A program made the position numbers and the translations under genes. A DNA stretch of 54,931 bases from an uncultured Syntrophomonadaceae bacterium (GTDB lineage: Bacteria; Bacillota; Syntrophomonadia; Syntrophomonadales; Syntrophomonadaceae): contig CAZLYH010000003.1 of the NCBI GenBank assembly GCA_964563775.1, forward strand, positions 1 through 54,931. Reading direction: 5' to 3'. The notes beneath the pieces were generated by a model that did not search any database, had not been told where the DNA came from, and saw only the letters and a list, made by a program, of their open reading frames with translations. Below are positions 1 through 54,931 of the stretch, in pieces; positions within the stretch are counted from its first letter, which is position 1; every line of letters begins with the position of its first letter.

Positions 1-933
1 ATCCAGATCGTCCACGGTTAACCCGGCCTTTTCCAGGGCCTTTCTGGTAGCGGGGATCGGTCCTACCCCCATAATCTTCGGGTCCACCCCGCCGGATGCG
101 TAACTCACGATGCGGGCCAAGGGCTTTACTCCCAGCGCGTCTGCCTTATCTTTGGACATGACCACGCAGGCCCCCGCCCCGTCATTAATCCCTGAAGCAT
201 TGCCCGCTGTCACGCTGCCCTCTTTTTTAAAGGACGGTTTCAGACTGCCCAGCTTTTCAATATCTGTCTTGCGCGGGAATTCATCAGTGTCGAATATGGT
301 TTCGCCCTTCTTGGTTTTTATAACTACGGGGACGATTTCATCCTTAAACCGTCCGGAGGCGATGGCTGCCAGGGCTCTTTCCTGGCTTCTTAAACCAAAT
401 TCATCCTGTTCCTGGCGGGTGATTCCCCACTGCTCATTGATGTTTTCCGCGGTAACCCCCATATGATAATTGTTGAAAGCCTCCCAGAGGCCGTCTTTGA
501 TCATTACATCAATTATGGTTCCCGGCCCCATGCGGTAGCCATAGCGGGCCTTTTCCAGAGCATAAGGAGCGGCGCTCATATTCTCCATTCCACCGGCTAG
601 AATCACATCTGCATCACCGGCCTTGATAATCTGAGCCGCCAGACTAACAGACCGCAGGCCCGAACCACATACCTTGTTGATAGTGAATGCGGTAACCTCC
701 TGGGGAATACCGGCATTAATCATGGACTGGCGGGTAACATTCTGTCCCTGCGCAGCCTGCAGGACACAGCCAAAAATGACTTCTTCCAGCTGATCTCCAC
801 CGATACCGGCTCTGTTCAGGGCCTCTTTCATCACCAGGGACCCCAAATCAACTGCGGGCACATCCTTTAGAGCCCCACCAAAAGAACCTACCGGTGTGCG
901 ACATGCACTCACAATTACAACTTCTCTCGACAT
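1..933 (-). CDS. acetyl-CoA acetyltransferase (thiolase II), N-terminal ~311 codons; the 3' end runs off the window
   Basis: Manual reverse-complement translation from the ATG at 933-931 gives [25 protein letters not shown]...[14 protein letters not shown] (nucleophilic Cys motif)...[17 protein letters not shown]. The frame stays open to position 1. It is absent from the ORF track because it is truncated. Confidence 0.9.
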
Positions 934-1067
934 TAACACACGACCCCCCAATTATTTATTCCTATCCCTCACAATCGACAGCGCTGCCTCTAAGATGGCT
1001 CTTCCCCATTGGACTATATCTAGTTTTCTATTCGCTATCCGGGGAAATATTCCCTTCCATAATAGGC

Positions 1068-1099
1068 AAAAAAAAGAACCCCCGCGGGGGTTCTTTTTT
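1068..1099. terminator. bidirectional intrinsic terminator after the etf/Fe-S oxidoreductase operon
   Basis: A8-GAACCCCC-GC-GGGGGTTC-T6. A perfect GC stem is flanked by an A-run and a T-run, 12 nt past the stop at 1111. Confidence 0.85.
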
Positions 1100-1110
1100 A
1101 AGCTGTTTAT

Positions 1111-3261
1111 TTACTCCATGCTTTTCCAAAGCACTTCCGCTACGTCAAATACCTTGGTGGTTTCTTCAGCTTCAGCGGCTTTGACACCATCAGCTATCAT
1201 GGTCAGACAGAACGGGCAGTTAGTAACGATCATTTCGGGATTAGGCACCAATAACTGATCGGTTCGCGTATCATTAATACGCTTGTACTGAATGCCATCT
1301 TTTAATACTGCTTCTTCCTCCATCCACATACGACCACCGCCAGCACCGCAGCAGAAGCCGAAGTTGCGTCCCTTTTCGATTTCCACGATGTTTCCGCCGG
1401 CTGCCTTGATTACACTTCTGGGCTGGTCATACACCGAGTTGTGTCGACCCAGGAAACAGGAATCGTGATAGGTTACTTTGGCTCCCAGCGATTTGGTAGC
1501 TTTTAGCTTGCCTTCCGCTACCAATTGAGCCAGGATTTCTGTGTAGTGATAGACTTCAAAGTTGCCACCCATCTGCGGATATTCGTTCTTGAGGGCGTTG
1601 TAACCATGCGGACAAACTACGATGATCTTTTTGACCCCATAGTTGTTGAAGGATTCCAGGTTCTGTGACACCAGGGTCTGATAAAGGTATTCATTCCCCA
1701 AACGCCGGGCAGAATCACCGCAGCAGAATTCCTCGGTGCCCAGATAACCGAAGCTGACTCCAGCTTTGTCCAGAAGACGTACCAGAGCTTCGCCTACTCT
1801 CTTATAGCGATCATCGAACGATACCGCACAACCAGCATAAAGCAGGTATTCGAAGGGCTTGTTGTCTTCCGGCAACAGATTGACCAGTTCCCGCACCCCG
1901 CGCTCGTTAAGCCATTCAGCGCGATTGGCCCAGCCTACACCCCAGGGGTTGTAGTTGCGTTCCATGTTGGTAAAGGCCATCTGTGCTTCACTGGGCATAT
2001 CACCCTGCCACATAACCAGGTTGCGGCGCATTTCGGCGATCTTGGGAATATGCTCTATAAACATGGGGCAGTGTTCCATACAGGCCCGACAGTTGGTGCA
2101 ATCCCAGATCACTTCGGTAGTCACCACATCATAGAGCAGGCTCTGTTCCATGGGATTGACTTCTTCCGCCGCTTCAGTAGTCATCGCTACTTCTTCCGCA
2201 GCCGCATCGGCGCCACTGGCCTTGAGCTCAAGCAGGTAAGGAGCCTTGGCGTCCAGATGTTTTTTCATGTTTTGAATCAAGGTGATTTTGGGATTGAGAT
2301 GTTTACCGGTGTTAAACGCCGGGCAGTTCTCCTGACAGCGCCCGCAGCGAATACAGGCATCCAGATCCAGCAGGTCTTTCCACCCGAAGTCCTCTATATT
2401 CTCCACGCCGAAAGTGGTGGCTTCTTCAATATTCTCCACCATGCGCAGTGCAGAAGGTTCCAGATCCCGGAAAGCATAATTGAACATGCTGGCAAAAATG
2501 TGCCACAGCTTGGTAAACGGAACCAATGCTATGAACAGGAAGGCGATGGCCATGTGGAACCACCAGAGTATGCGGTGCCACATGAGTACGGAATCAAGCG
2601 AAGCATTGGCAAAGAAAGCCTGGGCAAACATCCAACCGAAAGGAGATGCCTGTTTCTCATAAGCTATTTGTCCCAAAGTGGTGGATAAATCGATCTGGGC
2701 GGCAATCCGCAGGCCCTCGATGAAGTACCCGGTAAGCAGGATGGTGAAAATCAACAGTATCATCCAGCCATCAGCAGCATTGGTATCATTGAGGCGTTCC
2801 GGCTTCTGGATATAGCGGATAATGGCCATAACCGCGATGCCGATCATCGCCAGAAAACCAAACAAGTCTACAATAAAGGACATCCCAATATATAGACCGC
2901 CTGCCAGATGGGGCCAACCGGTAAAGTTATGCATAGCATCCAAACCGGCCGCCATAAACAATAGGAAGAATCCCCAGAATAGGAAGAAATGCATCCATCC
3001 GGCCAGCGGTTTACGTATCACCCTTGCCTGGGCAAAGGTAAAGACGAACCATGAACCGATACGGGCACCGATTTTGTCATTACGGTGCAATTCCCCTTTG
3101 GCCAGCATCCATACTTGAACTTTCTTAAAAAACCCATAAAGGAAGATGCCTATGGGGATAAACATAATGACATAAATCAACCATTCATAGGGAATGTTGG
3201 CGCCGACTTCGCGCATCGGAATGTCAAAGCCGCCTGTTAACGGTTCAAATCCAAAAAACAT
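1111..3261 (-). CDS. membrane-bound Fe-S oxidoreductase: N-terminal polytopic His-containing cytochrome-b-like domain plus an HdrD/GlpC-like domain. Probable Etf:quinone oxidoreductase.
   Basis: 716 aa. Roughly six hydrophobic helices at the N-terminus. Two CxxCxxCxxxCP motifs (CIRCGRCQENCP, CTNCRACMEHCP) and two CCG motifs (FCCGDS, FCCGAGGG). Lies directly downstream of etfBA. Confidence 0.8.
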   Translation of the reverse strand: MFFGFEPLTGGFDIPMREVGANIPYEWLIYVIMFIPIGIFLYGFFKKVQVWMLAKGELHRNDKIGARIGSWFVFTFAQARVIRKPLAGWMHFFLFWGFFLLFMAAGLDAMHNFTGWPHLAGGLYIGMSFIVDLFGFLAMIGIAVMAIIRYIQKPERLNDTNAADGWMILLIFTILLTGYFIEGLRIAAQIDLSTTLGQIAYEKQASPFGWMFAQAFFANASLDSVLMWHRILWWFHMAIAFLFIALVPFTKLWHIFASMFNYAFRDLEPSALRMVENIEEATTFGVENIEDFGWKDLLDLDACIRCGRCQENCPAFNTGKHLNPKITLIQNMKKHLDAKAPYLLELKASGADAAAEEVAMTTEAAEEVNPMEQSLLYDVVTTEVIWDCTNCRACMEHCPMFIEHIPKIAEMRRNLVMWQGDMPSEAQMAFTNMERNYNPWGVGWANRAEWLNERGVRELVNLLPEDNKPFEYLLYAGCAVSFDDRYKRVGEALVRLLDKAGVSFGYLGTEEFCCGDSARRLGNEYLYQTLVSQNLESFNNYGVKKIIVVCPHGYNALKNEYPQMGGNFEVYHYTEILAQLVAEGKLKATKSLGAKVTYHDSCFLGRHNSVYDQPRSVIKAAGGNIVEIEKGRNFGFCCGAGGGRMWMEEEAVLKDGIQYKRINDTRTDQLLVPNPEMIVTNCPFCLTMIADGVKAAEAEETTKVFDVAEVLWKSME

Positions 3262-3353
3262 TACCCTATTCCCTCCTTAAACAACCGAGGTATTTGGTTG
3301 GATACACAGCCAGGCTGCATATCCAACCAATACCATCCCCCCAGCGGAGGAAA

Positions 3354-4310
3354 CTACTTCTTAAGTTCGCTGATGAGAGTGGGAATGACTTTGAACAAGT
3401 CTGCCACAACGCCGAAATCAGCTACATTGAAAATGGGGGCTTCTGTATCGGTGTTAATCGCAGCAATAAACTTGGATGAAGACATTCCGGCCAGATGCTG
3501 AATCGCGCCGGAAATACCAGCAGCAACATACAGGTTGGGGTTAACCACCTTACCGGTCTGTCCGACCTGCAGTTCGTGGCCCAGCCAACCAGAGTCAATA
3601 GCCGCGCGGGAACCACCTACGGCAGCGCCCAGCAGATCAGCCAACTCTTCCACTATTTTAATCCCCTCAGGACCCTTGCATCCACGTCCACCGGAGACAA
3701 CCACTTCGGCCTCGTTCAGTTCGGGCCGGGAGGAAACAGTGGGTTGAAATTCTTTAATGGTCTGATATACATCAGCAGCAGAAGCAGCAACTGCCGGCTC
3801 TACCACTGCACCGGCTCCGGCCGCCTCAGCAACTTCAAATACGCCCGGGCGAATAGTAGCTAATACCGGGCTGGTGGCAACTTCCACCTTGGCCAGAGCT
3901 TTACCGGCATAAATGGCGCGGGTAAAAACACCCTTGCCGGCGCTGAGTTCAGCAGCGATTACGTCAGTCGCCAGACCGGCTTCCAGCTTCTGAGCCAGAC
4001 GGGAAGCAAAATCGCGTCCATTAAAGCTATGTGCAAAGAAAACAGCATTAGGCTGGAACTCGTTAATCATAGCCACCATCTGGGCCACAAAAGCACCAGT
4101 GTTATAGTCAGCGAAAATATCGCCCTCTACAGCGTAAACCTTGTCAGCACCGTACTTGGCAAATTCCGGGGCCAGGGCCTTGACTCCCTTGCCAAACACT
4201 ACTGCACTTACTTCATCCCCGTATTTTTTGGCCTGGGAAAGCATTTCAAAGGTAACCTTACGGATGTTACCATCTCTCTGTTCCACAAATACCCATGTTC
4301 CTGCCATCAT
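3354..4310 (-). CDS. etfA: electron transfer flavoprotein, alpha subunit
   Basis: 318 aa. C-terminal FAD-binding signature [16 protein letters not shown]. Follows etfB by 31 nt. Confidence 0.92.
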
Positions 4311-4341
4311 TTACCCTCCTTTTTATCCCGTAATTCTGCGG

Positions 4342-5100
4342 TTATTTCACTTCAACCTTTACCGTATTCTTCATCCAGTCAGCCAATTTGGTGGCACAGA
4401 CCTCGGCTTCGTCCTCGATCTTTACGCCGGCCTGCTTGGCAGCCGGGAGGCTCAATTCGACGATCGTGGTCTTGTTATCGGCTGCAGCAGCTGCTACAGT
4501 GTCCACTGGTTTCTTCTTGGCTTGCATGATACCCTTCATGGAAGGATAACGCGGTTCGTTCCAGCTTACCTGGCTGGAAACAACCGCTGGAAGGCTGACC
4601 TCGGTAATCTGAGTTCCGCCATCAGCTTCACTGCTGCAAACCACTTTGCCCCCGGCAACTTCCAGACTGGTAATTACGTTGATGTGAGGATAGCCCAGAA
4701 TTTCGGCTACACGAGTTGGCACCTGGGAGGAACCGTCATCGGCAGCAACATGACCCGCCAGAACCAAATCAGGATTTTCATTTTTAATAGCAGCACCCAG
4801 CGCTACGGCACGAGCATATTCATCTGCTCCCGCATCCTGAGTAACCAAAATACCGCGGTCTGCACCCATCGCCAAAGCAGTACGAATCGCATCCATGGCC
4901 TTATCGGAGCCAGCAGAAACGACCACAACCTCCTTGGCAACCCCTTTCTCCTTAAGCTGAATAGCGCCCTCAACCGCCACTTCATCATAGGGATTAATAA
5001 TGAGGTTGATACCAGCATCCGAAATCTTGCCATCTTTAAGTTCGATTTTGGCCTCGGTATCAAAGGTCTGCTTCACACATACTAGAACCTTCAAGTTCAT
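4342..5100 (-). CDS. etfB: electron transfer flavoprotein, beta subunit
   Basis: 252 aa. The N-terminus MNLKVLVCVKQTFDTEAKI and the INPYDEVAVEGA motif are typical of EtfB. Confidence 0.92.
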   Translation of the reverse strand: MNLKVLVCVKQTFDTEAKIELKDGKISDAGINLIINPYDEVAVEGAIQLKEKGVAKEVVVVSAGSDKAMDAIRTALAMGADRGILVTQDAGADEYARAVALGAAIKNENPDLVLAGHVAADDGSSQVPTRVAEILGYPHINVITSLEVAGGKVVCSSEADGGTQITEVSLPAVVSSQVSWNEPRYPSMKGIMQAKKKPVDTVAAAAADNKTTIVELSLPAAKQAGVKIEDEAEVCATKLADWMKNTVKVEVK

Positions 5101-5348
5101 TCCTCCTTTTCTTCTAAATGATCAATTCCCTCTACAGTAGAGAAAACGCACCAAGCTTGAAATCAACCACCACCCCCAGAATATGAGTATATCTTTTTGC
5201 CTACGGCAATTTTACCGCCTAGATTGAAGAAAAAAGGAATGTTCCCCCCCAAGAGACATGCCCATTCAAGAGTAAAATTCGCTGTCCACATTTTTTTTCC
5301 TGCTTTTTTATCGTTGTCGAACAAGATTTTGCTGAATCGATTTCTTGA

Positions 5349-6134
5349 CTAAATTTTTTGATAGAAAAACGTAGCAATAGATTGCAGTCCCAGTTCCCTT
5401 GACTGAAAGATTTGTTCGGTACTACCGATAAACAATACTCCCCCGCTGCTTAAAGATTCGGTGAAGCGCTTATAAAGCCTTTGTTTGGTTTCTTCGGTAA
5501 AATAAATAACCACATTGCGACAGAGAACCAGGTCAAACCCTCTGCCAAAAGGCTCCCGGAGCAGGTCATGGTGCTCAAACCGAACCATTTTTTTTATTTC
5601 ATCACTTATACGGTAATACTCATCCTCTTTTTTAAAATACCGGTTTAAATACTGGAGCTGCATGCCCTGTAAAGCTTTGCTGGCGTATAGTCCGGCTTCC
5701 GCTCGCTCCAATACCTCTTTGTCGATATCTGTGGCCAGAATCCGCCCGGAAAGCGGAAAATGATTCTCTTTGGCCAGCATAGCCAGAGAATAGGCCTCTT
5801 CCCCGGTGGAACAACCTGCACTCCATATCTTTAGTCCGGGGCGGTCACGCAAAAGCATGGGGATGATTTCCCGTGCCAGGATGTCCCAGTGGTTGCCGTT
5901 GCGAAAAAACTCCGAGACATTGATGGTAATGTGCTCTAAAAATTTGCGGTAAATTACCCGATCACTCTGCAAAGTATCTATAAACTGACGATAGTCGGCA
6001 ACATTCACCGTGCGCATAAAGCTGTTGATGCGGCGCTCCATCTGCGGCCTCTTGTAAGCGGTAAGGTCAATTTTACTAATACGCCCAAATTTCTTGATAA
6101 ACCATTCCCAGTCAAAGTTTGCCTCCATACTCAC
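5349..6134 (-). CDS. CheR-type SAM-dependent protein-glutamate O-methyltransferase homolog (orphan)
   Basis: 261 aa. CheR N-domain plus SAM-binding motif IWSAGCSTGEEAYSLAML. The GTG start overlaps the hemL TGA stop (GTGA). Confidence 0.8.
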   Translation of the reverse strand: MSMEANFDWEWFIKKFGRISKIDLTAYKRPQMERRINSFMRTVNVADYRQFIDTLQSDRVIYRKFLEHITINVSEFFRNGNHWDILAREIIPMLLRDRPGLKIWSAGCSTGEEAYSLAMLAKENHFPLSGRILATDIDKEVLERAEAGLYASKALQGMQLQYLNRYFKKEDEYYRISDEIKKMVRFEHHDLLREPFGRGFDLVLCRNVVIYFTEETKQRLYKRFTESLSSGGVLFIGSTEQIFQSRELGLQSIATFFYQKI

Positions 6135-7429
6135 GCCTCCTGATTCAGCCCCTTCAAAGCCCTTGCATATGCAGAGATAGTCTTTTCCACATCCTCCAAC
6201 TCATGGGCGGTGGAAATGAAGCTCACCTCAAACTGGGCAGGCGGAATATAGACACCTTCGTTCAAGAGCGCACGGAAAAACCGGGCATACTTTTCGGTAT
6301 CACAGGTCAGAACCTGGGCATAGCTCTCCACCTCCACATCGGTGAAAAAGACACAGAACATTGATGCAAAATGGTTTATGGTGTAGTACAGGTCGTGTTC
6401 CTCAAACAGCGATTTTAAGCGGGTGGCGAGCACGTAAGTCATAACTTCCATACGCTCATACCAATCATTGTCCTGAAGTATCTTCAGTGTAGCCACACCG
6501 GCCGCCATGGCCAGCGGATTTCCCGACAGGGTCCCGGCCTGGTAGACATCCCCCTGCGGAGCTATCCGGGACATAATCTCCTTTTTGCCGCCGTAGGCAC
6601 CCACGGGCAGACCACCACCAATAACTTTCCCCAGGGTAGTGAGGTCGGGACAAACCCCGCATATATTCTGAAATCCCCCATAGCAGGTACGAAAGCCGGT
6701 AATCACTTCATCAAAAATGAGTAAGGTACCATACAAATCGGTAATTTTACGCAGTCCGGGGAGAAATCCCGGCTCCGGTAGTACCAGCCCCATATTACCG
6801 GCAATGGGCTCCACTATTACGGCAGCGATATCAGGTCCGTTTTCCCGAAAAAGCTTCTCTACCGAGGCCAAATCGTTATAGGTTGCCACCAGGGTATGAC
6901 CGCCCACCGACTCCGGCACTCCCGGACTGGTCGGCACTCCACCCGTCATAAGACCTGAACCGGCTTTAATCAAAAAACTGTCCGAGTGTCCATGGTAGCA
7001 TCCCTCAAATTTGACAATCTTGCTGCGCCCCGTGTAAGCACGGGCCAGTCTTATAGCACTCATGGTCGCTTCGGTTCCCGAATTAACCATGCGGACCATT
7101 TCCATGGAGGGAATGGCCTGGCAAATCATCTCTGCCATCTCCAGTTCCGCTTCGCAGGGAGCGCCATAACTGGTCCCCTTCAGCGCCGCCTCCTGCACTG
7201 CTTGTATCACCTGGGGATGACTGTGTCCCAGAATCAACGGTCCCCAGGACCCCACATAATCAATGAACGTATTTCCATCTACGTCCCGGACTTTGCAGCC
7301 GCTGGCTTCCTGTATAAAAAGAGGCTCCATCCCTACCGCTCGAAAAGCCCTTACCGGGCTGTTAACTCCTCCGGGAATATGCTCCCGGGCCCGAGAAAAG
7401 AGTTCCTGCGACTTAATGGTATTTAGCAA
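6131..7429 (-). CDS. hemL: glutamate-1-semialdehyde 2,1-aminomutase
   Basis: IPGGVNSPVRAF and the PLP-lysine region LGKVIGGGLPVGAYGG. I prefer the TTG start at 7429, which follows GGGAGAGG by 6 nt. The ORF track's ATG at 7495 would overlap the upstream gene and add about 22 atypical residues. Confidence 0.9.
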   Translation of the reverse strand: MLNTIKSQELFSRAREHIPGGVNSPVRAFRAVGMEPLFIQEASGCKVRDVDGNTFIDYVGSWGPLILGHSHPQVIQAVQEAALKGTSYGAPCEAELEMAEMICQAIPSMEMVRMVNSGTEATMSAIRLARAYTGRSKIVKFEGCYHGHSDSFLIKAGSGLMTGGVPTSPGVPESVGGHTLVATYNDLASVEKLFRENGPDIAAVIVEPIAGNMGLVLPEPGFLPGLRKITDLYGTLLIFDEVITGFRTCYGGFQNICGVCPDLTTLGKVIGGGLPVGAYGGKKEIMSRIAPQGDVYQAGTLSGNPLAMAAGVATLKILQDNDWYERMEVMTYVLATRLKSLFEEHDLYYTINHFASMFCVFFTDVEVESYAQVLTCDTEKYARFFRALLNEGVYIPPAQFEVSFISTAHELEDVEKTISAYARALKGLNQEA

Positions 7430-7455
7430 AATTATCCTCTCCCGTCTGCCTAAAT

Positions 7456-7935
7456 CTATATATATTCCATACTGACCTTTTTTAATTCCCGACAACTTTT
7501 CAGGACTACATAATCATCCAAACCGCTTTGCCGGGCCATGGACTGTATAGTGCTCTGCAGACTTTCTTCACTGCTGGCATGAACCATGGTAAACAGGTTA
7601 TAAGGGAAATCCTTTGGCACCTCGCGCAGATAACAATGACTGACCTCGCCAAACTGAGCCAGCAAATCTCCACTGCGCTCAGCATCCTCCGGTCTGACTC
7701 TCCAGGCTACCATGGCATTGCTGGAAAATCCGGCCTGCTGGTGACGAAGAATGGCCCCTACCCGGCGCAGGTAACCAGCATCTGATAACCTGTTGATCCG
7801 AGCTAAAATTTCTTTTTCGTCAATCCCCAGCTGCCGGGCCAGTCCAGCAAATGGCCGCGAACTTAAGGGCAGATCTCCCTGCAGAAATCGCAGGACTTCC
7901 CTGTCAATTTCATTCATATTCCTTTTCTCCCTCAA
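7456..7935 (-). CDS. ahbB: siroheme decarboxylase subunit (AsnC/Lrp-like NirD/L/G/H family); the A versus B assignment is arbitrary
   Basis: 159 aa. LRFLQGDLPLSSRPFAGLARQLGIDEKEIL HTH-like N-terminus. Paired with a paralog and the Ahb radical-SAM genes. Confidence 0.75.
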   Translation of the reverse strand: MREKRNMNEIDREVLRFLQGDLPLSSRPFAGLARQLGIDEKEILARINRLSDAGYLRRVGAILRHQQAGFSSNAMVAWRVRPEDAERSGDLLAQFGEVSHCYLREVPKDFPYNLFTMVHASSEESLQSTIQSMARQSGLDDYVVLKSCRELKKVSMEYI

Positions 7936-8395
7936 CCTGAAGCGGAAAACGGACCCGTATTTTAAAAACCCGGGTAGCCGGCAGGCTATAAATGATGGTT
8001 CCGGCTTCCTTCTCCAATCTGGATATAATCTTATCTGCCTCTTCCCTGGAGCTGGCCGTCAGGGTAAACCAGATATTCAAAACATGGTCGCGCACATAAT
8101 TGTGCGTAACTCCTCTTTCCTGATTAATCAGCGCTGCTACACGGTCGATATCCGCATTGGGGATCTGGCAGGCACAGAGAGTGGAGTAAAATCCCAACGT
8201 GCGGGCATCCAGGACTCCACCAATGCGCCGGATCAGTCCCTGGTCCTTGAGCGCCTGAATACGTTCAAGCAATTCATCTTCGCTGATGCCCAAGTTTACC
8301 GCCAGGTCTGCAAATGGTGCCACACTTATAGGAAAATCACCCTGCAAGGCATTCAAGATATGTGCATCCAGTGCCGCCAGCTTTTTACCGGTCAT
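7910..8395 (-). CDS. ahbA: siroheme decarboxylase subunit (AsnC/Lrp-like NirD/L/G/H family)
   Basis: 161 aa. LNALQGDFPISVAPFADLAVNLGISEDELL. Overlaps both neighbouring genes, which suggests coupled translation. Confidence 0.75.
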   Translation of the reverse strand: MTGKKLAALDAHILNALQGDFPISVAPFADLAVNLGISEDELLERIQALKDQGLIRRIGGVLDARTLGFYSTLCACQIPNADIDRVAALINQERGVTHNYVRDHVLNIWFTLTASSREEADKIISRLEKEAGTIIYSLPATRVFKIRVRFPLQVEGEKEYE

Positions 8396-9413
8396 CTTTC
8401 CCCCGCCTTCCCGGCTGGTAACTGCACCAGTTGTCTTCCGCCATCATATCTCCGCCACTATAGTAATAGGCACGAGCCCGGCAGCCTCCGCACCGTTCTC
8501 TAAAGTCACAAATGCCACATTTGCCCTTATACTCGGCCGCTCTCAGCTGCTGCAAAACCGGGTTGTCCCTCCAAATGTCCGCGAAGGATTTTTCACGGAC
8601 ATTGCCCAACTTTATATCCAGATAAGCACAGGGCTGCACCTGACCTACCGGACTAATAATGCAATAACTGATTCCCGCCAGGCATCCCCGGGTAAAGCGA
8701 TGGGAAACTCCTTTTGCCGCCGCAATCCGCATGAACTGTGGAGCACAGGTAGGCTTGATTTCTATAGCTACCTCTTGCTGTTTTTTCATGAGCAGATTAA
8801 TGGTTTTTTCATACTGGGCCACTCGCAGCGCTTCCTGCTCTATGTTTACCGCCCGGCCGGTGGGAACCAGAAAAAAAACGTGGTGCCCCATGGCGCCTAT
8901 GTCAATCGCAAAGTCGGTTAGGGCCTCAAGTTCCCCAACATTCCAGTCCATTACAGTGGTGTGGATTTGTACTGCCAGACCCGCCGCTTTTAAATTGTGT
9001 ATGCCTTCCACCGTTCGCTCAAAAGCTTTATCCAGGTGGCGGAAAACATCATACTTTTGCGGATCAAGGCTGTCCAGGCTAACCCCGGCGGCCTGAAAAC
9101 CGGCCGCTTTCAATTCTCTGGCAACTCCAGGGCTAACCAGGGTCGCGTTCGTCCCCAGGACTGGCCTTAACCCCTGGCTCTGCGCATAATTACCCAGCTC
9201 AAAAAGGTCAGGGCGCATCAAGGGCTCTCCGCCGCTAAAAATCATAATCCTAAATCCGGCCTCCCGGATTTGCTCAATCAGCCTCTTGCCTTCCACCGTG
9301 TTGAGCTCATCACCAAGCCGGGCTCCCGCATCACGATAACAATGGTCGCAGAACATATTACACTGATTAGTGGTATTCCAGGAAACCAGCACCGTATTCC
9401 CTCCCAACAACAA
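8385..9413 (-). CDS. ahbD: radical-SAM/SPASM enzyme of the NirJ/Ahb family; probably heme b synthase AhbD
   Basis: 342 aa. CNMFCDHCY radical-SAM motif and a C-terminal Cys-rich (CGICDFRERCGGC) SPASM-like region. The AhbD name rests on its position next to ahbA, as I recall it for Desulfovibrio, and on its length. C versus D is not certain. Confidence 0.6.
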   Translation of the reverse strand: MLLGGNTVLVSWNTTNQCNMFCDHCYRDAGARLGDELNTVEGKRLIEQIREAGFRIMIFSGGEPLMRPDLFELGNYAQSQGLRPVLGTNATLVSPGVARELKAAGFQAAGVSLDSLDPQKYDVFRHLDKAFERTVEGIHNLKAAGLAVQIHTTVMDWNVGELEALTDFAIDIGAMGHHVFFLVPTGRAVNIEQEALRVAQYEKTINLLMKKQQEVAIEIKPTCAPQFMRIAAAKGVSHRFTRGCLAGISYCIISPVGQVQPCAYLDIKLGNVREKSFADIWRDNPVLQQLRAAEYKGKCGICDFRERCGGCRARAYYYSGGDMMAEDNWCSYQPGRRGKDDR

Positions 9414-9424
9414 TCGTCAGCCTT

Positions 9425-10402
9425 TTAGCCCTGCAGCAATTCAGCCATGTAGGGTGCAAAATAGGTAATAATCAGGTCAGCTCCGGCCCGCTTAATGGAG
9501 GTCAATACCTCAGCAACCACCCGTTCCTCATCTATCCAGCCCTGCAGGGCGGCTGCCTTCACCATGGCATACTCGCCGCTGACGTTATAGGCCGCCGTCG
9601 GCATACCGAATTTATCTTTCACAGTACGAATGACATCCAAATAAGGCAAGGCCGGCTTCACCATCACGATGTCCGCCCCTTCCTCAATATCCAGTGCCAC
9701 TTCGCGCAAGGCTTCCCGGGCATTAGCCGGGTCCATCTGGTAGGTCTTGCGATCACCAAAACGCGGCGCTGATTCAGCCGCCTCCCGGAACGGTCCATAA
9801 AAGCTGGAGCAGTACTTGGCACTATAGGCCATGATGGGTACCTGCGTATAGCTGTTCTCATCCAGGCATTTGCGGATAGCGGCCACCCTACCGTCCATCA
9901 TATCCGACGGGGCTACCATGTCACATCCGGCCTGAACATGGGACAGGGCCTCCCGGGCCAGTAATTCCAGGGTGGCATCGTTGTTAACCACACCGTTGTC
10001 TTCTACCATTCCGCAATGACCATGATCGGTGTATTCGCACATACACACATCAGTAATCACCATTAAATCCGGGCAGCTGTCCTTGATAGCCCGAATCGCC
10101 CTCTGCACCTCGCCATGCCCCTGCCAGGCGGAACTACCTGCGGCATCCTTATGCTCCGGAATTCCAAACAGCAGCACGGCCGGTATTCCCAGTTGGTTTA
10201 CCCGGCGAGCCTCCTCTGCCACCAGGTCCACCGACAGCTGGCAGATTCCCGGCATGGAAGCAACTGGTATCTTCTTGTTCTGGCCATAGACCACAAAAAG
10301 CGGGTAGATCAAATCTTTTACGGTTAGTTCAGTTTCCCGGACCATAGACCGAACCGTCTGACTGGCCCGCAAACGGCGCATACGAGTAACTGGAAATGCC
10401 AT
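9425..10402 (-). CDS. hemB: porphobilinogen synthase (Zn-type)
   Basis: 325 aa. [14 protein letters not shown] zinc site and the active-site region [12 protein letters not shown]. Confidence 0.93.
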
Positions 10403-10467
10403 AATACCCCTTCCTTTCTGCGGTTGTTGATGGAAACTAAAAGCCCAACAGCTGTGGCTTATACACC

Positions 10468-11652
10468 TTACGCCCTTTCCCTGGTTTCCTCCTCACTAAG
10501 ATAACAGGCTGGATCTTCGGCCCAGAGATCACCATAGACTGCCCGGGCGCGTATACGGCACCCGCTACACAAACTCTTGTAGCTGCATTGTCCACATTTT
10601 CCTTTTACGTGCTCTTCTTTATGGCGCAGTTTTACCATAAGTTCGTCGTCTCCAGTCCAAATCCGGCTAAACGGCTCTTCACGAACATTGCCCACCGTGT
10701 AATCCTGCCAGAACTGGCAGGGGTGTACATTCCCCCGAGGGTCTATATTGGCAAACTTGGTACCAGCCGAACAGCCCCCATGCATCCCCAGCAGGCGCAC
10801 CACCTCATCCACCCTTTGCGGGGCAAGTTTCTTAATGTAATTCAACAGGAAGATTCCATCGGCATGGTTGTCGGTGGTCATGATCTCCACCTCCACACCC
10901 TTTTCATGAAATTCCAGAGTTTTCTGGCAGATATACTCCAGGATGCGGCGTTTCTCCTCCCCGCCGATATCGGTCGCGGCCATTTCCTTGCCCCGGCCGG
11001 CGTAAACCAGGTGATACATGCAAAACCGGGGAATACCTTCCTTTTCAATAATGTCGAATACTTCCGGCAGGTCCATCTGGTTATGGCGGTTTACGGTAAA
11101 GCGAATACCAGTCTTCACTCCATTATCCATACAGGCCTTGATACCGCTGATAGCCTCGGCAAACGCCCCCGCTTTGTTGCGAAAAGTGTCATGGGTCCGT
11201 GGAGCCCCATCGATACTGACCCCCACATAGGAAAATCCGGCCGCCTTTATTTGACGGGCCACCGCATCGGTAATAAGAGTTCCGTTGCTGGAAATGACCG
11301 CCCGGATTCCTAACCCTACTGTCATCTCTCCCAGTTCAAAGAGGTCCTGGCGCAGCAGAGGTTCACCACCAGAAAAAAGCAAAACCGGCACTGTCATTTC
11401 CGCCAGGTCCTCAATCATCACCCGGGCTTCATCCGTGCTCAGTTCGTCATGATAACGCCGATCCTCGGCCTCAATATAGCAATGCTGGCAACGCAGGTTA
11501 CAGCGGTTGGTCATGTTCCAGACCACCAATGGGCGGTTAATATCCGAAAACTGCAAAAGCTGGGCAGGAACTTCCTGCCCTGAGCCCTGATAGCGAATAA
11601 CGTCGGATACGGTAGCAGTTCCGCAAAGAAGTTTGGTGCAACCTATCATCAA
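10468..11652 (-). CDS. ahbC: radical-SAM/SPASM enzyme of the NirJ/Ahb family; probably 12,18-didecarboxysiroheme deacetylase AhbC
   Basis: 394 aa. [15 protein letters not shown] motif and C-terminal [13 protein letters not shown]. The C versus D assignment is tentative. Confidence 0.6.
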
Positions 11653-11699
11653 TCCTTCCCCCCGTTCAAGTATGATCCTCAGAAATCATTTAAACGTGA

Positions 11700-13232
11700 C
11701 TACCGGTGCAGCCCCGATTGGCTATCCTCCAGAATGGCCTCCACCAGACCATTAATGGTATACTCCCTGGCCGTTACAGCCACACTAAACCCCAAATCAT
11801 GAGCTTTCTGAGCGGTAACAGGGCCAATACACGCTACCCGGGCGGCCCGGTTAACCCGCCAGACGTTTTCCGGACCAATCATGGCAACAAAATTGCTTAC
11901 CGTTGATGAACTGGTAAAGGTCAGGTAGTCCACCTTTCCGTTCAGAATATCTTGCAGGTGTCTATGTTCACCCCGGGAGGTGGGAACCGCCTCATAAAGG
12001 ACCACTTCATTAACATGGACTCCCCAATTGCGCAGGGTCTCTGGTAAAATACCTCGCGCTCCCCGGGCCCGGGGAAGCAGAATCCATTCCCCCGGTGCAA
12101 TCAATTGTTTTAACTCCTCCAGTATCCCTTCCGCGCGATATTCTTCCGGAACCACCCTGACCTTGATGCCCCGTTTTTGAACCGCTTGGCGGGTAGCCGG
12201 TCCGATGGCGGCAATATGAATATCTTTAAGATCACGGATATCCATGTCGAGATTGTCTAACTCCGCAAAAAAGATTTCCACCGCATTCACGCTGGTAAAA
12301 ATAATCCACTGGTAATGGTTAATGTTTTTCAGAGCGTTATAAAGTGGTCCCAGATTCTCTTCCCGGCGAATTTCTATGGACGGAAACTCGATTGGCTGCC
12401 CCCCCAGTTCCAGGATGGCCTCTACCAGTACACTGGCCTGAGCTCGGGCACGGGTCACCATTATCTTCTTCCCCCACAGGGGTTTATTCTCCAGCCATTT
12501 CAATTCCTCGCGCAGACTGACGACCTCACCCACCACGATGACTGCGGGCGGCCGAAAGGATTTCTCTTCCACCCGGCGCACAATGTTATCCAGTCGTCCC
12601 GTTAAAACTTCCTGTTCCGGCAGGGTCCCCCAGCGGATCAGAGCTACCGGTGTAGCCGGATCACGGCCGTTATTAATCAGGCTTTCACATATAAAAGGAA
12701 GATTCTCCACTCCCATGAGAAAAACCAGGGTACCTATCCCGCCGGCCAATTCCTTCCATTTGATGGAGCTTACCGCCTTATCCGGCTTTTCGTGGCCGGT
12801 AACTACCGCGAAACTGGAAGTGGCCTCCCGATGGGTTACGGGAATGCCAGCATAAGCAGGAACGGCCAGGGCCGAGGTAATACCAGGTATTACCTCAAAA
12901 TCGATACCATTCTGGCGAAGGTAAAGGGCCTCCTCCCCGCCCCGCCCAAACAGAAAAGGATCGCCCCCTTTGAGGCGGACTACTATTTTCCCTTCCCGGG
13001 CCTGCCGTACCAGTAATTCATTGATCTCTTCCTGAGCCAGGGCATGTCTCCCTGATTCTTTACCAACATAAATAAATTTTGCTTGTAAGCCGGCCATATC
13101 CAGAATCTGTTCTCCAACCAGGCGGTCATAAACGACCACCTCGGCCTTTTCCAGCACCTTTTTACCCTTGAGGGTAAAAAGTCCGGGATCGCCCGGACCC
13201 GCGCCCACCAGATAAACCAGACCTTTTTTCAT
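11700..13232 (-). CDS. cobA/hemD: bifunctional uroporphyrinogen-III C-methyltransferase / uroporphyrinogen-III synthase
   Basis: 510 aa. N-terminal SUMT signature VYLVGAGPGDPGLFTLKG. The C-terminal ~250 aa are HemD-like. Confidence 0.88.
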   Translation of the reverse strand: MKKGLVYLVGAGPGDPGLFTLKGKKVLEKAEVVVYDRLVGEQILDMAGLQAKFIYVGKESGRHALAQEEINELLVRQAREGKIVVRLKGGDPFLFGRGGEEALYLRQNGIDFEVIPGITSALAVPAYAGIPVTHREATSSFAVVTGHEKPDKAVSSIKWKELAGGIGTLVFLMGVENLPFICESLINNGRDPATPVALIRWGTLPEQEVLTGRLDNIVRRVEEKSFRPPAVIVVGEVVSLREELKWLENKPLWGKKIMVTRARAQASVLVEAILELGGQPIEFPSIEIRREENLGPLYNALKNINHYQWIIFTSVNAVEIFFAELDNLDMDIRDLKDIHIAAIGPATRQAVQKRGIKVRVVPEEYRAEGILEELKQLIAPGEWILLPRARGARGILPETLRNWGVHVNEVVLYEAVPTSRGEHRHLQDILNGKVDYLTFTSSSTVSNFVAMIGPENVWRVNRAARVACIGPVTAQKAHDLGFSVAVTAREYTINGLVEAILEDSQSGLHR

Positions 13233-13234
13233 CT

Positions 13235-14173
13235 TTATTTCTCTCCTGCCAGGTGGATATTCTCCAGTATTTCCCTGGCCCCCCGTTCTTTTAGTTGGGC
13301 GGCAAGTTCTATGCCAGCTATCTTTGCGCCGGCCCGGCCAACAGTCTTTTGGCCTCTTATCACCTGCTTGCCATCCAGGGAAGCCACCAGACCCTGCAAA
13401 AGGAGTTGGCTGCCATTAACCCTGCCCAGACAGGCAATGGGTACCTGACAACCGCCCTCCAGTTCCCGGAGAAAGGCTCGTTCGGCTATTACTTCCGCCT
13501 CGGTTTCTTCACTTTTGATTGCTTGCAGAAGTTCCCGGGTATGGTTATCGTTTTCTCTTATTTCCACCGCAATGGCCCCCTGCCCGACCGCAGGAAGCAT
13601 AATATCGGGAGGCAATACCTGGGTGATGGCTGCTTCCAGGCCCAGACGGCTCAAACCTGCACAGGCCAGTACAATAGCATCCAACCCCTGTTCCTCCATT
13701 TTGCGAATGCGAGTCTCCACATTACCACGGATATCGACTACCTTAAGATCGGGACGGTATGCCTTCAACTGGGCTATCCGCCGTAAGCTGGATGAGCCAA
13801 TCACCGCCCCTGCGGGCAGCTCATGCAGATGTTTCCCGCTCCGGGATAGCAGAACGTCAGCGGGATTAGCCCTGGGCAGAACAGCTGCCAGCACCAATCC
13901 TGGAGGCAACTCTGACGGCAAGTCCTTAAGACTATGCACAGCCAAGTCAATTTCCCCCCTTAGCAAAGCCTGTTCAATCTCCCGGGTAAACAGACCCTTG
14001 TCCCCGATCCGTGATAGCGCCACATCCAGCACCTTATCACCGGTAGTGCGAATTACAGATATATTAACCGACAAATTCCGGTGAGTACCGGTTAGTCGGC
14101 TGGCCACCTCCTCGGCCTGGTGAAGAGCCAGATTACTGCCTCTGGTTCCTAATCTCAAGGTTTGTGTAAGCAT
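13235..14173 (-). CDS. hemC: hydroxymethylbilane synthase (porphobilinogen deaminase)
   Basis: 312 aa. RLGTRGSNLALHQA N-terminus. Overlaps the hemA 3' end by 41 nt. Confidence 0.92.
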   Translation of the reverse strand: MLTQTLRLGTRGSNLALHQAEEVASRLTGTHRNLSVNISVIRTTGDKVLDVALSRIGDKGLFTREIEQALLRGEIDLAVHSLKDLPSELPPGLVLAAVLPRANPADVLLSRSGKHLHELPAGAVIGSSSLRRIAQLKAYRPDLKVVDIRGNVETRIRKMEEQGLDAIVLACAGLSRLGLEAAITQVLPPDIMLPAVGQGAIAVEIRENDNHTRELLQAIKSEETEAEVIAERAFLRELEGGCQVPIACLGRVNGSQLLLQGLVASLDGKQVIRGQKTVGRAGAKIAGIELAAQLKERGAREILENIHLAGEK

Positions 14174-15452
14174 ATTGATCCTCAGGTTCGGCCTGCAGGT
14201 CGAACAGCTTTTTTACCATCTCTGCATATAGATGTCCCTGGTTGGTGATAGCCATATCCTTTAAAGTGACAATGGGTTGATGCAGGATTTGGTTGACGAT
14301 GGAATTGGCCAGGGAGGCGATAATCTTCTCCTCCCGGGGTGAGACATTACCCAGCCGATTCATGGCCCGCTGGAGTTCGCTTTCCTTAATACGCGCCCCC
14401 AATGCCTTAAGATCGGCTATGACCGGCACTACGTAAAGCGTAGCCAGCCATTCGTTAAAGCGGATTATTTCCCGGGAAATAATTCTTTCGGCCTCATGGA
14501 TGGCTTGCTGTCTCTCCACTTCGTTCAATTCCACCACACCCTGGAGATCATCAATGTCATAGATGTCCACACCCGCAATTGCAGTCAGAGCCGGATCTAT
14601 GTCCCGGGGCACAGCAATATCCACCAGGATAATCTTGCGGCCATTTCTTGCCGACAAAACGGAGGCACAATTGTCAGAGTGGATTACATAATGGCTGGCG
14701 GCAGTACAACTAATCACAATATCTGCCCGTCCCAGCTCCACAGGAAGCTCTTCAAAGCGAATCGCCTTGCCGTTAAAACGGGCAGCCATATCTGCAGCTT
14801 TATCAAAGGAACGATTGGATACAATTACGGATTGCACTCCGTTGGTCATCAGGTGGCGGGTGGTTAACTCACTCATTTCCCCCGCACCAACCACCATGAC
14901 CGTCTTTCCGGCCAATGTACCCAGGCTCTGGCGAGCCAGCTCCACAGCAGCATAACTAACTGAAAGGGGGAGTTTTTCCAGACTGGTTTGCGTACGAACC
15001 TTTTTCCCCACCCTGATTGCCTTTTGAAAAAGGACGTTCAATATCGGATCGGAGACTTCCATCTCCAAGGCCAGCTGGTAAGCTTCTTTAACCTGGCCTA
15101 TAATCTGGGACTCCCCCACAATCATTGAATCCAGCCCGGCAGCCACGCGAAAGATGTGCAGAATAGCGTCGTGGCAATTAGGTTGGTAAATATACTTATC
15201 CAGTTCGCTGGATTCCATCCCCGACAACTCAACCAGAAAATTTCGTAAAGACTGCATTCCCGGCTCGATATCCCGGGCGGTGGCATAGACCTCGGTACGG
15301 TTACAGGTTGACAGTATGACAGCTCCCTCAATATCCGGGCAGCTTTTTAGCCGGGCATAAGCTCGCTTGAAGCCGCCGGCGGAAATAGCCAACCTCTCCC
15401 GCACCTCCACCGGAGCAGTCTGATGACTTACTCCTGCCAGGAGGACATACAT
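14133..15452 (-). CDS. hemA: glutamyl-tRNA reductase
   Basis: 439 aa. LSTCNRTEVY catalytic Cys motif and GAGEMSEL NADPH fold. Confidence 0.93.
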   Translation of the reverse strand: MYVLLAGVSHQTAPVEVRERLAISAGGFKRAYARLKSCPDIEGAVILSTCNRTEVYATARDIEPGMQSLRNFLVELSGMESSELDKYIYQPNCHDAILHIFRVAAGLDSMIVGESQIIGQVKEAYQLALEMEVSDPILNVLFQKAIRVGKKVRTQTSLEKLPLSVSYAAVELARQSLGTLAGKTVMVVGAGEMSELTTRHLMTNGVQSVIVSNRSFDKAADMAARFNGKAIRFEELPVELGRADIVISCTAASHYVIHSDNCASVLSARNGRKIILVDIAVPRDIDPALTAIAGVDIYDIDDLQGVVELNEVERQQAIHEAERIISREIIRFNEWLATLYVVPVIADLKALGARIKESELQRAMNRLGNVSPREEKIIASLANSIVNQILHQPIVTLKDMAITNQGHLYAEMVKKLFDLQAEPEDQYAYTNLEIRNQRQ

Positions 15453-16069
15453 TTTTCCACCCGCTCCCTCACCTTTTCAATATCCCCCACTTCAACCAAT
15501 GCCAAAATTTCCGGTGTTACCAGACTAGCAAACAACTGGCGCCGTTTGTCGATATCGGGAATGGTGGCTTTAATATAGTCACGCTTTTCCCCTAGAATCT
15601 CGACATACTCGCCATAGGCCCTATTTACAACTTCGCCCAGCCGATCGCGTAACCTTCGGGCCAATAAAGGACTTTTTCCCTCGGTGGAAATGGCCAATAC
15701 CAGCGAATCACGTCTCAATACCGCCGGTAGAAAAAAATCACAGTTAGGCGGATCGTCAACCGCATTTACGGGTATGCCTGTTTCCCGACACCAGTTAACC
15801 ACGGTTTGGTTGACCACCATATCATCCGTAGCCACAAAAACCAGGCTCATACCGGCCAGGTCGGTTTTTTTGGCCTCCCGCTCCAGGAGATAAATTCTAC
15901 CCTCGTTTGCCCAGCATCGAATATCGTCTTCCGCACCCGGACTAACCACAGTAATGGAAGTGCCACAGGCAAACAAGTCTTCCACCTTGCGCCGGGCAAC
16001 CTTGCCCCCACCTATGACGAGACACTTTTTTCCTTCGAGGTTAAGGAAAACTGGAAATAGATGCGACAT
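15428..16069 (-). CDS. sirC: precorrin-2 dehydrogenase / sirohydrochlorin ferrochelatase (CysG N-domain/SirC type)
   Basis: 213 aa. FPVFLNLEGKKCLVIGGGKVARRKV Rossmann N-terminus. First gene of the heme operon. Confidence 0.8.
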   Translation of the reverse strand: MSHLFPVFLNLEGKKCLVIGGGKVARRKVEDLFACGTSITVVSPGAEDDIRCWANEGRIYLLEREAKKTDLAGMSLVFVATDDMVVNQTVVNWCRETGIPVNAVDDPPNCDFFLPAVLRRDSLVLAISTEGKSPLLARRLRDRLGEVVNRAYGEYVEILGEKRDYIKATIPDIDKRRQLFASLVTPEILALVEVGDIEKVRERVEKCMSSWQE

Positions 16070-16088
16070 TACTACTCCTCGTACATTC

Positions 16089-16117
16089 TAAAAAAAAAGG
16101 TCTGTCCACAGACCTTA
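16089..16117 (-). terminator. intrinsic terminator after tatA
   Basis: Minus strand reads AAGGTCTG-TGGA-CAGACCTT followed by T9. The stem overlaps the tatA stop codon. Confidence 0.85.
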
Positions 16118-16297
16118 TTTATCCACCTTCTCCTCCAGTTCGTCAAACTCCTCCTCCTTGGCCTTGCGGAAGTTTTGCAGTGCTTTCCCCATGGACTGCC
16201 CAACCTGGGGCAACTTTCCCGGGCCAACAATAATCAAAACAATAGCCAGAACCAAAATCAGTTCCCATGGTCCGATGTTACCGATAAAGCCCAACAC
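16115..16297 (-). CDS. tatA: twin-arginine translocase subunit TatA/E
   Basis: 60 aa. GPWELILVLAIVLIIVGPGKLP, then an amphipathic helix and an acidic tail. Confidence 0.9.
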   Translation of the reverse strand: MLGFIGNIGPWELILVLAIVLIIVGPGKLPQVGQSMGKALQNFRKAKEEEFDELEEKVDK

Positions 16298-16440
16298 ATT
16301 GCTCCCTCCTTTACTAAAACCTACTCCCTACTTGGAAACGCGCCATTGCTTGCGTTTTAACCCCCATTCTCACTGATATTATGACAAATAGCCTCTGCTT
16401 TGTAAAGGACATGCCAGCCTGCGGCCTACCTCTGTTTCAC

Positions 16441-17208
16441 CTATTCTGCCGGCTCAGTTTCCAACTCCTGATAACCTCTGGGCTTGACCATTTTTGCCAC
16501 CCAGACACTGATTTCATAAAGCAGATACACCGGACCAGCCATCAGCATCTGCGAAAAGGGATCCGGTCCCGGGGTTAGGACGGCCGCCAGGATTACAATT
16601 GCCAGCAGGGCATACTTTCTGTTGCGGGCCATGGCTTCATAGCTTATCCACCCCATTTTGCGCAGGAAAAAAACCACCACCGGGAGTTGAAAAACCAGGC
16701 CAAAAGGCAGCGTAAAAGCAGTGACAAAAGATACATACTGGTCGACTTTAAACATGGTATCCAGGTTTTCGCCAGCAATATAAATGAAAAAGTTCAGCAC
16801 CAATCGCAAAATACCAAAGTAGGCAAAAAGAACTCCCCCCACAAATAGTCCCACACTAACGGGAAAGAGTCCATAGATGTACTTGCGCTCATGGGGGTAG
16901 AGGGCTGGTTTGAAGAACCGCCATATCGACCAGACAACAACAGGAAAAGCCAGCACAAAACCGCCATAGAAGGCCAGCTTCAATTTAACAAAGAAGGCCT
17001 CGGTTACCCCGGTTACCACCAGGTTTTCATTCAAAGACCGTAACGGCTCGGTAATAATAGCCAGGATTTGCTCGCTGTAGTAAAAACAGAAAACAGCCGC
17101 TGCAACAATGGCAATGAGGCTCACAATCAGGGACACCCGCAATGCTTCCAGGTGCTCAATAATGGTCTGTTTGTCCTCGGCTGAAAGTTCCTTCAATGCC
17201 AAAACCAC
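16441..17208 (-). CDS. tatC: twin-arginine translocase subunit TatC
   Basis: 255 aa. Six-TM pattern, with HLEALRVSLI near the N-terminus and a PGPD motif. Confidence 0.9.
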   Translation of the reverse strand: MVLALKELSAEDKQTIIEHLEALRVSLIVSLIAIVAAAVFCFYYSEQILAIITEPLRSLNENLVVTGVTEAFFVKLKLAFYGGFVLAFPVVVWSIWRFFKPALYPHERKYIYGLFPVSVGLFVGGVLFAYFGILRLVLNFFIYIAGENLDTMFKVDQYVSFVTAFTLPFGLVFQLPVVVFFLRKMGWISYEAMARNRKYALLAIVILAAVLTPGPDPFSQMLMAGPVYLLYEISVWVAKMVKPRGYQELETEPAE

Positions 17209-17266
17209 TTCACCCTCTACCCATTAAAGTATTCCATCGCCCATTGTCCACCAATCAGCCCCGTTA

Positions 17267-18235
17267 CTAATAGTCGCGATCAAGAATAAAATCTGTCAGC
17301 TCATAAAAGGTATTTCGGATCGGCACGTCAGGAAGAAGCCCGAGCTGCCGCCGCGCCTTTTCCGCAAAATGCTGGGTTACAGCATAGGCATAATCTATCC
17401 CATCTGAATCAAGGACAATATCTATAATTCGCTCCGGCCGCTCCAGGCAGGCCTGCGGTGATGAAAGCAAGGTTGATAATTCTTGTCGCTCACGACTGTA
17501 TTTGAGTGCGTATAGGGAAGGCAAGGTGATGATACCCTGACGAATGTCACTGCCCGTAGGCTTGCCCAGGGTTTTTTCGTCGGCTACAAAATCCAGGATA
17601 TCATCGGTAATCTGAAAACCCATCCCCAAATAATAACCATAGTTCTTCAAAGCGTCAATTTCCGTCAGGGAGGCCCCGCAAATCATAGCTCCCAGTTCGC
17701 AGCTTACAGAAATAAGCAGAGCGGTTTTTCTCTCAATACGGCGCAGGTAATTTTTGAGTCCCAGAGACACGTCATAACAACTTAACATTTGCACGATTTC
17801 GCCCTCGCAGATTTGCATACTGGCGCGGGCAATCACGTCTGTTACTTCGGAACGACAGTAAGATGCTATGATAGCCATCGCCTGCGCGAATATATAGTTT
17901 CCAGCATAGAGGGAAACCCGATTTCCCCAGGCACTCTTTACGGTAGCCGTTCCCCGCCTGGTATCGGAATTATCAATCACATCGTCATGTACCAGGGTAG
18001 CCATGTGAATCAGTTCCAGGGCCACTGCCAGGGGAATGACCTCGGAGACTTCTTCCTGGAAAACCCGGGCTGCCAACAAAGCGAAGGCAGGCCGCAACCG
18101 CTTCCCTCCCGCCTTAATGAGATGTGCCGAGGCCTCGTCCAGCAGAGGCAGCCCACTATTAATATTGGTGGAAAGCTGTTTTTCCACCAGATTTAGCTCT
18201 TTTTCGATCGGTGCAAAGAAGCCGAAAGATGACAT
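17267..18235 (-). CDS. long-chain trans-polyprenyl diphosphate synthase, catalytic subunit
   Basis: 322 aa. Both Asp-rich motifs are present: LVHDDVIDNSDTRRG and FQITDDILDF. Confidence 0.88.
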   Translation of the reverse strand: MSSFGFFAPIEKELNLVEKQLSTNINSGLPLLDEASAHLIKAGGKRLRPAFALLAARVFQEEVSEVIPLAVALELIHMATLVHDDVIDNSDTRRGTATVKSAWGNRVSLYAGNYIFAQAMAIIASYCRSEVTDVIARASMQICEGEIVQMLSCYDVSLGLKNYLRRIERKTALLISVSCELGAMICGASLTEIDALKNYGYYLGMGFQITDDILDFVADEKTLGKPTGSDIRQGIITLPSLYALKYSRERQELSTLLSSPQACLERPERIIDIVLDSDGIDYAYAVTQHFAEKARRQLGLLPDVPIRNTFYELTDFILDRDY

Positions 18236-18478
18236 GTTCTACCCCTCATAAACCTGGTTACGGACCAATCCGCGAACCACTGCCTGTGGCAGCCACCATA
18301 TCCATCTTAATATTCGACCTGAAAGGGGTGAAACCCTTTCCCATTCATTGATTCTTTGATTCCGCTGCGAAAAGTTTTAAGGTCCTGGTTGGGGTTGACA
18401 AATACTCCATGGTCACGCCCCTGCATATATATACATCCGCATATGGTTTGTGCAGTAGTATTATTCCTCAGATTTCTT

Positions 18479-19075
18479 TTACTGCCGATAGCGCGCAAAC
18501 AACTGATGGGAAATCCCCATATTATCCAGCACTTTCCCCACCACAAAATCGACCATGTCACCCAGGTTCATAGGGCCATGATAAAAGCCAGGCATAGCAG
18601 GGATAACATGTGCGCCCAATTCCGATAGGGTTAGCATGTTGCGCAGGTGAATACTGTTTAAAGGTGTTTCCCGGGGAACTACCAGCAGAGGCCGCCGCTC
18701 TTTCAGTGCTACATCGGCGGCCCGTTCGATCAGGGTCCTGGCACTGCCGTGGGCAATGGCCGAAAGAGTAGCCATAGTGCAAGGTATAACCACCATCCCA
18801 CTATTCAGGAAAGACCCGCTGGCTGGCAGGGCGGCAATATCATCGTTGTCATAAATCACCAGATCCGGTTGCGAAAAATGCTGCCGCAAGGCCTCCCCCA
18901 GCCCCACTTGCAGATCCCATCCCAATTCCTGTTCCATAACCAGAGCCCCGGCCTCACTTACAATGAGGTGCACTTGCCTCCCGCTTTTTAACAGCTCCTC
19001 CACCAGCCGCACCCCATAGATAACCCCGCTGGCTCCGGTAATAGCCACTACCCAATTGCTCGAGGATCTATCCAT
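18479..19075 (-). CDS. ubiX: flavin prenyltransferase UbiX family
   Basis: 198 aa. VVAITGASGVIYGVRLVEEL N-terminus. Confidence 0.88.
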   Translation of the reverse strand: MDRSSSNWVVAITGASGVIYGVRLVEELLKSGRQVHLIVSEAGALVMEQELGWDLQVGLGEALRQHFSQPDLVIYDNDDIAALPASGSFLNSGMVVIPCTMATLSAIAHGSARTLIERAADVALKERRPLLVVPRETPLNSIHLRNMLTLSELGAHVIPAMPGFYHGPMNLGDMVDFVVGKVLDNMGISHQLFARYRQ

Positions 19076-19168
19076 GACCTTGTCCTCCTTGTTTTTCCCG
19101 ATAGCCAGGTAAATTCGACATTATAACAAACTCTCTTCGTCTTCGCCGATAAACCAGGTTTACTGCAA

Positions 19169-20029
19169 CTAAAGGAAAATGTCTGCCAGACTGGCCGCAA
19201 AAATAATCAGACCAACATAGCGGTTTATTTTAAACGAGGCAAAATTAACCCGGCTCAAATCGCCGGGACGTACCAGCACATGTTCATAAATCAGAACCAG
19301 GGACGCAAAAGCCACTCCGGTATAATACCAGCTTCCCAGTTTCAGTGCCAGGCCATTCCCAATCAGAAATAACACGGTAAAGAGGTGAAAAGCGGCGGAA
19401 AACACCAGTGCTCCTTTTTCCCCGAAACGGGCCGGGATGGAGAATAACCCCTGTGTCCGGTCAAATTCAATATCCTGGCAGGCATACATGGTATCAAAAC
19501 CTGCAATCCAACAGGCTACCGCCAGCCCCAGAATTAAAGGCTGCCATGCCAGGGTTCCGGTCACCGCGATCCAGGCTCCTACCGGCCCCATGCCAATAGC
19601 CAGCCCCAATATCAAATGGCACCACCAGGTAAAGCGCTTGGTGTAGGAATAACCCCACAGAATAATGACCGCCAGTGGGGATAGCTTTAGACAAAGGGGG
19701 TTGAGGCGAGCGGCAGAGAAAAACAGCAGGAACAAAAAGACGAACACCAGTACCCAAATCCACATTACGGGCAGCTTGCCGGCGGGCAGTATCCATCCAG
19801 TTGTACGCGGATTGGCCCGGTCAAATTCCAGATCAATAAGACGATTCAGGCACAGAGCGGCAGAACGGGCCGCCACCATGGCAACGGTTATCCATAGCAG
19901 CTGCTCAGCAGTGGGCAGGCCCCGGACCGCCAGAAATGCCCCTAGATAAGCAAAAGGTAATCCGAAGAGAGTATGCCCGAAATCGATTAATTGCAGAAAA
20001 TTCTTTATCCTAGTCAAGTCCGTATTCAC
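19169..20029 (-). CDS. UbiA-family aromatic prenyltransferase (4-hydroxybenzoate- or MqnP-type)
   Basis: 286 aa polytopic protein. NRLIDLEFDRANPRT (NxxxDxxxD) motif. Confidence 0.85.
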   Translation of the reverse strand: MNTDLTRIKNFLQLIDFGHTLFGLPFAYLGAFLAVRGLPTAEQLLWITVAMVAARSAALCLNRLIDLEFDRANPRTTGWILPAGKLPVMWIWVLVFVFLFLLFFSAARLNPLCLKLSPLAVIILWGYSYTKRFTWWCHLILGLAIGMGPVGAWIAVTGTLAWQPLILGLAVACWIAGFDTMYACQDIEFDRTQGLFSIPARFGEKGALVFSAAFHLFTVLFLIGNGLALKLGSWYYTGVAFASLVLIYEHVLVRPGDLSRVNFASFKINRYVGLIIFAASLADIFL

Positions 20030-21476
20030 TCCACCTGCGGCTTACCAGGTCGCTAATCTTCGGGTCCATAACAATGTCTTCCGGCCATTCCCGGCCATGT
20101 CCTTCCCCCATCCACTTGCGGGTAGCATCAATCCCCATTTTGGAACCAAACAGGGGCAGGGGGGCGGAATGATCCAGAACCTCCAGCGGTCCATCAACTA
20201 TCATGGTATCCCGGCGGGGATCTACATTATTAAACACCTTCCACATTACTTCGGAAACATTTTGCACATTTACATCAGCATCAACCACTACAATAAACTT
20301 GGCGAACATCATCTGCCCCAATCCCCACAGGGCACTCATTACCTTACGGGCATGCCCGGGAAAAGACTTGTTTATGGACACCAGCACACAGTTGTGAAAA
20401 ACACCTTCCATGGGGAGATGCATGTCCACGACTTCGGGAAGCTGAAGCTTCATCAGCGGAAGGAAGATCCTTTCCGTGGCCAGGGCCATGAAGCAATCTT
20501 CCTGCGGAGGTTTGCCCACAATAGTTGCCGGATAAACCGGGTTCTTTTTGCGGGTCAAACAGGTTATGTGAAATACAGGATACTCCCCCGCCAGGGAATA
20601 ATAGCCGGTATGGTCGCCAAACGGCCCTTCAATGCGACGTTCATGAGGATCGACAAAACCTTCCAGAACAATCTCCGCGTCGGCCGGCACTTCCAGGTCG
20701 ATGGTCTTGCATTTTACCACTTCCACCGGCTTCTTGCGCAGAAAACCGGCGAAGATCAATTCATCAATGTCTGGGGGCAGCGGGGCGGTTGCCGCATAGG
20801 TTATGGCCGGGTCTCCACCCAGAGCGACAGCAACTGGCGTGGCCTCCCCCCGGGCACTATTGCGGGCATAAATACGGGCGCCGTCGTGATGAGTATGCCA
20901 GTGCATCCCCGTTGTCGTCCCATCAAAAACCTGCAGACGGTACATACCAACATTGCGCTTGCCATTTTCCAAATCACGCGTGTATACCTGGGGCAAGGTG
21001 ATAAATCTTCCCGCATCACCGGGCCAGCACTTTAATACAGGCAAATCGTTAAGTGAAGCATGGTAGTCGACTACTTCCTGGCAGGCTCCATTGCGGACAG
21101 TGCGGGGCAAAAAAGAGGAAAGCTGGGCCAGGCGCGGAAGTATTTTCACCTTTTCCAGCAGATTACCCGGTACTTTATCGGTAATCTCCAGTATATCCAT
21201 AATTTCAGCAGCAATATCATCCAGGGACTCCACCTGCAAACTCAGGGCCATTCGCCGGGGGCTGCCAAAAGCATTGATAAGAACGGGAAAATCAGACCCG
21301 CGGACATTTTCGAACAGCAATGCAGGGCCATGGGCTTTGCTAACCCGGTCGGTTATTTCCGTAATTTCCAGCTCGGGGTCGACTTCTGCCTTGATACGTT
21401 TCAGCTCTCCGTGTTTTTCCAGCGTTCTAATAAACTCCTGCAAATCCCGGTAGGCCAAAATCCCTGCCCCCTTCAA
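20010..21476 (-). CDS. UbiD-family (prFMN-dependent) decarboxylase
   Basis: 488 aa. Typical UbiD length and motifs (YRLQV, GGDP, GPFGDHTGYY). Overlaps the ubiA-like gene by 20 nt. Confidence 0.88.
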   Translation of the reverse strand: MKGAGILAYRDLQEFIRTLEKHGELKRIKAEVDPELEITEITDRVSKAHGPALLFENVRGSDFPVLINAFGSPRRMALSLQVESLDDIAAEIMDILEITDKVPGNLLEKVKILPRLAQLSSFLPRTVRNGACQEVVDYHASLNDLPVLKCWPGDAGRFITLPQVYTRDLENGKRNVGMYRLQVFDGTTTGMHWHTHHDGARIYARNSARGEATPVAVALGGDPAITYAATAPLPPDIDELIFAGFLRKKPVEVVKCKTIDLEVPADAEIVLEGFVDPHERRIEGPFGDHTGYYSLAGEYPVFHITCLTRKKNPVYPATIVGKPPQEDCFMALATERIFLPLMKLQLPEVVDMHLPMEGVFHNCVLVSINKSFPGHARKVMSALWGLGQMMFAKFIVVVDADVNVQNVSEVMWKVFNNVDPRRDTMIVDGPLEVLDHSAPLPLFGSKMGIDATRKWMGEGHGREWPEDIVMDPKISDLVSRRWSEYGLD

Positions 21477-21583
21477 ATTTTTTTGCCTGCTTCGGTGCTC
21501 CGGGAGCTATACCTTCCCTGGAGATGCTAAAAGGGAAAAATGTATTTCCCCCTTCATTTAATTATGCGGGCAATTTACCGGAA

Positions 21584-22342
21584 TTAAATCACAGCCACCT
21601 GCTCCATATCACATAGATAGCCTTCCAATTCCTCCAATGCCCGTACCAAAACCGACCCTCCGGCCGCCTGGTCCACAGCTAAACTTTTCAACAGCTTTTC
21701 GGCATTACATAAGTATTCGCGGGCGTGACTGTAAAGGGTTTTATGGTAAAGGAGCTCCACCGCCATTCCAAGATTGAAGCCCATATCACCATACTGCTGT
21801 TTAACTGCATCCGGGACGCCAGCCAGTTCCGCACAGGTCGAAAAAGAGGTCCGGTAGAACGAAGCCCTGGTCTGCTCCAGTACTTTCAGCTCCTGACCCT
21901 TGAGCTTGTGCTTTAATACCATACCGCTATTAATATCCGTAATCATAGCCGTCAACGGTTCCAGCAGCCCATCTACCCCGGCGTCCACCAACTGTTTCAA
22001 TACCATACCAAATAGATAATCTCCAATAAGTATGCGAAACTGTAATTCCCGGCCATACTCCTGGCCTTCCTCATCGTCCCTAATCAGGGAATGAATGGAA
22101 TGGGCCAGATAAAGGCTCTTAAATATATTAGCCATGGTAATGGCGGTAGCCCGGTTGGTACCGGTAAATTTGTAAACACCGAGAACAAAAGGAGGAAGGA
22201 GCACTCCGGTAGGATCATAATCCAGTGGCTTAATATATTCCTGCAGTTCTTCCCACCAGGGGGATAGAGATTTCCGAAAGGTCTCTTGCAAATCATTTAA
22301 TTCAGCATAGAGTTCCTGAAAAAAGGCATATTCCATCTTCAA
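21584..22342 (-). CDS. polyprenyl-synthase-fold protein lacking both Asp-rich motifs; possibly a non-catalytic component I (HepS-like) of a heterodimeric prenyl diphosphate synthase
   Basis: 252 aa. LYLAHSIHSLIRDDEEG and ILIGDYLFG resemble the region around the first Asp-rich motif in degenerate form. The second motif is absent (GMAVELLYH). First gene of the quinone cluster. Confidence 0.45.
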   Translation of the reverse strand: MKMEYAFFQELYAELNDLQETFRKSLSPWWEELQEYIKPLDYDPTGVLLPPFVLGVYKFTGTNRATAITMANIFKSLYLAHSIHSLIRDDEEGQEYGRELQFRILIGDYLFGMVLKQLVDAGVDGLLEPLTAMITDINSGMVLKHKLKGQELKVLEQTRASFYRTSFSTCAELAGVPDAVKQQYGDMGFNLGMAVELLYHKTLYSHAREYLCNAEKLLKSLAVDQAAGGSVLVRALEELEGYLCDMEQVAVI

Positions 22343-22668
22343 CTTGTCCCCCCCACCCTGATAAAAACAGAACTTTCACACTTACAACCCATAAACATGA
22401 TATATGTCGTATTGATGCGATTGCAAGGGTTTTATTAATTATATCACAAAAGCCTGTTGCGGAATTTTAGAAATAACCTTTGCTTCCAACGCCAAAACCC
22501 TGTTTGGATGCATATGCAGGAGTTGTTCACGGAGCATGGTTGAAACACCCAGCGAAGGTGAAGCGGCGTAAGGGGGCGAGCCCCATGAATGGAGCGAGGG
22601 TAACCCCCGCAAGGATGCGAATGGGAACGTCCACCTGGAGCAGCGAGACGGGCAGTTGGTATTACCCA
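22343..22668 (-). ncRNA. long structured 5' leader or independent ncRNA candidate, class not recognised
   Basis: About 490 nt between speH and the quinone operon contain no credible ORF. The GC-rich core 22480-22690 has several short GC hairpins, including GCGGGGG-UUA-CCCUCGC, which has a G-U wobble only on the minus strand. A pentamer GCGAG (minus CUCGC) recurs at 22577, 22595, 22644 and 22682. Confidence 0.4.
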
Positions 22669-22675
22669 TGCGGAA

Positions 22676-22704
22676 TCTTAGCGAGGAATATTTATCCATC
22701 CAAG
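22676..22704 (-). promoter_or_regulatory. sigma-A-like promoter candidate, TTGGAT-N17-TAAGAT
   Basis: On the minus strand, -35 TTGGAT is at 22704-22699 and -10 TAAGAT at 22681-22676. It lies just downstream of the speH terminator and would drive the leader and the quinone operon. Confidence 0.4.
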
Positions 22705-22728
22705 CTACCTTTCACTATTTAACCAACC

Positions 22729-22776
22729 TTAAATAAAACAAGGCCTTACTTGTTTCTTTTGTACAAGCAAGGCCCA
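22729..22776 (-). terminator. intrinsic terminator after speH
   Basis: Minus strand reads GGCCTTGCTTGT-loop-ACAAGTAAGGCC (one mismatch) followed by TTGTTTTATTT. Confidence 0.75.
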
Positions 22777-22834
22777 TCAGTCGGTATTTAAGTTCTCTCT
22801 ACAGCTTCTTCGGTCTACTAAAATAGTATCCCTC

Positions 22835-23215
22835 CTAGATATTTACCACCAGGCGTTCTTCCCGGTCTTGCAAAAGTCCCCTCTTCACTTCCGACGCCTT
22901 TACCTCAGTCGCCCTAAACATGGTCTCCAGGTAAGAGCAGGCATCCCAGGGGTTTACTCTGTCGCCGCAGGTAAAAACGTCAACTGCAGCATACCCGAGT
23001 TCGGGCCAGGTATGAATCGCCAGGTGCGACTCGGAAATAACAACAACACCGCTTACACCTTGAGGACTGAATTTGTGGAAGACAACTTCTCTAATCTCGG
23101 CGCCAGCCTCTAAAGCGGCACTTACCATGATATCCTCCACCTTATGGATATCGTTGAGTACATCGAAGTGGCAACCGTACAGTTCGGCTAAAACGTGGCG
23201 CCCCAAAGTCTGCAA
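22835..23215 (-). CDS. speH: S-adenosylmethionine decarboxylase proenzyme, small SpeH/SpeD class
   Basis: LGRHVLAELYGC N-terminus and the self-processing site VVISESHLAIHTWPE. I prefer the TTG start at 23215 (AAGGGAGG 8 nt upstream). A strong promoter lies inside the longer track ORF (to 23359), and the ATG at 23254 has its SD only 1 nt away. Confidence 0.85.
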   Translation of the reverse strand: MQTLGRHVLAELYGCHFDVLNDIHKVEDIMVSAALEAGAEIREVVFHKFSPQGVSGVVVISESHLAIHTWPELGYAAVDVFTCGDRVNPWDACSYLETMFRATEVKASEVKRGLLQDREERLVVNI

Positions 23216-23282
23216 CGATCCCGCCTCCCTTCTGTTATTCAATGCCGTTCCCATACCTCCCTTCAAAAAACGTACATGTAGA

Positions 23283-23310
23283 ATTTTAGCATATTTGTTG
23301 TTCATGTCAA
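23283..23310 (-). promoter_or_regulatory. sigma-A-like promoter, TTGACA-N16-TAAAAT, for speH
   Basis: Minus-strand TTGACA (23310-23305) and TAAAAT (23288-23283). Near-consensus hexamers. Confidence 0.55.
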
Positions 23311-23467
23311 TAAAATACTGGTGATTTAACCGTGGTTTAATATGTAATATGATAGACATGACTAACGGGTGAAATTATAAAAACAACGCCCCATATTAAG
23401 CTGGCAAGGTGGGAAGGACTTAAAGCCCATAAGAAGTGCCCTTGCGAGCAAGGAGGAGTATAAAACA

Positions 23468-25693
23468 ATGAAGAAAGCGATTACCTGGCTAGCGGTACTG
23501 CCTATTGCCTTCCTGCTCTTGTGCAGCCCGGCACAAGCAGATCAACTTCCGGACAAAAAAGTCGTAATTGTGATCCACGATTTTGTGGATATTAGCGACC
23601 TGGAGCAAGCCCGCACTCCAAACTTACATGCCCTTATCGCTCAGGGCGGTACCGGGCTTATGAATGTGCGCAGCCGCAGTGGTCTGCCCGCCAGTGCTTA
23701 CATGTCCCTGGCAGTAGGGAGCCGGGCCGGGACCGTCGTCGGAGCGGAATTGTCCTTTAACTGCTGGGAACCCGTTCGAGGATGGTCAATCTACCCTGCT
23801 GACAACCCGGAAGCTCCGCTTGCCGGTGAACTCTATGCCAGTTTTACCGGCCAGGCTCCACCTGAACAGGGAATAGTCAACCCCTTTATTGAACCTATAA
23901 AGAATTATGCCTCTACCTTCAATCCACCTTATTTCCCCGCGCAGTTGGGGGAAAGAGCTCGCCAGGCAGGGTTACGGGTCGCTGTTCTGGGTAATGCGGA
24001 TACCAGAGAGGCTTTGGATCGCAGCGCGGTTCTCCTGGCCATGGATGCCAATGGGCAGGTTGCCCACGGTAATGTCAGCCAAACTCTGCTGGAAGAAGAC
24101 CCCTCCTTCCCCGGGGGGCTGCGAACCCGGTCCGAGGTATTTATCGATCAATTTTCCTCCCTTTATTGTGACAACGATATTCTGGTGGTAGATTTGGGGG
24201 ATACCACACGGGTGGAAAAAAGTCGGGAAAACTGCTCTCCGGAAATGCTTAAAATACATAAGCAGAAGGCCCTGGAACGAAATGATTATCTGGTGGGAAA
24301 AATGCTCCAGCAAATTGATCTGCAACAGACCATGCTGTTCCTCCTCACTCCCAATCCCAGCGGAGAAATGGTTAAGCAGGGAAACTTCGGGCTGGCGCCT
24401 ATCCTGGTATACCAACCAGGAATACCCGCAGGACTTTTAAGCTCCTCCACGACCAGGCGGGCCGGTCTGGTGAGTAACTCGGATTTTCTCCCTGCCGTCA
24501 TGGCTTTCCTGGGCGACAAACCTAAACCGGTTATGAAAACCACCCCCGGAACGGACCATAGTCTGCAGGCACTCGACCAGAAACTTGCTTTTCTGATTCG
24601 CCTGCGGCAGCAAAGGGGGGTTTTGCATCTCATTTTTATTTTCTTTGCTGTTTTGACTATTGCCGGAGGCTACTGGGTGCATATCTGCAAGCAGGAAAAA
24701 GGCTCCCGAGTTTTAAGCCTGCTGTTGTTGACTACTCTTAGTATGCCACTGGTTATCTTGTGCTTAAGTCTTTTCGGGTATCGTTCCATAGGACTGTCAG
24801 CTTGCTTACTGATCGGCCTTTCTATACTGGCGGGTGTAACTCTGTATTACGTTTTCGGCTCGAACCTTTTACCAGCCGTTCTCTGGCTTAGTTTTGCCAC
24901 CATGCTGGCGATAACCGCGGATGCCTTTCTGGGCTCGCCCTTGATGATCAATTCAGCCCTGGGCTCAGATAGCATAGCCGGGGGACGCTTTTATGGAATT
25001 GGTAACGATTATATGGGCATACTCCTGGCCAGTTCCATTGTGAGCATAACCCTGCTGATTAGCTCTCTGCGCATGAAACCTTTGACTAAAGCACTACTCG
25101 GCCTGGTTCCTCTGGGGATTGTTACTACCGCTATTGGTCATCCTCATTATGGGGCCAATATGGGTGGATTGATAACTGGTATTGTCATGCTGGGCTTTTT
25201 CTACCTGGTGATAATGGAAATTCGCCTAACCCCGAAAAGGTTGGTCTTGATTGGCCTGACCGCCCTGGCAGGTGTTTTGGCAGTAGCCCGGTTGGATGCC
25301 CTGTTTAGCGCCAATCCTTCTCATGCCGGTCAAGCTATCACCAGCCTCTTTAGCGGTGGATGGACGGCCCTGTTTTCCATTATAAAGATCAAGCTGGGCA
25401 TCCTGGGAAATGCCGTTTACCATTCCCCCTGGAGCCTGGTCTTGCTATTATCAGTAATCTTTTTGGCATCTTCCTGGATCCGCCACCAGCAGACTCTGGG
25501 CGATGTCCTCCGTCAGTTTCCGGCTGTGCAGAAAGCAGGCAATCTCCTGCTACTGACAGCCGTAACCGTTTTCCTCGTAAATGATACAGGGGTTATTGCC
25601 GCAGCACTAATTTTTCTTTACCTGTGCAGTTTACTGTGGGCAGCCCTGGCACAAAACAGGCTGAAGAAGGAAAGCGGTGGTGACCGGCTATGA
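23468..25693 (+). CDS. large envelope protein of unknown family: signal peptide, ~360-aa extracytoplasmic domain with an alkaline-phosphatase-superfamily-like N-terminal motif, and a C-terminal polytopic (about 9-11 helices) membrane domain
   Basis: 741 aa. MKKAITWLAVLPIAFLLLCSPAQA signal peptide. KKVVIVIHDFVDISDL..ARTPNLHALIAQGG resembles the metal-Asp strand plus the TPNL motif of NPP/sulfatase-type enzymes. The hydrophobic domain starts near residue 385. SD AAGGAGGAG lies 9 nt upstream. Confidence 0.85.
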   Translation: MKKAITWLAVLPIAFLLLCSPAQADQLPDKKVVIVIHDFVDISDLEQARTPNLHALIAQGGTGLMNVRSRSGLPASAYMSLAVGSRAGTVVGAELSFNCWEPVRGWSIYPADNPEAPLAGELYASFTGQAPPEQGIVNPFIEPIKNYASTFNPPYFPAQLGERARQAGLRVAVLGNADTREALDRSAVLLAMDANGQVAHGNVSQTLLEEDPSFPGGLRTRSEVFIDQFSSLYCDNDILVVDLGDTTRVEKSRENCSPEMLKIHKQKALERNDYLVGKMLQQIDLQQTMLFLLTPNPSGEMVKQGNFGLAPILVYQPGIPAGLLSSSTTRRAGLVSNSDFLPAVMAFLGDKPKPVMKTTPGTDHSLQALDQKLAFLIRLRQQRGVLHLIFIFFAVLTIAGGYWVHICKQEKGSRVLSLLLLTTLSMPLVILCLSLFGYRSIGLSACLLIGLSILAGVTLYYVFGSNLLPAVLWLSFATMLAITADAFLGSPLMINSALGSDSIAGGRFYGIGNDYMGILLASSIVSITLLISSLRMKPLTKALLGLVPLGIVTTAIGHPHYGANMGGLITGIVMLGFFYLVIMEIRLTPKRLVLIGLTALAGVLAVARLDALFSANPSHAGQAITSLFSGGWTALFSIIKIKLGILGNAVYHSPWSLVLLLSVIFLASSWIRHQQTLGDVLRQFPAVQKAGNLLLLTAVTVFLVNDTGVIAAALIFLYLCSLLWAALAQNRLKKESGGDRL

Positions 25694-27870
25694 AAAAAGC
25701 TATTCTGACAATATTACTTCTCCTTGCTATGCTCCTTCCCCAACCGTTCCAGGCCCTGGCCGCGCCGGTTGAGCAGCCAGGGGTGGTCATATTCCTGGTC
25801 GACAAACTTACTCTCGATGACCTGAGTCCGGAGACAACCCCCTTTCTATGGGAGTTAAGCCTGCAAGGGGGAATTGGGCTTCTGAATGCGACTACGGGTG
25901 GAACTCGTAACAGTGGCAACTCTTGCGTGACCATTTCTGCCGGCAAACCAGCGACAGCCGTCGCTGACAGCGGGCTAAATTATGCCGCAACCGAACTGGT
26001 GAACGGCGAACCGGCAGGTAAAATTTATACGCGTTATACCGGTGTTACCCCGCTACCTAATAACATAGTGGTACAGGAAATTGAAAAATTAAAAAGATTT
26101 AATGAGGAGAAGCAGGCTTATCCTGGAAAACTCGGAGATCAGGTTCATGCCCTGGGGTTAAAAACAGGTTTACTGGGAGACTCGGATCGTTTGGACCGCC
26201 CCTCCCGTCTCGGCGCCCTTCTCTTGATGGATTCACGGGGTATTATTGATCGGGGAGTAGTTGGAGAAAAAGTGCAAGTTCGTGACCCCGGAGCGGCCCT
26301 AAATATCCATACCGATTACCAGGCTCTGCTGGCCGAAAGTAAAACAGTGTCCGATTGTGATGTAGTGGTAGTGGAATTTGGTGACCTTAACCGCCTGGAG
26401 GCAGTTGATAGGTTTTTCCACCCCAACCAGTTAAAAAAAGAAAGGTTGCAAATACTTTCCAACATTGATAATTGTTGCCGGGACTTTCTAGCGCGGAAAG
26501 AATTCTCCGGGCGGTCCGTTTATGTTTTAAGTCCTTCCCCAACCCACAGCTCAGTGGAACGAGGCGAGTTGCTCACTCCCCTGGTTGTTGTTAAGCCCGG
26601 ATTTCAAGGTATTCTCTCTGGCTATTCCACCCGCAGGGAGGGTATTGTTTCCAGCCTGGCCTTAAAAAATTCGATTGTCAGCAGTCTTAATTCGGAAACA
26701 CGGGATACCATCTATACTGTTTTCCACCCCTATCCGGTAGATTTTCTTTCCCGGCTTGACCAGGGTCTGGTCTTTGGCTATATCCATCAGCCGCTGGTTA
26801 TTATCATTACCCTGGCGGCAGTAGCACTGGCCCTTTTACTGGCCATTTACCTGGCTATCCGGAAAAAACATCGTCATTGGCTGCACCTGCTACTATCCCT
26901 GGTGGTAGCCACCCCCCTGACCTTCTTGCTTATTGCGCGGGTTCCCATGAACAACCCGCTTCTCTTCCTGGCTCTGGCGGGGGTCACCAGCTTTCTATTG
27001 GCTAGCCTCTCGCTGGCCCTGGGGGTCAAACTTAAAATACACCCACTGGCACCCCTTTTCCTGGCCACTATTTTTACCATCGCTCTGGATCTGTTTTTCG
27101 GTCTGGGGCTCTTGGAAAATTCCATGATGAGTTACCGCATTATGCAGGGTTCGCGTTACTACGGCCTGGGCAACGAATACATGGGTGTACTGATTGGCGC
27201 CACCATTGCTCTGGCAATTACCCTGCTACAGGAAAGGCCTTCTGCCCGACGAGTTCAACTGGTTGCCCTGCTATTTTGCGGCGTGGTGTTCCTCATCGCT
27301 TACCCCCGTTTTGGCATAAATGTGGGCGGAGCCATTACGGCTTGTCTGGCCCTGGGATATACCTATATGCAGTTTCGCCAGCACCCCTTCAACACCTACA
27401 AGGTTATCCTCTTGATCGTAGGCACTGCACTCCTGGTAACGATTATGTCGGTTATTGATCTGCAGCAGCCACTTGAATACCAATCCCACCTGGGGAGAAG
27501 TGTTACCCTGGTAAAAGACGGTGGAATACAAGCTGTTTTAAACATAATAACGCGGAAAGTTGAGATGCAGTTAAGAGTAATCAATTATACCATGTGGGGC
27601 TGGGTGCTTATTGCCGGAGTTCTGTTGGCATTGTGGTCTGTATTTCACCCGAGTCAGGCAATTGGCAGCCTGCGAAAGGTCCATCCGCAAGTCTACCAGG
27701 GCCTGAAGGGAATAATAATGGCAGCAATTCTGGCCATCATCTTTAACGATTCCGGCATTACTGCTGCCACTGCCCTTTTATTCTATTTCCTGGTGATTCT
27801 GTTGGTCTACTTTGACACCAATATGGTAGCGGAAAAATGGAAAAACCGATTAGCCAGGTTAAGGAACTAG
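25690..27870 (+). CDS. paralog of the preceding envelope protein, with the same architecture
   Basis: 726 aa. The ATGA start/stop overlap with the upstream gene suggests coupled translation. Motifs are collinear with the upstream protein: VVIFLVDKLTLDDL..TTPFLWELSLQGG, GSRYYGLGNEYMGVL and IFNDSGITAA match GGRFYGIGNDYMGIL and LVNDTGVIAA. Confidence 0.85.
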   Translation: MKKAILTILLLLAMLLPQPFQALAAPVEQPGVVIFLVDKLTLDDLSPETTPFLWELSLQGGIGLLNATTGGTRNSGNSCVTISAGKPATAVADSGLNYAATELVNGEPAGKIYTRYTGVTPLPNNIVVQEIEKLKRFNEEKQAYPGKLGDQVHALGLKTGLLGDSDRLDRPSRLGALLLMDSRGIIDRGVVGEKVQVRDPGAALNIHTDYQALLAESKTVSDCDVVVVEFGDLNRLEAVDRFFHPNQLKKERLQILSNIDNCCRDFLARKEFSGRSVYVLSPSPTHSSVERGELLTPLVVVKPGFQGILSGYSTRREGIVSSLALKNSIVSSLNSETRDTIYTVFHPYPVDFLSRLDQGLVFGYIHQPLVIIITLAAVALALLLAIYLAIRKKHRHWLHLLLSLVVATPLTFLLIARVPMNNPLLFLALAGVTSFLLASLSLALGVKLKIHPLAPLFLATIFTIALDLFFGLGLLENSMMSYRIMQGSRYYGLGNEYMGVLIGATIALAITLLQERPSARRVQLVALLFCGVVFLIAYPRFGINVGGAITACLALGYTYMQFRQHPFNTYKVILLIVGTALLVTIMSVIDLQQPLEYQSHLGRSVTLVKDGGIQAVLNIITRKVEMQLRVINYTMWGWVLIAGVLLALWSVFHPSQAIGSLRKVHPQVYQGLKGIIMAAILAIIFNDSGITAATALLFYFLVILLVYFDTNMVAEKWKNRLARLRN

Positions 27871-28310
27871 TCCAAACCCCCGATGATGTTTTTAATACCA
27901 TGGACAAATTCCTTCTGATACCCTTCGCCCAGAAGATCATAAAGCTGAGCATTAAAAGAACTTCCCATCCGGGCAACTTCCTGAGCCACCTCTTCTCCTT
28001 TGGAGGTCATAAACACCCGGATAGCCCTGCGGTCCTGGGGGTCAAGCTGTCTTTCCACCAGATTATCCTTTTCCAGCTTATCTACCAGCACAGTCATGGA
28101 GGAGCTGTCAATGAGGGTACGGTTGCCAATCTCCTTCAGGGTCAGGCCGTTTTCTTCAGAAAGACACAAAAGGATAAAAGATTGCGGAATACTAACTCCC
28201 AGAGGATCCAGCTTGGAGCTTAAATGCTTGTCAATCTTCTTCATGGCAGCTCGCATTCCAAAACAGATAAACGTATTGAGGTCTGACATTCTCCAATAAC
28301 TCCTTTTCAC
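27867..28310 (-). CDS. MarR-family transcriptional regulator
   Basis: 147 aa. Winged-helix region SFILLCLSEENGLTLKEIGNRTLIDSSSMTVLVDKLEKDNLVERQLDPQDRR. Its stop codon overlaps the convergent upstream gene's stop within CTAG. Confidence 0.85.
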   Translation of the reverse strand: MKRSYWRMSDLNTFICFGMRAAMKKIDKHLSSKLDPLGVSIPQSFILLCLSEENGLTLKEIGNRTLIDSSSMTVLVDKLEKDNLVERQLDPQDRRAIRVFMTSKGEEVAQEVARMGSSFNAQLYDLLGEGYQKEFVHGIKNIIGGLD

Positions 28311-28607
28311 GAAGATATATTTTTTACACGTAAATACTGAGCATGTAATAATACTATCTTACTGCCTGATTCTTGTAAATATCCTTGTACCAACGAAGTA
28401 CAGACTAAATCATCCCTATCCTGGTTCAGGCTTGAACTTTTCCAGTCAACAATGTTATTTTAGAATAGACTGCAACAAAATACAATGTACACCGTGGCAA
28501 GACCTGTGAAATAGGTTCCCCTCTTTTCTTAAATTGAGGGATAATATACCCGGGCTAATCGCGCTGTCCCGGTAATCCGTCACTGCAAAGACTATACCAG
28601 CCTCCTT

Positions 28608-28631
28608 CCCCTTCGGGTTAGGGGTTTTTTT
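28608..28631 (+). terminator. short hairpin plus T7 in the trpS leader; a possible attenuator
   Basis: CCCCT-TCGGGTT-AGGGG followed by TTTTTTT, about 50 nt upstream of the trpS ATG. There is no plus-strand gene upstream that it could terminate. Confidence 0.45.
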
Positions 28632-28679
28632 CGTAAGCCTGCATGAAAATTGTTAAGACATAGGAAGGAGTTTACTAAT

Positions 28680-29681
28680 ATGGCCAAAAGGAAAAAACGT
28701 ATTTTAACCGGTGACCGCCCCACCGGCAAACTTCATCTGGGCCATTACGTGGGCAGTCTGGCCAACCGGGTGAAATTACAGGACGATTATGAAAGCTACA
28801 TCATCATTGCCGACGTTCAGGCTTTGACCACCCATTGGGAAAAAGATGAGGACTTGCGCGAAAATGTCTTTCAGATTACTTCCGATTATTTGGCCGCAGG
28901 CCTTAATCCGGAAAAATCCACTATCTTTATTCAGAGTATGATCCCGGAAATCCATGAACTGACCATGTATTTTTCCATGTATACCTCAGTAAATGTGCTG
29001 CGACACAATCCCACCGTGAAAACCGAAGCTGCTCAGCATGGTTTTAAAGATATGACTTACGGTTTCCTGGGCTACCCGGTAAGCCAGGCAGCAGATATCA
29101 GTATCTTCAAGGCAGATCTGGTACCGGTTGGTGAGGACCAGGTCCCTCACATCGAACTGGCCCGTAAGATTGTACGCCGCTTTAATGACCTTTACCAGCC
29201 GGTGCTGATTGAACCTCAAGCCCTGGTAGGGGATGTCCCCCGCCTGATCGGCCTGGATGGCAAGGCCAAGATGAGCAAGAGCCTCAACAATGCTGTATTT
29301 CTTGGCGACACCCCCGATGAGGTCCTCGCCAAAGTGCGCAACGCTGTAACCGATCCGGCTCGTATCCGCAAGACCGACCCGGGGAATCCGGAAGTATGTA
29401 CCGTATACGAATATCATAAGGTTTTCAACCGCCCCGAAATGGAGCAAATTGAAACCGATTGTCGTCAGGGCCACATTGGCTGTGTAAACTGTAAAAAAAG
29501 GTTAAGCGACACCGTTAATATTCTCCTGGAACCTATGCGGGAGAGGAGACTTCAGTACAGCAAATCCACCATCAGAGACATACTGGAAGATGGAACCGCC
29601 CGCGCTCATCGCGTAGCTCTGGAGACCATGGAGGAAGTACGCGCAGCCATGCAGATAGACTACTTTGGCCCCTCCCGTTAG
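28680..29681 (+). CDS. trpS: tryptophan--tRNA ligase
   Basis: TGKLHLGHYVG (HIGH) and KMSKS motifs. ATG at 28680 with GGAAGGAG 9 nt upstream. The track's earlier alternative start at 28650 is less likely. Confidence 0.92.
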   Translation: MAKRKKRILTGDRPTGKLHLGHYVGSLANRVKLQDDYESYIIIADVQALTTHWEKDEDLRENVFQITSDYLAAGLNPEKSTIFIQSMIPEIHELTMYFSMYTSVNVLRHNPTVKTEAAQHGFKDMTYGFLGYPVSQAADISIFKADLVPVGEDQVPHIELARKIVRRFNDLYQPVLIEPQALVGDVPRLIGLDGKAKMSKSLNNAVFLGDTPDEVLAKVRNAVTDPARIRKTDPGNPEVCTVYEYHKVFNRPEMEQIETDCRQGHIGCVNCKKRLSDTVNILLEPMRERRLQYSKSTIRDILEDGTARAHRVALETMEEVRAAMQIDYFGPSR

Positions 29682-29698
29682 GAAAAAACCTTTTTTTG

Positions 29699-29725
29699 AC
29701 GCTGACTAACGCTGAATTACGCTGA
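29699..29725. repeat. three direct (A/G)CGCTGA-like heptamers phased exactly 10 bp apart
   Basis: GCTGA at 29701-05, 29711-15 and 29721-25 (gaCGGCTGActaACGCTGAattACGCTGA). An inverted copy TCAGCGT is at 29845-29851. Confidence 0.5.
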
Positions 29726-29961
29726 TGCTACTTTGAAGAAGGTTGAACATTTTTTTATAGGGATCAAGGACCATTTATAACCCTTATTTTTTCTCAATGC
29801 GCCTACCCTACCTCAACTGCTCGACATCGTTTGTTCAGTGTAAGTCAGCGTCTAAGAAATAATCCTGCCAACCTTGTTATCCGGTTCCCCCCCTGCGGGG
29901 GTTGCAATGTTCCCGGCACTCAAAGCTTAGTACCGGGTCACCATTAATACTACCCGTTTTC

Positions 29962-30144
29962 TTAGGGTCCTCCCAGCCATCTGGACACAACCCGGCTTAT
30001 CCCGCCCCAATCCAGGCTGAAAGCCAGGAACATAAGCAGAGCCAGCAGGCCAAGCAGATTTAACTTAAAGCGCTGTTGCTGAATCCGTTTGTCTTCCCGG
30101 GCCTTTTCTACATCACTTTTGGCCTCTCTGCGCCTCCCCGGCAT
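29962..30144 (-). CDS. small single-pass membrane protein, unknown function
   Basis: 60 aa. Strong SD GGAAGGAG 7 nt before the ATG. A basic/acidic N-terminal half is followed by one hydrophobic helix (LLGLLALLMFLAFSL). Confidence 0.5.
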   Translation of the reverse strand: MPGRRREAKSDVEKAREDKRIQQQRFKLNLLGLLALLMFLAFSLDWGGISRVVSRWLGGP

Positions 30145-30291
30145 GTCATGTCTCCTTCCAAAATGTTGCTCTTTTTCATCTTCCCTGCCCGCGTTTTTAT
30201 CTCCTGCTTACTTCAATGCGTTCACAATCAGGTTGTGTAAAGCCCGCAGAAAGGGTAAAATCTTAAAGGAAAAGCCCAGGGAGGTGTTGGC

Positions 30292-30723
30292 TTGATACCG
30301 GCGTTTGATTTACAGTTTTCCCATCAGGAGGAACATCTGGTTCTGCCTACCATAACCTCAATCAGAGTCGTCCAGCAATTGTATGATATCCTTTTTCAGT
30401 ACGCCATAACACCTGAGTACGAGGAAAAATTGAAATTCTTCATCGGAAGAATGGAGAAACATATCAAGAGCAAGCCTAAAGCTCCTTTCTCCATGCCACT
30501 GGAAGACCTCAAGTTCCTCGATGAAGGATTGGAAGAAATGAAGCTTCTTAACTGGATGCAGATTCCAGTCAGCATTTTTGAAATAGTACCCCGGGGGTTT
30601 GATCCCGCTGATGAGTTGGCTGCGGAAAAAGTTTTTAATTTCCTGGAATCCATTTTTACCTTTAACCGCTGGCCGGAAAGCCTGCGTATCGCTGTATATC
30701 CGTCCGGACTTACCAGGTATTAG
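30292..30723 (+). CDS. hypothetical cytoplasmic protein, no recognisable domain
   Basis: 143 aa. TTG start with GGGAGGTG 5 nt upstream. Ends 40 nt before rubrerythrin. Confidence 0.5.
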   Translation: MIPAFDLQFSHQEEHLVLPTITSIRVVQQLYDILFQYAITPEYEEKLKFFIGRMEKHIKSKPKAPFSMPLEDLKFLDEGLEEMKLLNWMQIPVSIFEIVPRGFDPADELAAEKVFNFLESIFTFNRWPESLRIAVYPSGLTRY

Positions 30724-30763
30724 GTAGGGGGAAATTAAAAAAATTATAAAAGGAGGATGCAGA

Positions 30764-31303
30764 ATGGAACTGAAGGGCTCAAAAACGGAACAGAATTTGC
30801 TGGCAGCATTTGCCGGGGAATCCCAGGCCCGAAACAAGTACACTTTCTTTGCCAGTCAGGCTGATAAAGAAGGGTACAAACAGATCGCCGCTATCTTCCA
30901 GGACACGGCTGATAACGAAAAAGAACATGCCAAGCGGCTTTATAAGTTTCTGGTAGGTGGATCAGTACCGGCCACAGCAGAAAACCTGCTGGCTGCAGCC
31001 GCGGGAGAGAACGAAGAGTATACCAGTATGTATCCTGAATTCGAAAGAATTGCCCGTGAAGAAGGATTTAATGAAATCGCCGCAGTCTTCAAAGAAATTG
31101 GCGAAGTAGAAGAGGAGCATGAAAAACGCTTTCTCAAGCTACTCGAAAATGTTAAAAACGGCAGCGTATTTAAGAAAGACCAACCGGTAAAATGGAGATG
31201 TCGCAACTGCGGCTACGTCCACGAAGGTACGGAAGCACCTGAAGAATGCCCCGCCTGTGCCCATCCCCGGTCATATTACGAGGTCATGGCGGAAAACTAC
31301 TAA
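30764..31303 (+). CDS. rbr: rubrerythrin
   Basis: 179 aa. Diiron ferritin-like domain (ESQARNKY...EKEH...EEEH) plus a C-terminal rubredoxin motif CRNCGY...CPACAHP. Confidence 0.93.
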   Translation: MELKGSKTEQNLLAAFAGESQARNKYTFFASQADKEGYKQIAAIFQDTADNEKEHAKRLYKFLVGGSVPATAENLLAAAAGENEEYTSMYPEFERIAREEGFNEIAAVFKEIGEVEEEHEKRFLKLLENVKNGSVFKKDQPVKWRCRNCGYVHEGTEAPEECPACAHPRSYYEVMAENY

Positions 31304-31312
31304 ACCGACTGT

Positions 31313-31336
31313 AAAGCCCGCCGCCAGGCGGGCTTT
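31313..31336. terminator. GC-rich hairpin between the convergent rbr and speB
   Basis: AAAGCCCGCC-GCCA-GGCGGGCTTT. Flanking T/A tracts are short, so efficiency is uncertain. Confidence 0.5.
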
Positions 31337-31367
31337 CAGCTTGTCAAAGAAGTTGACGGAAGCCGTC

Positions 31368-32231
31368 TTAAAACGCCAGCAGGGCTTCGCGAAGGATCTT
31401 GGCGGCCAGTATGGAGGTATTGTCACCCTTTTCAAAAGGCGGGGATACCTCCACCAGGTCAAAGCCGACCACGTTAAGATGGGCCAGCTCGAGAATGGCG
31501 CCCAATACTTCCCGGGAAGAAATCCCCCCCGCCTCCGGAGTACCGGTTCCAGGAGCAAAAGCCGGGTCCAGTACATCAATATCCAGAGTTACATAAACGG
31601 GTCGCTCCCCAACTGCCGCGACAACTTCATCTATAACCGAGGTGAACTGGTCCAGATAGAGATGGGTATATTCCCGGGCAAAACTTATTTCCGCTCGGGT
31701 GGCCGAGCGAATTCCCATCTGGTAAAGCCGACCCGGTCCCAGTTCCTCTACTACATGCCGCATCACCGTGGCATGAGAAAGCCTTTCTTCCAGATACTCC
31801 TCACGCAGGTCAGCATGGGCATCCATCTGGATCACCACCAGCTCGGGATAATATCGGTGGTAAGCACGTATAATCGGCAGGGAAACCAGATGCTCTCCCC
31901 CCATGGAAAAGAGCTTTTTGCCCTCTTCCAGGAACATCTGAGCCACTGCTTCCATACGCGCCAGGCTGGTGGCTACATTTCCAAAGGGAATACGTACATC
32001 TCCGGCATCATAGAAATCCAGTTCTTCCAGGGAGCGGTCCAGATAAATACTGTATTCCTCCAGCCCGTCCGATACCTCCCTTATACGGAAAGGGGCCAAA
32101 CGGGTTCCGGGACGGAAACTGGTGGTAGCGTCCATGGGTAAACCTACCAGGACCTTGCCGCAGCTTTCCAGGTCCTTTTTTGCAGCCATAAACATGGCCC
32201 GCTGTTCAAGGTAATCCAGGGCTTCAGACAT
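31368..32231 (-). CDS. speB: agmatinase (ureohydrolase family)
   Basis: 287 aa. Mn-binding motifs GGEHLVS, MDAHADLR and LDIDVLDPAFAPGTGTPEAGG. Confidence 0.88.
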   Translation of the reverse strand: MSEALDYLEQRAMFMAAKKDLESCGKVLVGLPMDATTSFRPGTRLAPFRIREVSDGLEEYSIYLDRSLEELDFYDAGDVRIPFGNVATSLARMEAVAQMFLEEGKKLFSMGGEHLVSLPIIRAYHRYYPELVVIQMDAHADLREEYLEERLSHATVMRHVVEELGPGRLYQMGIRSATRAEISFAREYTHLYLDQFTSVIDEVVAAVGERPVYVTLDIDVLDPAFAPGTGTPEAGGISSREVLGAILELAHLNVVGFDLVEVSPPFEKGDNTSILAAKILREALLAF

Positions 32232-32245
32232 GGTTGCCTCCCGGC

Positions 32246-33067
32246 TTATTCCAATATATTTTTCACAAAAGTTGGCAAGTTAAATGCAGCCCGATGGACA
32301 TCCGGTGTATAATAACGCCCCGGGCCGACCTCTTTTTTGAGGGGCTCCTCGGGGTTATATTGCTTGGAACCTATAGTAAAACTCCACAACCCACTGGGGT
32401 AGGTGGGTATATTGGCCAGGTAAAGCCTGGTAATGGGAAAGGAGGAGGCAATTCCCTGATAAGCCATCCGAATCACATCAGGATTCAAAAACGGCGACTC
32501 GCTCTGAACAACCAGCATCCCATCATCGTGCAGGGCCTGAAAAACATTCTGGTAGAATTCCGGTGAGAAAAGCTGCCGGGCCGGGCCTACTGGCTCGGTG
32601 GAGTCGACGATCACCACGTCAAAACTATCGGGACGGTTTTTTACGTATTCTATACCGTCAGCAATTACCACTTCAGCACGAGCAGAATTAAATGAACTGG
32701 AAAGACCGGGAAAGAAATCACAGGAGGCCTGAATCACCCTCTCATCAATTTCCACCAGGGTTCCCTTTTCCACCCCGGGATAACTAACTACCTCCCTCAA
32801 GGTCCCCCCATCTCCCCCGCCAATAATTAAAACCTGAGCGGGACAAGGATGGGAATTTAATGCTACCCGGCTGATCATTTCATGGTATACAAACTCATCC
32901 TGGTCAGTAGTCTGCACCATGCCATCCAGTAAAAGCATTCTCCCGTACTGTATCGTTTCCACCACCGTCAGGTGTTGAAACCGGGTCTGTTCATTACGCA
33001 AAGTTTCGGTTACCTTACAGCTCAAACCCAGCGATGGGGTCTGGTATTCAGTTACCCAGAGCTCCAA
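32246..33067 (-). CDS. speE: spermidine synthase (aminopropyltransferase)
   Basis: 273 aa. VLIIGGGDGGTLREV and IVDSTEPVGPA motifs. Confidence 0.9.
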   Translation of the reverse strand: MELWVTEYQTPSLGLSCKVTETLRNEQTRFQHLTVVETIQYGRMLLLDGMVQTTDQDEFVYHEMISRVALNSHPCPAQVLIIGGGDGGTLREVVSYPGVEKGTLVEIDERVIQASCDFFPGLSSSFNSARAEVVIADGIEYVKNRPDSFDVVIVDSTEPVGPARQLFSPEFYQNVFQALHDDGMLVVQSESPFLNPDVIRMAYQGIASSFPITRLYLANIPTYPSGLWSFTIGSKQYNPEEPLKKEVGPGRYYTPDVHRAAFNLPTFVKNILE

Positions 33068-33165
33068 AAGCTTTTCCTCCTCGCTTCATGATTCATGTTA
33101 TCTTTACTTCAACCTGCCCATTTTTTCGGTCAGGCACCGGGGTTTCTCCTAAAGCTGGCACCAGC

Positions 33166-33624
33166 CTAATACCATAGCGGTACGGCAGCAAAGGCGCAGC
33201 CAATCTTTTCTACCACATGCTCGGTAGCCGCCACCTTGATTTCGTCCAGAGGCAGTTCCCGAATACGGAAAGCCTCTTTTACCATGGCAACCACCTCCGC
33301 CTTCGCTTCTTCGGCCGAACACCTGCCACTGAACTCCATAATCACGCCGAAGCTGTTTTCGCGAATGCCAACTGCCACCGCAGCCGCGATCTTTTCTCCC
33401 GGTTCCTCGCTTACAATACAACCAAAAGCAATCGGCAAGAGAGACCCGGGGGGAACAACCAGGTCGGGATCATGTTCACAACCCGGAGGCAGGATACTGC
33501 TTACCTTTAACAAATTAGTGTTACCAACACGTGCTTTCAGCAGGGCGGCATCAAAAGCTGTTAGTTCACTGTTACCTTCTGCTGAGCCAGCAGTGAGGAA
33601 GTATTTTTTAGGGAGTGGCAACAA
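33166..33624 (-). CDS. pdaD: pyruvoyl-dependent arginine decarboxylase
   Basis: 152 aa. PdaD-type self-cleavage region NLLKVSSILPPG. TTG start with GGAGGTG 7 nt upstream. Confidence 0.85.
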   Translation of the reverse strand: MLPLPKKYFLTAGSAEGNSELTAFDAALLKARVGNTNLLKVSSILPPGCEHDPDLVVPPGSLLPIAFGCIVSEEPGEKIAAAVAVGIRENSFGVIMEFSGRCSAEEAKAEVVAMVKEAFRIRELPLDEIKVAATEHVVEKIGCAFAAVPLWY

Positions 33625-33663
33625 TGGATTACACCTCCAGTAGTTATGATGGACAACAGGATT

Positions 33664-33691
33664 ATTATATACAAAGGAAAGGGAATTTGAA
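33664..33691 (-). promoter_or_regulatory. sigma-A-like promoter candidate, TTCAAA-N16-TATAAT, for pdaD-speE-speB
   Basis: Minus-strand TTCAAA (33691-33686) and TATAAT (33669-33664), about 40 nt upstream of the pdaD start. Confidence 0.45.
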
Positions 33692-33767
33692 ATAGCGTTG
33701 TCCCGGCGTTCTCCATTTTGCTGTGCAGCCTGTGTATATTATCAACACTTGATCCAGTTGCCTAATC

Positions 33768-34688
33768 TTAGTCGCCGGGCCGCACCTGAACCAGGCGAAT
33801 ATATTCAATGAATTGTTCCACTGACCGACGCCGCACCTTTTGCCGCGGGTAAATCACATAAAATGATCGGCGAGCTCCCGTATCCGCCAAAGGCACTACC
33901 TTTAAGCCACGATGGGATTCCACATTGCGCCTGGTCCAACTGGAGGCAACTGTCAGCCCCGTACCAGCCTCAACCAGGGCCAGAGCCGCCTCGGTGCTTC
34001 CGGCTTCCATAAAGATGTTAAGGCTTTCCTTGCGGATGCCCCGGCTCAAGAGCAGATCTTCCACCGCCTTGCGGGTACCCGATCCCTTTTCGCGAAATAT
34101 CCAGCGTTCTTCCAGCAGGTCATGCAGGTTGATTTGCTCCCGGTTGGCCAGACGATGAGAAACAGGCAGAATCACCACCAGTTCATCTTCCAACCACTGA
34201 AATCCATCTACCTTGCGGGTGTTGATCCAGGCCCCCACCACCCCCACATCGATTTCCCGCTCGGCCACCCGGGAAAAAATCTTTTCCGTATCGGCAACAT
34301 CCATAAGTATTTTGATGTTGGGGAAGTTATCTTTAAAACCTTTAATAACCTGGGGCAAAATGTATTCCCCCGGTATGTTACTGGCACCCAGAAACAGAGA
34401 GCCCCTACGGCTCTCTGTAACTTCTTCCATGGCTTTATCGGTCTTTTCCATAACTTTGAGGATATCCCGCGCACATTGATAGAGGGTCTCCCCCGCTTCA
34501 GTAGTCTTCAGTTTTCTGCCGGAGCGCTCCAACAGCAAAACCCCGTACAGATCTTCCAATGCCTGGATTTGTTTGGTGATAGCCGGTTGGGAAAGCCCCA
34601 TCTCATCCGCTGTCCTGGAAAGGTTTTGGGTTTCCACCACCCGTACATAGGTTCTAAATAGATTCAGGTTCACCTGATTCCCCCCCAC
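33768..34688 (-). CDS. LysR-family transcriptional regulator
   Basis: 306 aa. HTH FRTYVRVVETQNLSRTADEMGLSQPAITKQIQALE. Starts 4 nt after the sufB/D stop. Confidence 0.88.
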   Translation of the reverse strand: MGGNQVNLNLFRTYVRVVETQNLSRTADEMGLSQPAITKQIQALEDLYGVLLLERSGRKLKTTEAGETLYQCARDILKVMEKTDKAMEEVTESRRGSLFLGASNIPGEYILPQVIKGFKDNFPNIKILMDVADTEKIFSRVAEREIDVGVVGAWINTRKVDGFQWLEDELVVILPVSHRLANREQINLHDLLEERWIFREKGSGTRKAVEDLLLSRGIRKESLNIFMEAGSTEAALALVEAGTGLTVASSWTRRNVESHRGLKVVPLADTGARRSFYVIYPRQKVRRRSVEQFIEYIRLVQVRPGD

Positions 34689-34692
34689 ATTC

Positions 34693-35616
34693 TTATCGTA
34701 AAAAACCCTCCAAAATAGTGTCTACCGCCTCTTGCTCGGAAAGTCCCAGCGACATCAGTTTAGTTAGTTGTTCCCCCGCAATCCGGCCAATGGCAGCCTC
34801 ATGGGTCAGCTCGGCCCGGGCATCTTCAGCCACCAATTGCGGAACTGATTTAATACGCGCACTATCCATGATAATGGCATCGCATTCCACATGGCCGTAA
34901 CACTGGTTTTTACCTACCAGGGAAGCCTTAAAAAGCTGAGTCGAATCATCACGGGCCACCGAACGGGAAAGAATCTGAGCAGTACCGTTCTCGCCCTCGA
35001 TATTAATTTCAATCAAAGACTCGGCATTTTGCTTACCATGGGTCATAAGTCTCTCCAGAAGTTTCAGATTGCCCCCCGCCTCTACATGGGCGATGGTGGA
35101 GCGAACCGTGTCATCCACCCCCCGGATCTGAAACATCTCCATTTCCACACTGGCTCCCTTCCCCACCCTTACAATGGTGGTGGGGTTGAGCACCTTTTTG
35201 CCCTGGTCGCTACCTTCGCCATAATGTTTCTCAACATATTTCACTCTGGCATTATCAGCGACCACGAACTCATGGATTCCATCATGACGTGATTCCCCGT
35301 GCCCGGCATTATGAATTCCGCAGCCGGCAATAATGGTAACTTCAGCGTCTTCCCCTATAATAAAGGTGTTGAAGACCTTATCCTGAAAGTCGGCCCGGGT
35401 AAGAATTACCGGGATATGCACCGTTTCGTCACGGGTTCCCGGCTTTACTTCCACTACCAAGCCGTTGTTTTTTGGGTTGGTACGGATGTCCACCTGGGAG
35501 GAGGACTGGCGTATTACCGCCTGCCCGTCACGGCGTACGTTAATTGCACCGGCGGGGACTTCCTGCAGGTCTGCGATGGCGTTGAGAAGGTTCATATCCA
35601 GCTTGCTAAAGTTCAT
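34693..35616 (-). CDS. SufB/SufD-family Fe-S cluster assembly scaffold (short anaerobe/archaeal type)
   Basis: 307 aa. Beta-helix-like repeat pattern and C-terminal LTHEAAIGRIAGEQLTKLMSLGLSEQEAVDTILEGFL, typical of SufB/D. Confidence 0.8.
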   Translation of the reverse strand: MNFSKLDMNLLNAIADLQEVPAGAINVRRDGQAVIRQSSSQVDIRTNPKNNGLVVEVKPGTRDETVHIPVILTRADFQDKVFNTFIIGEDAEVTIIAGCGIHNAGHGESRHDGIHEFVVADNARVKYVEKHYGEGSDQGKKVLNPTTIVRVGKGASVEMEMFQIRGVDDTVRSTIAHVEAGGNLKLLERLMTHGKQNAESLIEINIEGENGTAQILSRSVARDDSTQLFKASLVGKNQCYGHVECDAIIMDSARIKSVPQLVAEDARAELTHEAAIGRIAGEQLTKLMSLGLSEQEAVDTILEGFLR

Positions 35617-36352
35617 ATAGTGCTTCCCCCCCGCAGCGGTATTTCATTTTACATTCAATTTCATCTTTAATCAGTGGCCAGACTTGCTGAGGAGACCCCT
35701 TTTGGGTGACCTGACCATCTTCCACCACGATAATCTCATCGCAGATAGGCAACAAGTTCTCATTGTGGGTTATAATGATGGCTGCTCCCCGGGGATTGTT
35801 CTGGTACTTCATCACAATCAAACCAATAAGCCGCTGGATGGTCCACAGATCAACCCCGGCTTCCGGCTCATCAAAGATGCTTACCACTGCATCGCGCACC
35901 AGTACCTGGGCTATCTCAATACGTTTCATCTCCCCGCCGCTCAACCCGGGTCCCACATCACGTTCCAGGTAATCTTCGGGACAGAGTCCAACATCGCGAA
36001 GGGTTTTGCGAAGCTCCAGAGGATCCAGATCCGGGCAGGCGATCTGGAGAATATCTTCAACCGCCAGGCCTTTGAACCGGGGCGGCTGCTGAAAGGCATA
36101 AGCGATGCCCCGACGCGCACGCTCGGTCACACTCAACTCGTCAACCGCTTCCCCGTTCAAGTAGATATGCCCGCTATTATGGCGATAAATACCCATAATA
36201 ACTTTGGCGATGCTGGTCTTGCCTCCGCCGTTGGGTCCGGTAATGGCGTATAGTCGTCCCGGTTGAAACTCCAAACTGATATCGTGAATAATCTCACGGG
36301 CTGCCCCATTATTACCGTTAACTGTCATACTTATATTTTCCAGTCTAAGCAT
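35606..36352 (-). CDS. sufC: Fe-S cluster assembly ATPase SufC
   Basis: 248 aa. Walker A GPNGGGKTS, ABC signature LSGGEMKR and Walker B IFDEPEAGVD. Confidence 0.88.
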   Translation of the reverse strand: MLRLENISMTVNGNNGAAREIIHDISLEFQPGRLYAITGPNGGGKTSIAKVIMGIYRHNSGHIYLNGEAVDELSVTERARRGIAYAFQQPPRFKGLAVEDILQIACPDLDPLELRKTLRDVGLCPEDYLERDVGPGLSGGEMKRIEIAQVLVRDAVVSIFDEPEAGVDLWTIQRLIGLIVMKYQNNPRGAAIIITHNENLLPICDEIIVVEDGQVTQKGSPQQVWPLIKDEIECKMKYRCGGEALYEL

Positions 36353-36470
36353 GTCCGATTCCCCCGTTTACGGTTAGTGCTTATATTCGTCTTATTGTAG
36401 CATAACGCCTGGTTATGGTCTAATCCTTTAGATACCTACCTTAACCACCACTGGAAAGATGAACAACCCC

Positions 36471-36701
36471 TTAGCAGACTTCGACCTCCACCTGAGCAGC
36501 GACTCGCCTGCCTATTACCACCCGGCTATGGTTGATCTTAACCACCACCGGTCCATGAAAAGGATGCCGGGAAACCATTTCCACCTTGACGCCAGGAGCC
36601 AGGCCAATTTCAAAAAGCCTTCGCTGTACCTGTCTTCCTCCGGAAAGGCGGCTAATGGTTGCAGCCTGACCGCCTTTCAATTCACTGAGTAACATAATCA
36701 C
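36471..36701 (-). CDS. feoA: FeoA-family ferrous iron transport protein
   Basis: 76 aa. SH3-like FeoA pattern LSELKGGQAATISRL...RRLFEIGLAPGVKVEMV. Confidence 0.85.
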   Translation of the reverse strand: MIMLLSELKGGQAATISRLSGGRQVQRRLFEIGLAPGVKVEMVSRHPFHGPVVVKINHSRVVIGRRVAAQVEVEVC

Positions 36702-36850
36702 ACCACCTGACTACGTTCTTACCCATTCCTGTCCAAAACAGAATGTCGCAATATGAACGGGGCACTCCTTCTCCCGCCGGTACCTCTCAGTAAATAAGCT
36801 TAAGCCGCGATAATGCTCAGGCGTAAGTGCCCCTGTTAAGAATGACCGTG

Positions 36851-38602
36851 CTAATAAGGTAATATAAGGTTTAAAATAATACCCACCGAAAACGAAGTGG
36901 CCAGGCCCAAGCCCAATATTTTGGCGAGCTCCTTGCCCCCCAGTTCCCGCACCGTCATCACCATAACCGGCAGGCAAGGCAAAGACAGGGCAATCATGGC
37001 GATGGCAATAGTGGCTTCCCGGGGTGTTAAAGCCAGATTGAGCAAAACCAGTGGTGCCAGGTAACGCTGCACAATGGTAATCAGCACGGCGACAAAGGCC
37101 TGTGCCGGAATACCAAAAGCCAAACGGGTTAAGCCTTCTATCCCGGTCACCAATTCCAGCACACCCGATTCAATCAGGGCCCGGACTCCGATGCTCATGA
37201 GCAGGAGTAGAGGAAGCACCTCGGTAAAGAACCCGGCAAAACGCTGTTTCACCTTTTGGGCGACATTCCTCCAGTCGGGTATCCGCAATGGGGGAAGTTC
37301 ATAAATCTCATTCCGTGTACCGGGATAGAGTTTGCGTAAAATAACTCCCAGCACCACCAGGGTAATGATCATGGCAGAAATCAGAACTCCCAGAGAAGCA
37401 TTAAACGCAGATATAACCGAAGCCATAATTCCCACCGTAGCGGCACAGGGAATAACTATGGACAGAAGCGTCACCACGATAAAGCGCTCCCCGTAGGAAG
37501 GAAGTATCCGTGTCGCCAGTACCGCCGGGGTGCGACAGCCAAACCCCATGGAGAGAGGAATAACGGCCTGACCAGATACCCCAAATAGGCTTCCCACTCT
37601 TTCCAGGGCTACAGAATAGCGCGGCAACAATCCCGTGTCTTCCAATAAAGAAATAATTAGATTAACCGCCAGCATAGCCGGCATTATTATACTGAAAGGT
37701 ATAATCAGCCCCTCGGGAACTGCCTGGGAAAGAACTTGATTAACAAAGCCCACCGGTAACAGCCCGGCGATAGCCGAGGCCAACCAGGTATTAAATGGCT
37801 CCAAAGCCCGGGCCACAGGTCCCTCACTAAACTCAATGAATTTTACAAGAAAGTAAAACCCGGCATACGCCAGTAAAAGCAGTACAACCGTTCCGCTAAC
37901 AGGCCGGTCCAGAATCGCCTGGATGAAGTCCAACCCGTTCCTCCTGCCTTCCCCTTCTTGTCTGGTCACCACCCCTGCTATCCGTCGAGCCTTCTCCCAC
38001 CTGTCGAGATCCTGGTGCTCCACCCCGCCGGGAGCAGCACCAATAGAATTATCACCGCACCCGCCACAACCCCGACACCCGGTAAGGCAACCTGCATCCT
38101 TGGACCCCGCTGTAACATGCTGCAGATAGCTTTCCAGCCACGCCGTCAGCTTTTCCTTTCCTTCCCCGCTTAAAGCGGAAAAGCCCACCACCGGACAATT
38201 CAATTGCCGGGATAAATCATTCAGATCAACCTCGATTCCCACCTGGCGAGCTTCATCCACCAGGTTTACAACCACCAAAACCTCCGCCCCCAACTCCTGC
38301 AATTCCAGAGTTAACGCCAGATTGCGCGCCAGGTTGGTAGCGTCCAGCACATTGATGACCAGATCAGTCTTACCCGGTTCCAGTAGTTCCCTTATGTGAT
38401 TAGCCTCAGGGCTATCCGAAAAAATCGAATATATCCCCGGGGTATCATAGATAAACAACCGGTGCGGGCCGAACTGTACCGGGTATTTGGATATTTCCAC
38501 CGATGTTCCCGGATAGTTGGCAACCAGGGTGGAAACACCAAAAAGCCGCTGCATAACCGCACTTTTCCCGGAATTCGGGTTTCCCACCATAATAAAGTTC
38601 AT
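36851..38602 (-). CDS. feoB: ferrous iron transporter FeoB
   Basis: 583 aa. G1 motif GNPNSGKS, G-domain, then a polytopic membrane domain. An unusual Cys/Gly-rich linker CLTGCRGCGGCG joins the two. Confidence 0.9.
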   Translation of the reverse strand: MNFIMVGNPNSGKSAVMQRLFGVSTLVANYPGTSVEISKYPVQFGPHRLFIYDTPGIYSIFSDSPEANHIRELLEPGKTDLVINVLDATNLARNLALTLELQELGAEVLVVVNLVDEARQVGIEVDLNDLSRQLNCPVVGFSALSGEGKEKLTAWLESYLQHVTAGSKDAGCLTGCRGCGGCGDNSIGAAPGGVEHQDLDRWEKARRIAGVVTRQEGEGRRNGLDFIQAILDRPVSGTVVLLLLAYAGFYFLVKFIEFSEGPVARALEPFNTWLASAIAGLLPVGFVNQVLSQAVPEGLIIPFSIIMPAMLAVNLIISLLEDTGLLPRYSVALERVGSLFGVSGQAVIPLSMGFGCRTPAVLATRILPSYGERFIVVTLLSIVIPCAATVGIMASVISAFNASLGVLISAMIITLVVLGVILRKLYPGTRNEIYELPPLRIPDWRNVAQKVKQRFAGFFTEVLPLLLLMSIGVRALIESGVLELVTGIEGLTRLAFGIPAQAFVAVLITIVQRYLAPLVLLNLALTPREATIAIAMIALSLPCLPVMVMTVRELGGKELAKILGLGLATSFSVGIILNLILPY

Positions 38603-38618
38603 AATTCTCCCCTCAAGT

Positions 38619-38637
38619 GATAATAATAATCATTTTC
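38619..38637. promoter_or_regulatory. Fur box upstream of feoB
   Basis: GATAATAATAATCATTTTC matches the 19-bp consensus GATAATGATAATCATTATC at 17 of 19 positions. It lies 17 nt upstream of the feoB start. Confidence 0.8.
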
Positions 38638-38656
38638 ATAATGGTTATAAAAAAAA

Positions 38657-39088
38657 TTACCGCTGCAGACAATCAGGACAATAAGCAAACAGTTTTAATT
38701 CATGGTCTACGATCTGGTAGCCCTTTTTCTCCAGATAATCCTCCAGGGGATGTAATAAATCTTCATCTACCTCAACGATCTGCCCGCATGACAGGCAAAT
38801 AATATGGTGGTGATGGTGAGAGTTCCCATCAGCCAATTCGTAACGGTACTTGCCCTCATCAAACATACTCTTATAGAGAATGTTCATACCGGCTAACCTC
38901 TCCAGAGTGCGGTAAACAGTAGCCATGCCCAGGTTGGGAACCTTTTTGCGAGCTTCCAGTAATACCTCTTCGGCGGTGAAATGTTTGCCGGGGTTGGCCT
39001 GCATGACATCAAGCACCGCCCCCCTTTGGGTAGTTAGGCGGTAGTTCTGCTCCTCCAGCCTCTGGTTGATCATTCGGCTCCTGACCAT
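38657..39088 (-). CDS. fur: Fur-family metalloregulator
   Basis: HHHHHIICLSCG and CPDC metal sites, winged helix RLTTQRGAVLDVM. I prefer the ATG at 39088 (AGGAGA 6 nt upstream), because the longer track ORF (to 39148) would include the promoter and the Fur box. Confidence 0.88.
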   Translation of the reverse strand: MVRSRMINQRLEEQNYRLTTQRGAVLDVMQANPGKHFTAEEVLLEARKKVPNLGMATVYRTLERLAGMNILYKSMFDEGKYRYELADGNSHHHHHIICLSCGQIVEVDEDLLHPLEDYLEKKGYQIVDHELKLFAYCPDCLQR

Positions 39089-39110
39089 TTTCATTCTCCT
39101 GATAATGATT

Positions 39111-39129
39111 ATTGTTATCAGTATATTAC
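39111..39129. promoter_or_regulatory. Fur box overlapping the fur promoter/TSS (autoregulation)
   Basis: GATAATGATTATTGTTATC matches the Fur-box consensus at 16 of 19 positions, immediately downstream of the -10 hexamer. Confidence 0.75.
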
Positions 39130-39158
39130 AGTCCGCAGCCGCTTTCAAGGGAAAACAA
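39130..39158 (-). promoter_or_regulatory. sigma-A-like promoter, TTGAAA-N17-TATACT, for fur-feoB
   Basis: Minus-strand TTGAAA (39158-39153) and TATACT (39135-39130). Confidence 0.55.
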
Positions 39159-39159
39159 G

Positions 39160-39189
39160 GGGTCTAAAAGACCCCTTGCGCTGCACCAT
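39160..39189 (-). terminator. intrinsic terminator after gdhA
   Basis: Minus strand reads CAAGGGGTCT-TT-AGACCCCTTG followed by TTTTC. Confidence 0.75.
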
Positions 39190-39225
39190 TGATGTCGTTC
39201 CTCACCTGGCTCGGTAAACAAGTGT

Positions 39226-40593
<1,368 letters not shown>

Positions 40594-40667
40594 CTACGGT
40601 GTTCATCAAAATTATAGTTTGGTCAGGAGAGGGTGTAAACCCATTTATATTGCGGTATACAGTATAT

Positions 40668-40692
40668 CTGAATGGGGACACACTCTCCCCCC
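40668..40692. repeat. copy 1 of a ~23-25-nt direct repeat/hairpin in the gdhA leader
   Basis: Plus strand CTGAATGGGGACACACTCTCCCCCC. On the mRNA strand it reads GGGGAGAGTGTGTCCCCATTCAG, a GGGGA/TCCCC stem. Confidence 0.5.
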
Positions 40693-40770
40693 GGCAGCTT
40701 TTCTCAGAAGCTCCGGAAGAACCCCATTGCGTTCAAACCGATCTGGTTGGGAAGGAATGTCCCCGGGCAT

Positions 40771-40793
40771 GTGAACGGGGTCACACCTCCCCC
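40771..40793. repeat. copy 2 of the gdhA-leader repeat
   Basis: Plus strand GTGAACGGGGTCACACCTCCCCC, collinear with copy 1 (TGAAYGGGGWCACAC(T)CTCCCCC), about 103 nt away. Confidence 0.5.
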
Positions 40794-40814
40794 TCGTGGC
40801 TTTTTCCGGGTCAA

Positions 40815-41777
40815 TCAGGCTGTGCGCAGATCCTTTATATCTGCCTTGTCACGCAATTCGTTCAGATATTTGCTGAAAATCTCCTCCTGCCGGTCGGTTT
40901 TCAGCTGGTTTATAATCTGCTGTTGCACCTGGTCAAAACTCTTCTGCACCGCCTCCTGCCGTTGTCCCACCTTTATAATGTGGTAGCCAAAGCGAGTCTT
41001 GACCGGCTCCGCGGTCATGGTACCGGGCTGCAGGGCCAGGGCCGCATCTTTAAAGGTCTGGTCGTAAGGGCTGCCGGGATTAATAAGTCCCAGGGCGCCG
41101 CCATCCTTTTTACTGGGACAATCGGAGTACGTGCGGGCCAGTTCTCCAAAGTCTGCTCCCTGCTTCAGCTGGGCGGTTAATTCATTAGCCTGTTCCGGTG
41201 AGGATACCAGGATGTGGAATACCTCTATTCCTCCCTCATCCTTAAATTCATCCGTATGAGCGTCGTAGTACTCACGGGCTTCTTTTTCATCCACGCTGAC
41301 TTCAGAAGTTACTGCCTCGCGCAGTTTGGAATATAAAATCTGGGTTTTCAGTTCCTTATGAAAAAATGCCTCGTCAATGCCGTTTTTGTCCAAAAAGGCC
41401 TGATAGGCCTGTTGATCCAGCCCGGCTTTGGCCTCCCCATCACTGACCTCAATCTTTCGGGTGGAAGCCTCCTGCCAGAGCAGTTTTTGCAGAATCATTT
41501 CCTCATAACTCTGTTCCTTGAGCTTCTTGATAACCTCCCGGTCCTTCTCCTCATCCAGAGCGGGAGCCGGCCCGGAACCATCAGCTGGTGCACTGCCCAG
41601 AACACTTTGTTCGTAGAAGGTTTTTACGATAAGGTAATGCTGGTCCAGCTCCGCCTGAGTTATAGGGTCGCCATTTACCAAGGCGATCGTTTTTGGCTTC
41701 TCTTCCTGCTGGCACCCCCAAACTAAAAAACAGGCCAACAAAAGCACCGCCAGCAGGAAACCTTTTCTTCTCCCCAT
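40815..41777 (-). CDS. parvulin-type peptidyl-prolyl isomerase, probable lipoprotein (PrsA/SurA-like)
   Basis: PpiC domain FHILVSS...DFGELARTYSDCPSKKDGGALG...GYHIIKV. Signal/lipobox-like LLLACFLVWGC. ATG at 41777 with AGGAGGG 6 nt upstream; the track ORF starts 8 codons earlier. Confidence 0.85.
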   Translation of the reverse strand: MGRRKGFLLAVLLLACFLVWGCQQEEKPKTIALVNGDPITQAELDQHYLIVKTFYEQSVLGSAPADGSGPAPALDEEKDREVIKKLKEQSYEEMILQKLLWQEASTRKIEVSDGEAKAGLDQQAYQAFLDKNGIDEAFFHKELKTQILYSKLREAVTSEVSVDEKEAREYYDAHTDEFKDEGGIEVFHILVSSPEQANELTAQLKQGADFGELARTYSDCPSKKDGGALGLINPGSPYDQTFKDAALALQPGTMTAEPVKTRFGYHIIKVGQRQEAVQKSFDQVQQQIINQLKTDRQEEIFSKYLNELRDKADIKDLRTA

Positions 41778-41798
41778 GTTTTTCCCTCCTGCCATAGA

Positions 41799-41824
41799 CA
41801 AAAGCCCGGGTTTGGAACCGGGCC
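41799..41824 (-). terminator. intrinsic terminator after icd
   Basis: Minus strand reads GCCCGG-TTCCAAAC-CCGGGC followed by TTTTG. Confidence 0.65.
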
Positions 41825-41839
41825 TGTACTGATTTAATG

Positions 41840-43111
41840 TTACATGTTCTTAATTAGTTGGTCAGCAAACTGGGAGCATTTTACCTCGGTGGCACCGTCC
41901 ATCAGGCGGGCAAAATCATAGGTTACCACTTTGCTGGCGATGGACTTTTCCATGGCGGCAATAATGAGATCAGCCGCCTCATTCCAGTTCAGATGGCGCA
42001 GCATCATTTCCCCGGATAAAATAACCGAGGAGGGATTTACCTTATCCAGACCGGCATATTTGGGCGCCGTCCCATGAGTTGCTTCAAAAATGGCATGACC
42101 GGTGACATAGTTGATGTTGGCACCGGGTGCTATACCGATTCCACCCACCTGCGCGGCCAGGGCATCAGAAATATAGTCCCCGTTAAGGTTCAGAGTAGCC
42201 ACTACATCAAACTCATCCGGGCGGGTTAAAATCTGCTGCAAGAAAATGTCGGCAATAGCATCCTTAACCAGTATTTTGCCACTGGCCAGGGCCTCATCTT
42301 GAACCCGGTCAGCCGCCTGTGCTCCCTTTTCTTCCTTGATCCGGTCATACTGTTCCCAGGTAAAGACCTTTTCCCCGAATTCCTCTTCGGCCAGCTCATA
42401 GCCCCAGTTACGAAAAGCCCCTTCGGTATACTTCATGATATTGCCTTTGTGAACCAGGGTTACGCTTTTACGTCCGTTTTCAATAGCGTAATTCATAGCC
42501 GCCCGAACCAGGCGTTGACTTCCCTCTTTGGAAACAGGCTTGATGCCAATACCGGAAGTCTGGGGGAAACGGATTTTGCTTACTCCCATTTCCTGCTGCA
42601 AAAAGTCGATTAGTTTCTTTACTTCGGGAGAATCACTGGCATATTCGATCCCGGCGTAAATATCTTCCGTATTTTCCCGGAATATAACCATGTCTACCTT
42701 TTCCGGGCGGCATACCGGGGAAGGAACCCCTTTAAAATAACGTACCGGACGTAAACAGGTATAGAGATCCAGTTCCTGCCTTAGAGCCACATTCAGAGAA
42801 CGAATCCCTCCCCCTATAGGAGTAGTGAGGGGTCCCTTGATGGCAATCGTATACTCGCGGATGGTATCCAGAGTCTCTTGCGGCAGCCATTCTCCGCATT
42901 CATTAAACGCCTTTTCCCCGGCCAATACTTCTTTCCACACTATGGATTTTTTTCCCTGATAAGCTCTGGCAACTGCAGCCTCCAGAACTCGTGAGGCCGC
43001 GGCCCAGATATCCGGCCCGGTCCCATCGCCTTCGATAAAGGGAATGACCGCGTGGTCGGGCACCTTCAATACACCGTTTTCCACAAGGATCTTCTCTCCC
43101 TGCACCAACAA
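41840..43111 (-). CDS. icd: NADP-dependent isocitrate dehydrogenase
   Basis: 423 aa. [27 protein letters not shown] and [26 protein letters not shown] motifs. Confidence 0.93.
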
Positions 43112-43127
43112 ACACCTCCATATGATT

Positions 43128-43152
43128 AACCCGGCCCGGGGAACCGGGCCTG
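43128..43152 (-). terminator. GC hairpin after the 1154-aa gene; terminator-like with a weak U-tract
   Basis: GGCCCGG-(GGAA/TTCC)-CCGGGCC. It shares the 13-nt string GGAACCGGGCCTG with the hairpin at 41804-41823. Confidence 0.45.
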
Positions 43153-43168
43153 AATGGGTCCTATTGCT

Positions 43169-46100
43169 CTACTTGCATCCCCGGGCTGATATGTCTGCCA
43201 GGAAAAGCCGTTGGGCGGCATCCGTTTCCACCGACGGCAGAAATATAGGGGCGGGATCGGGTAACACCAGGTTTGCTCGCTCCTCCCGGTTAACAGGCTG
43301 AGTATATGATTCGGGAAATTGTAAAACCTGTTTCTGAGCAGAATCATGCACCAGCAGTCGATGTAGAATTCCGGAGGGGGTAGTAAGACTTCCTGGTATA
43401 ACCGAATCCAGTAGCTTCCACTCACCCGCGGCAGTAAGGTAATGACCATACCTTTCTCCGGGGGCCGGCATGGGAATTACCAGATCAGCCAGTTCAGCAG
43501 TGGCATGCATACAGGGCGCAGCTACTACCAGCAAATCAACCTGGCGCAGTACTTTCCCGTCCAGCAACCCGGCTCCGATCGGATCTTCACCAAGAATAAA
43601 TACCGCTCGGCATTGACCCGCATGTATGCATTGTACCAGTTCCGCAGTGCTATTGACAAAACCTGCTTTGGTAATACCCGGTCGGTTACCCCCCGGGCCA
43701 ATTATCAGCAAACCACCAGCACCCTTCAGGTGCCCGGTCAAGGCGGCCAGATTGGCCAAAACTTGCACGGCCGCTGTGCTGACCATATATCCATCTACAA
43801 CCATAATGGCATGTTTGGCTCCAACCATTTCCTCCGCAATACGCTCCTGTATATGATCAAAATCCCTGCCGGCAAAGGAAATATCCGATGCAGCCAAACC
43901 TTTTTCCCCATTACAAGCATCTCGAGCAGCCGGAGAATGTTTTAGCACTGCGGCCAGGACTCCCTCCAGCCAGTCGGTGGCATTGCCGGCAGGTTGAACC
44001 CGCATCCAGGCGCAGTCTTCCAGCACGTTGTCATCGGGGCTGATGACCACCAGCCGGGCCCCCTTTTCCACCGCCATCCGGGTGCGCATCAGAGCTACCT
44101 GGCTAAGATCAAAGTCTCCTACCAGCATGATCAAGTCTGCCTGATATAAATCCTCCCAGGAAGCGGTAGACTGGCTGTGACCGATAACCGGCTCCAGACC
44201 CAGCGCAGCATCCCGGGAGAAACTACCCAGCCAGGTCGTTTTTGAAAACCCGGCCGCCAGATTCGCAAGCTGCTGCGCTTCTTCCCCGGAACAGGATGGG
44301 GTAAGGTAAAAGGCGGTTCCCGCCTCCCCGTGTTGCCGGGTGATAGCCTCCCTGCATTCCTGCAGGAAGCGTCCCGCCTCTGCGAAGGAAATTTCACCAA
44401 ATTTGCTTTCCCGGCGCAGCAAAGGTTTTTCCAATCTATCCGTTGGCGTTTTCCATCCGAAGCGGCCCCGCGAACAGAGCAGTCCGTCACTGGCAGGCAT
44501 CACCCTGACCGGCCGGGAACCAAACTTCTCCACCCGGGAGTCACAGGCGATTCCGCAACCGGTGCAGAAGCCGGCTGCTCCGCTCAGTTGCAGCGGAACC
44601 GGTTTGACACCCGGAATTCGTTCACTAAGAGCTCCGGTAGGACATAAGGCCACGCATTCTCCGCAGCTTATGCAACCTGAATCTTTCCAGGCCACGCCCA
44701 TTTCCGGTGTAATGACAGTTGCAAACCCGCGGTCCACCAGGCCCAGAGCACTGACCCCCGCGATTTCCTCACAGACCCTTACACACAGACCGCAGAGAAT
44801 ACATTTTCCCATATCCCGCACCATAAAGGGATGGCTGTCGTCCATCCCCGCCGGGTGCTTGCCTCCCCGCAGACGTTCCGGTTGAACCCCATAACGCCGG
44901 GCATAAGCCAGGAGTTTGCATTCAAAATAGTCCAGGCAGCCGCATTCCAGACAACGCCCCGCCTCGGCCAGGGCCTTTTCCGTCGGTAGAATGTGGCTGA
45001 CCGGTGCAAAGTTGTGCCGGCGCACCTCGGGATCAGCATGTTCCTGCTGGCAGCGGGGTTGCTGGGCAAAACTGTCAAACCAGGATTGCTGAGGTTCCTG
45101 CCGGGACAGATAGGAGGAAGAATGATCCCTAACAGTTTCTCCCTGCAAATAAGCCTGGATGGACTCTGCGGCTTTCTTGCCCCAGGCCACCGCCTCAATG
45201 GCAATCCCCGGACCGCTAACCACATCTCCGCCGGCGAAAACACCCGCCATGCTGGTGGTACAAGTTTGCTCATCGGCATCAATGGTATCCCAGCGACTGA
45301 GAGCCAAATCCTCCAGGCCGGCTGTATTAACCTCCTGGCCAATGGCGGCAATCACCGTATCTACGGAAATAAGCTCTTCTTCTCCAGTAGGAACCGGCCG
45401 CCGTCGACCGGAAGCATCAGGCTCGCCCAGCTTCATCTTGTCCACTTTAACAGCGGCTGCTTTCCCGTTATTGCTGACAATCTCCTGGGGAGCTGCCAGG
45501 AAGTGAAACTGCACGCCCTCTTCCATAGCCTCTTCGATCTCGCTATCCTGCGCCGGCATCTCAGCACGGGTGCGCCGGTACAAAACCATTACCTGCCCGG
45601 CCCCCAGGCGCAATGCGGTACGGGCCGCGTCCATGGCCGTGTTTCCTCCACCAATAACGGCCACCCTGTCACCCAAAGCCACCGGACACTGCTGGGCCAC
45701 CTCACGCAGAAAGTCTATTCCTCCCAGGACCCCTTCTGCTTCCTCCCCGGGACAACCAATGCGGGAGGATTGCCAGGCACCTGTTGCCAGAAAGACGGCA
45801 TCGTGTTCCTGACGTAGAACATCTAAATGAATATCCCGGCCCAGCCGTACATTATTTATAAAGGAGACTCCCAGCGCTTTGATTAGTTGAATCTCCCTTT
45901 CAAGGATCTCTTTGGGAAGTCGATATTCCGGTATACCATAGCGCAGCATTCCCCCTGCTTGCGGCATGGCATCGAATACAGTTACCTGATTACCCGCCCG
46001 GGCCAGAAAGAAGGCCGCCGTCAAGCCAGCCGGTCCCGCCCCCACCACAGCTACCTTCTTGCCGCTGGCCGGCTGAACGGGCGGCTGGTAAGGCATGGCA

Positions 46101-46633
46101 GCAGTCAAGTCCTGCATGCCCACGAAAGCCTTGAGGTTGGCTATGGCAATCGGTTCGTCCACCCTGCCTCGGCGGCAGGCATCTTCACAGGGATGAGGAC
46201 ATACCAGTCCTATGCTTGCCGGCAGGGGATAACTCTCTTTCAACAACTGTACCGCTTCTCTATAATGACCGTTGGCGATAAGTCCCACATAACCCTGGCA
46301 ATCGGTCCCGGCAGGACAAGCCAGGCTGCAAGGGGGACGACAGTCGCCACAATGGTCGGAAAGGAGCAGCTCCAGGGTTAGCTTGCGGGAGCTTTTAACC
46401 CGGTCTGACTCCGAATAGATTACCATACCATCCCGGGCCTCGGTAGCGCAGGCGCGCACCAGGTTGGAAATGCCCTCGACTTCCACCACACAGATGCCAC
46501 AGGCGGCATAGGTTTTCAGGCGCGGCTCGTGGCAAAGGGCAGGAATATCAATGTCATTGGCAATGGCAATATCGAGAATGGTTTGCCCTGCCCGTCCCAC
46601 TGCCTCTCGTCCATCTATGGTCAGCCGTATCAT
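43169..46633 (-). CDS. giant fused redox subunit: NuoG/HydA-type 2Fe-2S N-terminus, GltD/NfnB-like FAD/NAD(P)H domain, 4Fe-4S ferredoxin domains, and a C-terminal molybdopterin-oxidoreductase-like domain
   Basis: 1154 aa. MIRLTIDGREA...CHEPRLKTYAACGICVVEV (2Fe-2S). DHCGDCRPPCSLACP...VAVVGAGPAGLTAA...GGGNTAMDAART (GltD-like). CILCGLCVRVCEE and CISCGECVALCPTGAL (4Fe-4S). FCTGCGIACDSRV...LLCSRGRFGW (Mo-bisPGD-type cluster domain). Confidence 0.8.
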   Translation of the reverse strand: MIRLTIDGREAVGRAGQTILDIAIANDIDIPALCHEPRLKTYAACGICVVEVEGISNLVRACATEARDGMVIYSESDRVKSSRKLTLELLLSDHCGDCRPPCSLACPAGTDCQGYVGLIANGHYREAVQLLKESYPLPASIGLVCPHPCEDACRRGRVDEPIAIANLKAFVGMQDLTAAMPYQPPVQPASGKKVAVVGAGPAGLTAAFFLARAGNQVTVFDAMPQAGGMLRYGIPEYRLPKEILEREIQLIKALGVSFINNVRLGRDIHLDVLRQEHDAVFLATGAWQSSRIGCPGEEAEGVLGGIDFLREVAQQCPVALGDRVAVIGGGNTAMDAARTALRLGAGQVMVLYRRTRAEMPAQDSEIEEAMEEGVQFHFLAAPQEIVSNNGKAAAVKVDKMKLGEPDASGRRRPVPTGEEELISVDTVIAAIGQEVNTAGLEDLALSRWDTIDADEQTCTTSMAGVFAGGDVVSGPGIAIEAVAWGKKAAESIQAYLQGETVRDHSSSYLSRQEPQQSWFDSFAQQPRCQQEHADPEVRRHNFAPVSHILPTEKALAEAGRCLECGCLDYFECKLLAYARRYGVQPERLRGGKHPAGMDDSHPFMVRDMGKCILCGLCVRVCEEIAGVSALGLVDRGFATVITPEMGVAWKDSGCISCGECVALCPTGALSERIPGVKPVPLQLSGAAGFCTGCGIACDSRVEKFGSRPVRVMPASDGLLCSRGRFGWKTPTDRLEKPLLRRESKFGEISFAEAGRFLQECREAITRQHGEAGTAFYLTPSCSGEEAQQLANLAAGFSKTTWLGSFSRDAALGLEPVIGHSQSTASWEDLYQADLIMLVGDFDLSQVALMRTRMAVEKGARLVVISPDDNVLEDCAWMRVQPAGNATDWLEGVLAAVLKHSPAARDACNGEKGLAASDISFAGRDFDHIQERIAEEMVGAKHAIMVVDGYMVSTAAVQVLANLAALTGHLKGAGGLLIIGPGGNRPGITKAGFVNSTAELVQCIHAGQCRAVFILGEDPIGAGLLDGKVLRQVDLLVVAAPCMHATAELADLVIPMPAPGERYGHYLTAAGEWKLLDSVIPGSLTTPSGILHRLLVHDSAQKQVLQFPESYTQPVNREERANLVLPDPAPIFLPSVETDAAQRLFLADISARGCK

Positions 46634-46651
46634 ATTTCACCCTCCTCTCCC

Positions 46652-48415
46652 TTACTCCACCCTTACCGCGGCGAATTTTTCCGGGCATACCTCCAGGCAG
46701 GTTCCACACTTGATGCATTTATCCTGCTCTATAATATAGGGCTGTTTCTTTTCTCCGCTAATGCACTCCACCGGGCATTTGCGGGCGCAGATGCCGCATC
46801 CCCGGCAGCGTTCCGGATCGATAATATATTGAATCAGGCTCTTGCACTGCCCGGCCGGGCAGCGTTTCTCCTTAATATGCGCCTCATATTCGTCACGGAA
46901 ATACTCGATAGTAGTGAGGACCGGGTTGGGGGCACTTTGCCCCAGGCCGCACAGTGAGGCCGCCTTGACCTCCCCGGCCAGTTCCTCCAATAATTCTATA
47001 TCTCCCTCTTGTCCTTCCCCCGCACATATCCTTTCCAGGACTTCCAGCATGCGGGTGGTGCCGATACGGCATTGCACACACTTGCCGCAGGATTCCTTGC
47101 GGGTGAAATCCAGGAAGAAACGAGCCATATCCACCATACAGGTACTATCATCCACCACAATCATACCTCCGGAACCCATAATGGCTCCGGTGTCCTGTAT
47201 GGACGCATAATCAACCGGCGTATCCAGAAGGGAAGCCGGAATACATCCCCCGGAAGGCCCCCCCAGTTGCCCCGCCTTGAAGCGGCGGTCTCCTTTAATA
47301 CCCCCGCCTATAGCAAAAATAATCTGCCGTAGGCTGATCCCCATGGGGACCTCCACCAGTCCCCCCCGTTTGATTTTACCCGCCAGGGCAAAAACCTTGG
47401 TGCCCTTGCTATCTTCAGTGCCCAGGGCGGCAAAGGCGGATCCGCCGTTAGCAAGTATCCAGGGTATATTGGCCAGTGTTTCTACATTATTAATGCTGGT
47501 AGGGTTATTGCGGTAACCCCGCTGGGAAGGAAAGGGCGGTTTTAGTCTGGGCATTCCCCTCTCCCCTTCCAGGGAGGCAATTAGAGCAGTCTCCTCACCA
47601 CAGACAAACGCACCGGCCCCCTGTTTAATGGAAATATCAAAAGAAAATTCACTGCCCGACAGGCCCTCACCCAGAAAACCCCTGGCCCGGGCCTGATTGA
47701 TGGCAATGCCCAGTCGCTCTATGGCCAGAGGGTACTCGGCCCGGCAATAAATAATCCCCCGTCCGGCCCCGATAGCATAACCGGCAATAAGCATTCCTTC
47801 CAGAACTGAATGGGGATCGCTTTCCAGCAGGCTGCGATCCATGAAAGCGCCCGGATCCCCTTCGTCTGCATTGCAGACCACATATTGGGGTGCAGCCGCT
47901 TCCTGGCGGGTAGCATTCCATTTAAACCAGGTGGGAAAACCAGCTCCACCCCGCCCTCGCAGACCGGATATTTTAATTTCTTCTATAACCTGTTCCGGAG
48001 TGAAGGAGGTTACAACCCGTTGCCAAGCCTGATAGCCACCTGCTTGACAATAATCATCAATCGATTCCGGATCGATATGTCCACAATTGCGTAAAGCGAT
48101 CCGCAATTGAGCTTTTAAAAAGCCAGCCGGTTCTGCACTGCTGGCAACCAGGCGATCCCCCCGGGATCCTCTTCCCTGCAAGTGGGCTTGCAGGATTTCT
48201 CCCACTTCCTCCGGTTTTACATTGCCATACGTAAAGATTCGCCCGTCATCCTCGATGACGTCCAGGAGCGGCTCATGATGGCACATGCCAATACAGCCGG
48301 TACGCTTCAGCTCCAGTTCGGGATTTAATCCGGCCACTTCTTGCTCCAGTATCTCCCAAAGTTCCAGTGCTCCAGCGGCTATGCCACAGCTGCCCATGCC
48401 CACCTGTACTATCAT
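46652..48415 (-). CDS. NuoF/HydB-like NAD(P)H-binding FMN Fe-S flavoprotein subunit
   Basis: 587 aa. N-terminal thioredoxin-like 2Fe-2S module, GRGGAGFPTWFKW FMN site, ESCGKCVQCRIG N3 cluster, and two C-terminal 4Fe-4S motifs (CRGCGICARKCP, CIKCGTCLEVCP). Confidence 0.88.
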   Translation of the reverse strand: MIVQVGMGSCGIAAGALELWEILEQEVAGLNPELELKRTGCIGMCHHEPLLDVIEDDGRIFTYGNVKPEEVGEILQAHLQGRGSRGDRLVASSAEPAGFLKAQLRIALRNCGHIDPESIDDYCQAGGYQAWQRVVTSFTPEQVIEEIKISGLRGRGGAGFPTWFKWNATRQEAAAPQYVVCNADEGDPGAFMDRSLLESDPHSVLEGMLIAGYAIGAGRGIIYCRAEYPLAIERLGIAINQARARGFLGEGLSGSEFSFDISIKQGAGAFVCGEETALIASLEGERGMPRLKPPFPSQRGYRNNPTSINNVETLANIPWILANGGSAFAALGTEDSKGTKVFALAGKIKRGGLVEVPMGISLRQIIFAIGGGIKGDRRFKAGQLGGPSGGCIPASLLDTPVDYASIQDTGAIMGSGGMIVVDDSTCMVDMARFFLDFTRKESCGKCVQCRIGTTRMLEVLERICAGEGQEGDIELLEELAGEVKAASLCGLGQSAPNPVLTTIEYFRDEYEAHIKEKRCPAGQCKSLIQYIIDPERCRGCGICARKCPVECISGEKKQPYIIEQDKCIKCGTCLEVCPEKFAAVRVE

Positions 48416-48960
48416 TTTTCTTCCGCCCCCTCCCGCAATTGCCCTTCCCTTTTATAAATGGAGCGGATAATCGACCGGGCCTTATCCGGGGTTAATGGTC
48501 CATAGGCCTGTCCATTGATCATCATCACCGGAGCCAGGCTGCAGCAACCCAGGCAGGCCGCCGTATCCAGAGTAAAGAGACGGTCAGCGGTAGTCTGGCC
48601 CGCTTCGATATTCAACTCGTCACCGAGTGCGGTTTTGATACGTTCCGCCCCATTTACATGACAGGCAGTACCCTCACAGAGGAGAATCAGGTATTTCCCC
48701 ACCGGCGTAAAGCGAAACTGGGTATAAAAAGTAGCCACACCAAAGACCCGGGCTGGCTTTACCCCCATGCGCCTGGCAATATGACTTAATGCCAACCGGG
48801 GCAAATAGCCATAAACCTTCTGGGCTCCCTGTAAAACGGCAATAAGATTGCCGCTATCCTCTTGATTGTTTTGCAGCAGTTCCTCTATTAGATCCAGATC
48901 AACTTCCCCCTCCGGAAAACTGGCCTGGATAAACTTATCTTTGCCGCAGCCGCATTCCAT
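48412..48960 (-). CDS. NuoE/HydC-like 2Fe-2S subunit
   Basis: CEGTACHVNG...CLGCCSLAPVMMING motifs. ATG at 48960 preferred. The track ORF begins at an upstream TTG (48987). Its stop overlaps the nuoF-like start. Confidence 0.85.
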   Translation of the reverse strand: MECGCGKDKFIQASFPEGEVDLDLIEELLQNNQEDSGNLIAVLQGAQKVYGYLPRLALSHIARRMGVKPARVFGVATFYTQFRFTPVGKYLILLCEGTACHVNGAERIKTALGDELNIEAGQTTADRLFTLDTAACLGCCSLAPVMMINGQAYGPLTPDKARSIIRSIYKREGQLREGAEEK

Positions 48961-49294
48961 ATATCTAAAACCCCCTTCCCACAACAACCATCCCTGCCAT
49001 TCAACCCCTGACCTGGAAAAGAACCGTTCCCTTTCCCGCGGGGTTTATCCGCGGTTACATCAACATCTTACCGGAACCACCCCCTTTGCGAAAGGGTGTG
49101 GCAGAAAAATATATTGTATTCCTTAAATGAGCAACATCAGAGAATCAGAAAGAATGGAGACGGGGGAAAAAGATGGACGCAGATGAGGGTTTTTACAAGG
49201 TTAATGGGAACGCTGGTCATAAAGACCAGCGCAGGGTGCAGGTTTTTCAGCCCAGCGAGGAAAAGCAACAGTTTTGAAGGGAAACCGCTGCCAA

Positions 49295-49759
49295 TTAAAG
49301 AGTTTTCACCCGGGCGATCATTTCAATTTCGCAGGCTGCGTTCAAAGGCAGGCTGGTTACCCCCACCGCCACCCGGGTATGCCGCCCCCGTTCACCGAAA
49401 AGCTCTTCCAAAAGTAAAGAGGCACCGTTTAAAACCTGGGGTTGCTGGTAGAAATCCGCACTGCTCTGAATATAGCCGGTGATTTTAATTATCTGCTCCA
49501 AATCCTCCCAACTGGCCAGCCTGCTTTTCAAGGCAGCCAGACAATTAATTATTGCCAGGCGGGCGGCCTGCTGCCCTTCTTCCATTCCCAGATCCTTACC
49601 CAACTTACCAGTCACCGCGAGTTTTCCGTCCCGCATGGGAAGTTGTCCGGAGACATATACATCTGGTCCGCTCTGCAACACCGGTACATATGCAGCCTGG
49701 GGTGAGGGTACCTCGGGAAGTACAATCCCCAGCACTGCCAATCTTTCTTCAACCGTCAC
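49295..49759 (-). CDS. RidA/YjgF-family protein
   Basis: 154 aa. VYVSGQLP...RVAVGVTSLPLNAACEIEM is typical of the family. Confidence 0.8.
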   Translation of the reverse strand: MTVEERLAVLGIVLPEVPSPQAAYVPVLQSGPDVYVSGQLPMRDGKLAVTGKLGKDLGMEEGQQAARLAIINCLAALKSRLASWEDLEQIIKITGYIQSSADFYQQPQVLNGASLLLEELFGERGRHTRVAVGVTSLPLNAACEIEMIARVKTL

Positions 49760-49776
49760 CTTAAACCACCCTTTCC

Positions 49777-50805
49777 CTAACGAATAAAGCCCTGCACTAC
49801 TGCCACGATAAACAGGGCATAAAATACCCCTCCCAACATAAGGATGGGGGCACTGATATGTTTGCGGGTACGCAGTTCAAAGAATATGACTCCCGCGGAC
49901 AGCAAAGCAATACCGGCAGAAAGTAAAGCCCCGGGATTCAATTGCCAATCAGTCAGGAAAATACCGATAGCTGGAATAAGGGAGCTTTGGAAGACCATGG
50001 CCCCGGTAATGTTCCCCAGGGCCAGGGTATCCTTTTCCCGGGAAATCCAAATTACGCTGTTAAACTTCTCCGGCAATTCGGTGGCAATCGGGGTAATTAT
50101 AATCGCCAGGACAAAAGCGGGAACAGCATACATCAGAGCCACCGCCTGTACTGAGCTGACAAAGAGATCGGCACCGAAAATAATCAGGACCAGTGCTGTC
50201 ACCACCTGGGCCAGGATGACCAGCAGGTGCGGACTTTGGTCAGGAGGGGTGGGGAAAGGAAAGCGGGCAAAATAACACTGGGGAAGTGCATTTTCGGCTT
50301 CCACGTCCCGCTCCTCGTTCACCATGATAAATACATAAATAAAATAGGAAACCACCATTAAAGTTGCCAGGATCAATTGCAGGCTCCGCCAGGCGGGGGG
50401 AAACAGACCGCAGACAATCGCTACCATATACACCACCATAAAAAAGCCCAGATCACGGGACATAGTGGAGTAATCAGCAACTACCTTCGTACCACTGCTT
50501 CTCCGGCCGCGAAAACCAACTACAGCCACCCCGGTTACAAACATCGCCAGGGTGGCCAGCATCAGCGGAGCACCGAGGATAGCGCCGATACCAATGGCGT
50601 GTCCTTCCCTGCCCTGCCCGAAGATGATAGCAATAATAGGAATAATGGTTTCCGGCAGCGCCGTTCCCACGGCCGCCAGAACACTGCCTACCGCCCCTTC
50701 GGAAAGGTTAAGCTTACATCCCAGCCATTCAATACCGTTTACAAAGACCTCGGCGCCAACCAGGATGATACCCAGGCTGATAACCAGCAAACCAATCTCG
50801 TACAA
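49777..50805 (-). CDS. sodium/calcium exchanger (CaCA) family membrane protein
   Basis: 342 aa. Two alpha-repeat regions (GSVLAAVGTALPETI and LGNITGAMVFQSSL) in a ~10-TM protein. Confidence 0.8.
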   Translation of the reverse strand: MYEIGLLVISLGIILVGAEVFVNGIEWLGCKLNLSEGAVGSVLAAVGTALPETIIPIIAIIFGQGREGHAIGIGAILGAPLMLATLAMFVTGVAVVGFRGRRSSGTKVVADYSTMSRDLGFFMVVYMVAIVCGLFPPAWRSLQLILATLMVVSYFIYVFIMVNEERDVEAENALPQCYFARFPFPTPPDQSPHLLVILAQVVTALVLIIFGADLFVSSVQAVALMYAVPAFVLAIIITPIATELPEKFNSVIWISREKDTLALGNITGAMVFQSSLIPAIGIFLTDWQLNPGALLSAGIALLSAGVIFFELRTRKHISAPILMLGGVFYALFIVAVVQGFIR

Positions 50806-50826
50806 ACTAAAAACTCCTTTACCCTT

Positions 50827-51594
50827 CTATTCCAGATGAACCGGAATGGCCTGACGCTGTTTAAAGGAGATTACCCGACGGTACCCCGCCTGGCGGGCCA
50901 ACTCTATAGCTTCTTTAAGACCCTCTCCCACCTGATCTGGATGATGGGCATCTGAACCCAGAGTTACCGGGATATTGTTTTCATAAAGGGCGGTTGCAAT
51001 TTCGGCAGAGGGATAAATCTCCCCGACTGGTTTGCGCAGGCCGGCACTATTTATTTCCACCACCAGGCCGGACGCCCTCAAGGCCGGAAAAGCTTGCTTT
51101 GCATAAGCCAGAGAGTTCATCTTAACCGGCCGGTGTCCCCATATTTTAACCAAATCCAGATGACCGATGATATCGAAAAGGCCCGAAACAGCCGCCCTTT
51201 CTACCAGAGAAAAATACTCCCGGTAGACGTCGTCCACCTCGCGTTCTTCAAAAGGTTTGCGATAATCGGGGTGGTCAAAGGCCCAATCGCCGATAAAATG
51301 TACCGAACCGATAATATAGTCGAAAGCAAACCTCTGGGTAAAACGGGAGATGCCTTCCTCCCGTCCCGGGATAAAATCCATTTCCAGCCCCAGCTTTATC
51401 TGCAGGTCCGGAAATTGCGCCTGAAGCCTCTGCAACAACTCTGGATTAAACCCAGCGAAAAACTCATTATGCTCGGAAAATCCCAGTTCTTTTATCCCGC
51501 GCTCCCGGGCCTTTCGCGCAAACTGCTCCAGCCAGGAATCAGTGTATGTATATTCTCCATGTGCCAGTGCATGCACATGATAATCCAGCAACAC
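50827..51594 (-). CDS. PHP-family histidinol-phosphatase-like hydrolase (HisJ type)
   Basis: 255 aa. MLLDYHVHALAHGEY...GFSEHNEF...GSVHF...IIGHLD...GSDAHHP metal-ligand pattern. Confidence 0.8.
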   Translation of the reverse strand: MLLDYHVHALAHGEYTYTDSWLEQFARKARERGIKELGFSEHNEFFAGFNPELLQRLQAQFPDLQIKLGLEMDFIPGREEGISRFTQRFAFDYIIGSVHFIGDWAFDHPDYRKPFEEREVDDVYREYFSLVERAAVSGLFDIIGHLDLVKIWGHRPVKMNSLAYAKQAFPALRASGLVVEINSAGLRKPVGEIYPSAEIATALYENNIPVTLGSDAHHPDQVGEGLKEAIELARQAGYRRVISFKQRQAIPVHLE

Positions 51595-51771
51595 CTTTTT
51601 CCTCCTGACTTTTTTCTTTCAGTTATCCATTTAACCACTCCTACCACCGGAAATCAAGAAACCTGGGGGAAAAAAGAATTGCATTCATGGAGGGGATGGA
51701 CTAAAATCGTAAGAAATCTATACCGTTACCGTATTTGTATTATATATGTAAAAGGAGGGTCCGGTCGCCCC

Positions 51772-53076
51772 ATGGCTACTATTGTTCCCTTTCGCGGACT
51801 TCGTTACAATCTGGAAAAAATCAGAGACTTGCGCTCTGTGGTAACCCCACCTTATGACATTATCGATGAAACCGCCCAGGCCAGATACTATGCTGAAGAT
51901 CCCGCTAACATCATCCGCCTGGAACTGGGACTGATGTTTTCTCAAGATACCCTGGCCAACAATCGTTATACCAGAGCCGCCCAGTACCTGCAAAAGTGGT
52001 TAGAAAGCCAGATCCTGGTCGCCGAATCCCGACCGGCCGTCTACCTGTACCAGCAGGAGTTTACCGCTCGAGGCGAAACCCTGACGCGGACCGGAATGAT
52101 ATGTGGATTAAAAGTGGAACCTTATGAAAACGGCAATATTCTCCCCCATGAGGAAACCCTGTCCAAACCCAAGACTGATCGCCTGTACCTGATGCGGGCT
52201 ACCAGTTCTAATTTTAGTTCCATTTTCGGGCTTTATTCCGATGAAGAACGCAGCCTGGACCAGTTACTGGCCAATGCTGTAGCCGGGCAATCACCAGATG
52301 CCGCTCTGGTGGACGAAGCCGGTGAACATCATCGCCTGTGGGCAATAGACGACCCGGCCATACTGGAGAAGGTGGTAGAGATTATGGCTGACAAAAAGGT
52401 CTATATTGCTGACGGGCACCATCGTTACGAGACCGCTCTCGCCTATGCCCAGGAGATGGCGGATCAGAATTGCCCGGGTTTTGATTATGTAATGACCACC
52501 CTGGTCAACCTCTATGATGAAGGCCTGGTCGTGCTTCCGACCCACCGGGTAGTGGGCAACCTGGCCCATTTCAAGATTGCCGATCTGCTTTCTACCCTGG
52601 GTAATACTTTTGCCATCCAGCACCTGGGCGGCAAAGAGCAGCTTCCTGCCCTGATTGCGGAAATGGCCCGGTTGGGAGAAGACGCCCACGTTTTTGGTAT
52701 GTATGCCGCCGGGGAGCTTTACCTCCTGAGCATTAAAGACTTTGCCTCAGCCTGCAGCCAGCTCCCGGCAGATAGATCCCCCGCCTGGAAGAAACTCGAC
52801 GTAGCCCTTCTTGACAACCTTATCCTTGACCAATTGCTGGGCATCGGCGAACACGAACGACGCAACCAGGACAACCTGGCCTACAGCCGCGACGAGGAAT
52901 GGGTAATAGAACAAGTGGACAACCAGAACTACCAGCTGGGTTTCTTCCTCAACCCCACCCGGGTACAGGAAATTGTCGACGTAGCCTCAGCCCGGGACAA
53001 GATGCCACAGAAATCCACCTACTTCTACCCCAAACTCATCACCGGCCTGGTAATAAACCATCTGGAAACCAAATAA
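51772..53076 (+). CDS. DUF1015-family protein
   Basis: 434 aa from the ATG at 51772 (AAAGGAGGG upstream). MATIVPFRGLRYN...VVTPPYDII...ILPHEETL...YIADGHHRYETAL motifs. The 660-aa track ORF extension is antisense to the PHP gene and is rejected. Confidence 0.85.
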   Translation: MATIVPFRGLRYNLEKIRDLRSVVTPPYDIIDETAQARYYAEDPANIIRLELGLMFSQDTLANNRYTRAAQYLQKWLESQILVAESRPAVYLYQQEFTARGETLTRTGMICGLKVEPYENGNILPHEETLSKPKTDRLYLMRATSSNFSSIFGLYSDEERSLDQLLANAVAGQSPDAALVDEAGEHHRLWAIDDPAILEKVVEIMADKKVYIADGHHRYETALAYAQEMADQNCPGFDYVMTTLVNLYDEGLVVLPTHRVVGNLAHFKIADLLSTLGNTFAIQHLGGKEQLPALIAEMARLGEDAHVFGMYAAGELYLLSIKDFASACSQLPADRSPAWKKLDVALLDNLILDQLLGIGEHERRNQDNLAYSRDEEWVIEQVDNQNYQLGFFLNPTRVQEIVDVASARDKMPQKSTYFYPKLITGLVINHLETK

Positions 53077-53082
53077 AGCGCC

Positions 53083-53119
53083 AAAACCCCGGGCCGTTAC
53101 AAACGGCCCGGGGTTTTTA
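53083..53119 (+). terminator. strong intrinsic terminator after the DUF1015 gene
   Basis: AAAACCCCGGGCCGT-TACAA-ACGGCCCGGGGTTTTT. Confidence 0.9.
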
Positions 53120-53239
53120 GAATTGGCAGCAGTATCTACTCCTGGACCCCTCGCGGTGGACAACCGTCGTTTCGGCTTTTTCTTTACCATCAAAGATCCG
53201 TCATCACGGCCATCTGCTCACGGATTACGGGATCTTCAG

Positions 53240-53347
53240 TTACTTCGACGACAGCAGGTTATACAATACCTGCGCCATCTCCGCTCTAGTAGTGGTGCTT
53301 ATTGGAGATAGCTTGCCGGCATCCCCCCTGACAGTTCCGGCTTCTCC
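53240..53347 (-). pseudogene. C-terminal remnant of an SLH-domain (S-layer homology) protein gene
   Basis: Manual translation of the minus strand gives GEAGTVRGDAGKLSPISTTTRAEMAQVLYNLLSSK followed by a stop (53242-53240). The frame is closed by a TAG at 53350-53348, and there is no start codon or SD. The tail resembles the end of SLH repeats (..P...iTRAE.A..l...l). Confidence 0.3.
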
Positions 53348-53526
53348 CTATGCCGGCGGGATTCGCGAGTTTAAAATAAAGAAATAGCGGCAGGAGCGGC
53401 AATGGATGTAACAAACTGCGGGGTACAGAGGATGGGCCTCGCGAGCAGGGCTAAATACAGATAAAGGGTGTTCCCGGACTGGCAATTATCCTTGTACCAA
53501 GTAGTTTTTGGGGGTGTTGGGGAATC

Positions 53527-54615
53527 ATGATTAATAAGAAAAGTAAAAATGGAACAATTCTTATAATCCTGCTTGTTTTTCTGTTGTTTACTACTTCGGG
53601 ATGTTTTCGGGATCATGTAGATACTGATTCATCAAATCCGCCCTCTTTTTCTGATCATGGCAGGATAGTGGCTACGGATGAGAACACCAACAATCTTATG
53701 AATAACGGATATATTGTTGGTTATGGTAATACAACATTATTTACACCGAGAAATGGTGACAAAGGGGTTTATAAGATTGATGAAGGGAATAAAACCCCAA
53801 AGGTTGTCGACGAAATACAAGTCCACCAGCTGCTCGTTAATGACAAGTATGTATTTGCATTAGATTATAGTGATATTTACCGGTTTAAACCTAATGGTTC
53901 CAAACCTCAACTGGTCTATCAAGCTGACCGGCAAACATTCGTGGTTTTTTGCGATAATGAATGGATTTATTATTGCGTCCATAATGTAATCATCTGCCGT
54001 GCGGATGAACCGCCTCCTGGTGAAGAACCAAGAATGTATGAATATCTCACCCTTTATAAAGTAAAACCTGATGGGAAACAGGTTTATCAGGTCTTAAATT
54101 ATATCCATGATTTTAAGCTGCCATATATTTCTGACGGATGGATTTATTATTCCTGTAGTCCGCCAGATTGGGTGGCAGAACAGGAGAATTTGACAGGCAT
54201 GGAAAGTGGCCTGTTCAAAATTAAACTTGATGGTTCGGAAAAAACAAAGCTCCTGGATGCTATTCCCTTCAGCCCCATTGTCAAAGCAGGGGACTGGTTA
54301 TTTTATTCGCTTGATGGCATATATCGATTAAAAATTGATGGCTCGGAAAAGGTGAAGCTTTGCGATGACCATGCCGCGGCAGTTAACATTAAAGGTCAAT
54401 GGATTTGTTATACTACCTTTGATGATAATATCGGGCTTTATAGAGTTGACTGGGAAGGTCATAACCGGCAAAAGATTAGTTCCCAAGAAAGAGTACAGGA
54501 TATCTCCATCGTGGGAGATTGGGTTTATTTCCATATTGACAAAGGCAATACCTGGCCGCTATACCGAATAAAAGTGAATGGAATTGGAGAAGAGAGAATT
54601 GAAATAGGAAAATAG
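53527..54615 (+). CDS. DUF5050-like beta-propeller repeat lipoprotein
   Basis: 362 aa. Signal plus lipobox LLLFTTSGC. Repeated aromatic blade motifs (NEWIYYC, DGWIYYS, GDWLFYS, GQWICYT, GDWVYFH), each followed by K(I/L/V)(K/N)xDG. The gene is visibly AT-richer than its neighbours. Confidence 0.7.
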   Translation: MINKKSKNGTILIILLVFLLFTTSGCFRDHVDTDSSNPPSFSDHGRIVATDENTNNLMNNGYIVGYGNTTLFTPRNGDKGVYKIDEGNKTPKVVDEIQVHQLLVNDKYVFALDYSDIYRFKPNGSKPQLVYQADRQTFVVFCDNEWIYYCVHNVIICRADEPPPGEEPRMYEYLTLYKVKPDGKQVYQVLNYIHDFKLPYISDGWIYYSCSPPDWVAEQENLTGMESGLFKIKLDGSEKTKLLDAIPFSPIVKAGDWLFYSLDGIYRLKIDGSEKVKLCDDHAAAVNIKGQWICYTTFDDNIGLYRVDWEGHNRQKISSQERVQDISIVGDWVYFHIDKGNTWPLYRIKVNGIGEERIEIGK

Positions 54616-54931
54616 TTCTCCTAACACCCTACGCGGATAAAAATTTCACCTGGTTTCCGCCGGCAGGTTTGGCCTGGTATTTCTATTAAAAAAGGTGTCT
54701 GGCACCCAAACCGTGCACTCTTTTTTGTTTGGCAATTACTAGGGCAACCGCTTACAAAGCTGCGACGAATCCTAACTGTATTAGCATACTGTTAATAATG
54801 GGAGCAAGATTGCTGGTGTTTATAAGCACCAGTTAAATCAACGCACCTAAAACTGCCGGGATGAAGCTATTAAAGAGAACCTAAACACTTTGAAGAGTAC
54901 CCTGTCACAGGGTATGAACAGCATCAGGGAC

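Follow-up and report, generated by a model that had tools for sequence, protein, structure and literature searches.

What do two adjacent proteins with no recognisable family do in a bacterial cell? The question is raised by a gene pair in the window (the whole stretch of DNA analysed, 54,931 nucleotides), comprising ORF A (positions 23468–25693, forward strand, 741 aa) and ORF B (25690–27870, forward strand, 726 aa). A ribosome-binding site, AAGGAGGAG (23450–23458, forward strand), lies 9 nt 5′ of the ORF A start codon, and the ORF A stop codon overlaps the ORF B start codon within ATGA (25690–25693, forward strand), an arrangement that predicts translational coupling. BLASTP aligned the two proteins with 28% identity over ~730 columns (E = 8e-58), so that they are full-length paralogues well beyond chance. 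The initial annotation had described a tandem, ATGA-coupled paralogous pair of common layout. The coordinates, overlap and BLASTP result agree, and hydropathy and AlphaFold2 models give the same layout for both ORFs: a hydrophobic N-terminus, an ectodomain of ~340 aa and ~11 hydrophobic helices. The N-terminal hydrophobic segments terminate in AQA (ORF A) and ALA (ORF B), that of ORF A (aa 1–24; 23468–23539, forward strand) being read from hydropathy and sequence as a signal peptide or membrane anchor. The AlphaFold2 models have a pLDDT of 92.2 and pTM of 0.90 for ORF A, and a pLDDT of 92.6 and pTM of 0.92 for residues 340–726 of ORF B.

Searches of Pfam, NCBIfam, PADLOC and PDB sequences found no match to either ORF, as had been expected, and Pfam PigN and Phosphodiest matched neither ORF A, ORF B nor 10 diverse homologues. 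The implication that the family is small or peculiar to this locus did not hold, however. ORF A and ORF B are the A-type and B-type paralogues of a large, uncurated bacterial family without a name (here FAM), with 6,776 clusters at 50% identity in Bacillota, Actinomycetota and Armatimonadota. Most of its thousands of members are single-copy. In a neighbour-joining tree, ORF B is closer than ORF A to the single-copy members, and the A–B tandem pair is a Syntrophomonadaceae-specific duplication; duplication arose independently elsewhere, in Terrisporobacter and in actinobacterial-type FAM-GT2-FAM fusions. Tandem A–B pairs occur in six other Syntrophomonadaceae loci. In Syntrophomonas wolfei, A and B are fused into one protein of 1,479–1,488 aa that lies in the same synteny and is seen in more than 20 assemblies, and these fusions, which keep the N-terminal helix of B as an internal transmembrane (TM) segment, back the proposal that A and B work as a heterodimer. 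Residue losses are complementary between the clades: R86, D339 and R383 are lost in the B clade and retained in the A clade and single-copy members, and Y500 and R641 are lost in the A clade, R641 being invariant in the B clade and single-copy members.

The ectodomain of ORF A spans residues 25–365 (23540–24562, forward strand) and that of ORF B residues 25–350 (25762–26739, forward strand), the latter being AP-like (alkaline-phosphatase-like) by its homology to ORF A. Foldseek searches of the PDB with the ORF A ectodomain returned alkaline-phosphatase (AP) superfamily structures at E-values of 3e-8 to 1e-3. PH0037/apgM-like proteins, LtaP/LtaS, YejM/PbgA, sulfatases and NPPs each matched with a probability of 1.0, which bears out the resemblance noticed earlier; from the models, the FAM ectodomain is predicted to face outward and to have an AP fold. 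The N-terminal strands quoted in the initial annotation (VVIVIHDFVDISDL..TPNLHALIAQGG in ORF A and VVIFLVDKLTLDDL..TPFLWELSLQGG in ORF B) had been taken to carry a metal-binding Asp. The strand is seen in both proteins, but its Asp (D38) is present in only ~70% of FAM members, many of the rest having P, Q, A or N instead. The family conservation tables contain no conserved histidine anywhere in the ectodomain and no conserved Ser, Thr or Cys at the canonical nucleophile position after strand 2, in agreement with the reported absence of later DHG-type ligands, and the Pfam families Sulfatase, Phosphodiest and Metalloenzyme do not match FAM. The ectodomain appears to be an AP fold that has lost its canonical metal and nucleophile site. 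Its conserved residues (D38, D178, R185, D245, R248, T329, R330 and R331 in ORF A) form a polar pocket at the C-terminal ends of the core strands, the canonical AP active-site position. D245 is 96% and R248 99% conserved, and T329 is found in all 73 aligned family members (100%; 96% with the fusion halves added).

A pocket so strongly conserved could itself be catalytic, which would favour reading FAM as a non-canonical AP-superfamily phosphotransferase with T329 as nucleophile and R248, R330 and R331 binding phosphate. Such an enzyme would pass glycerol phosphate, phosphoethanolamine or glycosyl-1-phosphate to an envelope polymer by LtaS-, EptA- or LCP-like chemistry, taking the group from a phospholipid or polyprenyl-diphosphate glycan that the TM domain presents. 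The nearest structures (apgM-like, LtaP/LtaS, YejM and sulfatase) are consistent with this reading, and a GT4 glycosyltransferase adjacent to FAM in relatives could make a glycolipid anchor of the kind used in LTA pathways. The ectodomain's best Foldseek matches include LtaP and LtaS (E = 1e-5 to 3e-4), and the A/B pair recalls the two-paralogue arrangement of the Listeria LtaP primase and LtaS synthase. FAM resembles LtaS/LtaP, EptA/MCR-1, OpgB and BcsG in combining an extracytoplasmic AP domain with a polytopic membrane domain and in its presumed envelope role. It differs from them in lacking a Sulfatase match, the conserved Thr nucleophile and the Asp/His (Glu) metal ligands, and in being most strongly conserved in the membrane domain, not the ectodomain. 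The domain order is also reversed relative to LtaS, EptA and YejM, as had been pointed out. This layout has a precedent in the eukaryotic GPI ethanolamine-phosphate transferases (PIGN/O/G), which have an N-terminal anchor, a luminal AP-like domain and a C-terminal multi-spanning domain; unlike FAM, they are zinc-dependent and have the canonical AP ligands. These transferases have been described as multi-membrane-spanning proteins with AP-like active sites (PMC9168625). Because D38 is so often replaced and no nucleophile is conserved, LtaS/EptA-type head-group phosphotransfer is disfavoured, and with it the earlier suggestion of lipid head-group transfer, against which the polyprenyl-linked glycan context described below also weighs. 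D178 and R185 moreover vary in actinobacterial fusions while the TM motifs remain invariant, and on balance we regard a phosphotransferase as unlikely.

The most conserved part of FAM is its set of membrane-domain motifs. From AlphaFold2 helices, positive-inside analysis and the natural fusions, the membrane domain of ORF A (residues 366–741; 24563–25690, forward strand) is predicted to comprise a juxtamembrane helix and 11 TM helices with a cytoplasmic C-terminus; that of ORF B lies at 26740–27867 (forward strand). All motifs are on the forward strand. ORF A carries GGRFYGIGNDYMG (24980–25018) in the outer loop between TM4 and TM5, with R507, G510 and N513 invariant; PHYGANMGG (25142–25168) between TM6 and TM7, with G562 and G566 invariant; and NDTGVIAA (25580–25603) between TM10 and TM11, with N705 and D706 at least 97% conserved. 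The ORF B counterparts are GSRYYGLGNEYMG (27148–27186), PRFGINVGG (27304–27330) and NDSGITAA (27745–27768). Each motif quoted in the initial annotation is thus at its expected, collinear place in both proteins, and their conservation extends to homologues, the motifs being invariant across Bacillota and Actinomycetota. R507, G510, N513, G562, G566, H619, K642, N705 and D706 vary little or not at all across FAM, and by the positive-inside rule every invariant polar TM-domain residue (D485, R507, Y509, N513, H619, K642, N705 and D706, together with R641 where it is kept) falls on a predicted outer-face loop.

In the PDB, Foldseek with the ORF B membrane-domain model gave no significant match (best WaaL, E = 0.4, TM-score 0.34), and a profile search gave no hits. 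The top-ranked structural neighbours, though non-significant, were WaaL and STT3, both enzymes of lipid-linked glycans; hhalign against Escherichia coli WaaL gave a probability of 0.4%, and the domain does not significantly resemble GT-C, WaaL or SEDS proteins. As modelled, the 11-helix domain is unlike any solved structure.

The neighbours of FAM in relatives point to a polyprenyl-linked glycan pathway. In 26 of 86 loci, drawn from many clades, a GT4 glycosyltransferase of generic subtype lies on the same strand within 84 bp of FAM. Other partners, either fused to FAM or next to it, are Dpm1/PpgS-like GT2 enzymes and MurJ-like or small EamA flippases; the fusions include GT2-FAM, FAM-GT2-FAM and MurJ-FAM-GT2-FAM, one locus (L060) combines GT2, DUF2304, a small EamA protein and FAM, and the best matches of the GT2 partners are polyprenyl-phosphate sugar synthases of the PpgS, AglJ and Dpm1 types. 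A conserved 280-aa Glycos_transf_4 (MraY/WecA-like) partner is found in both phyla. The 55-kb window contains no glycosyltransferase, flippase or steA homologue, so the link to this pathway is transferred from relatives.

Together, these neighbours and the natural fusions suggest that A and B jointly carry out the final step in the assembly of a cell-envelope sugar polymer, on the outer face of the membrane. We put at about even the chance that the predicted heterodimer works outside the cytoplasm on a polyprenyl-phosphate-linked glycan, as its transferase, polymerase or ligase. A cytoplasmic GT4 or Dpm1/PpgS-like GT2 would attach a single sugar or a short glycan to polyprenyl phosphate, joined in some lineages by the short MraY/WecA-like phosphoglycosyl transferase, and a MurJ-like or small EamA-type flippase would bring the product to the outer leaflet. 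There the FAM dimer may grip the (di)phosphate through the Arg/Lys/His ring of its TM domain and pass the glycan to an acceptor or growing chain (polymerisation, ligation or glycosylation), the acceptor being held in the Arg-rich pocket (R248, T329, R330/R331 and D245) of the capping AP-like ectodomain.

FAM would thereby fill the slot of GT-C, WaaL or Wzy enzymes as a separate protein family. Like the GT-C enzymes of three-component systems (GtrC, ArnT and YfhO), WaaL and Wzy, it is polytopic with a conserved site on the outer face, and its Dpm1/GtrB/PpgS-like GT2 and flippase partners in relatives, some covalently fused, resemble the three-component paradigm (PMC11127046). It differs from all of these in showing no significant sequence or fold similarity, in its motifs (GxRYYGxGNEYMG, PxxGxNxGG and NDSG) and in placing a large AP-fold ectodomain before, not after, its 11 TM helices.

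FAM might instead be a non-enzymatic sensor or scaffold like the LPS-sensing PbgA/YejM, binding an envelope lipid or glycopolymer and regulating, for example, SteAB-controlled cell-wall hydrolases. YejM/PbgA periplasmic domains (6vat, 6xlp and 6v8q) are among the best structural matches, and in both proteins the AP-fold domain is degenerate or of uncertain catalysis, FAM having lost the canonical catalytic residues. FAM also lies inside or beside steA–steB operons, whose products regulate the hydrolase RipA (PMC12977500), in six loci from two phyla, only six loci underlying the MurJ, PNPT and SteAB contexts. YejM, however, is a Gram-negative protein with five TM helices preceding its ectodomain and has no counterpart of the 11-TM domain. 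The ~12 polar residues that stay invariant across phyla on the outer TM loops resemble an active site more than a binding surface, and the repeated covalent joining of FAM to a flippase and a GT2 catalytic domain suggests that these act in successive steps of a pathway, making a sensor quite improbable. Least probable is an exporter or flippase whose 11-TM domain moves a GT4/GT2-made glycolipid or polymer to a receiving ectodomain, since although the domain is polytopic and some operons hold only GT4 and FAM with no separate flippase, the conserved residues lie only on outer loops and not mid-membrane, neither a transporter-type internal repeat nor a transporter fold with a significant Foldseek score was detected, and other lineages have dedicated flippases (MurJ-like, EamA) alongside FAM or fused to it.

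At the locus itself, the pair is divergent from speH (S-adenosylmethionine decarboxylase; 22835–23359, reverse strand; Pfam AdoMet_dc, E = 9e-44) and runs stop-to-stop with a convergent MarR-family regulator (27867–28310, reverse strand; Pfam MarR, E = 1e-15), whose stop codon overlaps that of ORF B within CTAG, as first described. Both are synteny or variable neighbours, not demonstrable functional partners of FAM: the MarR homologue (cluster c52) is near FAM only in L049 and L058 and is not a conserved neighbour, and speH (cluster c2) is a common synteny neighbour, found near FAM in 19 of 86 loci.

The initial annotation described ORF A (23468-25693, + strand, 741 aa) and ORF B (25690-27870, + strand, 726 aa) as a coupled pair of paralogous genes, and this was borne out: the two genes overlap by ATGA, and their products align end to end with 28% identity (BLASTP, E 8e-58). 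A strong ribosome-binding site, read from the sequence, precedes ORF A (AAGGAGGAG, 23450-23458, + strand). All of the shared motifs quoted for the pair were found, in the same order in both ORFs, and the layout was also as proposed, with a hydrophobic N-terminus ending AQA/ALA, a soluble region of ~340 residues, and ~11 hydrophobic helices. The flanking genes are those named originally, with a divergent speH upstream (Pfam AdoMet_dc) and a convergent MarR regulator downstream, the stop codon of which overlaps that of ORF B within CTAG. The window is syntenic with Syntrophomonas genomes, in which haem and menaquinone genes, speH, the pair, trpS, rubrerythrin and polyamine genes are found together.

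The annotation had also placed the pair in no recognisable family, and Pfam, NCBIfam and PADLOC indeed hold no model for the core of the family that contains ORF A and ORF B (hereafter FAM). For ORF A, ORF B and 15 relatives that are diverse or fused, the sole family-model signals were weak SGSH_C and Phosphodiest matches in the ectodomain. Database entries are named 'hypothetical protein', automatically 'Alkaline phosphatase' or 'Phosphoglyceromutase', or, in a single case, 'O-antigen ligase'. No paper that describes FAM was found in literature searches on its architecture, on SteA/SteB, or on the accessions and locus tags of Syntrophomonas wolfei. Word-indexed searches returned 26-73 matches only, but an exhaustive profile search over 1.84 billion cluster representatives returned 6,776 FAM proteins at E<=1e-3, of which 3,630 also pass E<=1e-30, and the family therefore cannot be called rare. 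Most of the best 150 of these 6,776 matches are full-length (~700-800 aa). A motif scan located at least 490 FAM loci in GTDB species genomes, and among those listed are Syntrophomonadaceae, Peptococcaceae, Desulforudis, Carboxydothermus, Thermoanaerobacter, Thermoanaerobacterium, Alkaliphilus, Tissierella, Terrisporobacter, Halanaerobiales, Ammoniphilus, Armatimonadota and Actinomycetota. One metagenomic homologue (P0003, JGI, 621 aa) is 99% identical to ORF A across 57% of ORF A, and its precomputed Pfam domains are PF20199 and PF23343; chimerism or misassembly of the contig, or disruption of the gene by a mobile element, is the probable cause.

ORF A was modelled with high confidence by AlphaFold2 (pLDDT 92.2, pTM 0.90) from an alignment of 73 family sequences. 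Foldseek comparison of this model with the PDB gave 40 matches at E<=1e-3, every one of which belongs to the alkaline phosphatase (AP) superfamily, so the AP fold first guessed for the ectodomain was correct. The best match is the apgM-like structure 2zkt (E 3e-8, target-normalised TM-score 0.56), and further matches include LtaP, LtaS, arylsulfatases, YejM/PbgA and NPPs. FAM thus shares the core α/β fold of AP, NPP, sulfatase, iPGM and LtaS.

The later DHG-type ligands had been reported missing, and the corresponding position is SPxP across the family. The metal-binding Asp assigned to strand 1 stands in part: D38 is present in both ORFs and aligns with the NPP ligand Asp, but its conservation across the family is 68-75%, with N, P, Q or A taking its place in other members. 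Across the family there is no conserved histidine anywhere in the ectodomain and no conserved Ser, Thr or Cys at the nucleophile position after strand 2; conserved equivalents of the Ser/Thr/formylglycine nucleophile and of the later Asp-His/His metal ligands of AP catalysis were not found. Judged from sequence, the canonical AP catalytic apparatus appears to be absent from the FAM ectodomain. An alternative set of polar residues is conserved (D178, R185, D245, R248, T329, R330 and R331), and in the model secondary structure, from which we judged spatial clustering, each of these conserved polar residues lies after the C-terminal end of a core strand, the usual active-site edge.

The resemblance to LtaS/EptA put forward initially holds for the AP fold, the only feature that this group has in common with FAM. 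It does not extend further: no Sulfatase (PF00884) match was found in FAM at E<=1 with Pfam/NCBIfam, and the domain order is reversed, in that LtaS and EptA carry an N-terminal 5-TM domain before the catalytic domain. GPI ethanolamine-phosphate transferases (PigN PF04987 plus an AP domain) resemble FAM in layout, with an N-terminal AP domain followed by a multi-TM region; no match to the PigN model was found in FAM, and the zinc ligands are absent. Phosphodiest gave one sub-threshold match (E 4.7e-4), in the fused relative P0125.

The ORF B membrane domain, modelled alone with AlphaFold2, gave a pLDDT of 92.6 and a pTM of 0.92, and Foldseek found no match to this model in the PDB at E<=1e-3. 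The top match, which is not significant, is WaaL (7tpg_B, E 0.4, TM-score 0.34). STT3 chains take the second, third and seventh ranks, also without significance (E ~0.5, TM-score 0.25). Sequence searches of the PDB with single sequences, a full-length profile and a TM-only profile returned nothing significant. With hhalign, the TM profile matched E. coli WaaL with a probability of 0.4%, and no internal repeat was detectable when the first half of the TM domain was compared with the second (probability 0.7%). We rejected membership of the O-antigen ligase/Wzy_C family (PF04932), given no Pfam match, an hhalign probability of 0.4% and a Foldseek E-value of 0.4; the NCBI record name 'O-antigen ligase' is likewise unsupported by these comparisons. 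Judged by genomic context, FAM shares with the GT-C/WaaL/Wzy group a functional niche only. By these comparisons, FAM lies outside the LtaS/EptA, PigN-type and WaaL/Wzy_C groups.

The positive-inside rule predicts a cytoplasmic N-terminus, an external ectodomain and a cytoplasmic C-terminus. With this topology, all of the invariant TM-domain residues (D485, R507, Y509, G510, N513, P559, G562, G566, D610, H619, K642, N705 and D706) fall on outer-face loops or helix ends, the conserved acidic residues at this face being D485, D610 and D706. The GT-C membrane fold, to which STT3 belongs, has a conserved acidic first outer loop; an equivalence of fold with FAM would be conjectural.

Tandem A-type and B-type genes are present at six additional Syntrophomonadaceae loci. 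In S. wolfei, A and B form one ORF of 1,479-1,488 aa at the same genomic position. More than 20 independent assemblies show this fusion, and it is present in the complete Goettingen genome, CP000448 (1,488 aa, ABI68000.1/Q0AZ54, at 10001-14467 of L090, which is CP000448 759284-783750 reversed). This gene is probably Swol_0677, judged from the neighbouring thiolase, which is Swol_0675 (PMC3582634). In the fusion, the cytoplasmic C-terminus of A runs through a ~30-residue linker into the retained N-terminal hydrophobic helix of B, a geometry that corroborates the proposed topology. The internal hydrophobic helix ends ...AKPVQA|AE, resembling a signal-peptidase site, so cleavage might separate the fused protein into two chains again.

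No invariant residue has been lost from either paralogue, and the losses at other positions are complementary, affecting R86, D339 and R383 in the B clade and Y500 and R641 in the A clade. Together with the tandem genes and the S. wolfei fusion, these patterns point to the A/B pair as one functional unit. In a neighbour-joining tree, which is distance-based and approximate, the A/B duplication is lineage-specific, and independent duplications are seen in Terrisporobacter and in actinobacterial-type FAM-GT2-FAM fusion proteins. This pattern suggests that the basic unit of FAM is a dimer. Single-copy proteins of Tissierella (L012 and L013) group with the A clade of Syntrophomonadaceae and show some of its hallmarks (S500 present, R641 and N646 lost). 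A-type proteins may therefore manage without a tandem B partner, unless Tissierella encodes a B-type copy at another genomic position.

The genomic-context evidence for the window pair is carried over from relatives; tblastn found no GT4, GT2, SteA or PNPT-like (short MraY/WecA-like transferase) homologue in the window. When the neighbours of 86 FAM loci were clustered, the commonest was a GT4 glycosyltransferase, on the same strand and within 84 bp at 26 loci from many clades. The second commonest was speH (19 of the 86), for which we rejected a functional role because its position beside FAM goes with a long, conserved block of syntenic housekeeping genes; a role for MarR, found in few relatives only, was also rejected. 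Natural fusions comprise GT2-FAM (e.g. P0085), FAM-GT2-FAM (P0101, P0103 and P0111) and MurJ-FAM-GT2-FAM (P0125), and the closest matches of the fused or adjacent GT2 domains are polyprenyl-phosphate sugar synthases of the PpgS, AglJ and Dpm1 type. One locus (L060) encodes consecutively GT2, DUF2304, a small EamA protein and FAM, a layout like that of three-component extracytoplasmic glycosylation systems (PMC11127046). A GT2 synthase, a flippase and a putative outer-face transferase are encoded together in relatives (L060, L002, L088, L089 and L070/L073/L082), a combination that is absent from the window. At Peptococcaceae-type loci (L004, L005, L032, L045, L047, L053, L059 and L064), a ~190-aa protein (cluster c17) that begins with a TM or signal segment and has no Pfam match is encoded on the opposite strand immediately upstream of the GT4-FAM operon, and may be a further FAM partner.

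In actinobacterial-type synteny (an Actinomycetota MAG, L006, and metagenome contigs L088 and L089), FAM sits between steA-steB and pyrG, accompanied by a MurJ-like flippase, which is missing in some, and a 280-aa Glycos_transf_4 (MraY/WecA-like) protein. The module between recN and pyrG comprises steA, steB (MctB), the MurJ-like flippase, FAM or FAM-GT2-FAM, and the 280-aa transferase (L006:4400-13200, L088:5670-16030 and L089:4130-14206). At three Clostridia-type loci, from Thermoanaerobacterium and two other Bacillota, a steA-steB-GT2-PNPT-DUF3866 block lies divergently beside FAM (L073:3134-10205, L070:3094-10184 and L082). A recent (2026) study of SteAB makes no mention of glycosyl genes (PMC12977500), so this connection of a cell-separation regulator with lipid-linked glycan synthesis may not have been reported before.

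It is from the GT2, flippase and PNPT neighbours and fusions only that we infer a polyprenyl-phosphate-linked sugar donor. The best-supported reading, to which we give about an even chance, is that an A/B heterodimer works at the outer face as the transferase of a polyprenyl-phosphate-linked glycan, be it by polymerisation, ligation or glycosyl transfer. Catalysis or donor binding would then take place at the invariant outer loops of the TM domain, and the AP-like ectodomain would serve as a repurposed cap for binding an acceptor or an anionic group. The architecture, fold, conservation, pairing and genomic associations are observed features, and the donor, the acceptor, the catalytic residues and the dimer are inferred. 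A non-canonical phosphotransferase could instead be centred on T329, a residue that does not vary in the 73-sequence alignment; we consider this unlikely. The YejM/PbgA matches and the steAB neighbourhoods would suit a PbgA-like sensor or scaffold, possibly SteAB-linked, and the invariant outer-face residues would suit an enzyme; we regard the sensor or scaffold as somewhat less likely still. An exporter, at loci some of which carry a flippase already, is in our view the least likely of these three rivals. For the transferase reading, we would rate FAM as a candidate for lipid-linked glycan assembly by an uncurated family with a membrane fold unrepresented in the PDB.

More tentatively, and with the balance of probability against it, FAM could be a structurally new, non-GT-C class of outer-face enzymes that polymerise or ligate polyprenyl-diphosphate-linked glycans. 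Such a class would be widespread in Gram-positives (Clostridia, other Bacillota and Actinomycetota), act as homo- or heterodimers with an AP-fold pseudo-enzyme cap binding the acceptor, and in some lineages be wired into the SteAB cell-separation operon, defining an unrecognised secondary cell-wall polymer pathway. If the transferase function proposed for FAM is right, thousands of Gram-positive genomes, including those of syntrophs, thermophilic Clostridia and Actinomycetota, would encode an unrecognised final-step envelope-glycopolymer enzyme; this would be a fourth solution for extra-membrane use of lipid-linked glycans, beside GT-C, WaaL/Wzy and LCP enzymes, and would give a function to a degenerate AP fold. 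The steAB loci provide a genomic lead tying SteAB-controlled cell separation to glycan synthesis, and the split pair in the window versus the fused S. wolfei gene offers a natural test case for the evolution of an obligate heterodimer. Should the proposal be wrong, FAM is still a 'hypothetical' family that is large, clearly delimited and modelled with confidence, and it merits a curated model.

The window contains no tRNA genes and gave no Rfam match; a search of the region upstream of ORF A at E<=1 was also negative. The region upstream of trpS (28311-28650, + strand) contains a GC-rich terminator-like hairpin (28608-28634) followed by a T-run, which looks like a leader attenuator; it matched neither T-box nor any other Rfam family, even at E<=1. 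The longest-ORF call for speH (22835-23359, - strand, 174 aa) extends the N-terminus ~48 residues beyond 126-aa orthologues, and a promoter-like near-consensus site (TTGACA-16-TAAAAT, minus strand, 23310-23283) lies inside this extension. The true speH start is probably downstream of the longest-ORF call, which would make the speH-ORF A intergenic region ~250 bp.

Follow-up and report, generated by a model that had tools for sequence, protein, structure and literature searches.

The window, by which we mean the whole stretch of 54,931 nucleotides that was analysed, carries three minus-strand open reading frames of the same direction, whose profile matches (E-values of 1e-18 to 0 on long ORFs) are not due to chance. 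The three subunit genes of the original prediction, including its giant fusion, are confirmed by these ORFs and by their Pfam domains. The operon, the domains of its large subunit and its neighbours are as follows:

49295..49759, minus strand: RidA/YjgF-like gene upstream of the operon (Pfam YjgF_endoribonc, 90.6 bits)
48412..48987, minus strand: NuoE-like [2Fe-2S] subunit (called StnA in the Stn scheme and NfnC/BfuC in the Bfu scheme), 191 aa when read from a TTG start; Pfam and PDB matches
46652..48415, minus strand: long NuoF/HydB-like FMN/NAD subunit (StnB/NfnB/BfuB; here B subunit), 587 aa; Pfam and PDB matches
43169..46633, minus strand: large subunit (StnC / NfnA / BfuA type 1), 1154 aa; PDB matches 9bov_A and 8oh5_C
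46358..46633, minus strand: N-terminal HydA/NuoG-type [2Fe-2S] domain of the large subunit, residues 1-92, with Cys34, 45, 48 and 62 (Pfam Fer2_4)
44969..46357, minus strand: GltD/NfnL-like FAD/NADPH module with two [4Fe-4S] clusters, residues 93-555 (Pfam Fer4_20 and Pyr_redox_2)
44597..44968, minus strand: NuoG-type Fe-S region, residues 556-679, with C561-x2-C-x-C-x5-C572 and a 2x[4Fe-4S] ferredoxin-like domain (Pfam Fer4_Nqo3)
43172..44596, minus strand: degenerate FdhF/molybdopterin-oxidoreductase-like domain without catalytic site, residues 680-1154
43131..43154, minus strand: hairpin between the large subunit gene and icd, without a T-tract (sequence read directly)
41840..43111, minus strand: icd, NADP-dependent isocitrate dehydrogenase, downstream of the large subunit gene (NF005425, 772.9 bits against a cut-off of 490)
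39226..40563, minus strand: NADP-specific glutamate dehydrogenase, gdh (NF006929, 741.5 bits against a cut-off of 536)

The NuoF-like and NuoE-like genes overlap by 4 nt, and 18 nt separate the NuoF-like gene from the large subunit gene, whose translation (43169-46633) contains no in-frame stop or TGA. Translation of the NuoE-like gene likely begins at an ATG at 48960 (182 aa), because a Shine-Dalgarno-like site (GGAAGGGGG) lies 10 nt upstream and this start fits the homologue alignments better. The NuoE-like subunit matches Pfam 2Fe-2S_thioredx (168.8 bits) and carries a C-x4-C...C-x3-C motif (Cys104/109/145/149); in the PDB it matches 9bov_C best (218.8 bits), followed by 8oh5_A (192.4 bits).

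By its sequence, the B subunit carries the N- and C-terminal domains of the bifurcating type. Pfam assigns it Complex1_51K, NADH_4Fe-4S and a C-terminal 2x Fer4, and the Gly-rich FMN loop, the NADEGDPG loop, the CxxCxxC...C motif of cluster B1 and all eight C-terminal Cys are conserved. It matches 9bov_B (924 bits) and 8oh5_B (889 bits) over its full length, and every hydrogenase HydB scores lower. A phylogenetic tree places it among Stn-linked B subunits, in a clade with good support (99/95), away from the genome's own HydB. At the N-terminal site of this subunit the sequence is compatible with either [2Fe-2S] or Zn, and the two solved homologues disagree there.

Within the large subunit, Pfam mapping recovered Fer2_4 (residues 1-75), Fer4_20 (93-172), Pyr_redox_2 (192-483), Fer4_Nqo3 (602-669) and Molybdopterin (733-1079; 63.8 bits, and 66.9 bits in a second scan), while Molydop_binding found no match even at E<=1. 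Cys34, 45, 48 and 62 do not vary in alignment A1 or in the two solved homologues. The GltD-like module holds GAGPAG at 198 for FAD, and for NADPH the GGGNTA quoted in the original prediction (at 328) together with Y352-R-R-T-R. Its Cys106/145/149 and Lys168 match the A7 cluster ligands Cys108/147/151/Lys170 of the Caldicellulosiruptor protein (Csac), and Arg238, Cys112 and Lys168 align with R239, C114 and K170 of StnC; mutagenesis or structures have shown these positions to be important. All 12 Cys of the NuoG-type region are invariant, with the same spacing as in StnC and Csac NfnA, and the degenerate tail retains a CxxCxxxC...C [4Fe-4S] site (Cys690, 693, 697, 720). Altogether 27 Cys, and also His94, are conserved between the large subunit and both structures. 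The AlphaFold model of this subunit is mediocre (mean pLDDT 67, pTM 0.46) and its inter-domain packing is wrong (TM 0.37-0.38), so that the structural match rests on sequence and on per-domain confidence.

StnABC/NfnABC is the enzyme that anaerobes use for balancing NADH, NADPH and ferredoxin, and the window operon is very probably a complete copy of this electron-bifurcating transhydrogenase, which has been purified and has known cryo-EM structures. Each of the three subunits finds its two best matches in Caldicellulosiruptor saccharolyticus NfnABC (9bov) and Sporomusa ovata StnABC (8oh5), with the archaeal NfnABC 9n5u in third place and hydrogenases and formate dehydrogenases below. The large subunit scores 1021.8 bits with 9bov_A (residues 1-1079) and 924.8 bits with 8oh5_C (residues 2-1067), and Foldseek aligns it collinearly, end to end, at 43% (9bov) and 40% (8oh5) identity across about 1190 columns. 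These matches and the conserved hallmarks bear out the Stn-class, electron-bifurcating NAD(P)H-linked complex that had been proposed. The accompanying claim of novelty fails, since the large subunit is collinear with both solved proteins: a characterised complex with the same fusion is a close orthologue. Likewise, the domain order and MopB-like tail that had been called unusual are exactly what defines StnC/NfnA (PMC10482914, PMC11829005). StnC (1172 aa) comprises a [2Fe-2S] domain (1-101), a GltD module (102-565) and an inactive FdhF-like domain (683-1172) (PMC10482914).

The closest comparison is C. saccharolyticus NfnABC (PDB 9BOV/9BP5; Li et al. 2025, PMC11829005), with three subunits in the gene order found here. 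NfnA of that complex (1178 aa) has its domains in the same order and shows 43% identity over residues 1-1079 of the window protein, whose final ~75 residues are left unaligned by phmmer. The two systems share the A7 ligands (3 Cys plus Lys), an incomplete pterin site and the length class of the B subunit (584 vs 587 aa, 924 bits). They differ in an extra Cys95 in the window protein, in the B subunit (C45-H-H-E here, C-F-F-E in C. saccharolyticus), in the host, here a Syntrophomonadaceae-like MAG, and in the neighbours gdh and icd. From S. ovata StnABC (PDB 8OH5/8OH9; Kremp 2020, PMC7483475; Kumar 2023, PMC10482914), StnC K170, C114 and R239 are kept as K168, C112 and R238; StnC matches at 925 bits and 40% identity, and StnB and StnA are likewise second-best PDB matches. 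The S. ovata operon follows a Wood-Ljungdahl/metVF cluster, whereas the window operon sits between ridA and icd/prsA/gdh, with no acetogenesis context in the surroundings examined. Thermococcus sibiricus Nfn-Bfu (PDB 9N5U/9N5V; PMC9304861, PMC12018979) belongs to the same family and catalyses the same reaction, but in its NfnA (~960 aa) the C-terminal domain is truncated and the Cys for one side-branch cluster are missing, whereas the window protein has the complete bacterial-type tail with its CxxCxxxC...C site. NfnAB/NfnSL (PDB 4YLF, 5JCA) shares the overall reaction and a homologous GltD-like module (329 bits to 5jca_L), but has two subunits, bifurcates at FAD and uses a Glu ligand on the proximal cluster; in the window complex that ligand is Lys168, NfnS is missing, and the FMN module is taken as the site of bifurcation.

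The nearest named homologue, from Syntrophomonas palmitatica (1071 aa, 54% identity), is tabulated with that of Thermosediminibacter oceani as an Stn cluster (Kremp 2020, Table 1; PMC7483475). Stn and Nfn are reported to be nearly mutually exclusive (PMC7483475), and consistent with this a search of the genome at E<=1e-30 yielded no GltD paralogue of the NfnSL type; the evidence is weak because the genome is only 76% complete.

Homologues are often automatically annotated as 'formate dehydrogenase major subunit' or 'molybdopterin oxidoreductase', and Pfam Molybdopterin does match the tail, which could suggest an NAD(P)+-dependent formate dehydrogenase (FDH) with a catalytic tail and a GltD module for NADP specificity. 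The position of the FDH Sec-His pair, however, is occupied by Ser806-Arg807 or lies in a four-residue deletion in the alignment, no Cys or Sec was found at the active-site position, and the active-site Arg is Gly979. Molybdop_Fe4S4 stays below cut-off and TIGR01591 reaches 82.7 bits against a cut-off of 666. NAD-dependent Mo/W FDHs (FdsABG 6TG9; the genome's own Sec-FDH) resemble the window complex in their NuoE/NuoF-like partners and, in the alpha subunit, in the N-terminal [2Fe-2S], NuoG-type clusters and MopB fold, but they have U/C-H, Arg and the Molydop_binding barrel and no GltD insertion, whereas the window protein lacks all these catalytic features. The real Sec-FDH of the same genome (contig C63, ARL-U-H motif) adjoins its own NuoEF pair, has the catalytic residues that the window protein misses, and scores 308.6 bits with Molybdopterin and 101.7 bits with Molydop_binding. 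The degenerate tail alone still matches 9bov_A (7e-34) and 8oh5_C (4e-31) best. S. ovata Stn did not oxidise formate (PMC7483475), and in Csac NfnA the pterin site is incomplete and shows no density for a pterin (PMC11829005). The FDH reading is effectively refuted, and its probability is negligible; the original prediction had already leaned against it, pointing to the short tail, the lack of a TGA and the lack of an obvious catalytic Cys context.

As an StnABC/NfnABC transhydrogenase, the complex is predicted to catalyse 2 NADPH + NAD+ + Fd(ox) <-> 2 NADP+ + NADH + Fd(red). By analogy with the solved homologues, hydride from NADPH would pass to FAD in the GltD-like module, and single electrons would then travel over the Lys168-ligated [4Fe-4S] cluster and a further cluster chain to the N-terminal [2Fe-2S], entering the NuoF-like subunit via [4Fe-4S] B1 to reach FMN. 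FMN, B1 and the NuoE-like subunit's [2Fe-2S] would bifurcate jointly; NAD+ would be reduced at FMN, while the mobile NuoE-like domain would pass the low-potential electron to the C-terminal pair of [4Fe-4S] clusters, from which it would reach ferredoxin. The tail is presumably a cofactor-less relic with one [4Fe-4S] kept, and may take part in tetramer assembly as in homologues.

The same architecture might serve another reaction, as an Nso-like NADPH-dependent sulfur/polysulfide/oxygen reductase or, without bifurcation, as an NADPH:ferredoxin or NADPH:NAD+ oxidoreductase. The characterised transhydrogenases are only 40-43% identical to it, and the first description of the homologous NsoABC of Thermococcus litoralis was as an NADPH-dependent sulfur/oxygen oxidoreductase (cited in PMC7483475). 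Yet each family member tested on physiological substrates (S. ovata, C. saccharolyticus, T. sibiricus) has coupled NADPH:NAD+/Fd activity (PMC7483475, PMC11829005, PMC9304861), the hallmarks of the bifurcation module are all present (long B subunit, C-subunit [2Fe-2S], B1 cluster), and profiling of the neighbouring genes found no sulfur-metabolism genes; we regard another reaction as unlikely. Three other NuoEF-type modules in the genome could point to a decaying or non-functional paralogue of its HydABC or FDH modules, but this is highly improbable: none of the three ORFs is disrupted and no cofactor ligand is lost, the operon is present in 8 of the 12 genomes of the same family surveyed, and the B subunit shares 67-73% identity with orthologues in relatives.

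The nuoE-nuoF-large subunit order recurs in about 60 loci of many phyla and in 9 loci of relatives. The upstream RidA/YjgF-like gene is syntenic in several relatives (L097, L098, L102, L105). By contrast, icd, proposed earlier as a plausible NADPH link, stands beside the operon in none of the 80 distant loci taken for neighbourhood counts and in none of the 9 loci in relatives, and its orthologues (77-83% identical) are situated elsewhere in four relatives; its adjacency is lineage-specific and outside the conserved unit. The hairpin at 43131..43154 and a terminator-like hairpin after icd (41801-41827; listed as a terminator-like site at 41825-41802), both read directly from the sequence, have CAGGCCCGGTTCC in common. 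The recurrent neighbour is NADP-specific gdh, which immediately follows the large subunit gene in G007, G002, G001 and G013 and lies within 8 kb of the operon in 4/80 distant loci. The locus is real but ordinary, and the physiological direction in this organism is likely NADPH production for biosynthesis, which would include glutamate formation by the nearby NADP-GDH.

Judged from its sequence, the operon is an ordinary and complete member of the StnABC/NfnABC family (Nfn-Bfu, type 1 BfuABC); complexes of this family have been isolated from three organisms, and their cryo-EM structures are available. The genes, domains and icd neighbour of the original prediction were all recovered (open reading frames, Pfam, NF005425), and the adjoining NuoE-like, long NuoF-like and large fusion subunit genes show the order of that family:

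Operon genes, large-subunit domains and downstream neighbour
48412-48987, minus strand: NuoE-like gene (StnA/NfnC), 191 aa from TTG; Pfam 2Fe-2S_thioredx
46652-48415, minus strand: NuoF-like gene (B subunit, StnB/NfnB), 587 aa, 4-nt overlap with the NuoE-like gene; Pfam Complex1_51K, NADH_4Fe-4S and two C-terminal Fer4
43169-46633, minus strand: large subunit gene (StnC/NfnA), 1154 aa, after an 18-nt gap behind the NuoF-like gene
Large subunit, residues 1-75, Fer2_4; 93-172, Fer4_20; 192-483, Pyr_redox_2; 602-669, Fer4_Nqo3 (Pfam)
Large subunit, residues 733-1079: weak Molybdopterin match (Pfam, 63.8-66.9 bits)
41840-43111, minus strand: icd, NADP-dependent isocitrate dehydrogenase, downstream of the large subunit gene (NF005425, 772.9 bits)

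An alternative start of the NuoE-like gene, ATG at 48960 with GGAAGGGGG 10 nt upstream, gives 182 aa and a better fit to the homologue alignments.

All three proteins have their best PDB match in NfnABC of Caldicellulosiruptor saccharolyticus (Csac; 9bov/9bp5, chains A/B/C with 1021.8, 924.3 and 218.8 bits), followed by Sporomusa ovata StnABC (8oh5/8oh9, chains C/B/A with 924.8, 889.5 and 192.4 bits) and Thermococcus sibiricus NfnABC (9n5u). The same sequence search places Bfu-type hydrogenases, NAD-dependent formate dehydrogenases and complex I well below these complexes. The connection to Stn sensed in the original prediction was thus correct. According to Pfam and to end-to-end collinear alignments with 9bov_A (residues 1-1079 by phmmer) and 8oh5_C, the large subunit is arranged as [2Fe-2S] domain, GltD/NfnL-like FAD/NADPH module, NuoG Fe-S region and FdhF-like domain. 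AlphaFold2, run on the whole large subunit with 13 aligned sequences, gave a mediocre model (pLDDT 67, pTM 0.46) in which the Fe-S regions were disordered and the domains wrongly packed. Foldseek ranked 9bov_A and 8oh5_C first for this model, yet at TM scores of 0.37-0.38, and therefore only the ranking and the identities (43% to 9bov_A and 40% to 8oh5_C over ~1190 columns of the Foldseek alignments) were used.

In StnC, of 1172 aa, residues 1-101 form a hydrogenase-like [2Fe-2S] N-terminus, residues 102-565 adopt a GltD fold and residues 683-1172 make up an FdhF-like domain without catalytic activity (PMC10482914). The description of Csac NfnA agrees with this, its pterin site being incomplete and devoid of pterin density (PMC11829005). 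The domain order and the MopB-like tail, which had been taken as unusual, are therefore the defining architecture of the Stn/NfnA family, and the claim of novelty falls, by the original prediction's own refuting condition, with the orthology to a characterised complex carrying the same fusion.

The cofactor residues agree with this assignment. An alignment of the large subunit with 12 homologues (47-86% identity) contains 27 invariant Cys together with His94, Lys168, Arg231 and Arg238. The same 27 Cys and His94 are kept in both solved proteins, as read from phmmer alignments to 9bov and 8oh5 that reach to about residue 990. These Cys suffice to ligate one [2Fe-2S] and six [4Fe-4S] clusters, including the junction motifs HxxxCxxxCxxxCP and CxxCxCxxxxxC; the Cys-by-Cys assignment to clusters is putative. 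The FAD-proximal [4Fe-4S] site is built from three Cys and one Lys: Cys106, Cys145, Cys149 and Lys168 align with C108/C147/C151/K170, which ligate A7 in Csac, and are, like Arg238, invariant in 13/13 sequences. Mutagenesis of StnC has probed K170, C114 and R239, whose counterparts here are Lys168, Cys112 and Arg238. The FAD motif GAGPAG is present, and the second dinucleotide motif, GxGxxA, is of the NADP(H) type (GGGNTA at 328-333, with an invariant Y352-R-R-T-R). A two-subunit NfnAB/NfnSL enzyme, with an NfnS partner and a Glu on the FAD-proximal cluster, does not fit an operon with Lys168 at this position and NuoE/NuoF-like partners. A search of the 76% complete genome at E<=1e-30 returned no stand-alone GltD-like paralogue. 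As a separate observation, Cys95 (46349-46351, minus strand) is found only in the window protein and its 86% identical relative; at this position other homologues have S/V/N/I/T and the solved proteins carry Arg. With Cys95, a canonical CxxCxxxCxxxCP motif as in GltD and DPD is complete.

The NuoF-like protein carries all elements of a bifurcating-type B subunit, and it keeps the NADEGDPG loop and, in the C-terminal ferredoxin domain, all eight Cys:

Elements of the B subunit
N-terminal thioredoxin-like domain: Cys10/41/45 and Glu48
FMN Gly-rich loop: GLRGRGGAGFPTWFKW
B1 [4Fe-4S]: C443/446/449/489
Cys/His linker: H513/C519/C524
C-terminal 2x[4Fe-4S]: C537-C577

In the NuoE-like subunit, Cys104/109/145/149 provide the [2Fe-2S] site in the C-terminal domain, which is thioredoxin-like. 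A maximum-likelihood tree places the window B subunit in a clade (support 99/95) whose members are Stn-linked B subunits from this family and order, apart from the genome's own long HydB and two short NuoF paralogues; only this shallow clade was used, as the deeper branching of the own long HydB against distant Stn-linked B subunits is unresolved. The NuoF-like subunit, whose phylogenetic position the original prediction had left to be established, thus groups with Stn-linked B subunits and not with the own HydB. At the N-terminal metal site, His46-His47 (48275-48280, minus strand) change the reading to C41-x3-C45-H-H-E; the solved homologues have aromatic residues there and read C-F-F-E (Zn, Csac) and C-F-Y-E ([2Fe-2S] modelled, Sporomusa ovata).

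The FdhF-like tail raises the alternative of a Mo/W-bisPGD formate dehydrogenase, for which the genome itself supplies a positive control. Contig C63 encodes a NuoE/short-NuoF pair followed by a ~900-aa selenocysteine formate dehydrogenase alpha subunit (P0124) with an in-frame TGA in ARL-U-HSV. Aligned to this enzyme, the whole Stn/NfnA family lacks four residues where Sec-His would be, or, by phmmer, has Ser806-Arg807 there, and Gly979 stands where the active-site Arg (LRGQNNVQG) would be. The C-terminal Molydop_binding barrel was not found in the window tail by Pfam at E<=1. Scores for the own Sec-FDH are 308.6 (Molybdopterin), 101.7 (Molydop_binding) and 61 bits (Molybdop_Fe4S4), against 63.8-66.9 (Molybdopterin) and 16.4 bits (Molybdop_Fe4S4) for the tail, and TIGR01591 reaches 82.7 bits on the large subunit against a cut-off of 666. 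With the Sec/Cys-His pair, the active-site Arg, Molydop_binding and a family HMM above cut-off all missing, formate dehydrogenase is rejected, as had been anticipated from the sequence. The domain is FdhF-like without pterin or active site, and Sporomusa ovata Stn, when tested, showed no formate oxidation (PMC7483475). Two Thermosediminibacter-type homologues (P0097, P0118) have Arg/Lys at the active-site Arg column (LRGKNNAQG in P0097) and a longer C-terminal tail, and nonetheless lack the Sec/Cys-His pair.

In the C63 module (L106, 4069-8490), the short NuoF-like protein (~420 aa), located beside the NuoE-like and Sec-FDH alpha subunits, has neither N- nor C-terminal Fe-S domains, and this module is probably an NADH-linked formate dehydrogenase. 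Two [FeFe]-hydrogenase-type modules lie on contigs C29 (L107, 6796-10955) and C35 (L108, 5378-8835) of the same genome. One has a long, bifurcating-type HydB of 625 aa, the other a short 407-aa NuoF-like protein; this second module is similar to Hyd1ABC of Syntrophomonas wolfei, which depends on NADH and not on ferredoxin.

The family is widespread. Large-subunit homologues at E<=1e-50 made up 6948 of 8000 scored candidates, a number that includes other GltD-type fusions. The nearest homologue is 86% identical (P0005), followed by Syntrophomonas and Syntrophomonadaceae proteins at 47-55%, and the Stn clusters in Table 1 of Kremp 2020 include two homologues, from Syntrophomonas palmitatica (1071 aa, 54%) and Thermosediminibacter oceani (1206 aa) (PMC7483475). 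Full-length large-subunit orthologues occur in 8/12 genomes of the same family; the window's own MAG comprises 2.03 Mb in 127 contigs. The order nuoE-nuoF-large subunit is found in 9 loci of relatives and in ~60/80 distant loci, a broad sample, neither closest nor unbiased, from Bacillota, Bacteroidota, Synergistota, Planctomycetota and other phyla. At many Oscillospiraceae and Ruminococcus loci and some from other phyla (L022, L023, L027, L034, L043, L047 and others) the match covers only residues 1-670 of the large subunit, which suggests that these may be variants without the FdhF-like domain.

The adjoining icd had been proposed as a plausible NADPH link to the complex. Synteny argues against a conserved functional partner: 0/80 sampled distant loci have an icd homologue within 8 kb and 0/9 loci of relatives have one at the operon (the contig of the 86% identical relative, P0005, is outside this set), and the icd orthologues of four relatives (77-83% identical) are located elsewhere, on another contig or, in one closed genome, 176 kb away. 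The block ridA - nuoE - nuoF - large subunit - NADP-gdh - prsA recurs instead in several Syntrophomonadaceae-level relatives (L097, L098, L100, L102, L105). Four relatives (G007, G002, G001, G013) have gdh and then prsA 3' of the large subunit gene, three of them with ridA upstream, and G004 keeps ridA and prsA at the operon with the gdh match absent. The window block (39226-49759) reads ridA - C - B - A - icd - prsA - gdh, so that icd has moved in after the large subunit gene and the order of gdh and prsA has been swapped. Hairpins at 43131-43154 and 41801-41827 flank icd and have a 13-nt arm, CAGGCCCGGTTCC, in common, which fits icd having moved in as a unit. Only the downstream hairpin (41801-41827) is followed by a T-tract; the upstream hairpin lacks one, so co-transcription of icd with the operon is possible. 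Promoter and terminator scans gave background level, and an Rfam scan of 39000-50000 returned nothing credible, the sole match being a eukaryotic IRES (E=0.065).

The gdh product is an NADP-specific glutamate dehydrogenase (NF006929, 741.5 bits). As a raw count, four of the 80 sampled distant loci carry a homologue of gdh (32-64% identity) no more than 8 kb from their Nfn-Bfu operon, and these belong to two Bacteroidales, one Aegiribacteria and one Oscillospiraceae:

gdh near distant Nfn-Bfu operons
L037: 4221-5426
L039: 520-1866
L042: 3-1145
L047: 2369-3703

This neighbourhood may represent a recurrent functional link. The relocated icd, the conserved gdh neighbourhood, Cys95 and His46-His47 of the B subunit are particulars of the locus, and all are minor.

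By analogy with the solved complexes, NADPH would reduce the FAD of the GltD-like module, and electrons would pass singly via the Lys-ligated cluster and the cluster chain to the N-terminal [2Fe-2S] and on to B1 and FMN of the B subunit. The FMN/B1/C1 site would bifurcate, with NAD+ being reduced at FMN and the low-potential electron presumably travelling over the mobile NuoE-like domain and the C-terminal clusters to ferredoxin. Two research groups differ on the detail of bifurcation (kinetic gating by StnA versus a B1-FMN-C1 'flavobicluster'), and the side branch within the FdhF-like domain is seen as a leftover of evolution that assembly requires (PMC10482914). For a syntroph-like organism, with an NADPH-consuming GDH encoded alongside, we infer NADPH production as the in vivo direction.

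The main value of these results lies in annotation. The wrong labels 'formate dehydrogenase major subunit', 'molybdopterin oxidoreductase' and 'FAD-dependent oxidoreductase' are widespread among homologues, and the proper name for the locus is NfnABC/StnABC; it leaves the open questions of the field as they were. The ridA - nfnCBA - NADP-gdh - prsA block, gdh in unrelated phyla and the icd that moved in with two hairpins lead us to a tentative reading, which we think rather unlikely, that Nfn-Bfu specifically serves an NADPH/2-oxoglutarate/glutamate node (ammonium assimilation or glutamate turnover) and perhaps shares its regulation. If true, its role would be narrower than redox balancing in general. 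The recurrent gdh neighbourhood is a modest lead on the use of NADPH. For this uncultured, Syntrophomonadaceae-like MAG, the operon is the probable route by which the pools of NADH, ferredoxin and NADPH are connected, in a genome that also holds a bifurcating HydABC, a short-NuoF hydrogenase and a selenocysteine FDH.
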